From IMG/VR virus record IMGVR_UViG_3300046028_005522, positions 1-55,131 of that record: a DNA stretch of 55,131 nt; one strand, 5' to 3'. A model generated the notes under the pieces. It was not told where the DNA came from and made no database searches. It was given only the letters and a program-made list of their open reading frames with translations. The position numbers and the translations under genes were made by a program. Shown here piece by piece: positions 1 to 55,131 of the stretch. Origin of the DNA: a virus. Taxonomy: Duplodnaviria > Caudoviricetes. Position 1 is the stretch's first letter. Each line of letters begins with the position of its first letter.

Positions 1-354
1 ACCTGTTGCTACATTTGTTTTCACAATGTCATACAAGTGGGGAGGCTCATAACTGCCATAGACATCTTTGCGGAGCATGGAGAGTCGTTGTTTGCCTGCC
101 ACATGCTGATAGTTAGTGTGCCCAACATCAGGATTTTGCTCTACATCAATGAGATCCACAATGGCTCGCAGTGTAATACCGTCAATTTCTTTAGTTGTGA
201 TGCCGTCATAAAAGTGTAGTTGAGCTTTGATCTCTACCATACTCTGACTAACATCTGCTATGCCTGCGCACACTTTGGCAATTTGGGTTTGCCATTTTTC
301 CAAAGCCAATGGCTCTCGGGTGCCATCTCTTTTAAGAACTGTAATTATTTTCAT
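1..354 (-). CDS. nrdA: Ribonucleotide reductase class Ia alpha subunit, N-terminal ATP cone (partial, runs off window)
   Basis: Manual translation (not in ORF track): MKIITVLKRDGTREPLALEKW...FYDGITTKEI...NYQHVAGKQRLSMLRKDVYG, a typical NrdA ATP cone. Confidence 0.93.
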   Translation of the reverse strand, partial: MKIITVLKRDGTREPLALEKWQTQIAKVCAGIADVSQSMVEIKAQLHFYDGITTKEIDGITLRAIVDLIDVEQNPDVGHTNYQHVAGKQRLSMLRKDVYGSYEPPHLYDIVKTNVATG

Positions 355-357
355 TTT

Positions 358-786
358 TTAACCAATTTTTTGTTGTATTTGTTGCTGACTAACACGGTGC
401 CGAGGGTTTTCTGGTCCTGGAGTGATATTTACGATTGTGTCCTTGTCCCAATTCAGTATATATTTCTTTTGAGGCGCATGGACTAAATTGTCACTACCAT
501 GATCGGCTAACCAGCACTTTTGCAAGTCTGCACGATCAATTATTGTTATAGTATACAGGATTCCTAGCCCACGAGCAAGCCCACAGAACAAATTGTCATC
601 CAATAGCTGCCAAGGATCGGGCCATTTGTCACAATCATCCCAGTGTAAATGATAAGGAATCCAGGGAGTAGAAAACCACCATTGGTTAATGGTGGTCAGG
701 GCCGATTCAACATCAGCAGTAGCAGCTTGGTTTCTCAGTGTGTTCCAAGACCCCAGGCGATCAGCAAATGTTCTAGGCCACATCAA
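358..786 (-). CDS. Hypothetical protein, possibly transglutaminase-like cysteine proteinase (BTLCP) fold
   Basis: INQWW...WPDPWQLLDDNLFC resembles the W-x-x-P...C region of BTLCP; overlaps upstream gene by ATGA. Confidence 0.45.
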   Translation of the reverse strand: MMWPRTFADRLGSWNTLRNQAATADVESALTTINQWWFSTPWIPYHLHWDDCDKWPDPWQLLDDNLFCGLARGLGILYTITIIDRADLQKCWLADHGSDNLVHAPQKKYILNWDKDTIVNITPGPENPRHRVSQQQIQQKIG

Positions 787-2558
787 ATGCCAAAGTTTGC
801 TACGGAATACCTAATTGAAGCATTTGTGCCAGTACTGGTACAAGTGTACCCCACTGACAGTTCAGTGCCGCTGTCTGCTGGGGTGAGTGTTACGCCAGTT
901 GACCCGTTTTCTGTAAAGTTGTCAACATAACTGAAACCAGTGGCAGTGGCAGCTTGGCCACCTGTTACTGTGATTGTGCCTCTGCGTCTGGTGTCAGATC
1001 TAGTGATCACGTAATCAAAACTAAACGAAGTGATAGCAGTTTTATCAATCACCACAAGGTTGCCGCTGCCATTATCTACCAGTGTGTCTGATATGCCTGC
1101 TGATCGCTTTAGCGTTCCAAGATCCAGGCTCATTCCAACGTTGGTAGTGGTTGCTTGCGATTGATAAAACACAATGTCTCTAGTGTTCTGACTCATTGCA
1201 ATGGAGTTTGTGGTAGCAAGACTGATTCTAGGATGGGTGCCGCTTTGACTGTCATTGCGCTCAAACAAGTCACCAACAGAAATATTATTGTTGGCGTCAA
1301 TGCTGATGATAGCCGCTGCTGGCAATGTGGCGCCATTGAAGTGATTGGCCACATCATAGAACACATTGTAACCAGTGCCGTTGAGACTACAGTCTTGAAT
1401 TATAATACCTTCGCCGTAGATGTTGTCAAACACATTGTGCAACACTTTGAAACCACTTGGCCCGCCATCAACTGGTGTGGCACTGCCTAACACCACACCT
1501 TGATATAGTATATCAAACCAACCATTACTGACAGTGACTCCGGCAGTTTGGTGGTCAGTGTTGATACCATAAGTCATGCCAGTGAATTTGCATTTGTCAA
1601 TGGTAATTTCTGTGCAAGGCAATGCAGTGGTTGAACTGAACAAAACACCGCTGACGTCTTCCACAGCATCTTGTAACTCTACAGTAGTGAGATTGCTGGC
1701 AAAGGTCACATTATCCATACTGACTTTTTTAGCCTTTTCAATCAAACACACATTGTGACTGCCTGACTCGGTGGTCTGGAATGACATGCTGGATATTTCA
1801 ATATTTTGTGGAGGACTTGCTCCGCCCACTCCAATGTTAACACCAGTTTGCTGTTGACTGTCGGCAGTTCTAACAACCAATTCTGGTAGTGCGGCTACTG
1901 CTAACCAATAGCTTGCATTGGTTAGCAAAATTCCAGTGGCTGGCACCGCGGCAATACTACGGTAGTAGCTGCCTGAACTTTTGACCAACACACCAGATGC
2001 ATAGGCAGTGTTTGCAGCCCAAGTTTGCACAGTAAAATAAATGATACTGGAATCAGCACCTTCTCCATACAGTTTGGCCCAAGGCGGGATCAGTATAGTT
2101 TTGGTAACAACGTAGCGGCCTGCTGGGAAAAATAAGCTTCGACGTATTTGCGTGTTGTTTTGCACACAGAACAATTGATACAGTGCTCGATTGATAGCAT
2201 CACTGTCATCCGTGCTGCCATCGCCTGTGGCACCAAAGTCTGTTACAACAGCATAACTGTCCAGTCTGCTTTGTATGCTTTGACTGACAGGATCACCAGA
2301 CGTGGGACCTGTTTGTACTGTGTAGCCAGCTGCTTCGCCTTGGTAGGTGTATGCTGTAGCAAAACTAAGAATGTCTGAAAACTCTGTAAGAACTTCAGTA
2401 TTTCCTACTATTGGAGCACCGTCAGCAATGGTGCCGTTACCAATGTAGAGTTTGCGCTGGTCAATTGCCCAGCCGAATTCGGCTCCGGCTAAGGGTTGAG
2501 GCAGGTCTGTCTCAAGCCCGGTTCGTTGGGTTATTCTAGATACTTGTACTATTGCCAC
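783..2558 (-). CDS. Virion structural protein with pectate-lyase-like beta-helix (tail spike/fibre type)
   Basis: GAEFGWAIDQRKLYIGNG N-terminal motif; VTDFGATGDGSTDDSDAINRA and LFFPAGRY pectate-lyase-3 motifs; TAAATA box upstream. Confidence 0.8.
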   Translation of the reverse strand: MAIVQVSRITQRTGLETDLPQPLAGAEFGWAIDQRKLYIGNGTIADGAPIVGNTEVLTEFSDILSFATAYTYQGEAAGYTVQTGPTSGDPVSQSIQSRLDSYAVVTDFGATGDGSTDDSDAINRALYQLFCVQNNTQIRRSLFFPAGRYVVTKTILIPPWAKLYGEGADSSIIYFTVQTWAANTAYASGVLVKSSGSYYRSIAAVPATGILLTNASYWLAVAALPELVVRTADSQQQTGVNIGVGGASPPQNIEISSMSFQTTESGSHNVCLIEKAKKVSMDNVTFASNLTTVELQDAVEDVSGVLFSSTTALPCTEITIDKCKFTGMTYGINTDHQTAGVTVSNGWFDILYQGVVLGSATPVDGGPSGFKVLHNVFDNIYGEGIIIQDCSLNGTGYNVFYDVANHFNGATLPAAAIISIDANNNISVGDLFERNDSQSGTHPRISLATTNSIAMSQNTRDIVFYQSQATTTNVGMSLDLGTLKRSAGISDTLVDNGSGNLVVIDKTAITSFSFDYVITRSDTRRRGTITVTGGQAATATGFSYVDNFTENGSTGVTLTPADSGTELSVGYTCTSTGTNASIRYSVANFGI

Positions 2559-2573
2559 GGTGATGGTCCTCGA

Positions 2574-3311
2574 CTATGACATATTTAGCACGTAGTACTG
2601 TTCAACCTTTTTCCACCACATGGTGCGATACTTCTCAAATTCCCCGCCTTCCAGCACAAATTCCTGGTATTTGGGCTGTCCTACGATGTTGTGTTGCTCA
2701 TCTAGATCAGGCTTAACACACATCAAAATTACACCTTTTTTAATCCGTGTGCCATGCAATTCATTGTGTGCTTCTGCGTATGCACACAGTTGCACAAAGT
2801 AGTCATCAATCCACTCGCGCTTTTTGGGTTTGTTGGTTTGCTTGTAGTCCAGGATTGATTCTTCATTTAAATGAATGCCGGCACCGTCTGTTGTGCCTGC
2901 ATACACGCCGGGAAAATACAAGGGTACTTCGATACCCCAAAATTCACTTACATTTTTTAGTCCCTTGTTGACCACTTCTTCTGCCATGATATGGCTGGGC
3001 CAACTGAATGGGTTTGACCCACGAGCGGGTATGGCACCTTCTCTGATGTACTTTTCAAGATAGGTGTGCATTCTAGTACCACGATTGGCAGCTTCTGTTG
3101 TGATGGCCTGTGCTCGTTCCGCACCAACTGCTCGACGCCAGTTGTGCAAGGCAGCTTTGCTTTCTTCACTTTTGGTTCGGTCCAGGATAGTGGTCACACT
3201 AGGAAGTTTGTTGCCATCTGGTGTAGCATAAAATCTTTTGCCGTCTACAGTAACTCTGGGTATGGATGTGTAATTAAATTTTGGATTGTACATATTGGGT
3301 GTAGGCGTCAA
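2574..3311 (-). CDS. PD-(D/E)XK exonuclease
   Basis: PSVTTIL, RGTRMH, YAGTTD, ILDYKQ and QLCAYA motifs. Confidence 0.85.
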   Translation of the reverse strand: MTPTPNMYNPKFNYTSIPRVTVDGKRFYATPDGNKLPSVTTILDRTKSEESKAALHNWRRAVGAERAQAITTEAANRGTRMHTYLEKYIREGAIPARGSNPFSWPSHIMAEEVVNKGLKNVSEFWGIEVPLYFPGVYAGTTDGAGIHLNEESILDYKQTNKPKKREWIDDYFVQLCAYAEAHNELHGTRIKKGVILMCVKPDLDEQHNIVGQPKYQEFVLEGGEFEKYRTMWWKKVEQYYVLNMS

Positions 3312-4086
3312 CTATTTGTGTGAATGATGCTTTGCGCCATTTGAAAAATACTGCCAGGCGAGGATTTTCATCAGTGGGCGCATCAGGACAGTAAACACTG
3401 TGGCATTTATTTACATTGAGTATAAAAGGAAATTTATCAATTTTAACTTCGCAAACTTCGGTTACCTGACCTGGATTGAGTACTGTTTGGGTTAACTGGC
3501 GAATACTGTCAGTTAATAATGTGTGAGTAAATGGGATATTCAGTAATTCTGTTTTTATTGCGTCTGGAAGAAATTTAAACTCCCAGGGGTTTTTACAATC
3601 TGGCCAAGACTGATCTTTGATGTTTGAATAATGTTCGTTCCATCGGAGAACGTCAATATCGTGATCATAAAATTTTGTCCATGTATTCAAATGATTCTTC
3701 AATGGATGTACGATGCTGACAGATCTGGCGTTATCAATATGCACAGGCAAGTGTGTGCCAGCTATTGCTTGTAAACGTATTTCAGGAGCTTCGTTGATTA
3801 AATTAAAAAAATACTCATACTCATCAAGTAACAATTTTTCCAATTGTTCTGGCAAATGCCAAGTGGTAATTGATGCCATATTAACAAAATTATCTCCGTA
3901 GAAATCAAAAAAACATTGTTTATCATCGGGGTAATATTTTTTTACTATGTAATTGAGTTTCACTTGGTCTAGATCATATCGTGACTCATCGCCTAGTACT
4001 AATTTACTTCTATCTAAGTTAGACAATTCTGTTTTTAAATTTAGATTTAAGGAAAGGTAAGGAGCAGGTTCATAGTAATAATTCAT
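3274..4086 (-). CDS. 2OG-Fe(II) oxygenase-like protein, paralog of 4083-4910
   Basis: PVHID...CHSV...NPRL (HxD...H...R); start re-assigned to the ATG overlapping the upstream stop. Confidence 0.6.
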   Translation of the reverse strand: MNYYYEPAPYLSLNLNLKTELSNLDRSKLVLGDESRYDLDQVKLNYIVKKYYPDDKQCFFDFYGDNFVNMASITTWHLPEQLEKLLLDEYEYFFNLINEAPEIRLQAIAGTHLPVHIDNARSVSIVHPLKNHLNTWTKFYDHDIDVLRWNEHYSNIKDQSWPDCKNPWEFKFLPDAIKTELLNIPFTHTLLTDSIRQLTQTVLNPGQVTEVCEVKIDKFPFILNVNKCHSVYCPDAPTDENPRLAVFFKWRKASFTQIVDAYTQYVQSKI

Positions 4087-4910
4087 GACGATAAACAACT
4101 TGCAATATGTTGATACAGTGATTTTGGCCACTTTGCAAATAGTGACACTCGCGGATTGTCTTCAGTAAGGCTGTTTTCGGCATATCCTACACCATGTAAT
4201 TTGTTTATGTTCAACAAAGTTGGATGTGGATAGATTTCAACTTGATCAACATAAGAAAATGTGTCTGGCGGCGGTGTGGCATTAACACCTTTTTTAAATC
4301 TATCAGCATGTGCTGACTGTACTCTAGTCATTGAAAAAAAATTCACCGTGCTGTGACTGGCTGCTAATTCTGCCTGACAATATTCAGGTAGATTCACAAT
4401 ACTTGCCGGAGTCTCGCACAGTGGCCAAGATGGATCTTTGATATTGGCATAGTGGTCTTGCCAAAGTTTTATGTCTTCTGAAAATTCATAGAATTGAGTA
4501 AAACAGTTTTTGTGATTGGCCACTGGAAAAATCAAACTGGTTGTTTTTGTTATATCCACATGCACAGGAATCATACTTCCGCCACACACAATCTGAAGCC
4601 TAATGATCGGTTGATCGTCGAACTCTGTTAAAAATGTCCATTGAGATCGAATTTCTTGTTCAATCTCAGCAGGTAACTCAAAGTTAAACATAGTTCCTAT
4701 TAACTTATTTTCGAGTCCATAAAACGATTGGTACTGGGATCGTAAATTTTCTGGAACTCCCATGCTTGTATTATACTCTAAATCATGCCAATTTAAATTT
4801 TCATAAATGTCTTTTTTAGCCATGCGTTGCCAAGGCAGTTTTTTTACCGCGGCCACAATGTCATTTGACAAACTAATGTTTGGCAATGTTTGATAGTAAA
4901 AAGATCTCAT
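4083..4910 (-). CDS. 2OG-Fe(II) oxygenase-like protein
   Basis: PVHVD...LHGV...NPRV; colinear similarity with the neighbouring gene. Confidence 0.6.
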   Translation of the reverse strand: MRSFYYQTLPNISLSNDIVAAVKKLPWQRMAKKDIYENLNWHDLEYNTSMGVPENLRSQYQSFYGLENKLIGTMFNFELPAEIEQEIRSQWTFLTEFDDQPIIRLQIVCGGSMIPVHVDITKTTSLIFPVANHKNCFTQFYEFSEDIKLWQDHYANIKDPSWPLCETPASIVNLPEYCQAELAASHSTVNFFSMTRVQSAHADRFKKGVNATPPPDTFSYVDQVEIYPHPTLLNINKLHGVGYAENSLTEDNPRVSLFAKWPKSLYQHIASCLSS

Positions 4911-5230
4911 ACTCTAAAACTTTCGCCGCAGCCGCAGCGATCGCGTTCATTGGGGTTGAGGAATTCAAACCCTTCATTGAGGCCTTGGCGCACATAGTCC
5001 ACAGTAACGCCTTGCAGATACACTTCGTTTTTCTTATCAACCAGTACCACAAAGTCTGCTTGGGCATAGTTGATATCAGTGTCTGAAGGCTTATACTCTT
5101 GTACATACTCTAACACATAAGCCAGGCCCGAACAACCTGTAGTTTTTACCCCAAGGCGAATGCCAGCATAGTTTTTGGCTTGCAGTAGTCGTTTTACTTT
5201 GGTGTATGCCTGATCAGTTAGAGAGATCAT
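4907..5230 (-). CDS. iscA: Fe-S cluster A-type carrier IscA
   Basis: IRLGVKTTGCSGLAY and NPNERDRCGCGESF. Confidence 0.96.
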   Translation of the reverse strand: MISLTDQAYTKVKRLLQAKNYAGIRLGVKTTGCSGLAYVLEYVQEYKPSDTDINYAQADFVVLVDKKNEVYLQGVTVDYVRQGLNEGFEFLNPNERDRCGCGESFRV

Positions 5231-5600
5231 GCTTTTTTCTGTAGTCCTCTACTGCGGCCTTTATAGCATCTTCAGCAAGAATAGAACAATGAATCTTGAC
5301 TGGTGGCAGCGCGAGTTCTTCAGCAATCTCTGAATTTTTAAGAGCTGCCGCTTGGTCAAGCGTTCGTCCTTTAACCCACTCGGTAACAAGAGAGGATGAG
5401 GCAATCGCACTGCCGCATCCGTATGTTTTGAACCTTGCGTCTGTGATGATGCCATCTTGTACCTTGATTTGCAGTTTCATTACGTCGCCGCAAGCAGGTG
5501 CGCCAACCATACCAGTACCAATATCAGTATCACTCTTGTCAAAAGAGCCGACATTCCGGGGATTTTCATAGTGATCAACAACTTTATCTGAGTATGCCAT
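5214..5600 (-). CDS. iscU: Fe-S cluster scaffold IscU
   Basis: DHYENPRNVG, GAPACGDVMKLQI, YGCGSAIASSS, LPPVKIHCS. Confidence 0.98.
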   Translation of the reverse strand: MAYSDKVVDHYENPRNVGSFDKSDTDIGTGMVGAPACGDVMKLQIKVQDGIITDARFKTYGCGSAIASSSLVTEWVKGRTLDQAAALKNSEIAEELALPPVKIHCSILAEDAIKAAVEDYRKKHDLSN

Positions 5601-5601
5601 A

Positions 5602-5904
5602 TTACATTCTTACCAGTACTTCTTGATAGTATCCGTTGTGCAACACCAACTGCTTGCGATAAGGCACGCCGTCGATATACACAACGTCACTGGGACTCAG
5701 AGACATCACTGGAGGTTGTTGTACTACCAGGGGTCTGGTGATAGCATAAACCACAACGCCGCCGATCACAGCAGGGGCCACCCATCCCCAACCTCCGCCA
5801 TGATGACGATGATGCGGTGTGTGTAATGCAGATCCGTGATATCCGTTAGGTCCAGCAAATGCGCTGGAGGTAACAAAAGTTAAAATGGTTAGAAGTCGTT
5901 TCAT
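5602..5904 (-). CDS. Small exported/membrane protein, His/Gly-rich
   Basis: Signal peptide MKRLLTILTFVTSSAFA, HTPHHRHHGGG, then a hydrophobic stretch; AAGGAGG RBS. Confidence 0.65.
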   Translation of the reverse strand: MKRLLTILTFVTSSAFAGPNGYHGSALHTPHHRHHGGGWGWVAPAVIGGVVVYAITRPLVVQQPPVMSLSPSDVVYIDGVPYRKQLVLHNGYYQEVLVRM

Positions 5905-5924
5905 ATCAGCCTCCTTATGTAAGC

Positions 5925-5953
5925 AGTATACTGTATTTAACGCCTTGTGTCAA
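5925..5953 (-). promoter_or_regulatory. Sigma70 promoter with embedded TAAATA box driving the 5904-iscU-iscA operon
   Basis: TTGACA-17nt-TATACT; TAAATA at 5934-5939 in the spacer. Confidence 0.8.
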
Positions 5954-5967
5954 CCAATGGTTGACTG

Positions 5968-6327
5968 TTACATTGGACGTTTCATGGCCGATTTGGCCAT
6001 TTTATCTACCACTTGTTGTGCTTGGGGAACTGACATTTTGGGCTGTACCGTTTGTTCGGCGCCGCCTTTGAACACAATGGGGTCAGTTGAGCCAGGTTGT
6101 ATGGGTTCTAACACATTGCTCAATGGTGGTTGCCCAACTAGATCCATTATGTTTCGTTGATTGACAGGTACGTCAAGACTTTGGGCAATAGAGATAAAAG
6201 CATCTTGACTGATTTGTTTTTGACTGTTGGTGTCGTCTGCACGACCATTCAGAAAATCTACTAGACCCAGAAGTTTGTCTGGGTCAGGTGTTGCACCATC
6301 AAAGGTATCAACTTCAAAGATTTTCAT
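5968..6327 (-). CDS. Putative internal head protein
   Basis: N-terminus MKIFEV resembles a capsid targeting sequence; lies in late gene block. Confidence 0.55.
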   Translation of the reverse strand: MKIFEVDTFDGATPDPDKLLGLVDFLNGRADDTNSQKQISQDAFISIAQSLDVPVNQRNIMDLVGQPPLSNVLEPIQPGSTDPIVFKGGAEQTVQPKMSVPQAQQVVDKMAKSAMKRPM

Positions 6328-7232
6328 TATCTACGGCCACGACCCAGTGCGCCTGCTGTGCCCACTGGCTCTTCAGCTGGAGCAGCCATGTCAGCACCTG
6401 CGTCGGTGGCAGCAGCATCAAGATCGGCACCTACATCAGCGCCCATATCAGCACCAGCGGCCATGTCAGCACCCATGTCAGCACCAAGTTCGGCGCCTAG
6501 GTCTGCACCAGCTGTGCTGGGTGCGGCTTGGCCAGTTACCACGCCAAGTGCTTGATCAAGTTGTTGCTTGGCACCTTGGAGGTTTTGCACTAGACCAGTA
6601 AGTGCGGCTGTGGCATCTGCGTTGAATTGCGAAGCTTGGTCAATGCCCACTTGATTCTTGATTGAATCAACTAGAGCTGGCAGTTCTTTAAATTGCATTT
6701 CACTAGCATCTTCCAACATTGATTGCATCTTGTCAACCATGTCTTGTGCAGCCAGCACCACTTGAGCTTGTTGCACTTCAGATTCTTTCAGCATGCGATA
6801 AGCATTGCGCAAGCGGCTTTCAGCTTTCATCAAGGCAGCGCCTGCAACAAGTTTTTGTTCGTCGGGATTCAATGTTTGACCTGCGGCACTCTTTTTTAGA
6901 GCAGCAGCCAATTTAGGATCTTTTACTTGTGCAGCTGGTTGAGCAGCGCCAGCAGTTGGTTGAGCACCTGGCACTGGAACATCCATCTCTTTAAGACGTG
7001 TGGCCAATGCCTGTTCCATCATCATGAGCTTGAGATAGGTTGGATTGCGTTCGCTGGTGTGGCGTGCCATTGAGCCTTTGTGCTCGCCAAGTAGGCCTTG
7101 CACCTTGCGAAGCATTTGACGTGTTTGTCCAGCGTTGAGACGTTCAACGCTGATGCGTGAGCCAAAATAACTTTCAAACGTCTTGGTGATCAGACGAGTT
7201 TTTTTAGGTGTGGCTAGTTCTTGCAGTTTCAT
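6327..7232 (-). CDS. Putative prohead core/scaffold-like protein
   Basis: Probable start MKLQELA behind TAAATA (7256-7261); helical, LKE sites, acidic GADM repeats at C-terminus. Confidence 0.55.
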   Translation of the reverse strand: MKLQELATPKKTRLITKTFESYFGSRISVERLNAGQTRQMLRKVQGLLGEHKGSMARHTSERNPTYLKLMMMEQALATRLKEMDVPVPGAQPTAGAAQPAAQVKDPKLAAALKKSAAGQTLNPDEQKLVAGAALMKAESRLRNAYRMLKESEVQQAQVVLAAQDMVDKMQSMLEDASEMQFKELPALVDSIKNQVGIDQASQFNADATAALTGLVQNLQGAKQQLDQALGVVTGQAAPSTAGADLGAELGADMGADMAAGADMGADVGADLDAAATDAGADMAAPAEEPVGTAGALGRGRR

Positions 7233-7680
7233 TTGAGAATCCTCTAAGTTGTATATATTTAGCCGAAGATATACATTTTTCAAGTTCGGCTGTGACAGCA
7301 GAATTTAAAGAAATCTTAGGTTCAAGTTTGGTTTTGACCATTTCTCTAAATTCAGCGGATCTACTGAGTTTGCTTAGACCACTGCGACATGCAATGTCAT
7401 TGTCTAAGAATTGTTTTTTAAAGTCCAACACTTTGATCTGTTGCGACAATGAAGCTTGGTTGTTTTTATCGGCTATGCACCAAGAAATTGCTGATCGTTT
7501 GCTACCAAAGGATCCCACAAAGTTTGCATAATGCCAAACATTAAACACTTGCTGCTCTGGTGTGATGTGATATTTTCCAAACACAACCCAACCACCTGAG
7601 TTATCATCCAAAATCATTTTGTCAATACTGTGGCGCATTTCACGCTCGGCCCAGCGTTCAAGTTTTTGTTCTCGAGTCAT
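7204..7680 (-). CDS. Hypothetical protein
   Basis: ATG (MTREQK) overlaps stop of upstream gene. Confidence 0.7.
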   Translation of the reverse strand: MTREQKLERWAEREMRHSIDKMILDDNSGGWVVFGKYHITPEQQVFNVWHYANFVGSFGSKRSAISWCIADKNNQASLSQQIKVLDFKKQFLDNDIACRSGLSKLSRSAEFREMVKTKLEPKISLNSAVTAELEKCISSAKYIQLRGFSNETARTSHT

Positions 7681-7940
7681 TTGAGTACGTAGTGCGAGAC
7701 TAGCCAGCCTACTGTGCCAGCTAAAAATGTTATGATTCCCAGGCCCCAAGAAATCAATTGATTGTTGCGTTTTTCAGACATGGTATGCACAATTTCATGC
7801 ACTTCTTTGACCACTGCTTTGACATCGTCGATGTCTTTTTGCACTGAACTGATTTGCAGTTCCAGGGCTTTGTATCGCTCGGCACACAGTTCAACGTGGG
7901 CTTCGAGACTTTTCTTTTCAATGTCGGTGGTGTCTGCCAT
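7677..7940 (-). CDS. Coiled-coil protein with C-terminal TM helix (holin/XhlA-like architecture)
   Basis: Heptad region followed by LISWGLGIITFLAGTVGWLV; TAAATA 7 nt upstream. Confidence 0.55.
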   Translation of the reverse strand: MADTTDIEKKSLEAHVELCAERYKALELQISSVQKDIDDVKAVVKEVHEIVHTMSEKRNNQLISWGLGIITFLAGTVGWLVSHYVLK

Positions 7941-7942
7941 AA

Positions 7943-8356
7943 TCAGTTATTTACCGTTTCAAACCAAATGTTCTGGTCAGGACGCAGTACTGTTTCCACA
8001 ACTTCCTGCTCGTCTAGCCCAGTTAGCATGGGCACTCCGTTGCAGTCTTGATGCAGTGCCGCAAAAGGATCATGATTTCCTGAAATGCCAAATGTGCTTT
8101 CAGCTTCAACTTCAAAGCTAAAACTCCACACACCTTTGTTACAGCGCGGTGCCTGAATGCGCTCTGGTTGACTGCGCAGACTGATTATTTGAATCAGTGT
8201 TTCAAAGTTTCGCTGTTGATTTCTTGCTCTGTTCCAGTCATTGACGTTGTTGATTGCTTGACCAACTTGATCATCAAATGGGATTTGACCTATGCGAAAA
8301 TGCCCAGTGATCCCAGTGGGCGAGCAGTCAAAGAGGGTTTTGCACATATACTTCAT
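7943..8356 (-). CDS. Hypothetical protein
   Basis: ORF packed in the late block; TAAATA 7 nt upstream. Confidence 0.7.
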   Translation of the reverse strand: MKYMCKTLFDCSPTGITGHFRIGQIPFDDQVGQAINNVNDWNRARNQQRNFETLIQIISLRSQPERIQAPRCNKGVWSFSFEVEAESTFGISGNHDPFAALHQDCNGVPMLTGLDEQEVVETVLRPDQNIWFETVNN

Positions 8357-8373
8357 CGTGTGATATTTACGGC

Positions 8374-8406
8374 AAAAAAATACCCCGGAGTTTTTAATCC
8401 CGGGGT
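8374..8406 (-). terminator. Rho-independent terminator
   Basis: ACCCCGG...CCGGGGT stem then T7 tract on the minus strand, after the 8428-8817 gene. Confidence 0.85.
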
Positions 8407-8427
8407 GGTTTAGAACAAGTCTAAAAA

Positions 8428-8817
8428 TTAAGCAGCCAGCTTGAAACCGTTAGCTGTTGCGCTGTCCAACTGATAACCAGTGAAGGTAATGTTGGCAGCA
8501 GCCAAAGCTGTAGCGGCGTTAGCAAAAGCACCAGTTGGGTAGTATGCAACTGACAAAGCAGTTGTATCAACTTGGTACATAGCCACTGTGCAAGTTTGTT
8601 GCAGAGCTTGAATAACGTTAGCAACGTATTCCTGAACACCAGACTGAGTAGCCATGCTGTTGTTAGCAACCAAGCGAACAAAGTCCAGTTTAGGACCAGC
8701 TGGTTGAACTGTAGCAGTAGCGCCAGTGGTGCTTGTAGAAGCAGCGATTGGACCGTTTTGTACGTCTAGTGCAAATACCGGTTGTGCATCACCATTTACG
8801 GGGGTAATATAAGCCAT
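8428..8817 (-). CDS. Small, probably abundant virion protein (capsid-decoration type)
   Basis: Ala/Thr-rich 129 aa; own TAAATA (8860-8865), AAGGA RBS and terminator. Confidence 0.6.
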   Translation of the reverse strand: MAYITPVNGDAQPVFALDVQNGPIAASTSTTGATATVQPAGPKLDFVRLVANNSMATQSGVQEYVANVIQALQQTCTVAMYQVDTTALSVAYYPTGAFANAATALAAANITFTGYQLDSATANGFKLAA

Positions 8818-8880
8818 GATAAATTTCCTTTAAGTTAGTGGTCCTTGTGGACCTGCTTTTATTTAGCCTTTTGGTAAAAA

Positions 8881-10815
8881 TTACGCCTGTTGCGGATTGT
8901 TTTGGGCACGATTTCTAGCAGTGAAATCAAAGCGATTTACTGCTTTGGCATAGCCTGCTGGCGTGGCCATAACCCAACCTTCGTGCCCAGGATCTTTCAA
9001 ATCCAAGTTACGCAAGATGTCCAGCTTTAAATCGTGTAGCAGAATAAACAGGGTAAATGCAGCGGCCAGGCCTTCTGTGTTTGATGCAGGCGATTTTAGA
9101 TATTCTATAATGTTGGCAAATTTTCTTGGGGTGACTTTGGATTGCAACCATTCACCAAACCCTGCCAACAAGTTGTCAAAGTTTCCTGATCCAATTCTAA
9201 AATTAATGTAGTCCACGCACAGTTTGGCCAAGTCTGTGATTTGCATGGCTCGCAGTTCGCCAGGATTGAACAAGGTATCAATGGCAGCACCTTTGCTTCG
9301 GCGCATTTGTTTGATTTGTTTGATCAGTGCAGTCTGACCTTTGGATTGTGCAGGATCCTGCGGTGCAATTCCTTTGCCATAAATTGGTTCAATCAAAAAC
9401 AATCCTGGTACTTCGTTAAACGACACTCTGCTGAGTGGTTGCTTGGGCTCACCTTGATCAGCATACATGGTGTGCATGGCAATACCTGTGGTGCTGTTGC
9501 GAATTCGTTGACCTAGGGCGCTCTTAGCAGGTATACGATATTGCACTGTGTTGGGCTTGAACACAAGATTACCAGCTTCTTCTGTCCACGGCTGTTCAGG
9601 GTAGTACAACAAGTCACCTTTTACATAGCCACGGAAGTTTGTGGGCACAGCCGCTTCTAACTGTGGCCAAAGGTCAGCATACAATTGTATCAACTCCGCA
9701 CGTTCACCTTTGCGTGTGCTTTGTATCTGTGCCATCATTTTAGGTGAAGTAGCAAGTCCATCGTACCCTTTGGCTTCAAAGCCAGAACCGTCTGTGAGCA
9801 CAAACTCGCCTGTGGCGGGCTTGCGCCCAAATATCACAGCAGGCTTGCCGTCCCACTTCACACTGGTGGTCTTTTGTGGTGCATCTGCGGCATGTTGGAT
9901 AATGGCCAATGCTTCATCCACACCACGTGATCCTTTGCGAAACACAAGATCTTCCAAGTGTTCAATGCCTTTGGCTCTGCCGCCCACGCCAGGTTCTTCT
10001 GCTTCGTAAATTTGATATGGGTTGGCTGCTTCTGTTTCAATCAATGGCGTCATGCCTTGATTTACAATTCTGTCGCGCAACTTGGCTAGAAAATTCACTT
10101 CAGTGTTTTCATTCACAGCACCTGGCTCTTGTAGTCCTTCGCGGCCCAGGTATTCACGGAAGTCCGCCAGCTTGGCATCTCGATTTTTGTCCCCGGCTAG
10201 AGCAGCATAAATGCTTTCAACATTTTTAAGATTCTCTCTAGTGGCACGTGGTCCCAATAAAGTTTTTGCAACATAGTCGGGATCCATGCCACCATCTACC
10301 AGTTGGTTTGTGGTGCGACTGAACATGCCATTGGCACCCACTTTGAGTCCCTGTTGTTTGGCAATTGAACTCATTAGCACATTGCGGTTCATGCCTTTGT
10401 AGGCAGAATCTTCCGAGCCGCCATAGTAAAACTGTCCCCAATCCAAGTTGGGAAAGAACATGAAGTCTGTTTGCACATAGCCATTTTCTGGCCGACCATT
10501 AATGGGTGTGCGTAAGTGTACTTCGCCGCTTTTCTTTACCCAGGCTTTGGGATCTTCACCGTGACTGGTTGCCCATTGTGTTAGTTTTGCTGCCAATTGT
10601 TCTTTGGATATCTCACTGGCATCTACTGCCATGTCCATGTCACCTGATGTGGGCTTACGACCAGTTGAGCCCAGCCAACGTTCGCGTGGAAATTCCAAGC
10701 CTGTGAGTGTTTCCAACCATTGCACTGTGGCTGCTACATCGCTTTGATTGATACGCCCAGTGAGTGGTCGACCATCAGAATCTTTGAATACATTGCCGCC
10801 TTCTAGTAGTCTCAT
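8881..10815 (-). CDS. Fusion of Pol-beta-type nucleotidyltransferase and DUF6267-like ligase-superfamily domain
   Basis: LGSTGRKPTSGDMDMAVD...VQTDFM; HLEDL...SVKWDGKPA...VKGDLLY...HEGWV...AKAVNR. Confidence 0.7.
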   Translation of the reverse strand: MRLLEGGNVFKDSDGRPLTGRINQSDVAATVQWLETLTGLEFPRERWLGSTGRKPTSGDMDMAVDASEISKEQLAAKLTQWATSHGEDPKAWVKKSGEVHLRTPINGRPENGYVQTDFMFFPNLDWGQFYYGGSEDSAYKGMNRNVLMSSIAKQQGLKVGANGMFSRTTNQLVDGGMDPDYVAKTLLGPRATRENLKNVESIYAALAGDKNRDAKLADFREYLGREGLQEPGAVNENTEVNFLAKLRDRIVNQGMTPLIETEAANPYQIYEAEEPGVGGRAKGIEHLEDLVFRKGSRGVDEALAIIQHAADAPQKTTSVKWDGKPAVIFGRKPATGEFVLTDGSGFEAKGYDGLATSPKMMAQIQSTRKGERAELIQLYADLWPQLEAAVPTNFRGYVKGDLLYYPEQPWTEEAGNLVFKPNTVQYRIPAKSALGQRIRNSTTGIAMHTMYADQGEPKQPLSRVSFNEVPGLFLIEPIYGKGIAPQDPAQSKGQTALIKQIKQMRRSKGAAIDTLFNPGELRAMQITDLAKLCVDYINFRIGSGNFDNLLAGFGEWLQSKVTPRKFANIIEYLKSPASNTEGLAAAFTLFILLHDLKLDILRNLDLKDPGHEGWVMATPAGYAKAVNRFDFTARNRAQNNPQQA

Positions 10816-11681
10816 TTTTTTGCCTCAGCCACGGCCATTTGTTTTTGCTGTTGCTGTGGTGCGCCTTGCAACAGACCCATACTGGCCAGCACCTTGTTTA
10901 CGGCTGGATCACGTTGCTGAGGAACTTTGGTAGTGATCCTCAGTTGTTGAGCTGTGAGGCCAGCTCGTTGCGCTGCTTGTGCCAACTGCGGGTCAGCTGC
11001 ATTTGGATCTGTGTTTGCGTTTGTGTTTGCTGCGGCTGCGGCTTTTCCAGAAACTGGATTGAATTCAACTTCGTTAGCAATACCATAGCTCATTTTGGCA
11101 ATACTGCCCCAAAGGTCAGCTAATTTTTTTCCATTAGTTCTAGTGGGTTCCGTTACCAACATTGCATCAATGGCCTTGTCAATGTTTGCGCTCATGTCTC
11201 CAACCATGTTTCGTAATTGTCCTTGGTTGGCATCCTGGTCCACTTGGCTGGCAGCATCTTTATAGTCCTTAAGTGTTCGATTCATTCTTTGAAGGTTAGT
11301 GTTTATCAAATTGACCAGGGCTCGTTCCATTTCAATTGGCTGAATGTCCTTGATGCTTTGAACTCCAGCTCGGCCAGTTGCGGGATTTTTGGCCTGTTGC
11401 ATCATTTGTGTCACTGTGTCCGACCACTGTGCCTGCAGAGTTTTGGCCAATGCAGCCACAGCAGGTGCTGAAGCAGCGGCAGCGGCACCTCCTTCTTGTC
11501 CCGGGGCAACCATAGTACCAGTGTACTGGTTTTCAGGACCTGTATTACCACCAGCAGGAATCATGGCCTTGGCTAGATTTTTGCCAACACCACCCAAAAA
11601 AGAACTGGTCTGTGCACCGGCGCTGCCAGGAGCAAAAGCTTCTTTCATGCGGCGGCCATTGGTAATTTCATATATCTGCAT
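10812..11681 (-). CDS. Putative internal head protein
   Basis: MQIYEIT N-terminus; Ala/Gln-rich; AAGGAG RBS. Confidence 0.55.
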   Translation of the reverse strand: MQIYEITNGRRMKEAFAPGSAGAQTSSFLGGVGKNLAKAMIPAGGNTGPENQYTGTMVAPGQEGGAAAAASAPAVAALAKTLQAQWSDTVTQMMQQAKNPATGRAGVQSIKDIQPIEMERALVNLINTNLQRMNRTLKDYKDAASQVDQDANQGQLRNMVGDMSANIDKAIDAMLVTEPTRTNGKKLADLWGSIAKMSYGIANEVEFNPVSGKAAAAANTNANTDPNAADPQLAQAAQRAGLTAQQLRITTKVPQQRDPAVNKVLASMGLLQGAPQQQQKQMAVAEAKK

Positions 11682-11916
11682 GAGTTCTCCTTACAGATCT
11701 GGCAAACTTTGTGGAATCTTTAAGACGTATGGCATTGAGCAATTTTCTAGTGAGATTTTCAGCCTGATCAGCAGTGTATTCTGATTCAATTTGCTCTAGC
11801 AAACGAATAGCAGATTCTATCACATTGTTGGCTCTATTTTCAATTATTAGACGACGATCGCGTTCCACATACATGGAATCCAATTCTTCTAACAAGCTAC
11901 GAGTTTTCTTTTGCAT
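11668..11916 (-). CDS. Hypothetical helical protein
   Basis: First gene behind TAAATA (11937-11942). Confidence 0.7.
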   Translation of the reverse strand: MQKKTRSLLEELDSMYVERDRRLIIENRANNVIESAIRLLEQIESEYTADQAENLTRKLLNAIRLKDSTKFARSVRRTHADI

Positions 11917-11936
11917 TTGCTCGGGGACCTTTGGAT

Positions 11937-11966
11937 TATTTAGCGAAATCTGGTTAGCAATAAATA
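11937..11966. promoter_or_regulatory. Back-to-back late-type TAAATA promoters
   Basis: TATTTA at 11937-11942 and TAAATA at 11961-11966 between divergent genes. Confidence 0.75.
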
Positions 11967-11989
11967 TCTATAACAATCAAGGATTCGCA

Positions 11990-12919
11990 ATGACCAGTCA
12001 AATCAACCCTAACAACATCGACGGAAACTATCCAGTAGCCGGCGTTCCCAACAACACACAAGGGTTCCGGGATAATTTCACAAACACTAGCACTAATTTT
12101 CAATATGCAGCAGACGAAATAACTGCATTACAAACCAACGCAGTTTTTAAATCTGCACTAACTGGTGCCACACTTGACAACAACATGAACGACAATCTCA
12201 TTTATGCTGTAAAATTGCAAGATGTCAGCTACACCTATGTGCCAATTACCACAACTTCTGGTTCAGTCAGCGTGGATTATTCTGCAGGACAATATCAATA
12301 CGTCAGCACAACTGGCAGTATCAGTTTGAACTTCAGCAATTTTCCAACCAGCGGCAGTGCTGGTATAGTACAGCTGGCCATTAACATTACCAACACAGCA
12401 TACACTGTTACATTGCCGGCTGCTGTGACCCTGGGTATTATTGGTATTCAAGGCATCAGTTCAAACGTGATCACATTTGACGCTACAGGAACTTATCAAT
12501 TTCAATTCACAACCACAGACGGCGGCACAACTGTAACTGTTTACGATCTAAATCGCCCATTGCTGGGCAGCGCAGGATCTGCTGTGGGATACAGCACCGG
12601 CACCGGCGGCGCTGTCACACAGGCCACCAGTAAAGCAACTAGTGTAACACTCAACAAACGTTGTGGACAAATCACCATGAACAATGCTGCATTGGCTGCG
12701 GCAGCAGAAGTCAGCTTTACATTAACTAACAGCGTTATTGCTGCCACTGACGTAGTATATGTTTGTATTTCGTCTGGCGCGACTGCCGGTGCATACAACG
12801 TTCAAGTAGACGCTGTGGCAGCTGGGTCATGCAGAATTAGTGTGGGTAACATGAACGCTGGGTCACTAGGTGAAGCCATTGTGTTAAACTTTGCTGTTAT
12901 CAAAGTTGTCAACTCTTAA
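11990..12919 (+). CDS. Virion structural protein (beta-rich)
   Basis: True start MTSQINPNNID after AAGGA RBS; YPVAG...QGFRDNF N-terminal motif; Thr/Ser/Gly-rich. Confidence 0.75.
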   Translation: MTSQINPNNIDGNYPVAGVPNNTQGFRDNFTNTSTNFQYAADEITALQTNAVFKSALTGATLDNNMNDNLIYAVKLQDVSYTYVPITTTSGSVSVDYSAGQYQYVSTTGSISLNFSNFPTSGSAGIVQLAINITNTAYTVTLPAAVTLGIIGIQGISSNVITFDATGTYQFQFTTTDGGTTVTVYDLNRPLLGSAGSAVGYSTGTGGAVTQATSKATSVTLNKRCGQITMNNAALAAAAEVSFTLTNSVIAATDVVYVCISSGATAGAYNVQVDAVAAGSCRISVGNMNAGSLGEAIVLNFAVIKVVNS

Positions 12920-13569
12920 ATGTATCTATAATATCTACCAAGATTGATTTCTAACTCAGCTTGGTAGAATTGATCAACTGCTTGGCTTTTCCAAAAATTT
13001 TCAGTGTACAAAAAATAGTTTACTTCTTTCCATCGTGCCATGTGGTCAGCAGATTCTCGATAGTCAATAGCATGATAAAACTCTGGTGTAGTTTCTACAA
13101 CATCTGCAAATTCAACATTTAACACATTGGGTTTGTCGAGTACTGGTTGAAATGGGATCAAATAGTTTTTTGCAGTTTCTCTAGATTTGTCAACTAAATC
13201 TATTCCAGATAAGTTTTTCCAAGTAGGTAAAAAATAATGATGATGTACTCTTGCCCATCTATAAATTTTACTTTTAAATGTTGTTGTTGTAACTATCAAT
13301 ATTTTGTTAAAGTTATCTAACGGCAACTGGCCCGGCCAGCAATGTGTCCCAATCCAGGTATCATTTTTGGTGTCCATTAAAGACACTTTTTGCATAAACT
13401 TATCTGCATCGTAATCAAGCATTACTGTGCTTGTATCACCAATTTTGCCTACACTATGATGTATGCTATCAATCCCGCCGTTAGTACCTATTGGAGAAAA
13501 CAACCCTGTCATTATGTCACATAACAGGCCACCACAGGTATAGTGCGGAAAACAAATCAAATTAAGCAT
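12916..13569 (-). CDS. Sulfotransferase-like/P-loop hypothetical protein
   Basis: LICFPHYTCGG N-terminal loop, GTHC, VEFADV; weak. Confidence 0.45.
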   Translation of the reverse strand: MLNLICFPHYTCGGLLCDIMTGLFSPIGTNGGIDSIHHSVGKIGDTSTVMLDYDADKFMQKVSLMDTKNDTWIGTHCWPGQLPLDNFNKILIVTTTTFKSKIYRWARVHHHYFLPTWKNLSGIDLVDKSRETAKNYLIPFQPVLDKPNVLNVEFADVVETTPEFYHAIDYRESADHMARWKEVNYFLYTENFWKSQAVDQFYQAELEINLGRYYRYI

Positions 13570-14668
13570 TAAAATACTCTTGCACCTCTGGAAATAATTG
13601 TCTCCAATTTGTTCCTCGTTGAAAATCAAGTTGATCAAGGTATTGCACTAGTTTTGCGGTGTTACCCGAATATGGTTTTTGATTGAGAGCAATTGTTACC
13701 TGATGGGTATTACCATATTTGGCTTTTATTTTGTTACGCAATTCTGGTGGTGTGTGCTCTAGGCCAAGTGTTCCGGTGCACAAATGCACATTAAAATCTG
13801 ATTTGTCACCGTATCTATTAGATCCAAGATGTTTGTTAAACCAAATTTCAAACTGATCAAAATAAAATATGTTTAGAGGATTTATAGTATGCTCGACTCC
13901 GAACATAACATTGCCAGGAACTGTGTTTATAGCACTATTTGCAAATTCTTCTAATTTTTCCCAACGGTATGGCCAACGTAGAAAACTAAATTGTTCATTA
14001 ACACCGTCAAGGCTTGCAATCCATTTGACTAACTTGAACTTTTCCCAAATTGCCATTATTGATTGAGTTGGCATGATACTAAAATTACTAGTATACTGTA
14101 TAGTTACATTACTAGGATTGGGAACTAACGACATAACTTTTGTGTGTGTGTCTGTCATTAACGGCTCGCCACCACCAAATTTAATATATTTTAATTCAGT
14201 TAGATCTTGATCGGATAACAAACTAATAAACTTGTCAGTAGTAACACCTTGACGATCATCGTTATGAAGTTGATGAATCTGTACTGGTTGTAGTACATTA
14301 TTTCTAAGATTTTCTTGGTACCAAAAACTGCTTGATCCTGAGTTACACGATGGACAAGCTAGATTGCACTTTTTGTTTACTGCTACTGTTAAAAATTCTA
14401 GTTTGTTGTTGGCCCCTGTTATAGTGTCAAACGATGCTAGTCGAAAACTGTGTGCTCCTCTAGATTCAGCGTCAATACAAATTTTACAAGAAGTATCAAC
14501 CTTTGCATCTACCCAATGCATCCTATGAGTTGTTAATTGCTTTGACAAATCTTTATCTGGGTCTACGCTGTTCTCTTCAGCAAAAAAACAACACGGAGAC
14601 ATGGTAAACGTAGTAGTGTTATTATTATAAACCAATCCATTGGTTAAATGTCTACAAAACTCGGACAT
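13562..14668 (-). CDS. Radical SAM protein with N-terminal Cys cluster (twitch-like)
   Basis: CNLACPSC, GGGEPL, YTSN, ASLDG; N-terminal C...PCC...CKIC. Confidence 0.9.
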   Translation of the reverse strand: MSEFCRHLTNGLVYNNNTTTFTMSPCCFFAEENSVDPDKDLSKQLTTHRMHWVDAKVDTSCKICIDAESRGAHSFRLASFDTITGANNKLEFLTVAVNKKCNLACPSCNSGSSSFWYQENLRNNVLQPVQIHQLHNDDRQGVTTDKFISLLSDQDLTELKYIKFGGGEPLMTDTHTKVMSLVPNPSNVTIQYTSNFSIMPTQSIMAIWEKFKLVKWIASLDGVNEQFSFLRWPYRWEKLEEFANSAINTVPGNVMFGVEHTINPLNIFYFDQFEIWFNKHLGSNRYGDKSDFNVHLCTGTLGLEHTPPELRNKIKAKYGNTHQVTIALNQKPYSGNTAKLVQYLDQLDFQRGTNWRQLFPEVQEYFNA

Positions 14669-14669
14669 G

Positions 14670-16115
14670 TTATGATGTTTTGATTTTGCCCAACAACTGC
14701 TTGAGCTTGGCGCTTTGTACATCGGCTGTGACTTTTGGCGCTTCTAAATCAAAACCTTCTCGAGCTTGTGGTCGTTCCCAAGGTACAGACTTGGCATCGT
14801 CTGCGGCTGCACTAACCAGGCTTTTTGCTTTGATCGAGTCCATGATACTTGTACTGGGCTTTTTACTAAACCCGTTTTCGCTATCATCCCCACCTTCATC
14901 AGTAATGCGCATAGTTTCAATGTTGTACTCCAAATCAATCTTTTGACCAACGCCGGTCGAACTTCGACTCTTCATACACTGGATCTGATACTTGCCGCGC
15001 TCTTTCATTGCACGACTTGTAAAGATACCAAACACGTTATCTGCTGTGTTGATCTTGGAAATACCACCCGAAATATGCGAGTGATCAAATTCAATTTCTT
15101 CCACAGCTGATCGATTCAACTGTGACGCAGTTACCATCAAGATGCCCAGTTCTTTGGCCAAGTTACGCAGTTCTTCTGAAACATACTTGTCCTTCACAAA
15201 CAAGTCATTTGGCGAAACTTTTGCACTCACAGGCATCAACAAGTCCAAGTAATCAATCATCACAAAGTCTACCTTCTTGCCTGTTTGAATTTGATACTCT
15301 TTCAAATAAGCACGAATGTCATTGATGTTTGATTGTGCGGGCAGGCCTTTTACTTGATAGTTGCCTGACTTTTTGGCCACCAGCTTGACTTTGAGCTCTG
15401 TAGTGTCTATGTCCTTGCGAATGTCTTTGGTGCTCATGTTGGTCAACATGGCATCTGTTCTCAAACTAGTAAGCTCTTCTGAAAGTTCTAGTGTAATGTA
15501 CACACCGCTAATTCCTTGCTGTAGCCAGTTAAGCGCAATGTTCATCATGACCAAGCTCTTGCCTGATCCTGAGCCGCCTGCAAAAATGTTGAGTTCGCCG
15601 CGACTGAATCCGCCATACAACAATCTATCCAGTTGTGGCCATCCTGTGCTTACTTGCCCGCCCGAGTTAAAGTATTTCTCAATGCGAGCCTTAGGATCAG
15701 CAAAGTAGTCTGTGCCCATGTCCTTGGTAAGTGATATCTGTACTGCATCCTTGATGAGTTTTTCAACAGGATCATATTCACCTTTTTCAAGTAAGTCTGC
15801 GGCTTTTAAAATAGCACGTTCTAGTTCCTGGCGCCGAGTAAATGCTTCAAACTCGCCCATGAACCAGTCAAAGTGACCTTCGTTCAGGTCCGGCACTGAT
15901 TGCAGTTTAACGCCAGTGGTAGCAGAAATCTGTGTGCGCTCCGGCAGGGTCTTGTGCTTGTCAGAATGTTCTTTAATGAACTCAGCCGCAGGTCTCAAAC
16001 TTTTGTCAAAGTTCTGTGGGTTGTAGATATTTTGAACACGCACATAACTTTGTGCATCCTCCAACATCATTTCTAGAAATAAACGTTGAACGTCAAGTCC
16101 GTATTCTTTTAACAA
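14670..16115 (-). CDS. gp41: Replicative DnaB-like helicase (T4 gp41 type)
   Basis: GGSGSGKS, YITLEL, IDYLDL, TASQLNR. Confidence 0.93.
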   Translation of the reverse strand: MLKEYGLDVQRLFLEMMLEDAQSYVRVQNIYNPQNFDKSLRPAAEFIKEHSDKHKTLPERTQISATTGVKLQSVPDLNEGHFDWFMGEFEAFTRRQELERAILKAADLLEKGEYDPVEKLIKDAVQISLTKDMGTDYFADPKARIEKYFNSGGQVSTGWPQLDRLLYGGFSRGELNIFAGGSGSGKSLVMMNIALNWLQQGISGVYITLELSEELTSLRTDAMLTNMSTKDIRKDIDTTELKVKLVAKKSGNYQVKGLPAQSNINDIRAYLKEYQIQTGKKVDFVMIDYLDLLMPVSAKVSPNDLFVKDKYVSEELRNLAKELGILMVTASQLNRSAVEEIEFDHSHISGGISKINTADNVFGIFTSRAMKERGKYQIQCMKSRSSTGVGQKIDLEYNIETMRITDEGGDDSENGFSKKPSTSIMDSIKAKSLVSAAADDAKSVPWERPQAREGFDLEAPKVTADVQSAKLKQLLGKIKTS

Positions 16116-17079
16116 GTTGTTTTTTCCTTAGTTCTATTTTGATTTTACTGGTTTCTCTGGCTGCCATAATAGTTAGCAAGGTGCCCACACGCCCTAACAC
16201 AATCACAGCATCATTAACATCTTTGCAGCCTTCTGGCCACTCGGGTATACTTACCGCCCATCCAAGTTCCACAGCACGATCCACCAGTTCTATGCCTGCT
16301 AGATCTTGATCAGGCACTACAGTTATGTCTCGTCCCAAGTTGCGTATCAGTCGAGCCTGTGCGTCACTTATGGTATTGTGCATCACAGCCACACCACCAA
16401 TACTCAATGCATCAAAGATGCCTTCTGTCACAATCACATTGGTCCAATTTTTATGCTGTAAGTCCGTTCCAAACACATAACCCGGCTGGCTGTCTGAAAT
16501 AAACTTGGGTTGCTTGTTGTCTAAAAATCTGCAGGTGTAACCTACAATTTTGTTTTCGTATGTGAATGGTATGACCACATGCGGGCGTGTCCAATGAACA
16601 CCATCATTCTCTATCTGTACCATGGCAGGAAAGTCTTCGGGCACATGTCTACTACGCACATAGTCCCAATATGGTCCATGTTCGGGCATCAACAACTCAG
16701 CATGTGGTGGCAAGTCCCGTTCTTCAAATGCAATACCAGCCAATTGGTTCCAGGCCTGTTGTCGATCTTCTAGTATGCCATGTATGCTGCGATGCCGCAG
16801 ACTTTCAAGATTAAGCATTTCAATTTCGTTGTCTGGAACACCCATCCATCCAAGCAGTCTACGAGCTTTCACACTCAGTGTACGCCCCATAATAAAGCTG
16901 GCTGTGTAGGCGCAATTGAAACAGTGATAGCTCCAACCTGCTTCGGTAGCTTTAAGTCCGCCGCGGCCTCTTGTGTCTCGAGTGCTGCCGTTATGCTGAC
17001 AACAAACCGCGTTGAAACTCAACCAACCAGATGGCGTGGGTTTTCTTTTTGCAGGTAGATACGCAAGGATGTCAAGCAT
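16093..17079 (-). CDS. gp61: DNA primase (T4 gp61 type)
   Basis: Zn-binding CC...HCFNC; TOPRIM VTEGIFDAL, PDQD, KDVND. Confidence 0.9.
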   Translation of the reverse strand: MLDILAYLPAKRKPTPSGWLSFNAVCCQHNGSTRDTRGRGGLKATEAGWSYHCFNCAYTASFIMGRTLSVKARRLLGWMGVPDNEIEMLNLESLRHRSIHGILEDRQQAWNQLAGIAFEERDLPPHAELLMPEHGPYWDYVRSRHVPEDFPAMVQIENDGVHWTRPHVVIPFTYENKIVGYTCRFLDNKQPKFISDSQPGYVFGTDLQHKNWTNVIVTEGIFDALSIGGVAVMHNTISDAQARLIRNLGRDITVVPDQDLAGIELVDRAVELGWAVSIPEWPEGCKDVNDAVIVLGRVGTLLTIMAARETSKIKIELRKKQLVKRIRT

Positions 17080-17085
17080 CTATAC

Positions 17086-17114
17086 AGTATAGCAGATCAG
17101 CTGTGCTAAATCAA
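17086..17114 (-). promoter_or_regulatory. Sigma70 promoter for primase-helicase
   Basis: TTGATT-17nt-TATACT, 6 nt before the ATG. Confidence 0.7.
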
Positions 17115-18199
17115 CGATATTGGAGATTGTCAATATATCCGGTGGTAATCATTACCGTGGCCTGTTGTGTGCCTTGGTATTGAATTGGCAAGTAACCTGA
17201 ACCGCCATTGGTCACTACAATGGTTGCAATTTGTCCGTCGGCTCCAATGGTTGCAATTGCTTCGGCACCCGAACCATTTCCTAAGATTTGAACTTTGGGT
17301 GCAGCCACATAATTTTTACCAGCATTGCTCAAACTGATTCCTGTGACCACGCCTGTAGGTGAAACCTGTGCGGATGCTTGTCCACCAAATCCTTGGCTGT
17401 TATTAAAAGCTGCTCGAATCAGTGGATAAAATCCTACCACGTTGAAATATTGTGTAGAAGTTTCATTGTAAAAAGTATAGCTGTCAGTTACATTGTACCA
17501 AATAGATTCATAATCTTGTGCAGCCTGAAATTTCACAGTGCCTGTAAAGTGATCCAGATCCATCTTGACTGTTGTCAAACTTTGATGAGATGTGTCAATA
17601 AAACTGCTGTAGAATTCAGTAAGTTGCGTGGTATTTACTGGAGGAGGTGTAAGAGCCCAGTCGGGATAGTTGGTCGGTCCGGGTGTTAGTTGTTGAGCTT
17701 TGCCATAAATTGTGGGTATACTAAGTTCATGACTGGGCACAAATTGTGGCAATATAGAATCCACAATGTTGCAATCACCACGTGCTTGGCTGTTGGCGTC
17801 TACATATACTGCTTGTATGTAATCACCAGAAGTGCGCTGTATTGAATAACTGGCGGGTTGTGCAACCAAATTAATGGTGTCTTCAATGTTCAGCACCACT
17901 TTTACTCGCCCCAGTGAATTGCTAAGACTTGTCATGTCTTTTTCCACCAGTACTCTGTCTCCGTTTTGACTCATCAAACGAAACACAAATGCAGAGCCAG
18001 TGATGTTTACCGGCTTCTGTTCTTGATTGATAAATTCAAAGAGTAGAACATTATCTACACCTTTGTTTACAGTTAATTGTTTTGCATACACTGGGTCGTA
18101 CCTCGCTGTGAAATATCCACCACTGGTGTCAACTAACAAGACTTTGGTAATTTGCTGGTATAAGTAAACGGTGGTTGAATACATAGGATCCTCGAACAA
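17111..18199 (-). CDS. Structural/baseplate-like protein
   Basis: BppU-like N-terminus (KGVDNVLLFEFINQEQKPVNITG); C-terminal G-x-x-Y...P-x-V...GSGAEAIA repeats. Confidence 0.6.
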   Translation of the reverse strand: MFEDPMYSTTVYLYQQITKVLLVDTSGGYFTARYDPVYAKQLTVNKGVDNVLLFEFINQEQKPVNITGSAFVFRLMSQNGDRVLVEKDMTSLSNSLGRVKVVLNIEDTINLVAQPASYSIQRTSGDYIQAVYVDANSQARGDCNIVDSILPQFVPSHELSIPTIYGKAQQLTPGPTNYPDWALTPPPVNTTQLTEFYSSFIDTSHQSLTTVKMDLDHFTGTVKFQAAQDYESIWYNVTDSYTFYNETSTQYFNVVGFYPLIRAAFNNSQGFGGQASAQVSPTGVVTGISLSNAGKNYVAAPKVQILGNGSGAEAIATIGADGQIATIVVTNGGSGYLPIQYQGTQQATVMITTGYIDNLQYR

Positions 18200-18204
18200 T
18201 ATTT

Positions 18205-18582
18205 ATGGGTAATACAATCTTCGATAAGCTGGCAGAAAAATACCCGTTTATCACTCTTTGCAGTTATGCAAACGCAGAATACGTGGGCATTATACAAAAC
18301 AGAGATGACAGCGTGACTACCATCTACGACTTTGGATCTGTAGTTGACCAACAAGATAAAATGTTGTTTTTAGAACTGGCTAACCAGTGGTGGTGGGAAA
18401 GCAATAGATCCATCCCCATCAACATATTCCTTCGTCAAGATTGGGACAAATTTAGATTTACGTTGCGCACGTTTTCCAACAAAGATCTTGAAGTTTTACA
18501 CGGTCCAGTGTGCAGTTTGATGGACATTGCTCGCAAAAAAAGCAAGCGAAAATCAATCACACTTGTGCGACGTCTTGATTGA
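18205..18582 (+). CDS. Hypothetical protein
   Basis: Only + ORF filling the gap; WWWESNRSIPINIFL; TAAGTA at 18161. Confidence 0.7.
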   Translation: MGNTIFDKLAEKYPFITLCSYANAEYVGIIQNRDDSVTTIYDFGSVVDQQDKMLFLELANQWWWESNRSIPINIFLRQDWDKFRFTLRTFSNKDLEVLHGPVCSLMDIARKKSKRKSITLVRRLD

Positions 18583-19135
18583 GCAAGTTCATGTGTAATG
18601 CTACCAAAGCTGCGTAGGAGACCGAGTGGCTTTTCTTGAATGTGTATCCACGTGAGTCATCTCCGTTCCATACTTCAGCAAACACTTCTGTCCATGGACG
18701 ATTCTGTAGATGTGCTTTGCCCGGACGAATAACTGAAATAAACGCTGCCATTCTGGGTATTGAATCTGGCTGCATTGACGTCATCAAATCTGTGTAGTTG
18801 CCCACATGCACTAGTTGCTTGGTCCAGGCAGTGTCGGTCCATAGTCTACTCCATGGTGGTGCGGCTGCCAACATAGCCGCATAGTGTGCCGGGTCACGGA
18901 TCAACTGATACACACTCATGTTCAACAGATCTATCTTGAAGTATCCACGCTGTTCTGCTGACTCATAGTCTATGGCTGCACAGCCATTGGGTATGTCTCT
19001 AGGAATGTCTGTAACATAGATGCCTGAATTGTGCTTACGCACTTGGCCTTGATGCAGTTGCCGTGCGGCAGTGTGTTCAATCAGTTTCAACACAGCCGTT
19101 CTGTCCGGCACATCAATGTCAATGTCTGCGCTCAT
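18557..19135 (-). CDS. Miniature DNA polymerase III alpha (DnaE)-like catalytic domain
   Basis: ADIDID, KHNSG, GYFKIDLL, IRPG and GYTFKKSHSVSY in DnaE order within 192 aa. Confidence 0.85.
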   Translation of the reverse strand: MSADIDIDVPDRTAVLKLIEHTAARQLHQGQVRKHNSGIYVTDIPRDIPNGCAAIDYESAEQRGYFKIDLLNMSVYQLIRDPAHYAAMLAAAPPWSRLWTDTAWTKQLVHVGNYTDLMTSMQPDSIPRMAAFISVIRPGKAHLQNRPWTEVFAEVWNGDDSRGYTFKKSHSVSYAALVALHMNLLNQDVAQV

Positions 19136-19491
19136 TTTGAATCAGTGTCACAAAGTGCAGTTACAACTTGCAGTTTCTCCCGGGCCAGTTCAACTGCTGC
19201 CAAGGCATCTGCCACTGTGGGATGCTTGGCTGCCAAGGCAGCAATGCGCCATTCTTCATCACGCTTGGCTCGCGCCCAATCCAACAGGGTTTCGGCGTCT
19301 GATGAGAGTGAAATCATAGGATGTGATGAGTGAAGCTGTTGCCAGGAGTTGCCATCATTAATTTCCAAACAGTTCATGCTGGGACTCCATCGCACCATGC
19401 CTGCACCGCTGGCACCTGGGCTGATGTATGGATTGGTAGACATGCCACCTGATACTTGAATGTATTTGCTGCCGCTAATATTTCTAATCAT
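19132..19491 (-). CDS. Hypothetical protein
   Basis: ATGA-coupled on both sides. Confidence 0.7.
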   Translation of the reverse strand: MIRNISGSKYIQVSGGMSTNPYISPGASGAGMVRWSPSMNCLEINDGNSWQQLHSSHPMISLSSDAETLLDWARAKRDEEWRIAALAAKHPTVADALAAVELAREKLQVVTALCDTDSK

Positions 19492-19856
19492 AATGCAATT
19501 ATAGCCACAAGGCCAATGTAAGTCAACTGATGTGCCATCTGATCTAGACCCAAGTGTGCCCAGAAGCTGGGATTCTGAAGGTCTCTATTGCCCCAGTTCA
19601 TCTTGGCCCAGTCAATGTGATAATGTAGCACAGCATCTATCACACCCATCATTATGCTGGCGGCCCAGTATACAGGGCCTAACACACACCCAACACATAG
19701 GGCTGTGCCAATGCCCTGTTTGAGACTGTGCCGCATGCCCAGCCAGTGTCCGTATTGGCCTTTGTGATTGACTTCTGCCATGCTTTGATCCACAAAGTCA
19801 ATGTACCAGTGTTTGATCTGCAAGAGTATGAGTGTTAAAAATATCACTGCTTCCAT
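19488..19856 (-). CDS. DUF3307-like membrane protein
   Basis: KHWYIDF, HYHIDWAK, GLDQMAHQL; hydrophobic helices. Confidence 0.8.
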   Translation of the reverse strand: MEAVIFLTLILLQIKHWYIDFVDQSMAEVNHKGQYGHWLGMRHSLKQGIGTALCVGCVLGPVYWAASIMMGVIDAVLHYHIDWAKMNWGNRDLQNPSFWAHLGLDQMAHQLTYIGLVAIIAL

Positions 19857-19857
19857 G

Positions 19858-20556
19858 TTACCAACCTGCCTTGTTCAATATGTCTTTTGCGTATTCTTGA
19901 TCCGCTGGGTAGTTGTGAAACTTCTTTTGCCATACATCTGAGTCGATGTAAGGCCATACCATGCTGATCTGATCAGGAGAGAGTTCACCCAAGAACTGTT
20001 GTCCTGACTCTGAATTGTAAATCACCCAAGGTGATATCCTACCTGTTGTGACTGCATAGCACATGGCTGGAGTGCTGCCGTATCTCAAGCAGTCCTGTGG
20101 CTGTGCTGAATTTTTCTCTGCCCAATCCATGCCAAACTCCACTGCTCGTGCTAGAGCATCGTTAACATTCTCCACGGGCAAATGCTGTATGAGATATTCT
20201 GTGTACAGTTGATCACTTGCCCACCGATCAATCTTTTTGTTGTTCTTTAACAGCCACTCAAGAAACTGTTTGGGATTGATAGTTTTTGTGCTCACACAAT
20301 AGCGTCCAAACTTCACAAAGCCGCGATAGTAAGGCGAGTCAGCAAAGTCATCAAAGGTCTTGAGCCGGGCTGATCCTTGGCTCATTTCATAGAATCGTAT
20401 GTAGGCTTGAAAACCCAGTTCCACACCGCGCTCTGTTCGTTCCTGTCTGCGCCGTTTGGGCTCGCACACATGCACTGCTAGACTGGTTTCTCGAGCAAAG
20501 TCTTTTTTGCAGTACTGGCACTGAGTCATTTTAGTAGATTGTTGTTGTTGATCCAT
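19858..20556 (-). CDS. Zn-finger protein in the replication cluster (start probably MTQCQYC)
   Basis: CQYCKKDF...LAVHVC C2HC-type finger. Confidence 0.7.
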   Translation of the reverse strand: MDQQQQSTKMTQCQYCKKDFARETSLAVHVCEPKRRRQERTERGVELGFQAYIRFYEMSQGSARLKTFDDFADSPYYRGFVKFGRYCVSTKTINPKQFLEWLLKNNKKIDRWASDQLYTEYLIQHLPVENVNDALARAVEFGMDWAEKNSAQPQDCLRYGSTPAMCYAVTTGRISPWVIYNSESGQQFLGELSPDQISMVWPYIDSDVWQKKFHNYPADQEYAKDILNKAGW

Positions 20557-21245
20557 GCAGTCAAAAACATGTTTAGTTCTTGATGAAATCCTGGTTGTCG
20601 ATGTGCTATTTCTGGTGGCACATACTGAAGAGCTCCTGGACCATAATCTGTTGCCGGAACTCCTCGTTCATGCTGCCATGGTATAGCACGCCACTTGTAT
20701 CCTTCAACTATTTCAGGTTCACTATGAAACAATTTTAGTCTTGGTGAATCTAAATAAGATTCGTATAAATTATCAGCCTGCTGGAACACTATCACAGCAT
20801 GGCCTCTAGATTTCAAACTGTGTATCATAGCAAGTATACGATACATGAGATCTTCTGCACGATCCAGTATGCTATTCAATTCCCATTTGAGTTTGAGCTC
20901 AATCATTGCATCAGTATCTGCTTGTGTCCAAGGAGCATCCCATCGCGAACTCCAGCTTTGATTTTGAAAATTAGTCCATCGACCTTCAAAATCACTGCTG
21001 GCTTGCAAAATTGGCAATTCTTCTCTGCTGACAAATGTCATTCCCAACACATACAATGTGGGCTGTAGCGTGATGTAACTGTGCTTGAGCGTGGTTCGAA
21101 TAATACGCGAATTGGCACTGCCCCCGATAGCCAAACTTATGGCCTGGGGGATTGACAGTCGTTCTGCTAATTCTTGATGGCCAAATCCGCTGGCATAGCT
21201 TTCCATGTAACTACACCCATTGACCACCAGCTGTTGATATTTCAT
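20526..21245 (-). CDS. SGNH-hydrolase-like protein
   Basis: VVNGCSY, LAIGGSAN, C-terminal His. Confidence 0.6.
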   Translation of the reverse strand: MKYQQLVVNGCSYMESYASGFGHQELAERLSIPQAISLAIGGSANSRIIRTTLKHSYITLQPTLYVLGMTFVSREELPILQASSDFEGRWTNFQNQSWSSRWDAPWTQADTDAMIELKLKWELNSILDRAEDLMYRILAMIHSLKSRGHAVIVFQQADNLYESYLDSPRLKLFHSEPEIVEGYKWRAIPWQHERGVPATDYGPGALQYVPPEIAHRQPGFHQELNMFLTAWINNNNLLK

Positions 21246-21694
21246 TATGATCCTTCACCAAATTTTTTGAGGTACTCGTTTATTTCTTTTTGCGATGTGA
21301 TTCCTGCCAGCACATTGATTTCATCATCTTTGAGATGTGGGTAAATTTCTGCCAATTGTTTTCGCTTGCCAGTAAGTGTGGCATCTTTTTTCTTGGGCGC
21401 AATCCAGTTGTGCCGTTGAGTGCCCAAGCCGGGACTCACAGTGGTGGCCAGCAACCACTGAAGCTTTTTGTGCCTGGCAGCACTAATGTTGAAAAAGTGT
21501 TTGTTCAATCGTTCATTGGTGGCAATCACATAAAATTCTTGAAGCTCACGTGAACCTTCTACTGCTGATCCCCAACGTATCATCAAAAAAGGGCTGAACT
21601 TTTTGCGTTCTTCATCAGACAATTGATCATAGAACTCTCTGTTCTTACGATCAAATTGTTGCATCTCGTTGCCAATGGACAGGTTATCACTCAT
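21245..21694 (-). CDS. gp62: Clamp loader small subunit (T4 gp62-like)
   Basis: KKFSPFLMIRW...NERLN...LQWLL...WIAPKK pattern typical of the gp62 family. Confidence 0.6.
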   Translation of the reverse strand: MSDNLSIGNEMQQFDRKNREFYDQLSDEERKKFSPFLMIRWGSAVEGSRELQEFYVIATNERLNKHFFNISAARHKKLQWLLATTVSPGLGTQRHNWIAPKKKDATLTGKRKQLAEIYPHLKDDEINVLAGITSQKEINEYLKKFGEGS

Positions 21695-21998
21695 CAGTTT
21701 TGGTTAGTTTATAAATCATTATAGCACGTTCTAGTGCGTCTTGTAAAGTGGGATTGGTCGGTGCCGCACGTCTAATTTCTGCCCACATTTTATTTTCTTG
21801 TACGTGCTCACGTAACGGCCTACCGTCCGCTGTTCTTGAATCGTAATCTATTTTGTGTCCAGTGATAGGATCATATTCCTTACCTGATTCGTAACCTATC
21901 ACTCGACGTGTACTGGGATCAGCACCAAACTCTCGAGCATATATAATACCTTCTGCTCTCTCGTAAATGTATGTGGCGTCTGGTTTAAGGGTTCCCAT
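21687..21998 (-). CDS. Hypothetical protein
   Basis: YIYERAEGIIYAREFG; coupled in operon. Confidence 0.7.
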   Translation of the reverse strand: MGTLKPDATYIYERAEGIIYAREFGADPSTRRVIGYESGKEYDPITGHKIDYDSRTADGRPLREHVQENKMWAEIRRAAPTNPTLQDALERAIMIYKLTKTDE

Positions 21999-22131
21999 AT
22001 TGGTAGCCGTATTGTAAATGTGCCCAACGCAGGAATCGTTCTAGGCCTTCTCGATCGTCAGGATAACTTTCCAGATATACTCTGGCCAATCGATTGATGA
22101 TTTCAAATATTTCTGGTTCAGTGTAGGGCAT
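21985..22131 (-). CDS. Small hypothetical protein (48 aa, not in ORF track)
   Basis: MPYTEPEIFEIINRLARVYLESYPDDREGLERFLRWAHLQYGYQYGNP; TAATG coupling; fills the gap exactly. Confidence 0.7.
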   Translation of the reverse strand: MPYTEPEIFEIINRLARVYLESYPDDREGLERFLRWAHLQYGYQYGNP

Positions 22132-22631
22132 TACCAGGCCTTGTTGTAGTCTACAATTTCACAGTTGCGACTGATGTCCTTTACAAAGTACACACAGTCG
22201 GGTTCCGGATCATTATTCAAAGGCACAGCCAACATTTGCCCATTTTTAAGTTTGGGTGCAAACCAGCTGACTTCATGATAGACATCTAGTATTTCAATGT
22301 CAGGAAAACTAGGCCTATAACTGGTCAGTGGGTTGAATTGAAACACTCTAAAGCCTCGATCATTGATTGATGTCAAGGGCAACACTTCTAAGTCACCAAT
22401 GTCAGGTTCGCCTATTAGTATTTGCCAGTCCATGGGCATTTTGAGTGTGATATCACCTATGCGTAAAACCAAAGCAGGAGCGTTGAAGCTCTCCAAGAAG
22501 ATCAACGGAATAAAGTGATAGTCTGGATCTGCAGGATTGGAGTTATCTAAAATTGCAAATCTCAAATCATCAATTTCTTCTGGCAAGTGATCTAAGTCGT
22601 AGTAAGTGTTATCTAATGTTAGTATTCTCAT
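22131..22631 (-). CDS. Hypothetical beta-rich protein
   Basis: First gene behind a sigma70 promoter. Confidence 0.75.
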   Translation of the reverse strand: MRILTLDNTYYDLDHLPEEIDDLRFAILDNSNPADPDYHFIPLIFLESFNAPALVLRIGDITLKMPMDWQILIGEPDIGDLEVLPLTSINDRGFRVFQFNPLTSYRPSFPDIEILDVYHEVSWFAPKLKNGQMLAVPLNNDPEPDCVYFVKDISRNCEIVDYNKAW

Positions 22632-22639
22632 ATGTTATC

Positions 22640-22668
22640 AGTATACAGAATTTAATTGGTGTTGTCAA
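22640..22668 (-). promoter_or_regulatory. Sigma70 promoter
   Basis: TTGACA-17nt-TATACT. Confidence 0.8.
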
Positions 22669-23242
22669 GTTTTTTCATGATCACGCCGCAATCTAAAGTT
22701 TGGTGTACCACCGTCCAACCCAGCGACTGCAAATAAACTACTGCTGGACCGCACTTGCCAATCCAACAGTCGTTTACACAATAGGTATCGTCAAATGCTA
22801 CCACAGCGTCGGAGCTCAACAAGGGTGTTAATGCAACCATTTGCCGCATGTGCTCAATTTGGCAATTTTGATTGCTCATTACTATGCCTTGTCCGGCGTA
22901 GTCATGCATTTGTTGGCGGATGGCTGCACTTACACTATCAATATCCCAGATGTAATCAAAGTTATCCAAATATAACACAGCAATATTGGTGTGAGTGTTG
23001 GCAAAGTCTCTGGCCCAGACAGCTCCAGATGCCACAACAAAGTCAGTGTTTGGTAACGTGTGAGACAATCTACTCTGTGCTTTGCTGGAAATGTCCACAG
23101 TGATCAACCGAGTGTTGTGTTGTTGGGCCAGCTCAGCCAGTGTGTGAGTACTTCCTTCTCCACGGTCGCTACCAATTTCCACAAACACTCCGCGTGGAGT
23201 TTGCGGCAGAAAGTTATTGATGTCTTTGTATATTTTGCCCAT
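22652..23242 (-). CDS. Class I SAM methyltransferase
   Basis: VFVEIGS...ITVD...LYLD...AFDDT...GKC. Confidence 0.75.
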   Translation of the reverse strand: MGKIYKDINNFLPQTPRGVFVEIGSDRGEGSTHTLAELAQQHNTRLITVDISSKAQSRLSHTLPNTDFVVASGAVWARDFANTHTNIAVLYLDNFDYIWDIDSVSAAIRQQMHDYAGQGIVMSNQNCQIEHMRQMVALTPLLSSDAVVAFDDTYCVNDCWIGKCGPAVVYLQSLGWTVVHQTLDCGVIMKKLDNTN

Positions 23243-23915
23243 GTATTATTTGATGTATGTTGTTGGCAACTGTTTGCTGAGTTGCACGATCCGTGTGAAA
23301 CGGTGTGTCAACGTTGGGATTGTTGCCACTGAAATCATAAGCAACTTTTCCCACATTATCATTGTTGAAAAAAACAGGCAGTACACCTGCATCCAAGATC
23401 TTGTTGTGCCAAAATTCAAACAACCATCCATCAATGGTGTCTTGAAAATTGTAGTTCATAAAATACTTCATGTACAGGTCAACAGCAACAAGTTGTTCTT
23501 TGGTAAAATTAAAAAATGTACTGTTTTCTAAATTCTGCCACACAGTGGAAAAAATTGCAGCCTTGTTATCCCCCACATGCGGCGAACCAGTGCTGGGCAT
23601 GTGCGGATTAGAATAGATAAAATTCTTTAGGCCTTGAGATGGCTCAAAGTTGTCATGCATGGACAAGTTTATTCTGCTGGCCCATGTTCGATTGTAGACC
23701 ACAACATCGGCTCCAAGCTCAAGGGCTTTTTGTATTTGAAAAAAGATTCCTGTGTTACTAAATCCGCCATGAGCTAGGTGGATAACTTGGTAGCCATATT
23801 GATCTTCGAGTATCTGACTAAAGTGAGCGCGGACTCCAACTTCTTTGAGATCAACAGTTGATGCAGTACAAAAACTGTCTCCGCACACTGCAACAGTTAT
23901 TTTATTTTCATCCAT
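23214..23915 (-). CDS. SGNH-hydrolase-like protein
   Basis: VCGDSF, LAHGGFSN, DTPFH; start re-assigned to MDENK. Confidence 0.65.
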   Translation of the reverse strand: MDENKITVAVCGDSFCTASTVDLKEVGVRAHFSQILEDQYGYQVIHLAHGGFSNTGIFFQIQKALELGADVVVYNRTWASRINLSMHDNFEPSQGLKNFIYSNPHMPSTGSPHVGDNKAAIFSTVWQNLENSTFFNFTKEQLVAVDLYMKYFMNYNFQDTIDGWLFEFWHNKILDAGVLPVFFNNDNVGKVAYDFSGNNPNVDTPFHTDRATQQTVANNIHQIIHGQNIQRHQ

Positions 23916-25366
23916 TCTAATTTTTCCTGAGTAAAGGGATAGTTGGCTTCTTTGTAGAATTGTTTGCGCTTGGTCAAGTGGCGCTTGGCAAATTTGCAAG
24001 TTGAAGTTATGTCCCAGATTTGAACATGGTCTTTGTCTTCGGCTTTTCTTATGCCGCGTCCAATGCTTTGGATAACGCGGACAAAACTTTTCCCGGGTTC
24101 CACAAGAACCAAATTAAAAATCCTAGGGATATTAATACCCACAGCGGCAACACCATAGGTAGCCACAATAATCTTATCAACGCTGTCCGCCACTTCGTCA
24201 TACTCGTCTTGTCTATCTTTTGCTTTGGTTGCGCCTGACACAAACACTGCACGTTCGCCCAGTCTCTCTACTAACTGTCGACCACACTCAGTTCTGTCTA
24301 CTAATACTAGTGTGTTGCCTGTTTCATTTACATGGCGTATGAGTTCACTCATAGCATCCAGTCTGCCCGACTCTTCCAACAAGTATTTAAGCTCGCTTTG
24401 GTAGTTGGAGTATTCAACATGATCCTGTAACTGCACAATGTTCACATGGCACTGCGCCAACACACCTTGTTGTTGCAGTTCATTGGCGCTGAGCTTGCTG
24501 ATCACTGGGCCTAGGCTCACTAGCAATGCCTGGCTTTCAAACTTCTCTTTGGGCACAGTACCGGTTAGTCCCCAACGAATTGGCACTCTAGCCATCACGC
24601 TGGTCAGCAGAGTCTTGAGTGCATCTGCTTTGGCCATGTGTACTTCGTCCACCATCACACACACCACATCCTCAATAAAGTCCTGGATGGTTGCGATACC
24701 CACACCTGCCTTGGTATTCTTTAGCAGTACATTCAAACTCTGCCAAGTGCAGATGGTATGTGTACGTCCGTGTTCTTTTCTGTCGCCAAAGTAAACACCC
24801 ACATCCAGGCCAAGATTCACATAGTCTTTTTCAGTTTGTGTAACTAGACTCTTGTTGGGCACAATCACAATTGATCGTCCATATGGCTCTATACTGGCAC
24901 TCAAGGCTGCTGTCATTATAGTCTTGCCTGCACCTGTGGCCACTTCCTGTATGCATTGTGGGTTGGTCAAGAAGTTGTTTACAATTTCTACCTGGTAGTC
25001 ACGCAATGTGATGGGTTGTCCTTCTGCAGGATGTCCTTTAGGCCAAGTCTTGTGTGCAAACGTTTGTTCTGTAATTTGAGCAAACTCAAATGTAGTAGAG
25101 TATTCTCTTTGGTCATCCAGTTCGATGTCGTAGTTGTAGCGTTCCAGAATAGGCATGATCTCTGGCAGGAGATTGGTATACGTTGAACCGCCCAATTGGA
25201 AGTAACTGACTTTGCCGTCCCACCGTCCCAGCCTCACTGCTGGTAGATATCTTGCATAAGGTACATCATACTTAAACGCATTGACCAGGGCCTTGCGCAC
25301 ATCCAGATCGATACCCTCTAGTTTGATGTTTACTTCATCTCGAATTTGTATGGTGCATCGTTTCAT
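23897..25366 (-). CDS. uvsW: SF2 DNA helicase UvsW
   Basis: WDGK, LRDYQ, ATGAGKT, DEVH, GLTGT, QSIGRGIR. Confidence 0.92.
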   Translation of the reverse strand: MKRCTIQIRDEVNIKLEGIDLDVRKALVNAFKYDVPYARYLPAVRLGRWDGKVSYFQLGGSTYTNLLPEIMPILERYNYDIELDDQREYSTTFEFAQITEQTFAHKTWPKGHPAEGQPITLRDYQVEIVNNFLTNPQCIQEVATGAGKTIMTAALSASIEPYGRSIVIVPNKSLVTQTEKDYVNLGLDVGVYFGDRKEHGRTHTICTWQSLNVLLKNTKAGVGIATIQDFIEDVVCVMVDEVHMAKADALKTLLTSVMARVPIRWGLTGTVPKEKFESQALLVSLGPVISKLSANELQQQGVLAQCHVNIVQLQDHVEYSNYQSELKYLLEESGRLDAMSELIRHVNETGNTLVLVDRTECGRQLVERLGERAVFVSGATKAKDRQDEYDEVADSVDKIIVATYGVAAVGINIPRIFNLVLVEPGKSFVRVIQSIGRGIRKAEDKDHVQIWDITSTCKFAKRHLTKRKQFYKEANYPFTQEKLEWMKIK

Positions 25367-26237
25367 CTATATAAACCCGAGTAACGAGTTGTCTTTGTTG
25401 TATGTTGTTAATCAGTTGTTCACGTGGAATAGTTTCAATTATTTTTGCCACAGGGAATTTTAAAGGTTGTAGTTGAATATGACCAAACTGTGGGTATCCT
25501 CGACTGGCAAAAAAATCATAGTGTTCTTGATAGTATTGTTGCATATTTTGTAGCATGTTGTCTACTTCATCTGAGTCAAGTTCAAAAAATCTTACTGCAA
25601 AATCTGGATTGTAATGACTAAAGGGCTGAAACGCATCGTCGCCAATGTATGCATCATTGTCTATCATAAGGTCAAGCAATGTTTTTCCAATCTCAACATA
25701 GTTCAAGCACACACTTCCAAATGACGGATTGATTATGCCATACTGAGTCATGATCTCCTCTGAGAGAGTAACATCTTTAGGTAAGCCAAACCAAGTGCAA
25801 ACAAGTCTTGGTTTTAGTTTTCTTGATGCAGATTCGCAACGATGAACAGCCAAGTTTAATTCTGCCAGTGCCTTTTTCACAGGCTTTGGAGCACGTAACC
25901 ACCAAAGAGTTTTTTGTTGATTTAGTAGGCCATGGTATCGTTCAAAAATGTTGTGCAGGTAGTTTAAACAATCCTGGTCATGCACCGTGGTAAACTCTCG
26001 TTCAATGATTGGCTGGTAGTCGTTGATTGTGGCAATACAGCCCTGAATCATTTTTTCTGAGCGAGTAATTTCTTGCTCTTGTGAATCAAATCCGTAGAAT
26101 CGATCAGGATGATCTATTGGGTACGGGTCCCGGAGGCGCATGCGCTCAAGCCAAAGATCGGCCAGGGGCGTGTTGTGTATTTCAAAGTCTAGGGTATAGT
26201 CTGCACCTAAATCTATGTGCAAATATTGTTGGGGCAT
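25335..26237 (-). CDS. Hypothetical protein
   Basis: LNYLHNIFE...LNLAVHRCE; own promoter. Confidence 0.7.
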   Translation of the reverse strand: MPQQYLHIDLGADYTLDFEIHNTPLADLWLERMRLRDPYPIDHPDRFYGFDSQEQEITRSEKMIQGCIATINDYQPIIEREFTTVHDQDCLNYLHNIFERYHGLLNQQKTLWWLRAPKPVKKALAELNLAVHRCESASRKLKPRLVCTWFGLPKDVTLSEEIMTQYGIINPSFGSVCLNYVEIGKTLLDLMIDNDAYIGDDAFQPFSHYNPDFAVRFFELDSDEVDNMLQNMQQYYQEHYDFFASRGYPQFGHIQLQPLKFPVAKIIETIPREQLINNIQQRQLVTRVYIDETMHHTNSR

Positions 26238-26243
26238 AATAAC

Positions 26244-26272
26244 AGTATATACTTATCACAACAAGAAGTCAA
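26244..26272 (-). promoter_or_regulatory. Sigma70 promoter
   Basis: TTGACT-17nt-TATACT; -35 overlaps the terminator U-tract. Confidence 0.75.
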
Positions 26273-26303
26273 AAAGACAGGTACCGTTTTACGGGTACCT
26301 GCC
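26271..26303 (-). terminator. Rho-independent terminator
   Basis: GGCAGGTACC...GGTACCTGTC then TTTTT. Confidence 0.8.
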
Positions 26304-26351
26304 ACAAAGCCCGGGCCGGAGCCAACCAATGCCCGGGATAACCTTGGAGGA

Positions 26352-26567
26352 TTATGCTTTTGAATTGACTGTGGTCTTAAACAAGAAGCCGCACAGGATA
26401 GTGATGCCCCAGGCCTGCAACCACGTGACTTCTTTAACAGAAGTCACTGCATCAACCAAACAACCATTCCACAGCATGAACACAGGCCAACTTAGCAAGA
26501 AACTCAGTAACAGAACTCCTGCAATAGCAAGCACAACTGTACCGACAAAAACTGCAAATTTTTCCAT
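26352..26567 (-). CDS. Small membrane protein
   Basis: Hydrophobic; MLWN...VTWLQAWGI; GGAG RBS. Confidence 0.75.
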   Translation of the reverse strand: MEKFAVFVGTVVLAIAGVLLLSFLLSWPVFMLWNGCLVDAVTSVKEVTWLQAWGITILCGFLFKTTVNSKA

Positions 26568-26568
26568 G

Positions 26569-26685
26569 TCACGCTCCGTAATACTCTAAACATTTAACTG
26601 TGAAGCCAGCCTCACGCTGTTCATCCGCTTCGTACTCGGTATCCACCGAGTACAAGTACAAGTCGCCATCCCATATTTCATACAT
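26569..26685 (-). CDS. Small acidic protein (38 aa, not in ORF track)
   Basis: MYEIWDGDLYLYSVDTEYEADEQREAGFTVKCLEYYGA; AGGAG RBS; fills the gap. Confidence 0.65.
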   Translation of the reverse strand: MYEIWDGDLYLYSVDTEYEADEQREAGFTVKCLEYYGA

Positions 26686-26686
26686 G

Positions 26687-27715
26687 TTAGGCTCCTGCGG
26701 GTTTCATTACAGTGGTCTCTGCCAGGCGCTTCCAGTTCAACACTGACATCTTGCGCAAGTCTGCAATCTTAAGAGCCATACGCAGACTCATCTCACGCAG
26801 ACGATTCTGATTCTCGTCCATAAAGTTGATAATGTCGTCATGCACACACTCTTCAAAATCGTAGTCTGCAAACAATATGCCGTCTTTGGCAATCTGCTTG
26901 ATACGCAGGACCTTGTCACGCATGGTGTCCAGGGTCAAGTCCAAGTAGTGGCATCGGCTTTGCAGTGCATCCAAGTGGTCCCGCAATTTCTGCGAACGCA
27001 TGGTGTCAAACTTCAAGTTGGTAATAAAAATTACCGAACCCTTGAACTCGAAGCTGTCTGGAATGCCCTCATGGCTCAACACACGGCTTTCGCTCAACCA
27101 GGAAATCTTACGCTTCTTGCCGGAGTCCAAGGCACCTTTCAGCAAGTTAAGAGCAACGTCATCCAACAAGATTGAGTCACAGTCGTCAAACACCAACACA
27201 CAATTGGCATCTGAATACTTGTACAGAGTTTTGTACAGGCCAATGGGACTGGCTGAGCCCTTAACAACCTCGGCCTTAAGGCGTTTGCTGGCCAGCTTGT
27301 CAAACAAACAGGCCTTGTCAATTTCTTGCTCCACACCGTAGCTCTTGCCCACACCTGGAGGGCCGCTCACAATCATAGCACGGATGTCGCCACTTACACA
27401 GGCCTTTGTCATCTCATGCAGGATGTCAAAACGCTCACGGATACGATCCATGGCTTGCTCGTCGGTCTCTGCCACCACAGTGGGCTTGAACTTTACGGTA
27501 TTTTCTTGCACGGTTTCTCCTGAAGTATACTCAATGTCTGAAATGTTGTCTACCTTGATACGGATGCTATCAGGGCAGTTGGGAAAGGTACCATCATTTT
27601 GCACGGTGACATAGCCACCCTTAGCACCAGTTTGGAACCCGCTCACCAAATTAAACACTTGGTTTTGAACGGCTTTGTTGCGGTAAATGCCGCGAACGAT
27701 ACGAATTGCACTCAT
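26687..27715 (-). CDS. AAA+-type P-loop ATPase (early gene)
   Basis: GPPGVGKS, LVFDDCD, IFITN, ALQSR. Confidence 0.85.
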   Translation of the reverse strand: MSAIRIVRGIYRNKAVQNQVFNLVSGFQTGAKGGYVTVQNDGTFPNCPDSIRIKVDNISDIEYTSGETVQENTVKFKPTVVAETDEQAMDRIRERFDILHEMTKACVSGDIRAMIVSGPPGVGKSYGVEQEIDKACLFDKLASKRLKAEVVKGSASPIGLYKTLYKYSDANCVLVFDDCDSILLDDVALNLLKGALDSGKKRKISWLSESRVLSHEGIPDSFEFKGSVIFITNLKFDTMRSQKLRDHLDALQSRCHYLDLTLDTMRDKVLRIKQIAKDGILFADYDFEECVHDDIINFMDENQNRLREMSLRMALKIADLRKMSVLNWKRLAETTVMKPAGA

Positions 27716-27760
27716 GGTTGGCTCCTTAGTGTGCGGTTAAACTTTGCTGTCTATGTGTGT

Positions 27761-27789
27761 ATTATAGCAAATTGGCATTTATTCGTCAA
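27761..27789 (-). promoter_or_regulatory. Early sigma70 promoter
   Basis: TTGACG-17nt-TATAAT with extended TG. Confidence 0.88.
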
Positions 27790-27961
27790 CCGGCGCAAAC
27801 AACGATTGGCCTTGTTGCATAAAAACAACAAATGCTTCCATTGTGCTCTCGCTGTAGAGCATGCGACCATGTTGTTTGATGTCTTGAAGGGTTTCTAACA
27901 GGCCCATACCTTGAAACTCTGCTTCTTTTTGTAAGTGTTTGATTGCTGTGGCTATTTGCAT
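27779..27961 (-). CDS. Small early protein
   Basis: AAGGAGCC RBS; own promoter. Confidence 0.8.
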   Translation of the reverse strand: MQIATAIKHLQKEAEFQGMGLLETLQDIKQHGRMLYSESTMEAFVVFMQQGQSLFAPVDE

Positions 27962-27990
27962 TTTGGCTCCTTTTTGCTGTCTATGTGTGT

Positions 27991-28019
27991 ATTATAGCAG
28001 ATCGAGAATTATTGGTCAA
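27991..28019 (-). promoter_or_regulatory. Early sigma70 promoter
   Basis: TTGACC-17nt-TATAAT with extended TG; stem-loop CCCGCCAA/TTGGCGGG at 28022-28038 just upstream. Confidence 0.88.
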
Positions 28020-28038
28020 TCCCCGCCAAATTGGCGGG

Positions 28039-28452
28039 TTATGTAGTACTATCGTATACACAATTAAATACCTGGTCTGTAGGCACGTCATGTTGCTCGT
28101 AGCCCTGCACCACCATGTCAAGATAGCTTTGGTTGGGCAGGCTGTCCTGGTTGCCGGGTTGCATGAAGTAGCATTCTGCAACAACCACTCCGCCCCGGTG
28201 TTCCACTGCAAATTGCCCGCGATTATAGTACCATGGAAAGCCTTCCAGGTTGTCTAGGCTGTTCAAGTGATACTGATCAATGCGCCACAGCACCCCATCC
28301 ACATAGGAGCCCTGGCAAGGCACTACGTCAGCATGAATAGCAAATCGGAAGGCATGATCAATCAGGCGTGCATGGCCCAGGCTCAGTGCGCCACGACAGC
28401 GAGAAGCCATGCCCTCACGATTGGTATTCATTCCATAAGCAAAATATAACAT
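28039..28452 (-). CDS. Gamma-glutamylcyclotransferase (AIG2-like)
   Basis: YFAYGMN, VDGVLW, LDNLEGFPWYY, PNQSYL. Confidence 0.88.
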   Translation of the reverse strand: MLYFAYGMNTNREGMASRCRGALSLGHARLIDHAFRFAIHADVVPCQGSYVDGVLWRIDQYHLNSLDNLEGFPWYYNRGQFAVEHRGGVVVAECYFMQPGNQDSLPNQSYLDMVVQGYEQHDVPTDQVFNCVYDSTT

Positions 28453-28459
28453 AGCCTAA

Positions 28460-28488
28460 ATTATAGCAAACTTTGATTAATTTGTCAA
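28460..28488 (-). promoter_or_regulatory. Early sigma70 promoter
   Basis: Consensus TTGACA-17nt-TATAAT with extended TG. Confidence 0.88.
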
Positions 28489-28514
28489 CTCATACAAAAG
28501 TACTACATAAATGT

Positions 28515-29174
28515 ATGGAAATTATAGTCAACGAATACTTAACTTGGGAGCGGGCCGAGCAGGCCAGTAACTGTCCAGAACCAATGTCATGCAGTAAATT
28601 CTTTCCAGAATGGTGGCGCAATCTTAAAGGCGACATACGAAGTTACTTGCCAGAATCTGGTGATCATGCCAACCACACGGCCAGAATGTGTTTGGGATTA
28701 CGTGGCATTAGTCAATTAGGGTATACCTTGCCGTTAACTGCTGACATGGATAACTTTTTTCCAGCCAGTGCAACCAAACACTGGAGATACGGTTGGTTGT
28801 TGCAAGAAATGTTGCACGGCAGTTGTTGGGCTGAAAAAAACAATGATGAATATGTATGGGGTCAACCCAGAATTGTTGCTTGGCCGTGGCGTGCCAAAAT
28901 GGCATCGGGCTGGCGCATGATGGTGAATGATTATCCATTGGCCTGGAGCAGAGATTGGCACAACTTTTCAGGTTACGTAGAAGCCAATCATTCGTCAAGT
29001 TTGTGGGGGTGGGAGGAAGAAATGGATCCCAACTACAATTACTATAACTTAGAAACTGTGTTGATCATGCGCAACTGTGAAATGAGCATTCCTACAGGCA
29101 CAGCAGTCTGTAGTTTTGTTCCGGTATATGAGCCTGGATACACTCCCAAACAAAGTCGAGGTTATCCTTTTTAA
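28515..29174 (+). CDS. Hypothetical Trp-rich protein (possibly dUTPase-like beta-clip fold)
   Basis: PEWWRNL...TARMC...GYTLP...PW...SGYV...IPTGT; start re-assigned to MEIIV. Confidence 0.55.
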   Translation: MEIIVNEYLTWERAEQASNCPEPMSCSKFFPEWWRNLKGDIRSYLPESGDHANHTARMCLGLRGISQLGYTLPLTADMDNFFPASATKHWRYGWLLQEMLHGSCWAEKNNDEYVWGQPRIVAWPWRAKMASGWRMMVNDYPLAWSRDWHNFSGYVEANHSSSLWGWEEEMDPNYNYYNLETVLIMRNCEMSIPTGTAVCSFVPVYEPGYTPKQSRGYPF

Positions 29175-29176
29175 AA

Positions 29177-29629
29177 TTAACCCGCTGTTGGTTCAAACGG
29201 TACAAAACTCCAATCAACATCAAACGTCACAGTCTGCCCATCTAAGATAGCCAAACTCCCGGTGCCCATAGTACCGCCACCGCCTGTATGCCCTGTTATG
29301 TCGTAAGGACCAAGTTCTCCATTCCATAATGGATTGCTTACAATCTGAAAATTACCAGGGTCGTACCCGCATATCAATAGGTCATTATTGGCTACTGTTA
29401 TGGTAAATTTTAGCAAGGTACCAAAATAACTTCCTGGAAGATCTATAGTAACATCTACACTGTCATCCGTGGTGGATCCAGCTACCCAATTTATTGTCGG
29501 CGACACTGTTTTATTATACGTTGACACATGCTCAAACGCTGGATTTTCTACGGTGATTGTTACTTCGGCCGGCCGTAAATTTGAAATTTTTGAAGTCTTT
29601 CGTGCATGGCATTTGAACGTCATTTCCAT
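29177..29629 (-). CDS. Hypothetical beta-rich protein
   Basis: AGGAG RBS; TAAATA at 29654-29659. Confidence 0.7.
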   Translation of the reverse strand: MEMTFKCHARKTSKISNLRPAEVTITVENPAFEHVSTYNKTVSPTINWVAGSTTDDSVDVTIDLPGSYFGTLLKFTITVANNDLLICGYDPGNFQIVSNPLWNGELGPYDITGHTGGGGTMGTGSLAILDGQTVTFDVDWSFVPFEPTAG

Positions 29630-29645
29630 TTGCTTTCTCCTACTG

Positions 29646-30761
29646 TTATTGTTTATTTATTTTCTTAATCCAATCAACAAGTACCTGTTTGTTGTGTTGG
29701 CAGATAACTTGGGAATTTTGATACAATTCTAGTTTTTGCGCCGTTGACAGCTTAGCCACACTTTTAATTGTGGAAAACATAGCACTAAACCGGTCTGGGC
29801 CGCTTAAATTGTCATAACTTTCGTCCCATAGTGTGTTAAACGTTTGAAATCCAAGATGTTGCATGCCTTTAAGAAATCCTGGAGCAGCATACACAAACTG
29901 AGGTTTTTCAGCTACCAAGGTGCGCACAGTTTTTTCACTGGGCGTAAAGGTAAATCCTTCGGTCATGGTTTCAAAAGTTATTTCAAACAGATATTGATTT
30001 CTAAAACTCAGCACACTATCAACCAATGTTGCATTGCGATTTTCGCCAGCAACATGTTTGATATATTGATCGCCCACATACACACCATCAACGCTGTTTA
30101 TCGGAGGTTGTTTCATCCAATCAAGCACCGCATCTAGATCTGGCACAATATCTGGTTGTTTCCAACGACCTATGTGATCATAGTATCGTTCAAGGCGTAG
30201 CCAGTTTGGACGATGAGCTGGTTCTGTTTCTTGCATGAGGCTTACTATGCAATCATCTTTTGTTTCAGGCATGTGAGTCATGTGCCATAGACCCAACATT
30301 CTCACAGTGGTTTTACGACCCACAAACAATGCCCAAGTTTTTAAATTTTCAAGATCTAGTTCCACAGATGGCACAAGGTATTCTTGAGCACGGTATATCT
30401 CATCAGTTATTGCACTAAATCCATTGTAAAACAAATTGACCCAGGGATGATCTTGTGTCATGTTATTTGGAGTAAACACAAAAATCTTTGAGTTGTCTCG
30501 TCCTTGTTGTGCGATCAATTGTTCAATACAGTTTCTTAGTCCACTAGCAGAAAAACTCAAACCTTCAAATCTCACATGCACTACCATATAGTGATCCAAT
30601 GGTACTTCTACAAAATTTTTAACAAATTCATACTGACTTTCCCAGTAGTCTGAACCCACATGCACATACACCAATGACAGTGGCAGTTGATTGTCATCCG
30701 GCAACTGCAAGTACCGGTTGATCAATCTATTCATTTGAAAGTGGTTGAAATCTTCAGTCAT
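29646..30761 (-). CDS. Glycosyltransferase-like protein (GT-B C-terminal motif)
   Basis: FEITFET...TPSEKTVR...PQF...GFQTF...WDESYD. Confidence 0.55.
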   Translation of the reverse strand: MTEDFNHFQMNRLINRYLQLPDDNQLPLSLVYVHVGSDYWESQYEFVKNFVEVPLDHYMVVHVRFEGLSFSASGLRNCIEQLIAQQGRDNSKIFVFTPNNMTQDHPWVNLFYNGFSAITDEIYRAQEYLVPSVELDLENLKTWALFVGRKTTVRMLGLWHMTHMPETKDDCIVSLMQETEPAHRPNWLRLERYYDHIGRWKQPDIVPDLDAVLDWMKQPPINSVDGVYVGDQYIKHVAGENRNATLVDSVLSFRNQYLFEITFETMTEGFTFTPSEKTVRTLVAEKPQFVYAAPGFLKGMQHLGFQTFNTLWDESYDNLSGPDRFSAMFSTIKSVAKLSTAQKLELYQNSQVICQHNKQVLVDWIKKINKQ

Positions 30762-31603
30762 CTAAATTTTACCAATCGTGAATGTGGCACATAGCAGTCG
30801 TCCTGGCTGGTAGGGCACTGACGACAGATCATATGTGGTTGCCCAAAGTTATCGGCAAACTGTTGAATATCTTCTGCACTGCTTTCTAATCCCACACTGC
30901 CGTTTGTGTTGTTGTTAAAATATTGATCCCATTGGTCTTTATTAGGTGAACCATAGCGAGCCAGTGCATCCGGCAATAGGGCACTGGTACTGCATTTGTA
31001 TATTCTTCCGTGATACAACAACGGACAAGTGGTTTGATGACAGTTGGCAAAAGCTGACAAGGGATCAGAATTCCAGGGCCGTGCAGTTTCGTATGTGCCA
31101 TGGAATGTTTGTGTGAAAATTTCTGGTCGGTTGATCTGAAATCTCAATCCTGTTTCAGTACGCCAACGATCTATACCGTATTCATGCACTGGTTGCCAAT
31201 CATACGCAGACCATACTCGTTCGATGCTGGTTTCAAGTTCAGGATGATCTAGGTGCGCTGTGATTTTTAGTGTGGCATTACCATCTTGATACAACCAATC
31301 AACCACATCCCAGTGTTTGTGCAACAACAACCCATTGGTAGGAAAACGTATCTTGCTGTTGGGAAACATAGATCTTACGTCCCGAAGCAACTGCATGATG
31401 TCAGGATATATCAACGGTTCGCCGCCCATAGGTCCTATGTCTTCAATATCAAACTTTTGTTGCCATTGTTCCAGCCAAGATCGAATTTCAGACCAAGGTG
31501 TGTATCCACGACTGGGTATGTCACTGTATGTACTGCACCCCTGGCACACAAGGTTACAAACTGAACTCAACATGAGTTCTAAAAATGGTAGTTGAGGTTT
31601 CAT
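30758..31603 (-). CDS. Radical SAM protein with C-terminal Cys cluster
   Basis: CNLVCQGC, MGGEPL, PTNGLL; C...C...YKC...CRQC. Confidence 0.9.
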   Translation of the reverse strand: MKPQLPFLELMLSSVCNLVCQGCSTYSDIPSRGYTPWSEIRSWLEQWQQKFDIEDIGPMGGEPLIYPDIMQLLRDVRSMFPNSKIRFPTNGLLLHKHWDVVDWLYQDGNATLKITAHLDHPELETSIERVWSAYDWQPVHEYGIDRWRTETGLRFQINRPEIFTQTFHGTYETARPWNSDPLSAFANCHQTTCPLLYHGRIYKCSTSALLPDALARYGSPNKDQWDQYFNNNTNGSVGLESSAEDIQQFADNFGQPHMICRQCPTSQDDCYVPHSRLVKFR

Positions 31604-32340
31604 TTCCAAAAATTTTCTATTATGGGATCTTGAATTTGATGTGGTTTGGGCTGGCCGTGAAATACCAATGCACATGCGTCTGGATCAATGTGTGTGCCAG
31701 ACCCTGGAGTGTTTTGTTTTCTCAATTGAAAATTCATACCTCCGTCCCAGGCCTGCCAGCGCCAGCTTTGAAAACGTTTTACATCAAAATATCTTTTTTT
31801 GTTGTGATCAATGGTGGCATTAATAAAGTCTTGGTCACCTTGCCAGCGACGAATCACAGCGTCATGCCCTTGCCGATTGAACTCGTCCCACACCCAAGAA
31901 AACTTAGAAACATTCCACCACATCACACTGCTGTTCATGCTGTTCCATGAAGGACGCTGTAGGTATCTAAAATCTTTGAGAGTCCAAAAGTAATCAGTGT
32001 GCAGTTGGGTTATCCACGTCAGGTCTGCAACAATCACACAGTCTAAATCAAAGTACAAAAAATTGTCCAGGTGGTGCGCAGGATTAAACATCTGTATCTT
32101 GTACCACCAAGACTTTTTGGGTCCAGCAATTCCTGGCCAATCTTCCAGCACATGTTTTACCATGTGTGGCGGCACTGACCTATCATGCTCTGTAAAAACA
32201 TGTAACCTTGCACCGCCAGGCATCCAACGATTCAGCATGTTATGCAATCGTTCAACGTAAATCCAATCGTAGCCCGAGCTGTGTATTACACAGGCGCAAT
32301 CAGTCACTTGATCAGTGCGGGTTCTATTCTTTTTAGCCAT
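31600..32340 (-). CDS. GT-A glycosyltransferase (GT8-like)
   Basis: WWYKI, LYFDLD, NSSVM, GDQDFI, VFHGQPKP. Confidence 0.85.
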   Translation of the reverse strand: MAKKNRTRTDQVTDCACVIHSSGYDWIYVERLHNMLNRWMPGGARLHVFTEHDRSVPPHMVKHVLEDWPGIAGPKKSWWYKIQMFNPAHHLDNFLYFDLDCVIVADLTWITQLHTDYFWTLKDFRYLQRPSWNSMNSSVMWWNVSKFSWVWDEFNRQGHDAVIRRWQGDQDFINATIDHNKKRYFDVKRFQSWRWQAWDGGMNFQLRKQNTPGSGTHIDPDACALVFHGQPKPHQIQDPIIENFWK

Positions 32341-33152
32341 GTTCCTGTGCGTATTTCAGTAAGTGTGTACTCAGTGTGGCAGATCTCTACCAGCCACTGA
32401 TCTCGATTGATATCGTAAGACTTTTCTATGTTGACCAGGCTCATGCCTACAGGGGCTGCCAAACTGCTCCCATGCACAATGGGTCTACATCCTGCAATAG
32501 CTGCCTGCACACCAGGTCCTGAATTGTGGTTGACCACTGCATGATAGTTAAAACGCATGTCAAAGCTGTCATAGGTGCCAGCAACTGGACGAGGTTGTTC
32601 CACTGTGACATCAGGTGGCAACTGACTCAAGTTCAGTCGATTGCGTGGATGTGGGCGTATACTGATGGGCCGATCAGTGTGCTGTCTTACCAATTTAATT
32701 TGATCTAATACCCATTGTGTCATGTCCATACCAGCGACTTGTAAACTACGAGCATGTTGGGCAGCAATAACCACATTGGGACTGGAGTTAAAAGTTATGG
32801 CCTGGCTGACATTCAGTGTGCGTGGTCGGTCCCAATCTAAATTTTCTTCGTGTCCGTAGTATCCATCTCTTGTGATATTGTTTACTGCTATCTTCCAAGT
32901 TTGCCCACGATACAGCGCACCAATTTCCAAAACAATTACTGGTTTGTTTTGACTGCGATAGTGTTCGTATACTGCTTGATTTGGTGCCATACGTCCTGCC
33001 CAAAGCACTGACCAAATCACAGCCGCATCAGCAGTCATTGAATTTTCTTGTGTTTGTATACCACATGATTGCAAAAGATCCAAGACAGCTGACATAACAG
33101 GCCTACTGTTTTGGGCACATTGAGAAGGAAAATAGGCTATGTTATTGATCAT
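32304..33152 (-). CDS. KpsS/KpsC-like GT-B capsule biosynthesis protein
   Basis: LEIG, IRPHP, VNHNSGPGVQAAIAGC. Confidence 0.6.
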   Translation of the reverse strand: MINNIAYFPSQCAQNSRPVMSAVLDLLQSCGIQTQENSMTADAAVIWSVLWAGRMAPNQAVYEHYRSQNKPVIVLEIGALYRGQTWKIAVNNITRDGYYGHEENLDWDRPRTLNVSQAITFNSSPNVVIAAQHARSLQVAGMDMTQWVLDQIKLVRQHTDRPISIRPHPRNRLNLSQLPPDVTVEQPRPVAGTYDSFDMRFNYHAVVNHNSGPGVQAAIAGCRPIVHGSSLAAPVGMSLVNIEKSYDINRDQWLVEICHTEYTLTEIRTGTWLKRIEPALIK

Positions 33153-33163
33153 AAGTATGTGAG

Positions 33164-33958
33164 ATGAAATACACTGTAATTACCACGTTTAATGCGGACG
33201 GTTACGCAAAGTACGGCCAGCGCATGATACAAACATTTTTGCAAAACTGGCCAGTTGATCTGGTTGTGTATGCAGAAGGGTGCATGATAAATGAAACAGC
33301 ACCCAACCTTGAAACACGTGATATTGATGTAGTCACTGAACTCACTGCATTCAAACAACAATGGCTGGGTGTGCCCAAAGCCAATGGAGATGTCAGTGCA
33401 GATCCTGTTAGATCAAAACGTAAGGATTCAGGAAAAGGATTTAAGTGGGACGCTGTGAGATTTGCTCACAAGGTCTACAGCATTTTCCATTGTGCAAAAA
33501 ACACACAGACTGATTGGCTGATTTGGATGGATGCAGACACAGTGTGTCATAGTGCAATCACTCATGCTGATTTGGCAAGATTATGTCCAGATGCTGTGGA
33601 CCTTTGTTTCTTAGGTCGGCGTGGAAAATTCAGCGAGTGCGGACTGTATGCTATGAATCTTAAAAGCCTCCGCACAAGAGATTTTTTAACGCAGTTTCAA
33701 CAATACTACAACAATGCAGAGCAAGGTATTTTTACATTGGCAGAATGGCACGACTCGTTTGTGTTTGATGCAGTAAGAAGTCACTTGCCACTGATAGAAC
33801 TTGATTGGTCAAGTCACTTGATCACAGGCGAAGGTCATCCACTCATTAACTCAGAGTGGGGCGCCTGGCTAGATCATCTCAAAGGCAAGCGCAAGACCAC
33901 AGGACGCAGTCCTGCTAGTGACCTAAAAGTCCCAAGAACAGAGGCATATTGGCAATGA
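33164..33958 (+). CDS. GT-A glycosyltransferase-like protein
   Basis: AVRFAHKV, IWMDAD, SECG, EWHDSFVF, HLKG. Confidence 0.75.
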   Translation: MKYTVITTFNADGYAKYGQRMIQTFLQNWPVDLVVYAEGCMINETAPNLETRDIDVVTELTAFKQQWLGVPKANGDVSADPVRSKRKDSGKGFKWDAVRFAHKVYSIFHCAKNTQTDWLIWMDADTVCHSAITHADLARLCPDAVDLCFLGRRGKFSECGLYAMNLKSLRTRDFLTQFQQYYNNAEQGIFTLAEWHDSFVFDAVRSHLPLIELDWSSHLITGEGHPLINSEWGAWLDHLKGKRKTTGRSPASDLKVPRTEAYWQ

Positions 33959-34764
33959 ACTGGATCTACCTTAACAAAAATAACGAAGACCAATACATAG
34001 AAATGTTTGCACATGGCAGTCAACGTAGCACTACTCAGTTGGAAACGTGGAACTATGATGACAGCAATGATCCTATTGTGTTGCGCGGTATTATGAAACA
34101 CAAGATATTCAAACGCTGCTGGGAAGATAACAGACCGTTTAGATATATGGATACAGGATACTTTGGTAACAGAGCAAATTTTCGAAATCCACATGGTGTA
34201 AAAATGTGGCATCGAATAGTGGACAACAATTTGCAACACGGAAAAATTATTTCACGCCCTGATGATAGATGGAAACAGTTTAACATCAACATCAATCCTC
34301 GTCACACAGGTCGCAACATTGTGATTGTGATGCCTGAAGATAAACCTTGTATTGTGTATGGTACCACAGCTCAACAATGGTTAGATGAAACTTTGGCAAC
34401 AGTTAAACAACACACAGATAGACCTATTGTGGTACGTGAACGAAATAAAAATCGACAGGTCAGAGAAGCTGTACCATTTACCAGTTTGTTAAAAGATGCA
34501 CATGCTGTAATTGTATATAATAGTATTGCAGCCACAGAATCAGTGTTGGGAGGAGTACCGGCGTTTGTTTGTGCTCCAAGCAATGCAGCAGATCCGGTTG
34601 CCAACAGAGATCTTGCTAAAATTGAAGATCCTTGGTTTCCAGATTTGGATCTAGTGCGTGCATGGGCGTGTCATCTGGCTTATGGTCAATTCCACAATCG
34701 AGAACTTAGAGATGGCACAGCCGCAAGGATATTAGACAAAAACAAGGAGTTAAGTTATGCATGA
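33949..34764 (+). CDS. KpsS/KpsC-like GT-B protein
   Basis: YMDTGYFG, RPIVVR, YNSIAATESVLGGVP, LAYGQF. Confidence 0.6.
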   Translation: MAMNWIYLNKNNEDQYIEMFAHGSQRSTTQLETWNYDDSNDPIVLRGIMKHKIFKRCWEDNRPFRYMDTGYFGNRANFRNPHGVKMWHRIVDNNLQHGKIISRPDDRWKQFNININPRHTGRNIVIVMPEDKPCIVYGTTAQQWLDETLATVKQHTDRPIVVRERNKNRQVREAVPFTSLLKDAHAVIVYNSIAATESVLGGVPAFVCAPSNAADPVANRDLAKIEDPWFPDLDLVRAWACHLAYGQFHNRELRDGTAARILDKNKELSYA

Positions 34765-35407
34765 ACATTATGGTTGGTACTTTCCCAACTTTGAAACACA
34801 CTTTCCCAAGATGCTAAAGAAAAGCGTTGACAAAGGACTACCACCAGAATACCAAATTGCTGTACGCCGCCGCAGTATTGGGCTGTGCGCCAAACGCAGA
34901 ACTGCACTAGACATTGGTGCCAATGTGGGATTATGGAGTCGAGACCTAGTAGATAATTTTGCCAAGGTCGTTGCGTTTGAGCCTGTGGCTATCTTTAGAG
35001 AATGCTTGGAAAAGAACGTGACAGGTGCTAACTTTTTTATCAGTCCACTGGCCCTGGGCGATCACGATACTCAAGCCACCATGATCATTACAGAAGGCAA
35101 CAGTGGTCACAGTCACTTGGATCCAGCCACATTAGGTACTGGCGATGTGCAAGTGGTAAAACTTGATAACCTAAACATGGAAGATGTAGACTATATAAAG
35201 ATAGACTGCGAAGGCTATGAATATCGTGTGTTGCAAGGTGCAGAACAAACTGTAAAACGTTGTAGGCCTATCATGGTGATAGAACAAAAGCCACATGATG
35301 CCTACAGCAAAGACTATGGACAATTTGCTGCCATAGAGTTGCTAGAATCATGGGGCATGATCAAGCTAGATCAAATTAGAGATGATTGGATTATGGGATG
35401 GAACTAA
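34757..35407 (+). CDS. FkbM-family methyltransferase
   Basis: LDIGANVG, AFEP, IKIDCEGYE. Confidence 0.9.
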   Translation: MHEHYGWYFPNFETHFPKMLKKSVDKGLPPEYQIAVRRRSIGLCAKRRTALDIGANVGLWSRDLVDNFAKVVAFEPVAIFRECLEKNVTGANFFISPLALGDHDTQATMIITEGNSGHSHLDPATLGTGDVQVVKLDNLNMEDVDYIKIDCEGYEYRVLQGAEQTVKRCRPIMVIEQKPHDAYSKDYGQFAAIELLESWGMIKLDQIRDDWIMGWN

Positions 35408-36033
35408 ACACAATTGAAAACCCTGATAAGGGTGCCGAGGATTCTGCAGCCTGGGCTGTTAAATGGACCAAGGATAGATATATTGCCAAACACCGAGCAA
35501 GTTTTGAGATAGTGGATGCTTATCTCAATCAACCCGTTGGGCGATTGCTGGACATTGGATGTGGCTTTGCTTGGCAAAGCCGCTGGTTTAATGAAAAATA
35601 CGGTACAGAGCTTTGGTTGTTGGATGGAGATGCCAGCACCAATGCTACCAAATCTGAAACTGCCAGTTACGGCAACTGGAATACAGATCCCAACCAATTA
35701 AAATTTTATCACACATTTGATTTTTTAAATTCAAAACTACAAGAACTTGGCACAAAGAACTATCAACTGATTGATGCAAACAACATCAACATCCCCAGTG
35801 ATGTTAAGTTTGATGTTATTACGTCATGGCTCAGTTGTGGACATCACTATCCTGTAAAAACTTACATAGAGTTGATGAAGAAACATTCACATGAAAACAC
35901 TAGAATTATTTTAGACATTAGATGCAAGGGCACAGCCACAAACTACATTGGGGTGGATGGATTTGAAGTTGTAAATGTTGTAAGTAACGCAGGTGGCAAA
36001 AAACGAGCCACTGTGGAAATAAAGTTGTTATGA
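35398..36033 (+). CDS. Class I SAM methyltransferase
   Basis: LLDIGCG, LLD, FDVITSWLSCGHHYP. Confidence 0.8.
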   Translation: MELNTIENPDKGAEDSAAWAVKWTKDRYIAKHRASFEIVDAYLNQPVGRLLDIGCGFAWQSRWFNEKYGTELWLLDGDASTNATKSETASYGNWNTDPNQLKFYHTFDFLNSKLQELGTKNYQLIDANNINIPSDVKFDVITSWLSCGHHYPVKTYIELMKKHSHENTRIILDIRCKGTATNYIGVDGFEVVNVVSNAGGKKRATVEIKLL

Positions 36034-36680
36034 GTCCGTATTACTTAGAGTCAGTTCAGCAAGGCGCAGAGTTCCAAAAAAACAACAAAAGCTGGGCTGG
36101 CTACGATGTAGTCAAGTATCAAATGAAAATCAAAGATTTGGTTGTTCGATACCGTGCCAAAACTATCTTGGATTATGGTTGCGGCAAAGGATTACAGTAC
36201 AAAGAGCCGTTGCCTTACGCAGGCGAAGATAATTGGCAAACATTTAATGAGTACCTGGGTGTTACTGTTTACAAATATGACCCGTGTGTTCCTGAGCACT
36301 CTACGTTGCCGCCAGTTGGTACAAAGTTTGATGGTGTTATCTGCACACAAGTGCTAAACAGCATACCAGATGATGACATGCCGTGGGTACGTGATTTGTT
36401 AGAAAACTATGCAACAAAGTTTTGTTTTGTTGGGCTAAACTTTCAACGAGAAGCCAAAGGCAAAAAGACCATGTATAATCCTGAATACTTCAAACTACCT
36501 AGAACTAGAGAGTTCTTCCGCAGTTACTTTACAGACTGGAAGGGTAGTGATTTGTTTTGGTGGTGGAAAGACCGCTTACGCTATCCTGAATGGATGGATG
36601 ATCAATTGAATGGCACATGGAAAGATGTGCCAGACACCTTTGAAAGCAAATACAAATACGTAGAGGTAAACCACAGATGA
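36030..36680 (+). CDS. Class I SAM methyltransferase
   Basis: ILDYGCGKG, YDP, FDGVICTQVL. Confidence 0.82.
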   Translation: MSPYYLESVQQGAEFQKNNKSWAGYDVVKYQMKIKDLVVRYRAKTILDYGCGKGLQYKEPLPYAGEDNWQTFNEYLGVTVYKYDPCVPEHSTLPPVGTKFDGVICTQVLNSIPDDDMPWVRDLLENYATKFCFVGLNFQREAKGKKTMYNPEYFKLPRTREFFRSYFTDWKGSDLFWWWKDRLRYPEWMDDQLNGTWKDVPDTFESKYKYVEVNHR

Positions 36681-37237
36681 CCATAATTAATCTTGACTAT
36701 CAAGCACAATTGTCTGAAATGCACAGCAAAGGACAATTTGTTCGTGGTGGCAAATTATTAAAATCCCTAAATCCATTTTTAAAACAATACCAGCCTACAA
36801 GTGTGCTAGACTACGGATGCGGGCATGGGGGGTTGATGGCCGCATTAAAAGAAGCATACCCAACCATGCAGGTAGAAGGGTACGATCCAGGCAATCCCGA
36901 ACATAATCGTATGCCGAAACGATCTTTTGATGCAGTGATCAGCGGTGACGTATTTGAACACATTGAGCCAGAACATTTAGATGCTACACTACAATTGATC
37001 AGCAGCAAAATATTGCGTTGTGGATGGTTTAGAATTGCCTGCTACCCAGCAAAAAAACATTTGCCCGACGGTCGTAATGCACACCTTATCATTGAGTCTC
37101 CTGATTGGTGGCGCACTAAGATATTGTCTAACATGCAGGTAAGCATTGTTCACGAACATGTTATTGTTGTTGACAAAAGTCATAAATGGCCCGGCATTGT
37201 TGGCCAAAACTATGACGTTGTTGTTACAAAACTCTAA
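36677..37237 (+). CDS. Class I SAM methyltransferase
   Basis: VLDYGCGHG, GYDP, DVFEHIEP, NAHL. Confidence 0.85.
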   Translation: MTIINLDYQAQLSEMHSKGQFVRGGKLLKSLNPFLKQYQPTSVLDYGCGHGGLMAALKEAYPTMQVEGYDPGNPEHNRMPKRSFDAVISGDVFEHIEPEHLDATLQLISSKILRCGWFRIACYPAKKHLPDGRNAHLIIESPDWWRTKILSNMQVSIVHEHVIVVDKSHKWPGIVGQNYDVVVTKL

Positions 37238-38154
37238 CGCAGATACGGTAAAAACTTTTGATAGATTAGTCCTGCACGGCCATCTGCATCCGACCAGTGT
37301 GCTGCCGCAAGATCATTGAGCCATTGTGATCTATCAAAGGCCTGCGGAGACTCTAGGTTGGCAATGTTCTTATTGGCTACTGACCAACTCACACAGCTCT
37401 GATCGTCAACAAACACTGGAATGTTAGCACACACAGCAGCCACACTGGCTGAACTGTTAAAAAACACAGCAGCATGAGCATTTTGTAAATCTTGCAACAA
37501 CGAACTTTTTGTTGGATCTACCACTGTTACTCTAGGTATATTTCGAAACTTTCTAAAGTCTTGCAAACGATAAGCGCCTGGATGTGGTCTTACCACTATT
37601 GGCCGTTTGGTATATTCTTTGATCAGCGTAATTTTGTTTTCTAGCCATCGAATGGGATCCAATGTTTTCATTGCAAATCCGCCGTCTCTCTGCATGCAGA
37701 TCAATACATGGCCATTGGGTTTGACAACTGGCGCTTCAATCAGTGGCACATTGATAGTGTTACGAATTTCATTCCACTTGGTAGCATCACTATTACCATT
37801 GGCATACTCTGCACGATCATAAAATGGGCCGCCGATGCTGTATCTCAAATAAGTTCCTTGATCATCCAGATATTTCCAACAACTGGCATCAATGCACATT
37901 GTTTTCAACCCTTGACGTTGCTGTTCAGCAATGATTTGTTTACGTAAGGCTATATTTGGACCGCCAGTATTGGTGGTTGCCCATCCCAACATCACAGCCA
38001 ATCTACTGGGTGTGTATTTGTGATCCCACTCTACTACCACATTGCCGCCTGAGTTTTTAACTCCGGCAGCAAAACTTTCCAAGCATTCAATTTTCCTTGA
38101 ATGTTTGCGAGGATTGGCAACAGAACTAATGTATACTACTGCATCAATGGTCAT
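37234..38154 (-). CDS. KpsS/KpsC-like GT-B protein
   Basis: LICMQ, RPIVVRPHP, FNSSASVAAVCANIP. Confidence 0.6.
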   Translation of the reverse strand: MTIDAVVYISSVANPRKHSRKIECLESFAAGVKNSGGNVVVEWDHKYTPSRLAVMLGWATTNTGGPNIALRKQIIAEQQRQGLKTMCIDASCWKYLDDQGTYLRYSIGGPFYDRAEYANGNSDATKWNEIRNTINVPLIEAPVVKPNGHVLICMQRDGGFAMKTLDPIRWLENKITLIKEYTKRPIVVRPHPGAYRLQDFRKFRNIPRVTVVDPTKSSLLQDLQNAHAAVFFNSSASVAAVCANIPVFVDDQSCVSWSVANKNIANLESPQAFDRSQWLNDLAAAHWSDADGRAGLIYQKFLPYLR

Positions 38155-39151
38155 TTAGAATCCGCCAGGCAGTGCCGTCACGCATTTCTACTTCAGTAAA
38201 CTGGCAATAGGCAATATGTCTTGCCCAGGCTGCAACTTCGTCCAGTGTGGGTATTTTTGGATTTTCAATTTCTGATAATGATTGACTGCATAATGCAGCG
38301 GCTGCATTAGGTCCTAGTGTGATGGCTGGTTTGCCCAGCAACAACGCCTCGCCTGCTGCAATGCTGGAAAATGTGACCAAACAATGCACATCTTGTGCTA
38401 GAGCCATTTCCATGGTATCGTCATTTACCCTAGTTGATCGTCCTTGCTTGAGACGAACCACGATTGGACGATCAGTATGTTTTTTTATTTCATCTTGTGT
38501 TTGTTGCAACCATTCTTCAAGATTGATATCATATAGGTTTAAAAGTTTTTGACTGGGCGGTGCCAACAAGACGTTGGTTCCTGGTCTAAATTTTGTTAGG
38601 CCGACTCCGGTGCGTGCCAATCTGTCACCAGGTCTATCTATAATAGGACCAAAATTTTGCACATCGTTTTTGGTAATCCTGTGATACAGTTTGCGTTTGC
38701 CGTTGCCAAAGTATCCTGTATCCATGTAATAAAAATCTCTACCTGCGGTGCGGCACCCTTCCATTTGTTTGCGCTTGGTAATACCACGCAACACTGCCGG
38801 AGTCTTGTTGTTTTGTTCTTTTTCCCAGGTTGAAATTTGTCCACCTGTGCCTTGGACAAAACTTTGCAATAGTGGATCGTACATGTGACCTTTTCTTTCG
38901 TATCTGTATTCACTATCCAGTGCCACAATCTGATTGACTGGTACAGCCGCCAATTGTTGTTGCAACTTTTCTAGAGTAATACCATAATACACACCCTCGG
39001 GGTCCACACGATATTTCAATATGTTTTTAAATATTTCTTGAATCTCAGGGACTGTTTGATCTAACACATGTGGATCAGACAGCGGTGGCAGAATATATGT
39101 TGATTCGTCTTCTTGTTCCCAATCTGTCATTCTGGCAACCTTTGTTGACAA
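38144..39151 (-). CDS. KpsS/KpsC-like GT-B protein
   Basis: YMDTGYFG, RPIVVR, FSSIAAGEALLLGKP, IAYCQF; closest paralog of 33949-34764. Confidence 0.6.
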   Translation of the reverse strand: MSTKVARMTDWEQEDESTYILPPLSDPHVLDQTVPEIQEIFKNILKYRVDPEGVYYGITLEKLQQQLAAVPVNQIVALDSEYRYERKGHMYDPLLQSFVQGTGGQISTWEKEQNNKTPAVLRGITKRKQMEGCRTAGRDFYYMDTGYFGNGKRKLYHRITKNDVQNFGPIIDRPGDRLARTGVGLTKFRPGTNVLLAPPSQKLLNLYDINLEEWLQQTQDEIKKHTDRPIVVRLKQGRSTRVNDDTMEMALAQDVHCLVTFSSIAAGEALLLGKPAITLGPNAAAALCSQSLSEIENPKIPTLDEVAAWARHIAYCQFTEVEMRDGTAWRILNDH

Positions 39152-39813
39152 TAATCAGTGAGCATGCGTTCTCGATGCCACTCGTTGCCTTGTGGCGTAT
39201 CAGCAAACTCGTGAAAGCATGGAGTGCCCAAGGTATAATGCAAGAGCTTGGCGTCGGGGTTTGGCCCGTATTCATCGGGCAACCAATTCCATTCTGGTGG
39301 TAGTTCACCAATGCGTTCATCAAGTAACCATGAAAAGCGATGTAGTTCAGCGCCCGTAGCTTTTTGCACAAATTCAGATGTGAGTTTTCTATTGGGATGA
39401 CTGTTACAATTCCACAGTATCACACTTGACCAGTTCTTGCGTGGATAATCTTCGTTCTTGGCGCCAAGATACTTTTCGGTCATACGTGTTTTGTAATCGT
39501 GCTTGACTACCATAACATCCTTGTAAGAATCTCGCAGTTCCCAAAGTTCCGCAATATCTCCGCGTACAATCATGTCGCCGTCAATGAATATTGCCCAGCC
39601 TTCGTATTGCATGAGATGTGGCACAAGGAATCGTGTGTAGATAAAGTGATTGCTGCCGTCTGTGTGTGTTTCACTATAGTCTCGAAACAAGTTCAGTGCC
39701 ACTGGCACAATGGCCACTGGTTGGCTGCTGTTGCGAATGATTGAATTTACACAGGTATGATATGCAATGGCCTCGCGTGGATCATATCCTACAAAAATTG
39801 GAATTGGTTTCAT
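39127..39813 (-). CDS. GT-A nucleotide-diphospho-sugar transferase
   Basis: FVGYDPRE, FIYTRFLVP, FIDGD, PRKNWSS, LHYTLG. Confidence 0.85.
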   Translation of the reverse strand: MKPIPIFVGYDPREAIAYHTCVNSIIRNSSQPVAIVPVALNLFRDYSETHTDGSNHFIYTRFLVPHLMQYEGWAIFIDGDMIVRGDIAELWELRDSYKDVMVVKHDYKTRMTEKYLGAKNEDYPRKNWSSVILWNCNSHPNRKLTSEFVQKATGAELHRFSWLLDERIGELPPEWNWLPDEYGPNPDAKLLHYTLGTPCFHEFADTPQGNEWHRERMLTDYCQQRLPE

Positions 39814-40571
39814 TTGCGTTCAATGTCCTCTTCCACACAATCTTCACCAAACTGTATTTCAATTAGTTTGAGTGGGCGATCTGTTTCGTTACACAGTTGG
39901 TGCCATTCATTGCGATTGATCCAAGTAGATTCATGCACAGTCAGGTGATCTTTGACATCTCGGTCTGTGCTGGAATCTAATGTGTACACAGTGGCTTCAC
40001 CTTCGGCCACAAACCAAAACTCTGATCGTTTGTCATGTCGTTGCATGCTTAGACAGGTCTTAGGGGCAACAGTAAGTTCTTTAAGTTTGGTGTTGGTGCC
40101 AACTTCGTGTAGCACACGATAGTACCCCCAGGCACGTGATGTCTTGGGCTTTTTCCACTCTTCGAGAATCCATGAACTGCTATTCTTTTTGTCTTCGCCA
40201 CCTATGCCAAACACAAATTCTAAATTGGCATCTACCACATCCATTTCGGGAATGTTTTTGTTAGTACGATCACCACCATTGGCAAATACCAACGTTGCGT
40301 CAGGGTAGTGTGCTCGAACTTGTTTAATAAATTCTTTAGCCGAGTCATCAGCATCGTCAAATGTGTACACTTCGTCTACCATGGCAAGATTGTTTATAAC
40401 ACACAATCGTTCTGTCCATGGCATGAATGGCCGACCTTTTTTGCGTGTGAGCCATTCGTCTGAATTAAGCCCCACAATCAGCATGTCGCCCAAGGTGCGG
40501 GCTGCTTTAAAATAAGCAATGTGTCCAGAGTGTAGCGGATCAAAGCCGCCGGTTACAAGTACAATTTTCAT
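39810..40571 (-). CDS. Cytidylyltransferase (HIGH family) fused to mannose-6-P isomerase type II-like cupin
   Basis: TGGFDPLHSGH, NSDEWL, NGGDR; RAWGYY, LSMQRH, RSEFW, IEIQFG, EDIER. Start MKIVLV 5 nt after TAAATA. Confidence 0.88.
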   Translation of the reverse strand: MKIVLVTGGFDPLHSGHIAYFKAARTLGDMLIVGLNSDEWLTRKKGRPFMPWTERLCVINNLAMVDEVYTFDDADDSAKEFIKQVRAHYPDATLVFANGGDRTNKNIPEMDVVDANLEFVFGIGGEDKKNSSSWILEEWKKPKTSRAWGYYRVLHEVGTNTKLKELTVAPKTCLSMQRHDKRSEFWFVAEGEATVYTLDSSTDRDVKDHLTVHESTWINRNEWHQLCNETDRPLKLIEIQFGEDCVEEDIERK

Positions 40572-40579
40572 GCAGGTAT

Positions 40580-41032
40580 TTACACCTGGATGTCTTCCAT
40601 GCCAGCAGTTCTTAGCCGTACAACATGCCCCATTTGCCACTGTTTGGTATCCAGGCCCTTCATGATACCCAGCCAACGATTACGTAGGTATGCTACTTCG
40701 TTGATTATGGTTTCATAATCAATCACTTCATCTTCGCCATCTACATACTTTTCAGCATCACGTGACGTAAGCGCACGAGCATAGCCTTCCAGATACTTTT
40801 GGAAGTGCTTTCTGCGGATCTTACGCAGTTGGATATTGAGAAAGTTCAACACAGCTTCAATTTCTTGAAGCTGGTTGTATCTAAACTCAGTAATGCCAGG
40901 AAGTGCTGTGATGTTTTTTTCAACAATTCCAGCAATGCGGCAGTCTTTTTTAGCGTCAGTTATTTCACGCTCGTAGTGTGCTATAAAATCTGGAATAGCA
41001 TCAAGATTAGCAACTACTCGACTATACCACAT
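40580..41032 (-). CDS. uvsY: Recombination mediator UvsY
   Basis: YARALTSRDAEKYVDGE...KGLDTKQWQ...LRTAG; near uvsX. Confidence 0.85.
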   Translation of the reverse strand: MWYSRVVANLDAIPDFIAHYEREITDAKKDCRIAGIVEKNITALPGITEFRYNQLQEIEAVLNFLNIQLRKIRRKHFQKYLEGYARALTSRDAEKYVDGEDEVIDYETIINEVAYLRNRWLGIMKGLDTKQWQMGHVVRLRTAGMEDIQV

Positions 41033-41298
41033 TAATTTTCCCAGTCGTCTTCGTTGGGGTCCTCTTCTTCAGGATCTTCGTCTTCTTCGTCTTCTGAGTA
41101 GTCTTTGTCGTTATCAAGATATGCTGTAAGTGCTCGTTTGATATCTGTATCGCCTTTGAAAGCGTTACGGATGTCTTCCACATCACTATCATTATCCATT
41201 AGAATCTGAACCACAGTTTCTGCTGCTTCATTGCGGTCAACTGTGTTTACATATCGCTTGAGCTCACTCCAAATTTCTGCTGCCACATGTTCACTCAT
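41032..41298 (-). CDS. Hypothetical protein with acidic tail
   Basis: Coupled between uvsX and uvsY. Confidence 0.75.
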   Translation of the reverse strand: MSEHVAAEIWSELKRYVNTVDRNEAAETVVQILMDNDSDVEDIRNAFKGDTDIKRALTAYLDNDKDYSEDEEDEDPEEEDPNEDDWEN

Positions 41299-42350
41299 TC
41301 TGCTTCCTCCTCGCCGGTACTTACCTCTTCCTTAATGTTTCCGAAGTCTTTCATCACAGTATCAAGACAATTGTCATCGTTGCGTTCCCATCCTTTGCGG
41401 AACTTCTTGATGATTTCACCTTGGCTTGTGGTGAACACCAGGCTGTTGCCTTCTTTCTTGAGCAGGCCTTTTTTCTCAATCAAGTCAGTAAGACCTGAGT
41501 ATGGGCTCATACCTGTTGTGTAAGGAATCTTAACTTGCACACCTTCAAAAGGTTTGGCATAGCGTGTTTTCATTACTTTGCAACCAGCACGGATGCCCAT
41601 GACATCAGTAATCTTGTTGCCGTCCTCGTCCTCTTTCAGTTTCATCTTCTTCATGGCCACAACAATTGATGAGGCGTAAATGAAACCTTGACCGCCGCTA
41701 ATTTTATCGTCTGGGTCAAACATATCCTGGCTTGCGTATGTGTGATTGGTACATACCAATCCCACGTTGTAACTACCAAACATGTTCACACAGTTACGCA
41801 CCAAGGCGGTGAGAGCTTTGGGTTTACGTCCTAGATCACCCTTCATTTCGCCTGCATCAAACTGGTTCACATCAGTGGGCGTCAACAACATGCCCAAGGA
41901 GTCAATCACAAACATGACCTTGGGACGCTCGCCATCTGGCAGGGCCTTGTAGTCACTCATGAATGTGGAGATAGTTTTAGCCACATCATCAATCATGGCC
42001 ATACTCAACTTGAGTAATTTGCTATCACTAGTGTCAACACCAAGTGCTTTGAGCCAATCTTCATCCAGTGCGTTTTCTGAATCAATCAACACCACAAAGA
42101 TACCTTGCTCTTGTGCGTTCTTCACAATGTTGCCTGAACAAATATAACTCTTACCTGCACCCGAGTCACCAGCAAACACAGTTACCTTGCCCAGCGGAAT
42201 GCCACGGTTAAAGTCTCCTGAGATTAGGTAGTTTAGTGCGTAGTTGCCTGTTGAGATCCAGTCTGTTGGATCATTAAAACCAATCGATAGGCCGTCGATT
42301 GATTTGGTAATTTCCTTACGAAACTTACTTACATCAAATGGTTTTCCCAT
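41295..42350 (-). CDS. uvsX: RecA-like recombinase UvsX
   Basis: GDSGAGKS, IDSENA, VIDSLG, TNHTY, SGG. Confidence 0.93.
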   Translation of the reverse strand: MGKPFDVSKFRKEITKSIDGLSIGFNDPTDWISTGNYALNYLISGDFNRGIPLGKVTVFAGDSGAGKSYICSGNIVKNAQEQGIFVVLIDSENALDEDWLKALGVDTSDSKLLKLSMAMIDDVAKTISTFMSDYKALPDGERPKVMFVIDSLGMLLTPTDVNQFDAGEMKGDLGRKPKALTALVRNCVNMFGSYNVGLVCTNHTYASQDMFDPDDKISGGQGFIYASSIVVAMKKMKLKEDEDGNKITDVMGIRAGCKVMKTRYAKPFEGVQVKIPYTTGMSPYSGLTDLIEKKGLLKKEGNSLVFTTSQGEIIKKFRKGWERNDDNCLDTVMKDFGNIKEEVSTGEEEAE

Positions 42351-42375
42351 GTATCACCTGTTATAAAAATAGAAG

Positions 42376-42401
42376 AACACAAGAGGTTGCCCCCTTGTGT
42401 T
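42376..42401 (-). terminator. Terminator-like hairpin after gp32
   Basis: AACACAAGGGG-GCAA-CCTCTTGTGTT, 11-bp stem with GNRA loop, then CTTCTATTTTT. Confidence 0.8.
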
Positions 42402-42411
42402 GATGCAGAGA

Positions 42412-43410
42412 TTACTGCTTGTTTTGACGTGCGCGGATCATGGCCAAGATGTCTTGAGCATTGCCACTTGGCTTGGCCGCTGTGACTGGTGCGGCTGGGG
42501 CTGCGGGTTCTTCATCAAATGCATCTTCAGCAACAGGTGCTGCCGGAACGGCAACCTTCAGTGCTGGTTTGGCAGCAGGTGCTGGTGTGTCTTCAGCATC
42601 ACCGGCAGCGGCGCCACCAGGTGCAGCCACGCCAGCTGGGCGGAAGTATTGACCCCAACGTTCAGTGTCGTATGGCTGTCCATCCACTGATGCTTCAAAC
42701 ATCTCTTTAATGACCTTCAGCTCAACATCGCCAGGGCGCTTGGGCAGGAATGTGCTCAAGTCATGCAAGCTGTGAGTTTCAATTGCAGCCTGTTCAGCTT
42801 CTGTAAGTGCTGACTCTTTTCTAGCCCACTTGGAACTGTTGTAGTCAGCAAAGCCACCTTTTTGTGTCTTGGTGATACGGAAGTCCAGGCCACGCATCAA
42901 GTCAGTTGGCAATTCTTCCAACTCAGGATCCATCAACGCACCCTTGATTAGGGTGAACAACTGAGGTCCAATGATGAACTTGCGGATGGGATTGTCCGGG
43001 GTCTTGTCTTCGGAGATGGGATTCTCACGCACAAAACCTTGGAACAGGTATGAACGTTTTTTCCAGTACTTACGACCCATGTCTTCAAGGCTCTTGTCCT
43101 TGAACCAAGTACGAACTTCTGCCAGTACCGGGCAAGCGTCTCCCCACATTTCCACGCAGGGTACTTGTACGAATACTTGTTTTGATTCCATCTCTCCTTT
43201 GACGCCATTGAATGGCAGTCGGATCATTGCACGTTCGACCCAGAAAAATGTGTTTTTTGTGTTACCGTCAGGTAGGAAGCGTAGTGTGGCCGATTGACCT
43301 TCTTCCATGTTCCAGTGTGGATAAATTGCTCGATCGCCTCCACCTTGGTTTGAGTTGCCTTTTGTGTCAGCTGCCTGTAGTCTTGCTCGGATTTCTGCTA
43401 AAGATGCCAT
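42412..43410 (-). CDS. gp32: Single-stranded DNA-binding protein (T4 gp32 type)
   Basis: LRFLPD, C...CPV, YWKKRSY, GLDF, ADYNSSKW; Ala/Pro/acidic tail. Confidence 0.88.
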   Translation of the reverse strand: MASLAEIRARLQAADTKGNSNQGGGDRAIYPHWNMEEGQSATLRFLPDGNTKNTFFWVERAMIRLPFNGVKGEMESKQVFVQVPCVEMWGDACPVLAEVRTWFKDKSLEDMGRKYWKKRSYLFQGFVRENPISEDKTPDNPIRKFIIGPQLFTLIKGALMDPELEELPTDLMRGLDFRITKTQKGGFADYNSSKWARKESALTEAEQAAIETHSLHDLSTFLPKRPGDVELKVIKEMFEASVDGQPYDTERWGQYFRPAGVAAPGGAAAGDAEDTPAPAAKPALKVAVPAAPVAEDAFDEEPAAPAAPVTAAKPSGNAQDILAMIRARQNKQ

Positions 43411-43430
43411 AGTTTGTTTCTCCTAAAAAA

Positions 43431-43545
43431 GTTGCCTATGTGTTGCCTATCTAAAATTAGATCTTTGTTGCCTGTGACGCACAAACAAAAAAGCGCATAC
43501 ACCATGTAGTATATGCGCTATTTGCCTTGGTGTCAAGTGTATTTA
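43431..43545 (-). promoter_or_regulatory. gp32 leader: TAAATA box, sigma70 promoter, overlapping terminator and AGGCAAC repeats
   Basis: TAAATA 43540-45; TTGACA(43531-36)-17nt-TATACT(43508-13); AGCGCATA/TATGCGCT stem plus U-tract; AGGCAAC x3. Confidence 0.8.
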
Positions 43546-43547
43546 TG

Positions 43548-45686
43548 TCATCTGAGCAAAGCTAATGATTTTATTCTTGCCAGAAGTGCAGTATCAGATT
43601 TGCTTTCGTAGTAGGCACCAGTGATAGCACCATTGTAGTTGATTGGGTCTTGTGGTGCTTCGCCAATCACTGGTGCTACACTACCGGCTACTGTGCCCAT
43701 TTCATACATGCCACATTCGGCTAGGCCGTGTTCTGGGCAGTACTCACCTTCCATGGTTGCATTGCATGTGCCTTCTACGACTGGTGCGCTCAATTCTGGC
43801 ATGGCTTCAACTGTGGCAATTGGATCTGTTTCGGGCATGATCATACCTGAGTTGCTTTCCGTAATGCCCAAGTCGTCTGCTAGGCGTTGTGATATCCATT
43901 CATGTGGATCGCCAGTGCGAGCTTTTTTCACTCCATAAGGCATGTCATCAAAGTAGTAGTCATACAGTGCATCAAACAAGTCGTTGTCTAAATCAGCACC
44001 CTTTTCAAAGTCAGCAACTTCTCTGCCGAAACGTTGCAAGATGTGTTCTAGGGTGTGACCAGTGGAGTCTGTGAGCACACTTTCTCGAAGTGGCACGCCA
44101 GCATATTTCAACATGGCATTGAGTTCTGTGTTTTCTTCCATTCTACCTATAGCACGGCTGATACCAACTTTGCGATTGGCAATCTTAGGATCTTTTTCAA
44201 ATCTACCTGATTTTGGAAGTCCGCCGGCCACTGCATTAAATGCAACTCTAGCACCTTTCTGAAATCCAGTACCATGACTGCGATCAGCTACATCATCGAC
44301 TGCTCGGTTTACATAGTTGCTGAGTGTGCCGGGGCTCAATTCATCCAACTGATCTTCTGCCATACCTTGTTCAGGAGCAGTGCCTGGTGCTTGTTGACCA
44401 GCAGCAGGTGCCACTGGCTGTTGTTGTTCAGCATCAGGTGTGGTGTTCATCTGAATGCCAAGTTCTTGCAATCTGGCCTGCACATCAGTGTCATCCCAAC
44501 AGTTAGCACGAGGATCTTGTTCAGCCAAGTCAGCAAGAATGTCAAACAATTTATCATCGCCTATGACATCATACAGTTGTTCTTTGGCATTGGTAGCATC
44601 TGGCCCAACAATGAGTTCTTGGCTCATGAGTTCATCCAGTTTGGCTTGTGCTTCTGGTGTATCTGGCAAAGCCCAGGTGCCTTCCATGATCTGGTTTGCC
44701 CAGTTTTCAAAAATTTGTGCTTCTTTCATAGCTTTTCCTCGTTGTTGTATTTTGGCCAGTGTGGGCAATGCAGCCTCAATTCTGGCATCTAGCGTTTGTT
44801 CAATAAACATGGTCTTGAGATCTTCTACCAGGGCAGTTTCATCTCCAATGTCTGCCGGTGTCCAAGATTCAAAATATTGGTTGTATCCGCGACCTGTGGC
44901 CATGTGTTGTAGATTTCCGCGCAATTCACTATAGTAGTGCTGAACTGTTTCTACTAGTTCTTGTGTGATGCCTTCAAACACTCGCTGTTGGCTGGCTCGG
45001 TTAAACCTACTCAACACAGCCATTTCTGTCACAATCTCATTGATGTGTTGGCCACGGATGTCATAGGGTCTGCCGCCTTGTTTTACATGCTCCAACATGG
45101 CTCGGCCACCTGACAGTTTCACAAATGGCAGTTTGAATCGTTCACCATCCACAGTTTCAATAAACAAACTTTCCACATAGCGATAGCGTTTGTCATCTTC
45201 ACCAATCATTCGATTGTGTTTGATTACCAATCGAGCTTCTGTTTGCTCGCCCACATAGCTGATCTTGCGTGTGCCATAATAGCCTTCAAATAAGCCTTCT
45301 TTGATGGCTGCCATGCCTTGCATGGTATGCTTGAGTTGATTGATGTCTTTGGGACTGAATGTGCCCAAGCCATGACTGGTAGCAAATTGTGATATTTCTT
45401 CTAGGAACCCTAAATGCCGCTCGCTGCCAAGCCAATCTAGCTTGTCTTGAGGATTTTCCATTGTTTTCCCCAGATTGTCGCCAAAAAACATTTGTAGATC
45501 GCTATCGTCGCCTAGTACGATTACCACCGTGCCATAGTTTTTGCCCGAGCTGGCAACCCAATCAAATGCAAAAGTCTTGGCTTCTGCAGGTGCAGAATCC
45601 TGACCTTGTCCGTCTGTGTATTTTACTTCAAAGTTTTTAGTGGCCAACAAGTCAGCCAGATCTTGAGAAAGATTTTCAATTGCCAT
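43548..45686 (-). CDS. Large acidic putative head-associated protein
   Basis: TAAATA 7 nt upstream; many [LIVM]-x-E sites; directly downstream of terminase. Confidence 0.6.
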   Translation of the reverse strand: MAIENLSQDLADLLATKNFEVKYTDGQGQDSAPAEAKTFAFDWVASSGKNYGTVVIVLGDDSDLQMFFGDNLGKTMENPQDKLDWLGSERHLGFLEEISQFATSHGLGTFSPKDINQLKHTMQGMAAIKEGLFEGYYGTRKISYVGEQTEARLVIKHNRMIGEDDKRYRYVESLFIETVDGERFKLPFVKLSGGRAMLEHVKQGGRPYDIRGQHINEIVTEMAVLSRFNRASQQRVFEGITQELVETVQHYYSELRGNLQHMATGRGYNQYFESWTPADIGDETALVEDLKTMFIEQTLDARIEAALPTLAKIQQRGKAMKEAQIFENWANQIMEGTWALPDTPEAQAKLDELMSQELIVGPDATNAKEQLYDVIGDDKLFDILADLAEQDPRANCWDDTDVQARLQELGIQMNTTPDAEQQQPVAPAAGQQAPGTAPEQGMAEDQLDELSPGTLSNYVNRAVDDVADRSHGTGFQKGARVAFNAVAGGLPKSGRFEKDPKIANRKVGISRAIGRMEENTELNAMLKYAGVPLRESVLTDSTGHTLEHILQRFGREVADFEKGADLDNDLFDALYDYYFDDMPYGVKKARTGDPHEWISQRLADDLGITESNSGMIMPETDPIATVEAMPELSAPVVEGTCNATMEGEYCPEHGLAECGMYEMGTVAGSVAPVIGEAPQDPINYNGAITGAYYESKSDTALLARIKSLALLR

Positions 45687-45696
45687 AGTGTGTTAT

Positions 45697-47280
45697 TTAT
45701 CGCATCATTGATATGAACGGCATAGGCTCAACAATCATATCTCCGTGGTCTTTTAGGTGTGTATCTAGGTCTGCATGATAGGTTTGCAATAGTAACAGCA
45801 TACGCACAGCCAACAAACTGGCCATTACTAAGTCGTCAGTTTCACCTGGTTTTGCAGCATAACTGGTGCCCAAGGCCACAAACGTTTTTAGTTCTGATAC
45901 CAAGGGTCTTGAGTTAATTTTCATACGCCCAGACTCTATTAGGATTTTGAACTTGTTGCAAGCTGTAATTTTGCTTTTATTTGTGGTGTTAAAACCCTTG
46001 CGGAATCGGCGCCCTGTTGTGCCTGTTACAGAGTTGTCACTAAGAAAGTAGCCAGGAATGTTATCTTCGCCGTATTCTGCTATGCTGATTAAGGCGGCTT
46101 CGCCAATGGTGTTGTTTTCCACTGAGTAGTAAATGCTTTTTTCATCTTTGACTACAGCATGCAGTTCTTTCACAATATCTGCTAGAATCCGTATCTGTGT
46201 GGGAATATCAGTTTTGTTGTGGCGCCACTCGGCAATTTGATCAGTAGTTCTAGCATCAAATACCTGTATGGCAGCAGGGTCTCCACCGGTGCCTAAGCTA
46301 GGATCTAGTGCCACAACATACATGCCATCTTTTACAGGGTCTTTGTACCAACGCACCTGACCTGATCTACGAGCAGGTTCTGCACCCTCTAAGTCCATGA
46401 GCTTGATAGGATTGATCAGTGTCTCGTCGTTAATGACAAATTCGCAGTCCATTTCTCTGCGAAAACGCTCGTCGCCTAGCTGTGCCAGTTGTTCAGAACC
46501 CCATTGATCCCCGCGTTCAGGATGTTCACGCCAGTATGATCTAAATGCACGGAATCCATTAATACCCAGTTCCGTAGTGTTGCCATGTTCATCTTCTGTC
46601 TTGTTAGCACCCTTCCACAAAAACGCAAACTGATCCTCGTCTGAGTTGGGGGTGCTTGTGATAATTGCCTTACCACCAGTGGCTAATGTGGGCGAAATTG
46701 AAGTCCAAAACTCTTTGGCAATAGTAGGGCGCACAAATGCAAATTCGTCAGCGTACAACAAGGATATCGACATACCTCGGCCTGTTGTTTCTGTTGTGGT
46801 TTGACTCACAATGCGTGATCCGTTTTCAAACTCTATTGAGCCTTTGTTGTAACTGGTAGCACCTGCTCGAATGTGATTTGGGCACAGTTCATAAGCATAT
46901 CTAATACGCTGCATGATCTCTTGTGCACCGGTGTATTTGTGTGCGGCAATGAGAATGGTAGAATCTGGCACAAACATAGCATACCACAACAGGTACCCAG
47001 CAGCTGATGTTGACTTCCCTGTCTGTCGAGGCATTAAGGATATTGAATATCTGTAATTGTGATAGGTAGCAATCAGTCGCTTTTGATAGTCAAAAGGGTG
47101 ATACAACATCTTGCCGCGTGTGGGATGCTGGATAAAGAAAAAGTTATCCATAAAGTACAAAGGACCGTTCACAGGATCAGCACACAGCGCAAACTCTGTG
47201 AGTTCTTGTTCAGTGTAAGTCTCTACCCTGTGTGGTGCTTTGACCAGTACTGTTTCTAAATTACTTTTTAGACCAATCAT
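45697..47280 (-). CDS. gp17: Terminase large subunit (T4 gp17 type)
   Basis: PRQTGKST, GRG, YADEFAF, TSTPN, ALDPSLG, VENN, DDLVMA. Confidence 0.95.
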   Translation of the reverse strand: MIGLKSNLETVLVKAPHRVETYTEQELTEFALCADPVNGPLYFMDNFFFIQHPTRGKMLYHPFDYQKRLIATYHNYRYSISLMPRQTGKSTSAAGYLLWYAMFVPDSTILIAAHKYTGAQEIMQRIRYAYELCPNHIRAGATSYNKGSIEFENGSRIVSQTTTETTGRGMSISLLYADEFAFVRPTIAKEFWTSISPTLATGGKAIITSTPNSDEDQFAFLWKGANKTEDEHGNTTELGINGFRAFRSYWREHPERGDQWGSEQLAQLGDERFRREMDCEFVINDETLINPIKLMDLEGAEPARRSGQVRWYKDPVKDGMYVVALDPSLGTGGDPAAIQVFDARTTDQIAEWRHNKTDIPTQIRILADIVKELHAVVKDEKSIYYSVENNTIGEAALISIAEYGEDNIPGYFLSDNSVTGTTGRRFRKGFNTTNKSKITACNKFKILIESGRMKINSRPLVSELKTFVALGTSYAAKPGETDDLVMASLLAVRMLLLLQTYHADLDTHLKDHGDMIVEPMPFISMMR

Positions 47281-48016
47281 CTAACATCCTTTCCGCCAAG
47301 CGTTGGTGCCCGCCCGGACCACCATGCATGCGATCTCTTGCATAGCCAATTTCTTCTCTACTCATGGCCATGTGGTCAAATGCATCGTATACAAAAAATG
47401 GAATATTAACTTCAGCACACATAGCTCGAATTGCCAATTTATTTTTTTTCTGATTCAATCTAGAATTTTCATCCATGGTGTGCCAGTGCTTTAAGAAACT
47501 GTCAATTTCACTTGCACTGTTAGATTCACTTTGCGGCATGTAATTTTCAACTGGAGGCACACCTGCTGCTCTTATCAATTCAAATCTACTAGGCGGCGGG
47601 GCTAACATAAACACTACTTTGGGTTTTAACCTTGGGATCCAATATTCTGCCAGTCTAAAACAAGTATCTGCTGATGTTCCGCCCCAGGCCATAGTATACG
47701 GCACAAGTCCCAACTGCCGGCCAACTATTTGTGGCCAGGTGCTTTCAAGCGGCAATCCAATACCAATAGTAAAACTGCAACCCAGTGCTATCATGCAATC
47801 ACGGTCATCAATTTCATCACTGCGAAATCCGTAGCGGTTAAATTTGTATGTGATAGCACCTGGTTCTAACCATCCTTGCTGGCGAAAATATTCACGGTAT
47901 TCAGATACCTGGCAAAGTTTTTCAAAACTTTCTTTAGTATCAGTTGGCATAAACTCTGATGTAGTGCCGGCGTCGTTTACTCCTGGGTGCCAAGGAGGAT
48001 TTTCAAATTTTCTCAT
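47261..48016 (-). CDS. SGNH-hydrolase-like protein
   Basis: YKFNRYGFRSDE, LGCSFTIG, ARDRMHGG. Confidence 0.65.
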   Translation of the reverse strand: MRKFENPPWHPGVNDAGTTSEFMPTDTKESFEKLCQVSEYREYFRQQGWLEPGAITYKFNRYGFRSDEIDDRDCMIALGCSFTIGIGLPLESTWPQIVGRQLGLVPYTMAWGGTSADTCFRLAEYWIPRLKPKVVFMLAPPPSRFELIRAAGVPPVENYMPQSESNSASEIDSFLKHWHTMDENSRLNQKKNKLAIRAMCAEVNIPFFVYDAFDHMAMSREEIGYARDRMHGGPGGHQRLAERMLDDWSKK

Positions 48017-49158
48017 TGCATTTCCTTTGCTAGTGTTGGCCATAACTCAACAAACTTGTTTGTTTTTTTCAACGTGTTTTCTATTTCTAAGTGCCATGCC
48101 AACGTTTTTGATGGTTTAAAATTTGTTTGGTCTCTAAGATAACTATTATCTTGTAATGTGTTACGATAAGTTTTTAAAACATCTATTGCTAAATTTCTTC
48201 TGTCGCCATACTTATCTATCACTTGATTGATTTCTGCAACAGCCAAGTCTCGTAATGTTTGAGAATGTCTTCGTATGTCTAGTTCCATTGGATGATTGAG
48301 TTCGCACCAATAGATGCCTAACTCTTCTGCAATACAAAAATCATAGTACTCCATGAGATCAAATGCACAGTAAATTGAATAAGCTGGGTGTGCGTTTACG
48401 TTCTGCCCATCCAGTTTCATTTGTCGTAAATTTTTCACAAACTGTTCCCAATTTGCTCGATCTCTTACATATTCAAACTTTTCTTTGTTGGCATTGTCAA
48501 AGCTAACCATCCATTCTACCTTAGGCCATGTTTTGAGAATTTGATAGATAGGATTGGTTGTGATTTCCATGCTGAGATTGGTTGTGACCATTACTGATAC
48601 TGTGGCAGGATTAAGATAACTTAAAAATACATCCAACCCTTTTTGCAGCAATGGTTCTCCGCCACCAAGACTGAGCCCTTGTATGTTGTGGCCTTGTGTC
48701 TTGGCTAATTCAATTAAATCATCATGTTCGTTTTTGACATGATTGATAGGAATTTTTTTCACGCTTTGCCAAGCAGTTGATGTTTGATCGTTACAATACA
48801 CGCAAGTTAAATTGCAAAGATTACTCCAATTAACTACCAAGTGTTCCAGCTTAAAAAAATCTATGTCAGCATCAATTGCGGCCAACGTCTCTTCACTTGC
48901 ATGTCTTACTGTTCTGCCACTGCTGCCCGTAGTTTCTTCCAAGCGTTTGCACCAGCTACAACCAGGATGCCATTCGCCACGAGCCATAGCTTCTCGCATA
49001 CTGGTAACTTTGGGACCATGTATGATCTCTTGAATGGTGTTTTTCTTGTTGTTACCAATCATGTCAACACAATGAAAACACGGACTGGTTTCACCAGCTT
49101 GATCAATGTTGAGACTGGTCCAGGGTGCTGAACAAAACGTAGGACTTTTGGTTATCAT
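48013..49158 (-). CDS. Twitch-domain radical SAM protein
   Basis: FCSAPW...PC...CSWC; CNLTCVYC; GGGEPL; TTN. Confidence 0.92.
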   Translation of the reverse strand: MITKSPTFCSAPWTSLNIDQAGETSPCFHCVDMIGNNKKNTIQEIIHGPKVTSMREAMARGEWHPGCSWCKRLEETTGSSGRTVRHASEETLAAIDADIDFFKLEHLVVNWSNLCNLTCVYCNDQTSTAWQSVKKIPINHVKNEHDDLIELAKTQGHNIQGLSLGGGEPLLQKGLDVFLSYLNPATVSVMVTTNLSMEITTNPIYQILKTWPKVEWMVSFDNANKEKFEYVRDRANWEQFVKNLRQMKLDGQNVNAHPAYSIYCAFDLMEYYDFCIAEELGIYWCELNHPMELDIRRHSQTLRDLAVAEINQVIDKYGDRRNLAIDVLKTYRNTLQDNSYLRDQTNFKPSKTLAWHLEIENTLKKTNKFVELWPTLAKEMQ

Positions 49159-49739
49159 TAGATCAATGGCGCTAATAAGGTATAGCTACTTAGTCTAAAA
49201 GTTCCTGGTGGTACTTCGCTTAACATTGCATGCCAGTGTAAATGAGTATACTCGTTTTTTCTAGGAAAATTTAACATTATGTAACCAGTGTTTGGTATGG
49301 ATAAAAATTGTTTTCTTACTGGAGCTCCATTCTTATTGTGATAAAAACAAGTTCCCAGTTGCTCATGAGCAGCAATCCAATTCAGCTGCATGGCTCCAGA
49401 CAACTCACCATCAGTGTGCATCAAACATGTAAATCCTGGCTCGTCCAGCCACCAGGTAGAACCATATGATACTTCTAATTTTCTTCCAATGACTTCTCCT
49501 ACTTTAGACCATATTGTGTTTATATGGTCGTCCCACTCTCTAGTCCAGGGGATACTATCAGTTAAAATACGCCGACGTAACCAATGTTCTTGTCCTTCTT
49601 GTCGTATCCAGGGCAAATCTAACCATGAGGTAGTCAGCACTTTTTCCACAAGCTCTGGAGACACTATATCTTTTACTTCAAAAAGATTGTTATATTCGTC
49701 AACAGGTGTTATTTGCATAGGAATGCCAGTTCCGGCCAT
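49158..49739 (-). CDS. 2OG-Fe(II) oxygenase-like protein
   Basis: WLDEPGF...MHTD...HWHAM...FRLS. Confidence 0.75.
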   Translation of the reverse strand: MAGTGIPMQITPVDEYNNLFEVKDIVSPELVEKVLTTSWLDLPWIRQEGQEHWLRRRILTDSIPWTREWDDHINTIWSKVGEVIGRKLEVSYGSTWWLDEPGFTCLMHTDGELSGAMQLNWIAAHEQLGTCFYHNKNGAPVRKQFLSIPNTGYIMLNFPRKNEYTHLHWHAMLSEVPPGTFRLSSYTLLAPLI

Positions 49740-50857
49740 AAACGTTCAAACTCTCCAGCTTTATCTGGATGATACCGAGTTTCATTGTCATGTATGTGCT
49801 TGAAGAATGCTGTGTCAATTTTACTGACTTTGCTCTCACTCAATCTGTTGCGATAGGTGGCTAACGCATTGTCAAAGAACTGGCGTTCAGCAGGAGTGGC
49901 AATATTCATCTCATAGAAACGTTCAATCTCTGCTATGGCTTCCCGCGCAACACCAGCACCATGCAAGAATGGATCAAGGTATTCAGGTTGAAACAAGTTT
50001 TGCCACAGCACTGTGGTGCCTGTATCTTCAGCAAACTGTCTTAACTCACAGATGCGTGTGGCATTGTAAATGTTGTATACTGCATGTATACCGCCCCATT
50101 GACCTTGCGTGGTCATGAGATGTTTGATCTTACTCAAGTTTTCTTTGATCAACACCCAGCTGGCACCATGGCGCACATATTCCACGCGGTCACCTACATT
50201 GTCAAAGCTCATTGACCAGCCTACTCGATTGCGTGTTGATAACTTTTGGAATATCTTGTTTGAATCCAAGTCCACATTCAAGTTTGTGATCAGTGTAACA
50301 ATAGCATCTTTAGGAATGACATCTAACAGTCTATTGTTTTCTGGCAGCAACAGTGGCTCGCCACCTACAAGTGCTACTTCGTGTATGTGTTCATAGTGCT
50401 GTTCAATGAAGTCGCATACACTATCATAATAAGGTCTTGCACCTGACTTGAATGGAACGCCTTTGAGGCTGGCCCATTTTGAACTGCATGACTCGCCACA
50501 GTAGTTGCAACTCAAGTTACATGTGGTATTCCATCGCACATCCACAATCACAGGATAATGATACTGATCACCAGCAGTGGCATAGTCAAAGTTGGGATTC
50601 ACATTGTTGTGCCACTGGCGTTCAGAATCTGCACCAAAGCGTTCGGCTCGCACACAGTTAGAACAGTATTCGTGCGGTTCACCTTGGGCCAAACTGGTGC
50701 GTATCTCTGTCATGAGATTTGAGTTAAGGATCTGCTCAATTGTTTGTGTATTGAGATTGCCCAGCAGGTTGGGATTGCCAGCACAGCAAGTTTTAACGTC
50801 ACCTCTGGGATTGATATGCAAGCCACGCCAAGGGGCTGCGCAAAAGAAATTGCTCAT
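49709..50857 (-). CDS. Twitch-domain radical SAM protein (in frame with upstream nuclease)
   Basis: MSNFFCAAPW...TCC...CSNC; CNLSCNYC; GGEPL; own ATG 4 nt after TAAATA. Confidence 0.9.
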   Translation of the reverse strand: MSNFFCAAPWRGLHINPRGDVKTCCAGNPNLLGNLNTQTIEQILNSNLMTEIRTSLAQGEPHEYCSNCVRAERFGADSERQWHNNVNPNFDYATAGDQYHYPVIVDVRWNTTCNLSCNYCGESCSSKWASLKGVPFKSGARPYYDSVCDFIEQHYEHIHEVALVGGEPLLLPENNRLLDVIPKDAIVTLITNLNVDLDSNKIFQKLSTRNRVGWSMSFDNVGDRVEYVRHGASWVLIKENLSKIKHLMTTQGQWGGIHAVYNIYNATRICELRQFAEDTGTTVLWQNLFQPEYLDPFLHGAGVAREAIAEIERFYEMNIATPAERQFFDNALATYRNRLSESKVSKIDTAFFKHIHDNETRYHPDKAGEFERLWPELAFLCK

Positions 50858-51313
50858 CCCGTATTTACAGGAGTATAATTGGCACCAACTTGTTTTGGCT
50901 TCGCCGTAGTACTCACGTGCAAAACCATTAGCAATCAACTGCTGACGTAGGCTAACACCGTTTAACAGCACATCTCCCAGTACACGCCCGCCATACTTGT
51001 CCCAGTCCATGAGTACAATTTGACGCTTTTGACTGGCAGCAATCAGTTGTTTGGTAAATGCACTAGCAGCTTCGCCGCGCTGTGCTTCACTAGCACACTG
51101 AGCACGATGTCCTTTTTCAGGGGTGTCCACACCAAACACTCGAATACTGAGTTCTGGTTTAAGTGGTGCTGGTAACCAGGTAGCAGCAATACCCACTGTG
51201 TCGCCGTCGATTACTCTGGTGATCACAGCGTCATAGGTAACGCCAGGTCGTTGTTTGGGTTGTGCTAGGGCCAGCACAGGTAATACAAGTAAGAGTAGAA
51301 GTAGTTTTTTCAT
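50858..51313 (-). CDS. Staphylococcal nuclease (SNase) family protein with signal peptide; no stop before the radical SAM gene
   Basis: MKKLLLLLLVLPVLALA; RVIDGDT, IRVFGVDTPE, DKYGGRVLG. Confidence 0.88.
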
Positions 51314-51317
51314 AATT

Positions 51318-51395
51318 TTAATTTGAGAGTTCTTCCCAGCCCATTTTCCAAAGCAGATCAGCATTGGCCGCTGTGTAGGCCACTGCTACAGCCAT
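51318..51395 (-). pseudogene. 25-aa mini-ORF, possible remnant of a deleted gene
   Basis: MAVAVAYTAANADLLWKMGWEELSN; TAATG-coupled to the upstream gene; fills the intergenic gap. Confidence 0.4.
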
Positions 51396-51784
51396 TACCT
51401 TGGGTATCCTTTAAATGCTTTTACAGGACTTGTTTTATCAACAAAGTCGGGTTCTGTACTGTCGGGTGTTGACACCAATTTCTTGCCACCTGGGGTGTTG
51501 GTCATGGTCAACGCCTGATCAATAAGTTGTGCAATGTTTGGGCCCATTCCTGCTACCACACCGTGTTCACCAAATGCAGTTTCAGAGTGCCAGTCGGGCA
51601 TGTGATCGTTAAGGCCATCTGTACTGGCATCACTTCTGGCTCGTGCAAGAGCCACACCAAATCTATAGTTGTTATAAGGATCAGAAGCACTCAATCCTGG
51701 AATGGTATAAGTGTAACGCATGGGATTTGCTTGTTCAGGTGGCAAACTGGCAACTTGCTCTCGAAGAAATTCTCTTGCTCTCAT
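51395..51784 (-). CDS. Putative internal head protein, paralog A
   Basis: MRAREFLRE start; SPVKAFKGYPR end. Confidence 0.65.
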   Translation of the reverse strand: MRAREFLREQVASLPPEQANPMRYTYTIPGLSASDPYNNYRFGVALARARSDASTDGLNDHMPDWHSETAFGEHGVVAGMGPNIAQLIDQALTMTNTPGGKKLVSTPDSTEPDFVDKTSPVKAFKGYPR

Positions 51785-52152
51785 CGTGGATAGCCTTTAA
51801 AAGCAGTAACTGGACTGGTGATGTTCACTCCTGGATGTTCTTGGCTGTGTAAATCACCTTTGTTTAGATCTTTAAAATTAGATCCAGCAGCTTTATATGC
51901 CATCAACAGCATGTTGTGTTCTTCTTTTGTGTAAGGTGCAGCAACGTCATACCTGCCAGCCCAACTTTCATTATCTATTTCAGGAACAAAAGTTCCGTCA
52001 GTGGCTGCGGTTGCCATCATAATTCTATTGAGTTCATACACACGATCCGCAAGATTTTTGTCTCGAAATTTATGTAGACCTACAGTGGCATTTTGATTGC
52101 GTTTGCTAATCTTTCCAGCGCCATTTTCAGTAATAAACTCAAGTGCTCTCAT
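51781..52152 (-). CDS. Putative internal head protein, paralog B
   Basis: MRALEFITE start; SPVTAFKGYPR end. Confidence 0.65.
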   Translation of the reverse strand: MRALEFITENGAGKISKRNQNATVGLHKFRDKNLADRVYELNRIMMATAATDGTFVPEIDNESWAGRYDVAAPYTKEEHNMLLMAYKAAGSNFKDLNKGDLHSQEHPGVNITSPVTAFKGYPR

Positions 52153-52445
52153 CAGGCACTGCCATAACCAATCACGCCTGCGGTGGCTGAACTGGCTGTG
52201 CCAAGTTCTGTTGCGGTAAACGGAGCAGTGGATGTCACTGTTACTTTGTTTCCGGCACCAGAATAAGTTTGATACACAGTGTTGGCTGGGATATTAACTG
52301 GTGCAGAATACAAATTGCCAACTGCGTTGGCTGTTCCTAATGCAACAGCATACACCTGCAACCAAGCATTGGCGGTACTAGTGCTAATCTCAAGTTTGTC
52401 AGTGTAAACAGTAGTATTGCTTAAGGTAGTATATACATTGGCCAT
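52152..52445 (-). CDS. Small beta-rich putative virion protein
   Basis: Thr/Ala-rich; coupled in operon. Confidence 0.6.
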   Translation of the reverse strand: MANVYTTLSNTTVYTDKLEISTSTANAWLQVYAVALGTANAVGNLYSAPVNIPANTVYQTYSGAGNKVTVTSTAPFTATELGTASSATAGVIGYGSA

Positions 52446-52618
52446 TATTTGTTATCCTTGTTGGGCTGACTGACCACGGGTTGAAATAGTTCACGAGTTT
52501 GATACATCACTCCGGGAATTTCCACAGGTTGTTGCCTCACTGAAGGAATAGCCGGAGGTACATATTCATTGGCTTTGCGTTGCGCCAGTTCGGCTGCAAT
52601 TTCACTGTATGGTGTCAT
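52445..52618 (-). CDS. Small hypothetical protein (57 aa, not in ORF track)
   Basis: MTPYSEIAAELAQRKANEYVPPAIPSVRQQPVEIPGVMYQTRELFQPVVSQPNKDNK; fills the gap; TAATG coupling. Confidence 0.65.
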   Translation of the reverse strand: MTPYSEIAAELAQRKANEYVPPAIPSVRQQPVEIPGVMYQTRELFQPVVSQPNKDNK

Positions 52619-52622
52619 TATT

Positions 52623-55070
52623 TTACCCCTTGTAGGCTGTCCATTGATTGGTCAAAGCAAAGATACTTTCTTCGACTTTTTTCTCTTTGTCAGCAACAGC
52701 TTTTTTCATTGGTTCTTTTTTGTCGCCGTCTTTGTCTATGTCTAAAAAGTCTGGCTTCTTGGCTTCTTGGATGCCAGCAATGTCACGCATGCGGCTCAAC
52801 ATCTCTTCAAAACTTTCGTCAAGTTTTTCTTCCGCATCATCCGCATCTTCTTCCGCATCTTCTACATCTTCTTCCGCATCTTCTTTCATGGTGCGTTCCC
52901 ATGGCTTGAGATTGTCTTGTTGAACACCGGCCATTTCCATCATTCTACGAAGAGCTTCATCTTCTTCGTATGTTGTCTGACGGTTTTCTTGGCTGGCAAT
53001 CACAGGTATAGTGGTTTGACCGGTTGACTTGGGACCATTCAAGCCACCAGAGTATTGTAGTGCATCATCACTGGTTTCTTGGTCTGTAGGCCAGTCTGGA
53101 TTGTTTTCGTCCAGAGCTTCATGCACATCTGCGCATGGTTCTTCGCTTTGGCCCATTTCCTGTCCCATGCCTTCACCGCCGCCTAGCCCTGCATTTTTCA
53201 ACAGGCCAGCCAGTTTAAGTGCATCTTCGTCTGTGGCAGTGATGGTCAAGCTCTTGCCGCCTTCGGTTGAGTCGCTCATGTTCACGCTCATTGATTCAGC
53301 AATCATCTTTTCCAATTCACGATTCATCGAGTCGTAAATGCCTTGTCCAAAACTAAAGCCGCTCGACGCAGTTGGAGTATCAGTACCGCCTTGTTCTTTG
53401 ACTTTCTTAGGCTTGTCTTCTTTTTTGTCTTTCTTCTCGTCGTACTCAATGTCTTTGGCAACTTTCTTGCCGGCTTTCTCAGCCTTCTCATCTGATGAGC
53501 CACGCTTTTTGCCATGGATTCCATCTTTTTTCTTTTCGTCGTACTCGATGTCTTTGGTAACTTTGCGACCAGCTTTTTCAGCACGGTTGTCACGCCGGTT
53601 GGTTGACTCTTCACCCATGGCCATTTCTTCATCGCCTTCTTGATTCTGCATGTAGTCGTCCACAGCAGTCATCATGCTTTCAATCTTGGCCAACTTGGAT
53701 TGCACCCATTCTGGCAAGTTGTCGTTGTCACCTAGGATCTTTTCTAAGGCTTGAGCATGACGCACAACAGTTTGAATGCTGTCTTTGGCCATTTCGCCTT
53801 CTTGATCGTATTCGCCTTGATCTGCTGGATCACGGTCGTTTTCTTTAGTCATCAGTTTAGACTTGCCTGATGGTCCTTTGGCTCCCATCTTGCTGCCTGT
53901 GCCTGATGGACGTCCACGACCACGTTTTTGTGGTTCAGCATCAGACGCATCATCAGCGCCTACTGAATGGCCTTGGTCATCTACTCTACGAGTTACTTTA
54001 CGACCTGTAGCTGTATGCTCAATGTCATGCTTGTGACCACGATCAACTGTGCCAACTTTAGGAGCGTCAACACGAGGACGCTTGTGTGCTGTGAACGGAC
54101 TATTATCGTCATCTTCGCCCATGTCAGCACCTTTGCGCAACGCAGCAAGATCAGGACCATCAATTCTTTTTGGGTTGCCGCCCAATGCAGCCATTTTCTT
54201 TTGCTTGGGACTCAATGCACTGCGCATGGCTTCGGCTGCCACATCACCCAGCATTTCGTCAACTTCTTTTTTGGCGCCAGCAATTTTGTCAGCAAATGTA
54301 ATCTTGTCTGCTGGAGGAGCCAGTTTGGCAAATGACTTTTGCTTAGGTGTCATTGACGCCCCGGCCTCTGGCAGATTGGGTTCTGCATGTGTACCTTGTG
54401 CGGCTTTTATACTGCCTTTGAGACTGGAGATTTGACTACGTAATGGCAAGCCTTTTCTTGGTCCTTTTTCTACAGGACTGCCGCTGCCGCCGCGCCCAAA
54501 GCCCTTGCGTAGTGGATCGTTGTGGTCAAATTCGCTACCGCCTATTTTGCGTTTTCTACCTTCATAGTCATCGGGTTTTGGATTATAATAGAGCTCATCG
54601 GCGTCAGGGCCGTAGGTGTAGTCTAGTGGTTCTACTGTGTACAATTTGTCTTTGTACTTTGGGTCACGGTATTTGGCAGCTTCGGTTGTTTTTTGTTCTG
54701 GCTTCTTGCCTGTTTGTGGCACACCCATCTTACGTTGCAGGTCACGCATCATTTCAGCATCGTCACCATGGCCCAATTTGTTTAGCGCCGCGCTGCCAAC
54801 TTTCTTGGCCATACCGCCAACTTTACGGGCCATGTCTCCCATGCCTTCTTCAACAGACTTGTTGTCATACTTGTTGTATTTTTTTCTAACAGGATCAAGT
54901 GGTTTGCCTTCTGCCTCTGCGTCACGCAAAGCCTGCATGCCATCTTTACCGTATTTCATTATGCCTTTGGCAGCACGGCTCATGTCGCGTTCGTTCAACT
55001 GGCCATGTGTTTTGCTAGGTGTCTCACGAATTTCGTCCAGCTTTTTGTTTAAGTCGTAAAAAAATGTCAT
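52623..55070 (-). CDS. Large charged low-complexity head/prohead-associated protein
   Basis: NLPEWVQSKL and KPDFLDIDKDGDKKEPMKKA modules, RGRGRP AT-hook-like motif, repeated [LIVM]-x-E sites. Confidence 0.6.
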   Translation of the reverse strand: MTFFYDLNKKLDEIRETPSKTHGQLNERDMSRAAKGIMKYGKDGMQALRDAEAEGKPLDPVRKKYNKYDNKSVEEGMGDMARKVGGMAKKVGSAALNKLGHGDDAEMMRDLQRKMGVPQTGKKPEQKTTEAAKYRDPKYKDKLYTVEPLDYTYGPDADELYYNPKPDDYEGRKRKIGGSEFDHNDPLRKGFGRGGSGSPVEKGPRKGLPLRSQISSLKGSIKAAQGTHAEPNLPEAGASMTPKQKSFAKLAPPADKITFADKIAGAKKEVDEMLGDVAAEAMRSALSPKQKKMAALGGNPKRIDGPDLAALRKGADMGEDDDNSPFTAHKRPRVDAPKVGTVDRGHKHDIEHTATGRKVTRRVDDQGHSVGADDASDAEPQKRGRGRPSGTGSKMGAKGPSGKSKLMTKENDRDPADQGEYDQEGEMAKDSIQTVVRHAQALEKILGDNDNLPEWVQSKLAKIESMMTAVDDYMQNQEGDEEMAMGEESTNRRDNRAEKAGRKVTKDIEYDEKKKDGIHGKKRGSSDEKAEKAGKKVAKDIEYDEKKDKKEDKPKKVKEQGGTDTPTASSGFSFGQGIYDSMNRELEKMIAESMSVNMSDSTEGGKSLTITATDEDALKLAGLLKNAGLGGGEGMGQEMGQSEEPCADVHEALDENNPDWPTDQETSDDALQYSGGLNGPKSTGQTTIPVIASQENRQTTYEEDEALRRMMEMAGVQQDNLKPWERTMKEDAEEDVEDAEEDADDAEEKLDESFEEMLSRMRDIAGIQEAKKPDFLDIDKDGDKKEPMKKAVADKEKKVEESIFALTNQWTAYKG

Positions 55071-55075
55071 TTCAA

Positions 55076-55129
55076 TTATCCTCGAGGTTGTGCGCCGGTA
55101 GCGGGCTTAGGTTGACGCTTGATATTGGT
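55076..55129 (-). CDS. C-terminal end of a gene truncated by the window edge
   Basis: ...TNIKRQPKPATGAQPRG-stop just before the next ATG. Confidence 0.5.
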   Translation of the reverse strand, partial: TNIKRQPKPATGAQPRG

Positions 55130-55131
55130 CC

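What the first reader, a model, noticed from the sequence alone, without database searches (positions are those of the whole stretch)
18557..19135. 192-aa miniature family-C polymerase in a T4-type replisome region
Seen: DIDID, HNSG, GYFKIDLL, RPG and GYTFKKSH occur in DnaE order, with all three catalytic Asp. The gene is intact and ATGA-coupled. Established: in bacterial DnaE these motifs span several hundred residues of a protein over 1000 aa, and T4-like phages replicate with a family-B polymerase. Inference: this is a compacted palm/fingers enzyme rather than a fragment, with an unknown role (primer extension, gap filling or template-independent transfer). It is co-transcribed with a gp62-like subunit and a Zn-finger protein. 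Similar short 'Pol III alpha' annotations may already exist for related large phages.
Basis: partly seen in the sequence, partly recalled or inferred. Interest (0 to 1): 0.8.

Follow-up and report, generated by a model that had tools for sequence, protein, structure and literature searches.

The report
Half of a split mini polymerase
This intact 192-residue gene is the metal-binding half of a tiny two-gene relative of the bacterial replicative DNA polymerase that a group of giant phages carry beside their normal polymerase; the family was described by computation in 2021 and I found no bench test of it.

Summary
The ORF (window 18557-19135, minus strand, 192 aa) and all five motifs are real. 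It belongs to a family of about 190-aa phage proteins (PHROG 11778). Asp4/6/8, Lys67, Asp69, Arg137-Pro138 and Lys167/His170 are conserved across 85 members. Median dN/dS is 0.074. The predicted fold matches only Pol III alpha among solved structures.

It is not a self-contained miniature polymerase. It begins exactly at the DxDxD motif. In relatives (RaK2, Ettore, three large IMG/VR records) the preceding part of the palm, with an invariant GVGRGSS nucleotide-binding loop, is a separate gene of about 170 aa. That gene lies 34-100 kb away beside the clamp loader.

- The two families occur in nearly the same phage records (96 and 93).
- Natural fused proteins of 375-376 aa exist.
- A complex model scores 0.90, against 0.00 for the best control.
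- The partner gene is not in this 55-kb fragment, which is about 16% of a genome.

Relatives also carry a family-B polymerase and no PHP domain. Iyer et al. 2021 (Viruses 13:63) already described this split minimal Pol III alpha in group 2.2 jumbo phages. This gene is therefore a new member of a known, still uncharacterised kind. No neighbour resembles gp62.

The parts
18557..19135 (-). C-terminal (Mg2+- and template-binding) unit of the split minimal DNA Pol III alpha; 192 aa; stop codon included
   Evidence: ORF. phrog_11778 at E 9e-51 and phrog_405 (a 1190-position DnaE-like profile) at E 8e-7. AF2 model with pLDDT 95.3. The top 13 Foldseek PDB hits are all Pol III alpha.
19112..19126 (-). 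DIDID (residues 4-8): the DxD metal-binding carboxylates at the very N-terminus
   Evidence: D4, D6 and D8 are kept in at least 90% of 85 relatives. In the fused homolog P0043 the same motif lies inside one continuous PF07733 match (residues 97-207). It contacts the GVGRGSS loop of the partner in the complex model.
19022..19033 (-). HNSG (residues 35-38)
   Evidence: H35 and G38 are kept in at least 90% of 85 relatives. It lies on a beta-hairpin of the model (strands 22-28 and 31-40).
18923..18946 (-). GYFKIDLL (residues 64-71), holding the third catalytic Asp (D69)
   Evidence: K67 and D69 are invariant in 85 relatives. The motif aligns to 'GLVKFDFLGL' of E. coli DnaE inside the 538-641 match.
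18716..18727 (-). RPGK (residues 137-140), a remnant of the finger domain
   Evidence: P138 is invariant; R137 and K140 are kept in at least 90%. It aligns to 'FRPG' of E. coli DnaE at 639-641. Relatives give sub-threshold PF17657 finger matches at this place.
18626..18640 (-). FKKSH (residues 166-170)
   Evidence: K167 and H170 are kept in at least 90%. It aligns to 'GFNKSHSAAYAL' of E. coli DnaE at 739-769.
19132..19491 (-). Upstream 119-aa ORF whose stop overlaps the start of the C-unit (ATGA); no known family; not gp62-like
   Evidence: It is found upstream in only 34 of 76 close IMG/VR loci with enough flank.
19858..20556 (-). Conserved upstream 232-aa protein (phrog_11058) with a possible Cys2-His-Cys zinc finger near its N-terminus
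   Evidence: phrog_11058 at E 3e-56. zf-C2H2 at E 0.025, below the cut-off. Present upstream in 70 of 70 close loci with enough flank.
18205..18582 (+). Convergent 125-aa ORF (phrog_11637) that overlaps the 3' end of the C-unit gene by 26 bases
   Evidence: The same arrangement occurs in RaK2 (ORF125w) and Ettore (ETTORE_0018). Present in 72 of 73 close loci.
16093..17079 (-). gp61-like DNA primase, two genes downstream of the C-unit
   Evidence: phrog_47 at E 2e-30. Downstream in 43 of 43 close loci with enough flank. RaK2 and Ettore have the same order.
14670..16115 (-). gp41/DnaB-like replicative helicase
   Evidence: phrog_19 at E 9e-70. Downstream in 32 of 32 close loci with enough flank.

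Best explanation
The ORF encodes the C-terminal unit of a two-gene, minimal C-family (Pol III alpha/DnaE-type) nucleotidyltransferase found in T4-related jumbo phages, the 'group 2.2' of Iyer et al. 2021.

This unit supplies the three metal-binding aspartates (the DxDxD at residues 4-8, and D69) and a stripped-down finger/template-binding helical bundle (RPGK and FKKSH).

The other half of the Pol-beta-like palm carries an invariant GVGRGSS nucleotide-binding loop. In relatives it is a separate protein of about 170 aa, encoded tens of kilobases away next to the clamp-loader gene.

The two proteins are inferred to dock so that the GVGRGSS loop sits against the DxDxD strand and rebuilds one active site. 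The assembled enzyme of about 360 aa is inferred to add nucleotides to a DNA 3' end, as an accessory to the phage's family-B replicase.

Shown here: homology, fold, conservation, purifying selection, the split junction, co-occurrence of the two families, and natural fusions.

Inferred: physical assembly, catalytic activity and role. My preferred role is short-patch synthesis at the fork, such as extension of primase-made primers or gap filling. That rests only on the conserved linkage of the C-unit to primase-helicase and of the N-unit to the clamp loader.

The partner gene is not in this 55-kb fragment.
For: 1. Family and fold.
- phrog_11778 at E 9e-51. There is also a weak match to the 1190-position DnaE-like phrog_405, at profile positions 578-681.
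- A profile of the 85 aligned relatives matches E. coli, T. aquaticus and M. tuberculosis Pol III alpha at E 5e-6 to 2e-4.
- The AF2 model has pLDDT 95.3. Its 13 best Foldseek PDB hits are all Pol III alpha (probability 0.93-1.00, E 3e-3 to 5.5e-2). All later hits have probability of 0.08 or less.

2. The split.
- RaK2 and Ettore each have a second short gene (172 and 169 aa). It matches PF07733 positions 19-97 and ends '...EFLK', immediately before the point where the window protein begins 'MSADIDID'.
- In the natural fused protein P0043 (375 aa), one PF07733 match runs unbroken across the junction (residues 97-207 against profile positions 12-121, E 5e-16).
- P0043 residues 80-180 are 44% identical to the Ettore N-unit. 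Residues 190-372 are 38% identical to the window protein.
- Three fused clusters exist: P0043, P0154 and P0155.
- The AF2 model of the fused form (pLDDT 90.6) has 16 hits at E of 1e-3 or less, all DnaE or PolC. The next hit is at E 3.1.

3. Partner family.
- 149 short proteins match at E of 1e-3 or less.
- GVGRGSS is invariant in 67 aligned N-units.

4. Co-occurrence.
- The C-unit is in 96 phage records and the N-unit in 93, with nearly the same genus counts.
- The three close relatives that are at least 51% complete (G001, G002, G003) have both units. The two records that are 27-29% complete show no N-unit.

5. Complex model, using the N-unit of relative G001 with the window protein.
- The score is 0.90 against 0.00 for the best of 3 controls.
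- The tool's mark was reached by 58 of 80 solved complexes and 2 of 110 mismatched pairs.
- The three runs agree in at least 98% of contacts, and the partner's pLDDT is at least 90.
- N-unit residues 135-136 touch C-unit residues 7-9.
- These are halves of a domain that is one chain in solved DnaE structures, so the pass may reflect that likeness.

6. Selection.
- All 14 closest homologs are intact at 192 aa.
- dN/dS against the eight nearest is 0.046-0.114. The median over 36 pairs is 0.074.

7. Context.
- PolB is present in RaK2, Ettore, G002 and G003.
- No PHP domain was found in 0 of 3 whole or near-whole genomes.
- The order C-unit, structural gene, primase, helicase is kept in RaK2, Ettore and the IMG/VR loci.
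- The order N-unit, small ORF, GroES-like gene, clamp loader is kept in RaK2, Ettore and G002.

8. Literature. The same description is in print: passages of Iyer et al. 2021, PMC7824862.
Against: - The partner gene was not found in the window. PF07733 gave no match at E up to 1, and tblastn with two N-units gave nothing better than E 0.43. For this particular phage the two-gene state is extrapolated from relatives that are 73-81% identical in the C-unit.
- The window is only about 16% of a genome, so PolB is also unverified for it.
- No activity has been measured for any member in the papers I could search.
- The protein lacks a thumb, most of the fingers, and the clamp-binding and OB modules. 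About 45 residues stand where DnaE has about 134, and about 10 where DnaE has about 97 (and the motif positions). Templated, processive synthesis is therefore far from assured.
- Foldseek E-values for the C-unit alone are modest (3e-3 at best) with TM-scores of 0.36-0.55.
- Pfam does not recognise the C-unit alone.
- A DnaQ-type exonuclease that might proofread is present in RaK2 and Ettore. It was not found in the window or in the 99%-complete relative G002.
- Synteny among the 80 IMG/VR loci is among close kin and is weak as independent evidence.
Confidence: 0.85

Rival explanations
1. A self-sufficient miniature polymerase. On this view the 192-aa protein alone is a compacted palm/fingers enzyme that needs no partner.
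For: It holds all three conserved acidic residues and the RPG and KSH motifs. It folds confidently on its own in the model (pLDDT 95.3). No partner gene lies in the window.
Against: It begins at the DxDxD motif and lacks the glycine-serine nucleotide-binding loop. In Pol-beta-fold transferases that loop is part of the active site (established knowledge, also stated in Iyer et al. 2021). The loop sits in a separate family that occurs in nearly the same phage records (96 and 93). That family is fused to the C-unit in three natural clusters. The window is only about 16% of a genome.
Confidence: 0.04
2. A non-catalytic remnant. The module would be kept as a structural or regulatory replisome part, for example a DNA- or primase-binding adaptor, and no longer transfers nucleotides.
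For: The thumb, most of the fingers, and the PHP, clamp-binding and OB modules are gone. These phages already have a PolB. No activity is reported.
Against: The residues kept best across relatives that are 26-62% identical are exactly the catalytic ones: D4/D6/D8, K67 and D69. In the partner the best-kept stretch is GVGRGSS. Adaptors usually lose such residues. dN/dS is 0.07, although that shows function, not catalysis.
Confidence: 0.06
3. An active two-subunit nucleotidyltransferase that is not a templated DNA polymerase. Examples are a template-independent 3'-tailing enzyme, or one acting on RNA primers or on modified nucleotides.
For: The Pol-beta fold superfamily includes many non-templated transferases (established knowledge). 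The template-gripping parts of DnaE are largely missing. The role is unknown in the literature I saw.
Against: The retained RPG and KSH helices belong to the finger region of DnaE. Iyer et al. call the C-terminal unit DNA-template-binding. The only structural matches are C-family replicases. The genes sit beside primase-helicase and the clamp loader.
Confidence: 0.1

Closest known systems
Split minimal DNA polymerase III alpha of group 2.2 jumbo phages (Iyer, Anantharaman, Krishnan, Burroughs, Aravind 2021, Viruses 13:63), C-terminal unit
   Same: It is a stand-alone protein of about 190 aa with the Mg2+-binding acidic residues and the template-binding helices. Its N-terminal NTP-binding unit is encoded by a distant gene in relatives. 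It accompanies a family-B polymerase, and no other Pol III domains are in the genome. The hosts include Atu_ph07 and RaK2-like phages.
   Different: Nothing essential differs. This copy comes from an uncultivated phage fragment that is at most 40% identical to any isolate in the phage collection. Its partner gene and PolB lie outside the fragment.
Bacterial Pol III alpha (DnaE; E. coli 2hnh, T. aquaticus 2hpi, M. tuberculosis 7pu7) and PolC (3f2c)
   Same: Pol-beta-type palm with DxD and a third Asp, plus the RPG and KSH finger motifs in the same order. They are the only structural neighbours.
   Different: The phage enzyme is 192 aa (about 360 with its partner) against 900-1200 aa. It has no PHP domain. 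About 45 residues stand in for the roughly 134 of DnaE that include the thumb. About 10 stand in for the roughly 97-residue finger insert between RPG and KSH. There is no clamp-binding, OB or tau-binding tail. The palm is divided between two genes.
'Truncated Pol III alpha' annotations in Rak2-like phages (CBB_328, 172 aa; Atu_ph07 gp316)
   Same: They belong to the same enzyme system. These are the N-terminal partner units, noticed in 2017 and 2018 as short Pol III alpha-like genes (one passage of each paper).
   Different: Those papers describe the partner, not this unit. They read it as truncated (CBB) or as a Pol III alpha subunit (Atu_ph07). The passages I read do not mention a second half.

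Membership tests
Split minimal Pol III alpha, C-terminal unit (Iyer et al. 2021) | Stand-alone protein of about 190 aa homologous to the Mg2+-binding part of the Pol III alpha palm plus template-binding helices | tested here: met
   192 aa. phrog_11778 at E 9e-51. Profile match to DnaE 538-641 and 739-769. Catalytic Asp residues conserved.
Split minimal Pol III alpha, C-terminal unit (Iyer et al. 2021) | Separate, distantly encoded N-terminal NTP-binding unit in the same genome | tested here: inconclusive
   Absent from the 55-kb window, which is about 16% of a genome. Present in RaK2, Ettore, G001, G002 and G003, 34 to about 100 kb away from the C-unit.
Split minimal Pol III alpha, C-terminal unit (Iyer et al. 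2021) | Coexists with a family-B DNA polymerase and T4-type replication genes | tested here: inconclusive
   The window has gp41-, gp61-, UvsW-, UvsX- and gp32-like genes but no PolB. PolB was found in RaK2, Ettore, G002 and G003. It was not found in the incomplete G001, G004 and G005.
Split minimal Pol III alpha, C-terminal unit (Iyer et al. 2021) | No other Pol III alpha domains (PHP and the rest) in the genome | tested here: met
   PF02811 was found in 0 of 3 genomes (G002, Ettore, RaK2), while the control rang in 14 of 14. PF17657 gave only sub-threshold hits, and these lie inside the C-unit gene itself.
Canonical C-family replicase (DnaE/PolC) | Catalytic triad of Asp residues on a Pol-beta-type palm | tested here: met
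   D4/D6/D8 are kept in at least 90% and D69 is invariant. D69 aligns with the KFD of E. coli DnaE. That this is D555, and that the DxD corresponds to D401/D403, is recalled and comes from no call.
Canonical C-family replicase (DnaE/PolC) | Glycine-serine NTP-binding loop in the same polypeptide | tested here: not met
   The protein starts after that loop. The loop (GVGRGSS) is in the partner family.
Canonical C-family replicase (DnaE/PolC) | N-terminal PHP domain | tested here: not met
   No Pfam hit in the protein. No PHP in 3 of 3 related genomes.
Canonical C-family replicase (DnaE/PolC) | Thumb, full fingers, and clamp-binding and OB modules (over 900 aa) | tested here: not met
   Length is 192 aa. 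The alignment to DnaE leaves no room for the thumb or the 642-738 finger segment, and the protein ends about 20 residues after the KSH motif.
T4 gp62 clamp-loader small subunit (claimed for a neighbour) | Sequence similarity of a neighbouring ORF to gp62 or clamp-loader families | tested here: not met
   None of the ten ORFs between 17.1 and 23.2 kb hit a clamp-loader PHROG. None of the ten ORFs scanned against Pfam hit a clamp-loader family either. In relatives the clamp loader lies next to the N-unit, elsewhere in the genome.

The most novel reading that the evidence does not exclude
The two-gene enzyme of about 360 aa is an active, template-directed DNA polymerase and would be the smallest C-family polymerase known. 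It works as a second polymerase in a T4-type, PolB-driven replisome. For example, it might take over primase-made primers before PolB does, much as Pol alpha does in eukaryotes. That would explain why one half is always linked to primase-helicase and the other to the clamp loader. It would also define the minimal catalytic core of the bacterial replicase family.
Probability: 0.3. Interest if true: 0.7.

Novelty: new member of a known kind. Interest (0 to 1): 0.35.

Why it matters
C-family polymerases are the replicases of bacteria and are normally over 900 residues long. A natural core of about 360 residues, divided between two genes and kept under strong selection in hundreds of environmental giant phages, would show how little of that enzyme is needed for chemistry. 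It would also show that a PolB replisome can recruit a second, unrelated polymerase.

For this window the practical value is correct annotation. The gene is one half of a two-part enzyme. It is neither a fragment nor a whole polymerase. The idea itself is already in print, so the remaining value lies in the first biochemical test.

Tried and rejected
- **Pfam on the protein alone.** No family at E up to 10.
- **phmmer against PDB sequences with the single protein.** Only chance hits to Vac8 at E 1.7. The profile of 85 relatives was needed.
- **megablast of 4 kb against the phage collection.** No match.
- **Search for the partner in the window.** None.
- **Mixed MAFFT alignments of fused, N- and C-units (A2, A4).** These were misaligned and discarded. 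A reduced set (A6, 37 rows) was checked with local MAFFT first.
- **VIA-align libraries.** Not installed, so there are no Z-scores or aligned ranges.
- **The search of earlier findings.** Closed.
- **Expression.**
  - Seven metatranscriptome runs from seven studies hold 5-17% of the sampled words.
  - Contigs of four runs were laid. Three of them cover parts of the C-unit gene, and the fourth lies only on the convergent ORF. Most pieces are 90-99% identical.
  - These are relatives' contigs in RNA libraries that may contain DNA. I do not count them as evidence of transcription or of habitat.
- **DnaQ-type exonuclease as a possible proofreading partner.** Present in RaK2 and Ettore. Not found in the window or in the 99%-complete relative G002. 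I dropped it as a general part of the system.
- **gp62-like neighbour.** Rejected.
- **Fused versus split as the ancestral state.** I did not try to root a tree to decide this.
Full report

- Window 18557-19135 (minus strand) is an uninterrupted 192-codon ORF.
- Its ATG overlaps the TGA of the upstream 119-aa ORF (ATGA at 19132-19135).
- The motifs sit at DIDID 4-8, HNSG 35-38, GYFKIDLL 64-71, RPG 137-139 and GYTFKKSH 163-170.
- Pfam does not recognise the protein.
- PHROGs place it in phrog_11778 'DNA polymerase', a 197-position profile, at E 9e-51. There is also a weak match to the full-length DnaE-like phrog_405, at profile positions 578-681 of 1190 (E 8e-7).

**Relatives.**

- An exhaustive HMMER scan of 1.84 billion representatives found 349 relatives at E of 1e-3 or less, and 205 at 1e-10 or less. 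Nearly all are about 185-215 aa.
- I aligned 85 full-length members that are 26-62% identical to the query. K67, D69 and P138 are invariant. D4, D6, D8, H35, G38, R137, K140, K167 and H170 are kept in at least 90%.
- The profile of that alignment matches E. coli Pol III alpha (2hnh) at E 5e-6. It also matches the T. aquaticus and M. tuberculosis enzymes.
- Residues 54-140 align to DnaE 538-641, the stretch from KFD to FRPG. Residues 151-180 align to DnaE 739-769, the stretch holding GFNKSHSAAYAL.
- About 97 finger residues of DnaE are therefore replaced by about 10 here. Only about 45 residues separate the DxD from residue 54, where DnaE has about 134 residues. That the DnaE stretch holds the thumb is recalled, not tested.

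**Fold.**

- AlphaFold2 with the 85-row alignment gives pLDDT 95.3 and pTM 0.88.
- Foldseek against the PDB returns Pol III alpha chains as the 13 best hits (4iqj, 5lew, 7pu7, 2hpi, 3e0d, 5fk*, 2hqa, 2hnh). Probability is 0.93-1.00, E is 3e-3 to 5.5e-2, and query TM-score is 0.36-0.55.
- Every later hit has probability of 0.08 or less.
- The VIA-align libraries were not installed.

**It is half of a split enzyme.**

- tblastn finds the protein in 96 phage records. All are large myoviruses of the RaK2, 121Q, GAP32, CBB, PA5oct and Atu_ph07 kind, at 28-40% identity. The gene is annotated 'hypothetical protein' or 'DNA polymerase'.
- In RaK2 and Ettore the gene sits in the same order as here: UvsW helicase, several small genes, this gene, a convergent small ORF, a structural gene, gp61 primase, gp41 helicase.
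- Searching those two whole genomes with PF07733 found a second short gene each (RaK2 ORF162, 172 aa; ETTORE_0087, 169 aa). These lie 34-44 kb away and three genes upstream of the gp44 clamp loader. They match only profile positions 19-97.
- Their translations end '...GRGSSV.SY.LFLIG.H.VDSLKY.L...EFLK*'. That is exactly where the window protein starts, at 'MSADIDIDV'.
- So the Pol-beta-type palm is cut immediately before the DxD strand. The N-unit carries the glycine-serine nucleotide-binding loop. This ORF carries the metal ligands and what remains of the fingers.

**Evidence that the halves belong together.**

- *Natural fusions.* P0043 (375 aa), P0154 and P0155 (376 aa) come from different sources.
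  - P0043 residues 80-180 are 44% identical to the Ettore N-unit (E 4e-25).
  - Residues 190-372 are 38% identical to the window protein (E 2e-37).
  - One PF07733 match runs unbroken over the junction, with residues 97-207 against profile positions 12-121 (E 5e-16). The free N-units stop at profile position 94.
  - The AF2 model of P0043 (pLDDT 90.6) has 16 PDB hits at E of 1e-3 or less, all DnaE or PolC (best 1.3e-8). The next hit is at E 3.1.
- *The N-unit is a family of its own.* 149 short proteins match at E of 1e-3 or less. Most are 163-185 aa, and JGI names some 'DNA polymerase III alpha subunit'. GVGRGSS is invariant in 67 aligned members.
- *Co-occurrence.* The N-unit is in 93 phage records and the C-unit in 96. 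The genus counts are almost identical (Escherichia 34 and 34, Pseudomonas 11 and 11, Klebsiella 10 and 11, Salmonella 8 and 8, Erwinia 8 and 8).
- *Complex prediction.* I used the N-unit of relative G001 with the window protein.
  - The score was 0.90 against 0.00 for the best of three controls.
  - The tool's mark was reached by 58 of 80 solved complexes and 2 of 110 mismatched pairs.
  - The runs agree in at least 98% of contacts, and the partner's pLDDT is at least 90.
  - N-unit residues 135-136 touch C-unit residues 7-9.
  - In solved DnaE structures these two pieces are one chain, so this pass may simply reflect that likeness. It supports binding and does not show it.

**This phage.**

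- The window is a whole IMG/VR record that CheckV rates as 16% complete, which implies a genome of about 340 kb.
- It holds neither the N-unit nor a PolB.
- IMG/VR holds at least 597 loci encoding a relative. The best 80 are 69-95% identical.
- Among five large relatives:
  - G002 (345 kb, 99% complete, C-unit 73% identical) has the C-unit, an N-unit (174-aa ORF) and an 886-aa PolB.
  - G003 (51% complete) has all three.
  - G001 (61% complete, 81% identical) has both units, but no PolB was seen.
  - G004 and G005 (29% and 27% complete) show neither an N-unit nor a PolB.
- In G002 the N-unit is again followed by a small ORF, a GroES-like gene and the clamp loader (phrog_168, E 8e-74).
- No PHP domain was found in 0 of 3 genomes (G002, Ettore, RaK2).
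- The only PF17657 finger signals are sub-threshold and lie inside the C-unit gene itself.

**Selection.**

- All 14 nearest homologs are intact 192-codon ORFs without indels.
- Nei-Gojobori dN/dS against the eight nearest (92-95% identical) is 0.046-0.114. The median over all 36 pairs among the nine sequences is 0.074. More distant pairs are saturated at synonymous sites.

**Neighbours.**

- The claimed gp62-like subunit is not supported. The ATGA-coupled upstream ORF (119 aa) has no family. The next is a DUF3307 membrane protein. The 232-aa phrog_11058 protein has only a sub-threshold C2H2 hit.
- Counting only the IMG/VR loci with enough flank:
  - the 232-aa protein is upstream in 70 of 70;
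  - the 119-aa ORF is upstream in only 34 of 76;
  - DUF3307 is upstream in only 12 of 74;
  - the convergent ORF is downstream in 72 of 73;
  - the structural gene is downstream in 58 of 58;
  - primase is downstream in 43 of 43;
  - helicase is downstream in 32 of 32.
- These loci are close kin, so the counts mostly show kinship. The same order in RaK2 and Ettore, at 32-40% identity, is the stronger point.

**Literature.**

- I read passages of Iyer et al. 2021 (PMC7824862, sections 3.4.1 and 3.5 and the Figure 3 legend).
[quoted passage not shown] - It accompanies the family-B polymerase, and no other Pol III domains are present.
  - They suggest that it may cooperate with PolB in synthesis of one strand or in repair.
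- I matched the family by this description. The accession lists are in supplements that I could not open.
- Earlier papers noticed only the N-unit. CBB_328 (172 aa) was called 'truncated' (one passage of PMC5259590). Atu_ph07 gp316 was called a Pol III alpha subunit (one passage of PMC6102473).
- Two full-text searches found no experimental study.
  - required all four terms and was limited to 2021 onward. It returned only Iyer et al.
  - One search returned 21 papers, of which I opened three.
  - The absence of an assay is therefore a limited negative.

**Verdict.** The motif observation is correct, and the gene is a genuine, strongly selected C-family module. It is the C-terminal half of an already described two-gene minimal Pol III alpha, not a stand-alone miniature polymerase. 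The catalytic activity, the assembly and the role remain inferred. This is a new member of a known kind.

Noticed in passing
P0043, P0154, P0155 (metagenome proteins, 375-376 aa): These are natural single-chain fusions of the N- and C-units, joined by a linker of about 10 residues. Their closest relatives on both halves (59-66% and 50-58% identical) are split forms. Whether fusion or split is ancestral is open. I did not see fused forms mentioned in the passages of Iyer et al. that I read.
   Followed up: partly
window 18205-18582 (+): A 125-aa ORF of unknown function (phrog_11637) converges on the C-unit gene and overlaps its 3' end by 26 bases. The arrangement is kept in RaK2, Ettore and 72 of 73 close IMG/VR loci.
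   Followed up: partly
RaK2 109954-110460 and Ettore 50327-50788 (whole-record coordinates): A DnaQ/RNase_T-type exonuclease, called the 'epsilon subunit' in the literature, is present in RaK2 and Ettore. It was not found in the window or in the 99%-complete close relative G002. It is therefore not a constant companion of the mini Pol III alpha.
   Followed up: partly
window 49709-51364 (-) and 13562-14722 (-): Two ORFs have radical-SAM-like PHROG matches. The 551-aa one also carries an N-terminal endonuclease-like region (phrog_452).
   Followed up: no
Ettore (OR805294.1) 88825-92602: The family-B polymerase of Ettore matches in two separate open frames (825 aa and 379 aa). The gene is therefore probably interrupted, whereas RaK2 has one 1003-aa frame.
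   Followed up: no
window 41295-47280 (-): A UvsX-like recombinase, a gp32-like single-strand-binding protein and a large terminase subunit lie in one minus-strand block. This confirms the T4-like character of the fragment. No tRNA genes were found in the whole window.
   Followed up: partly
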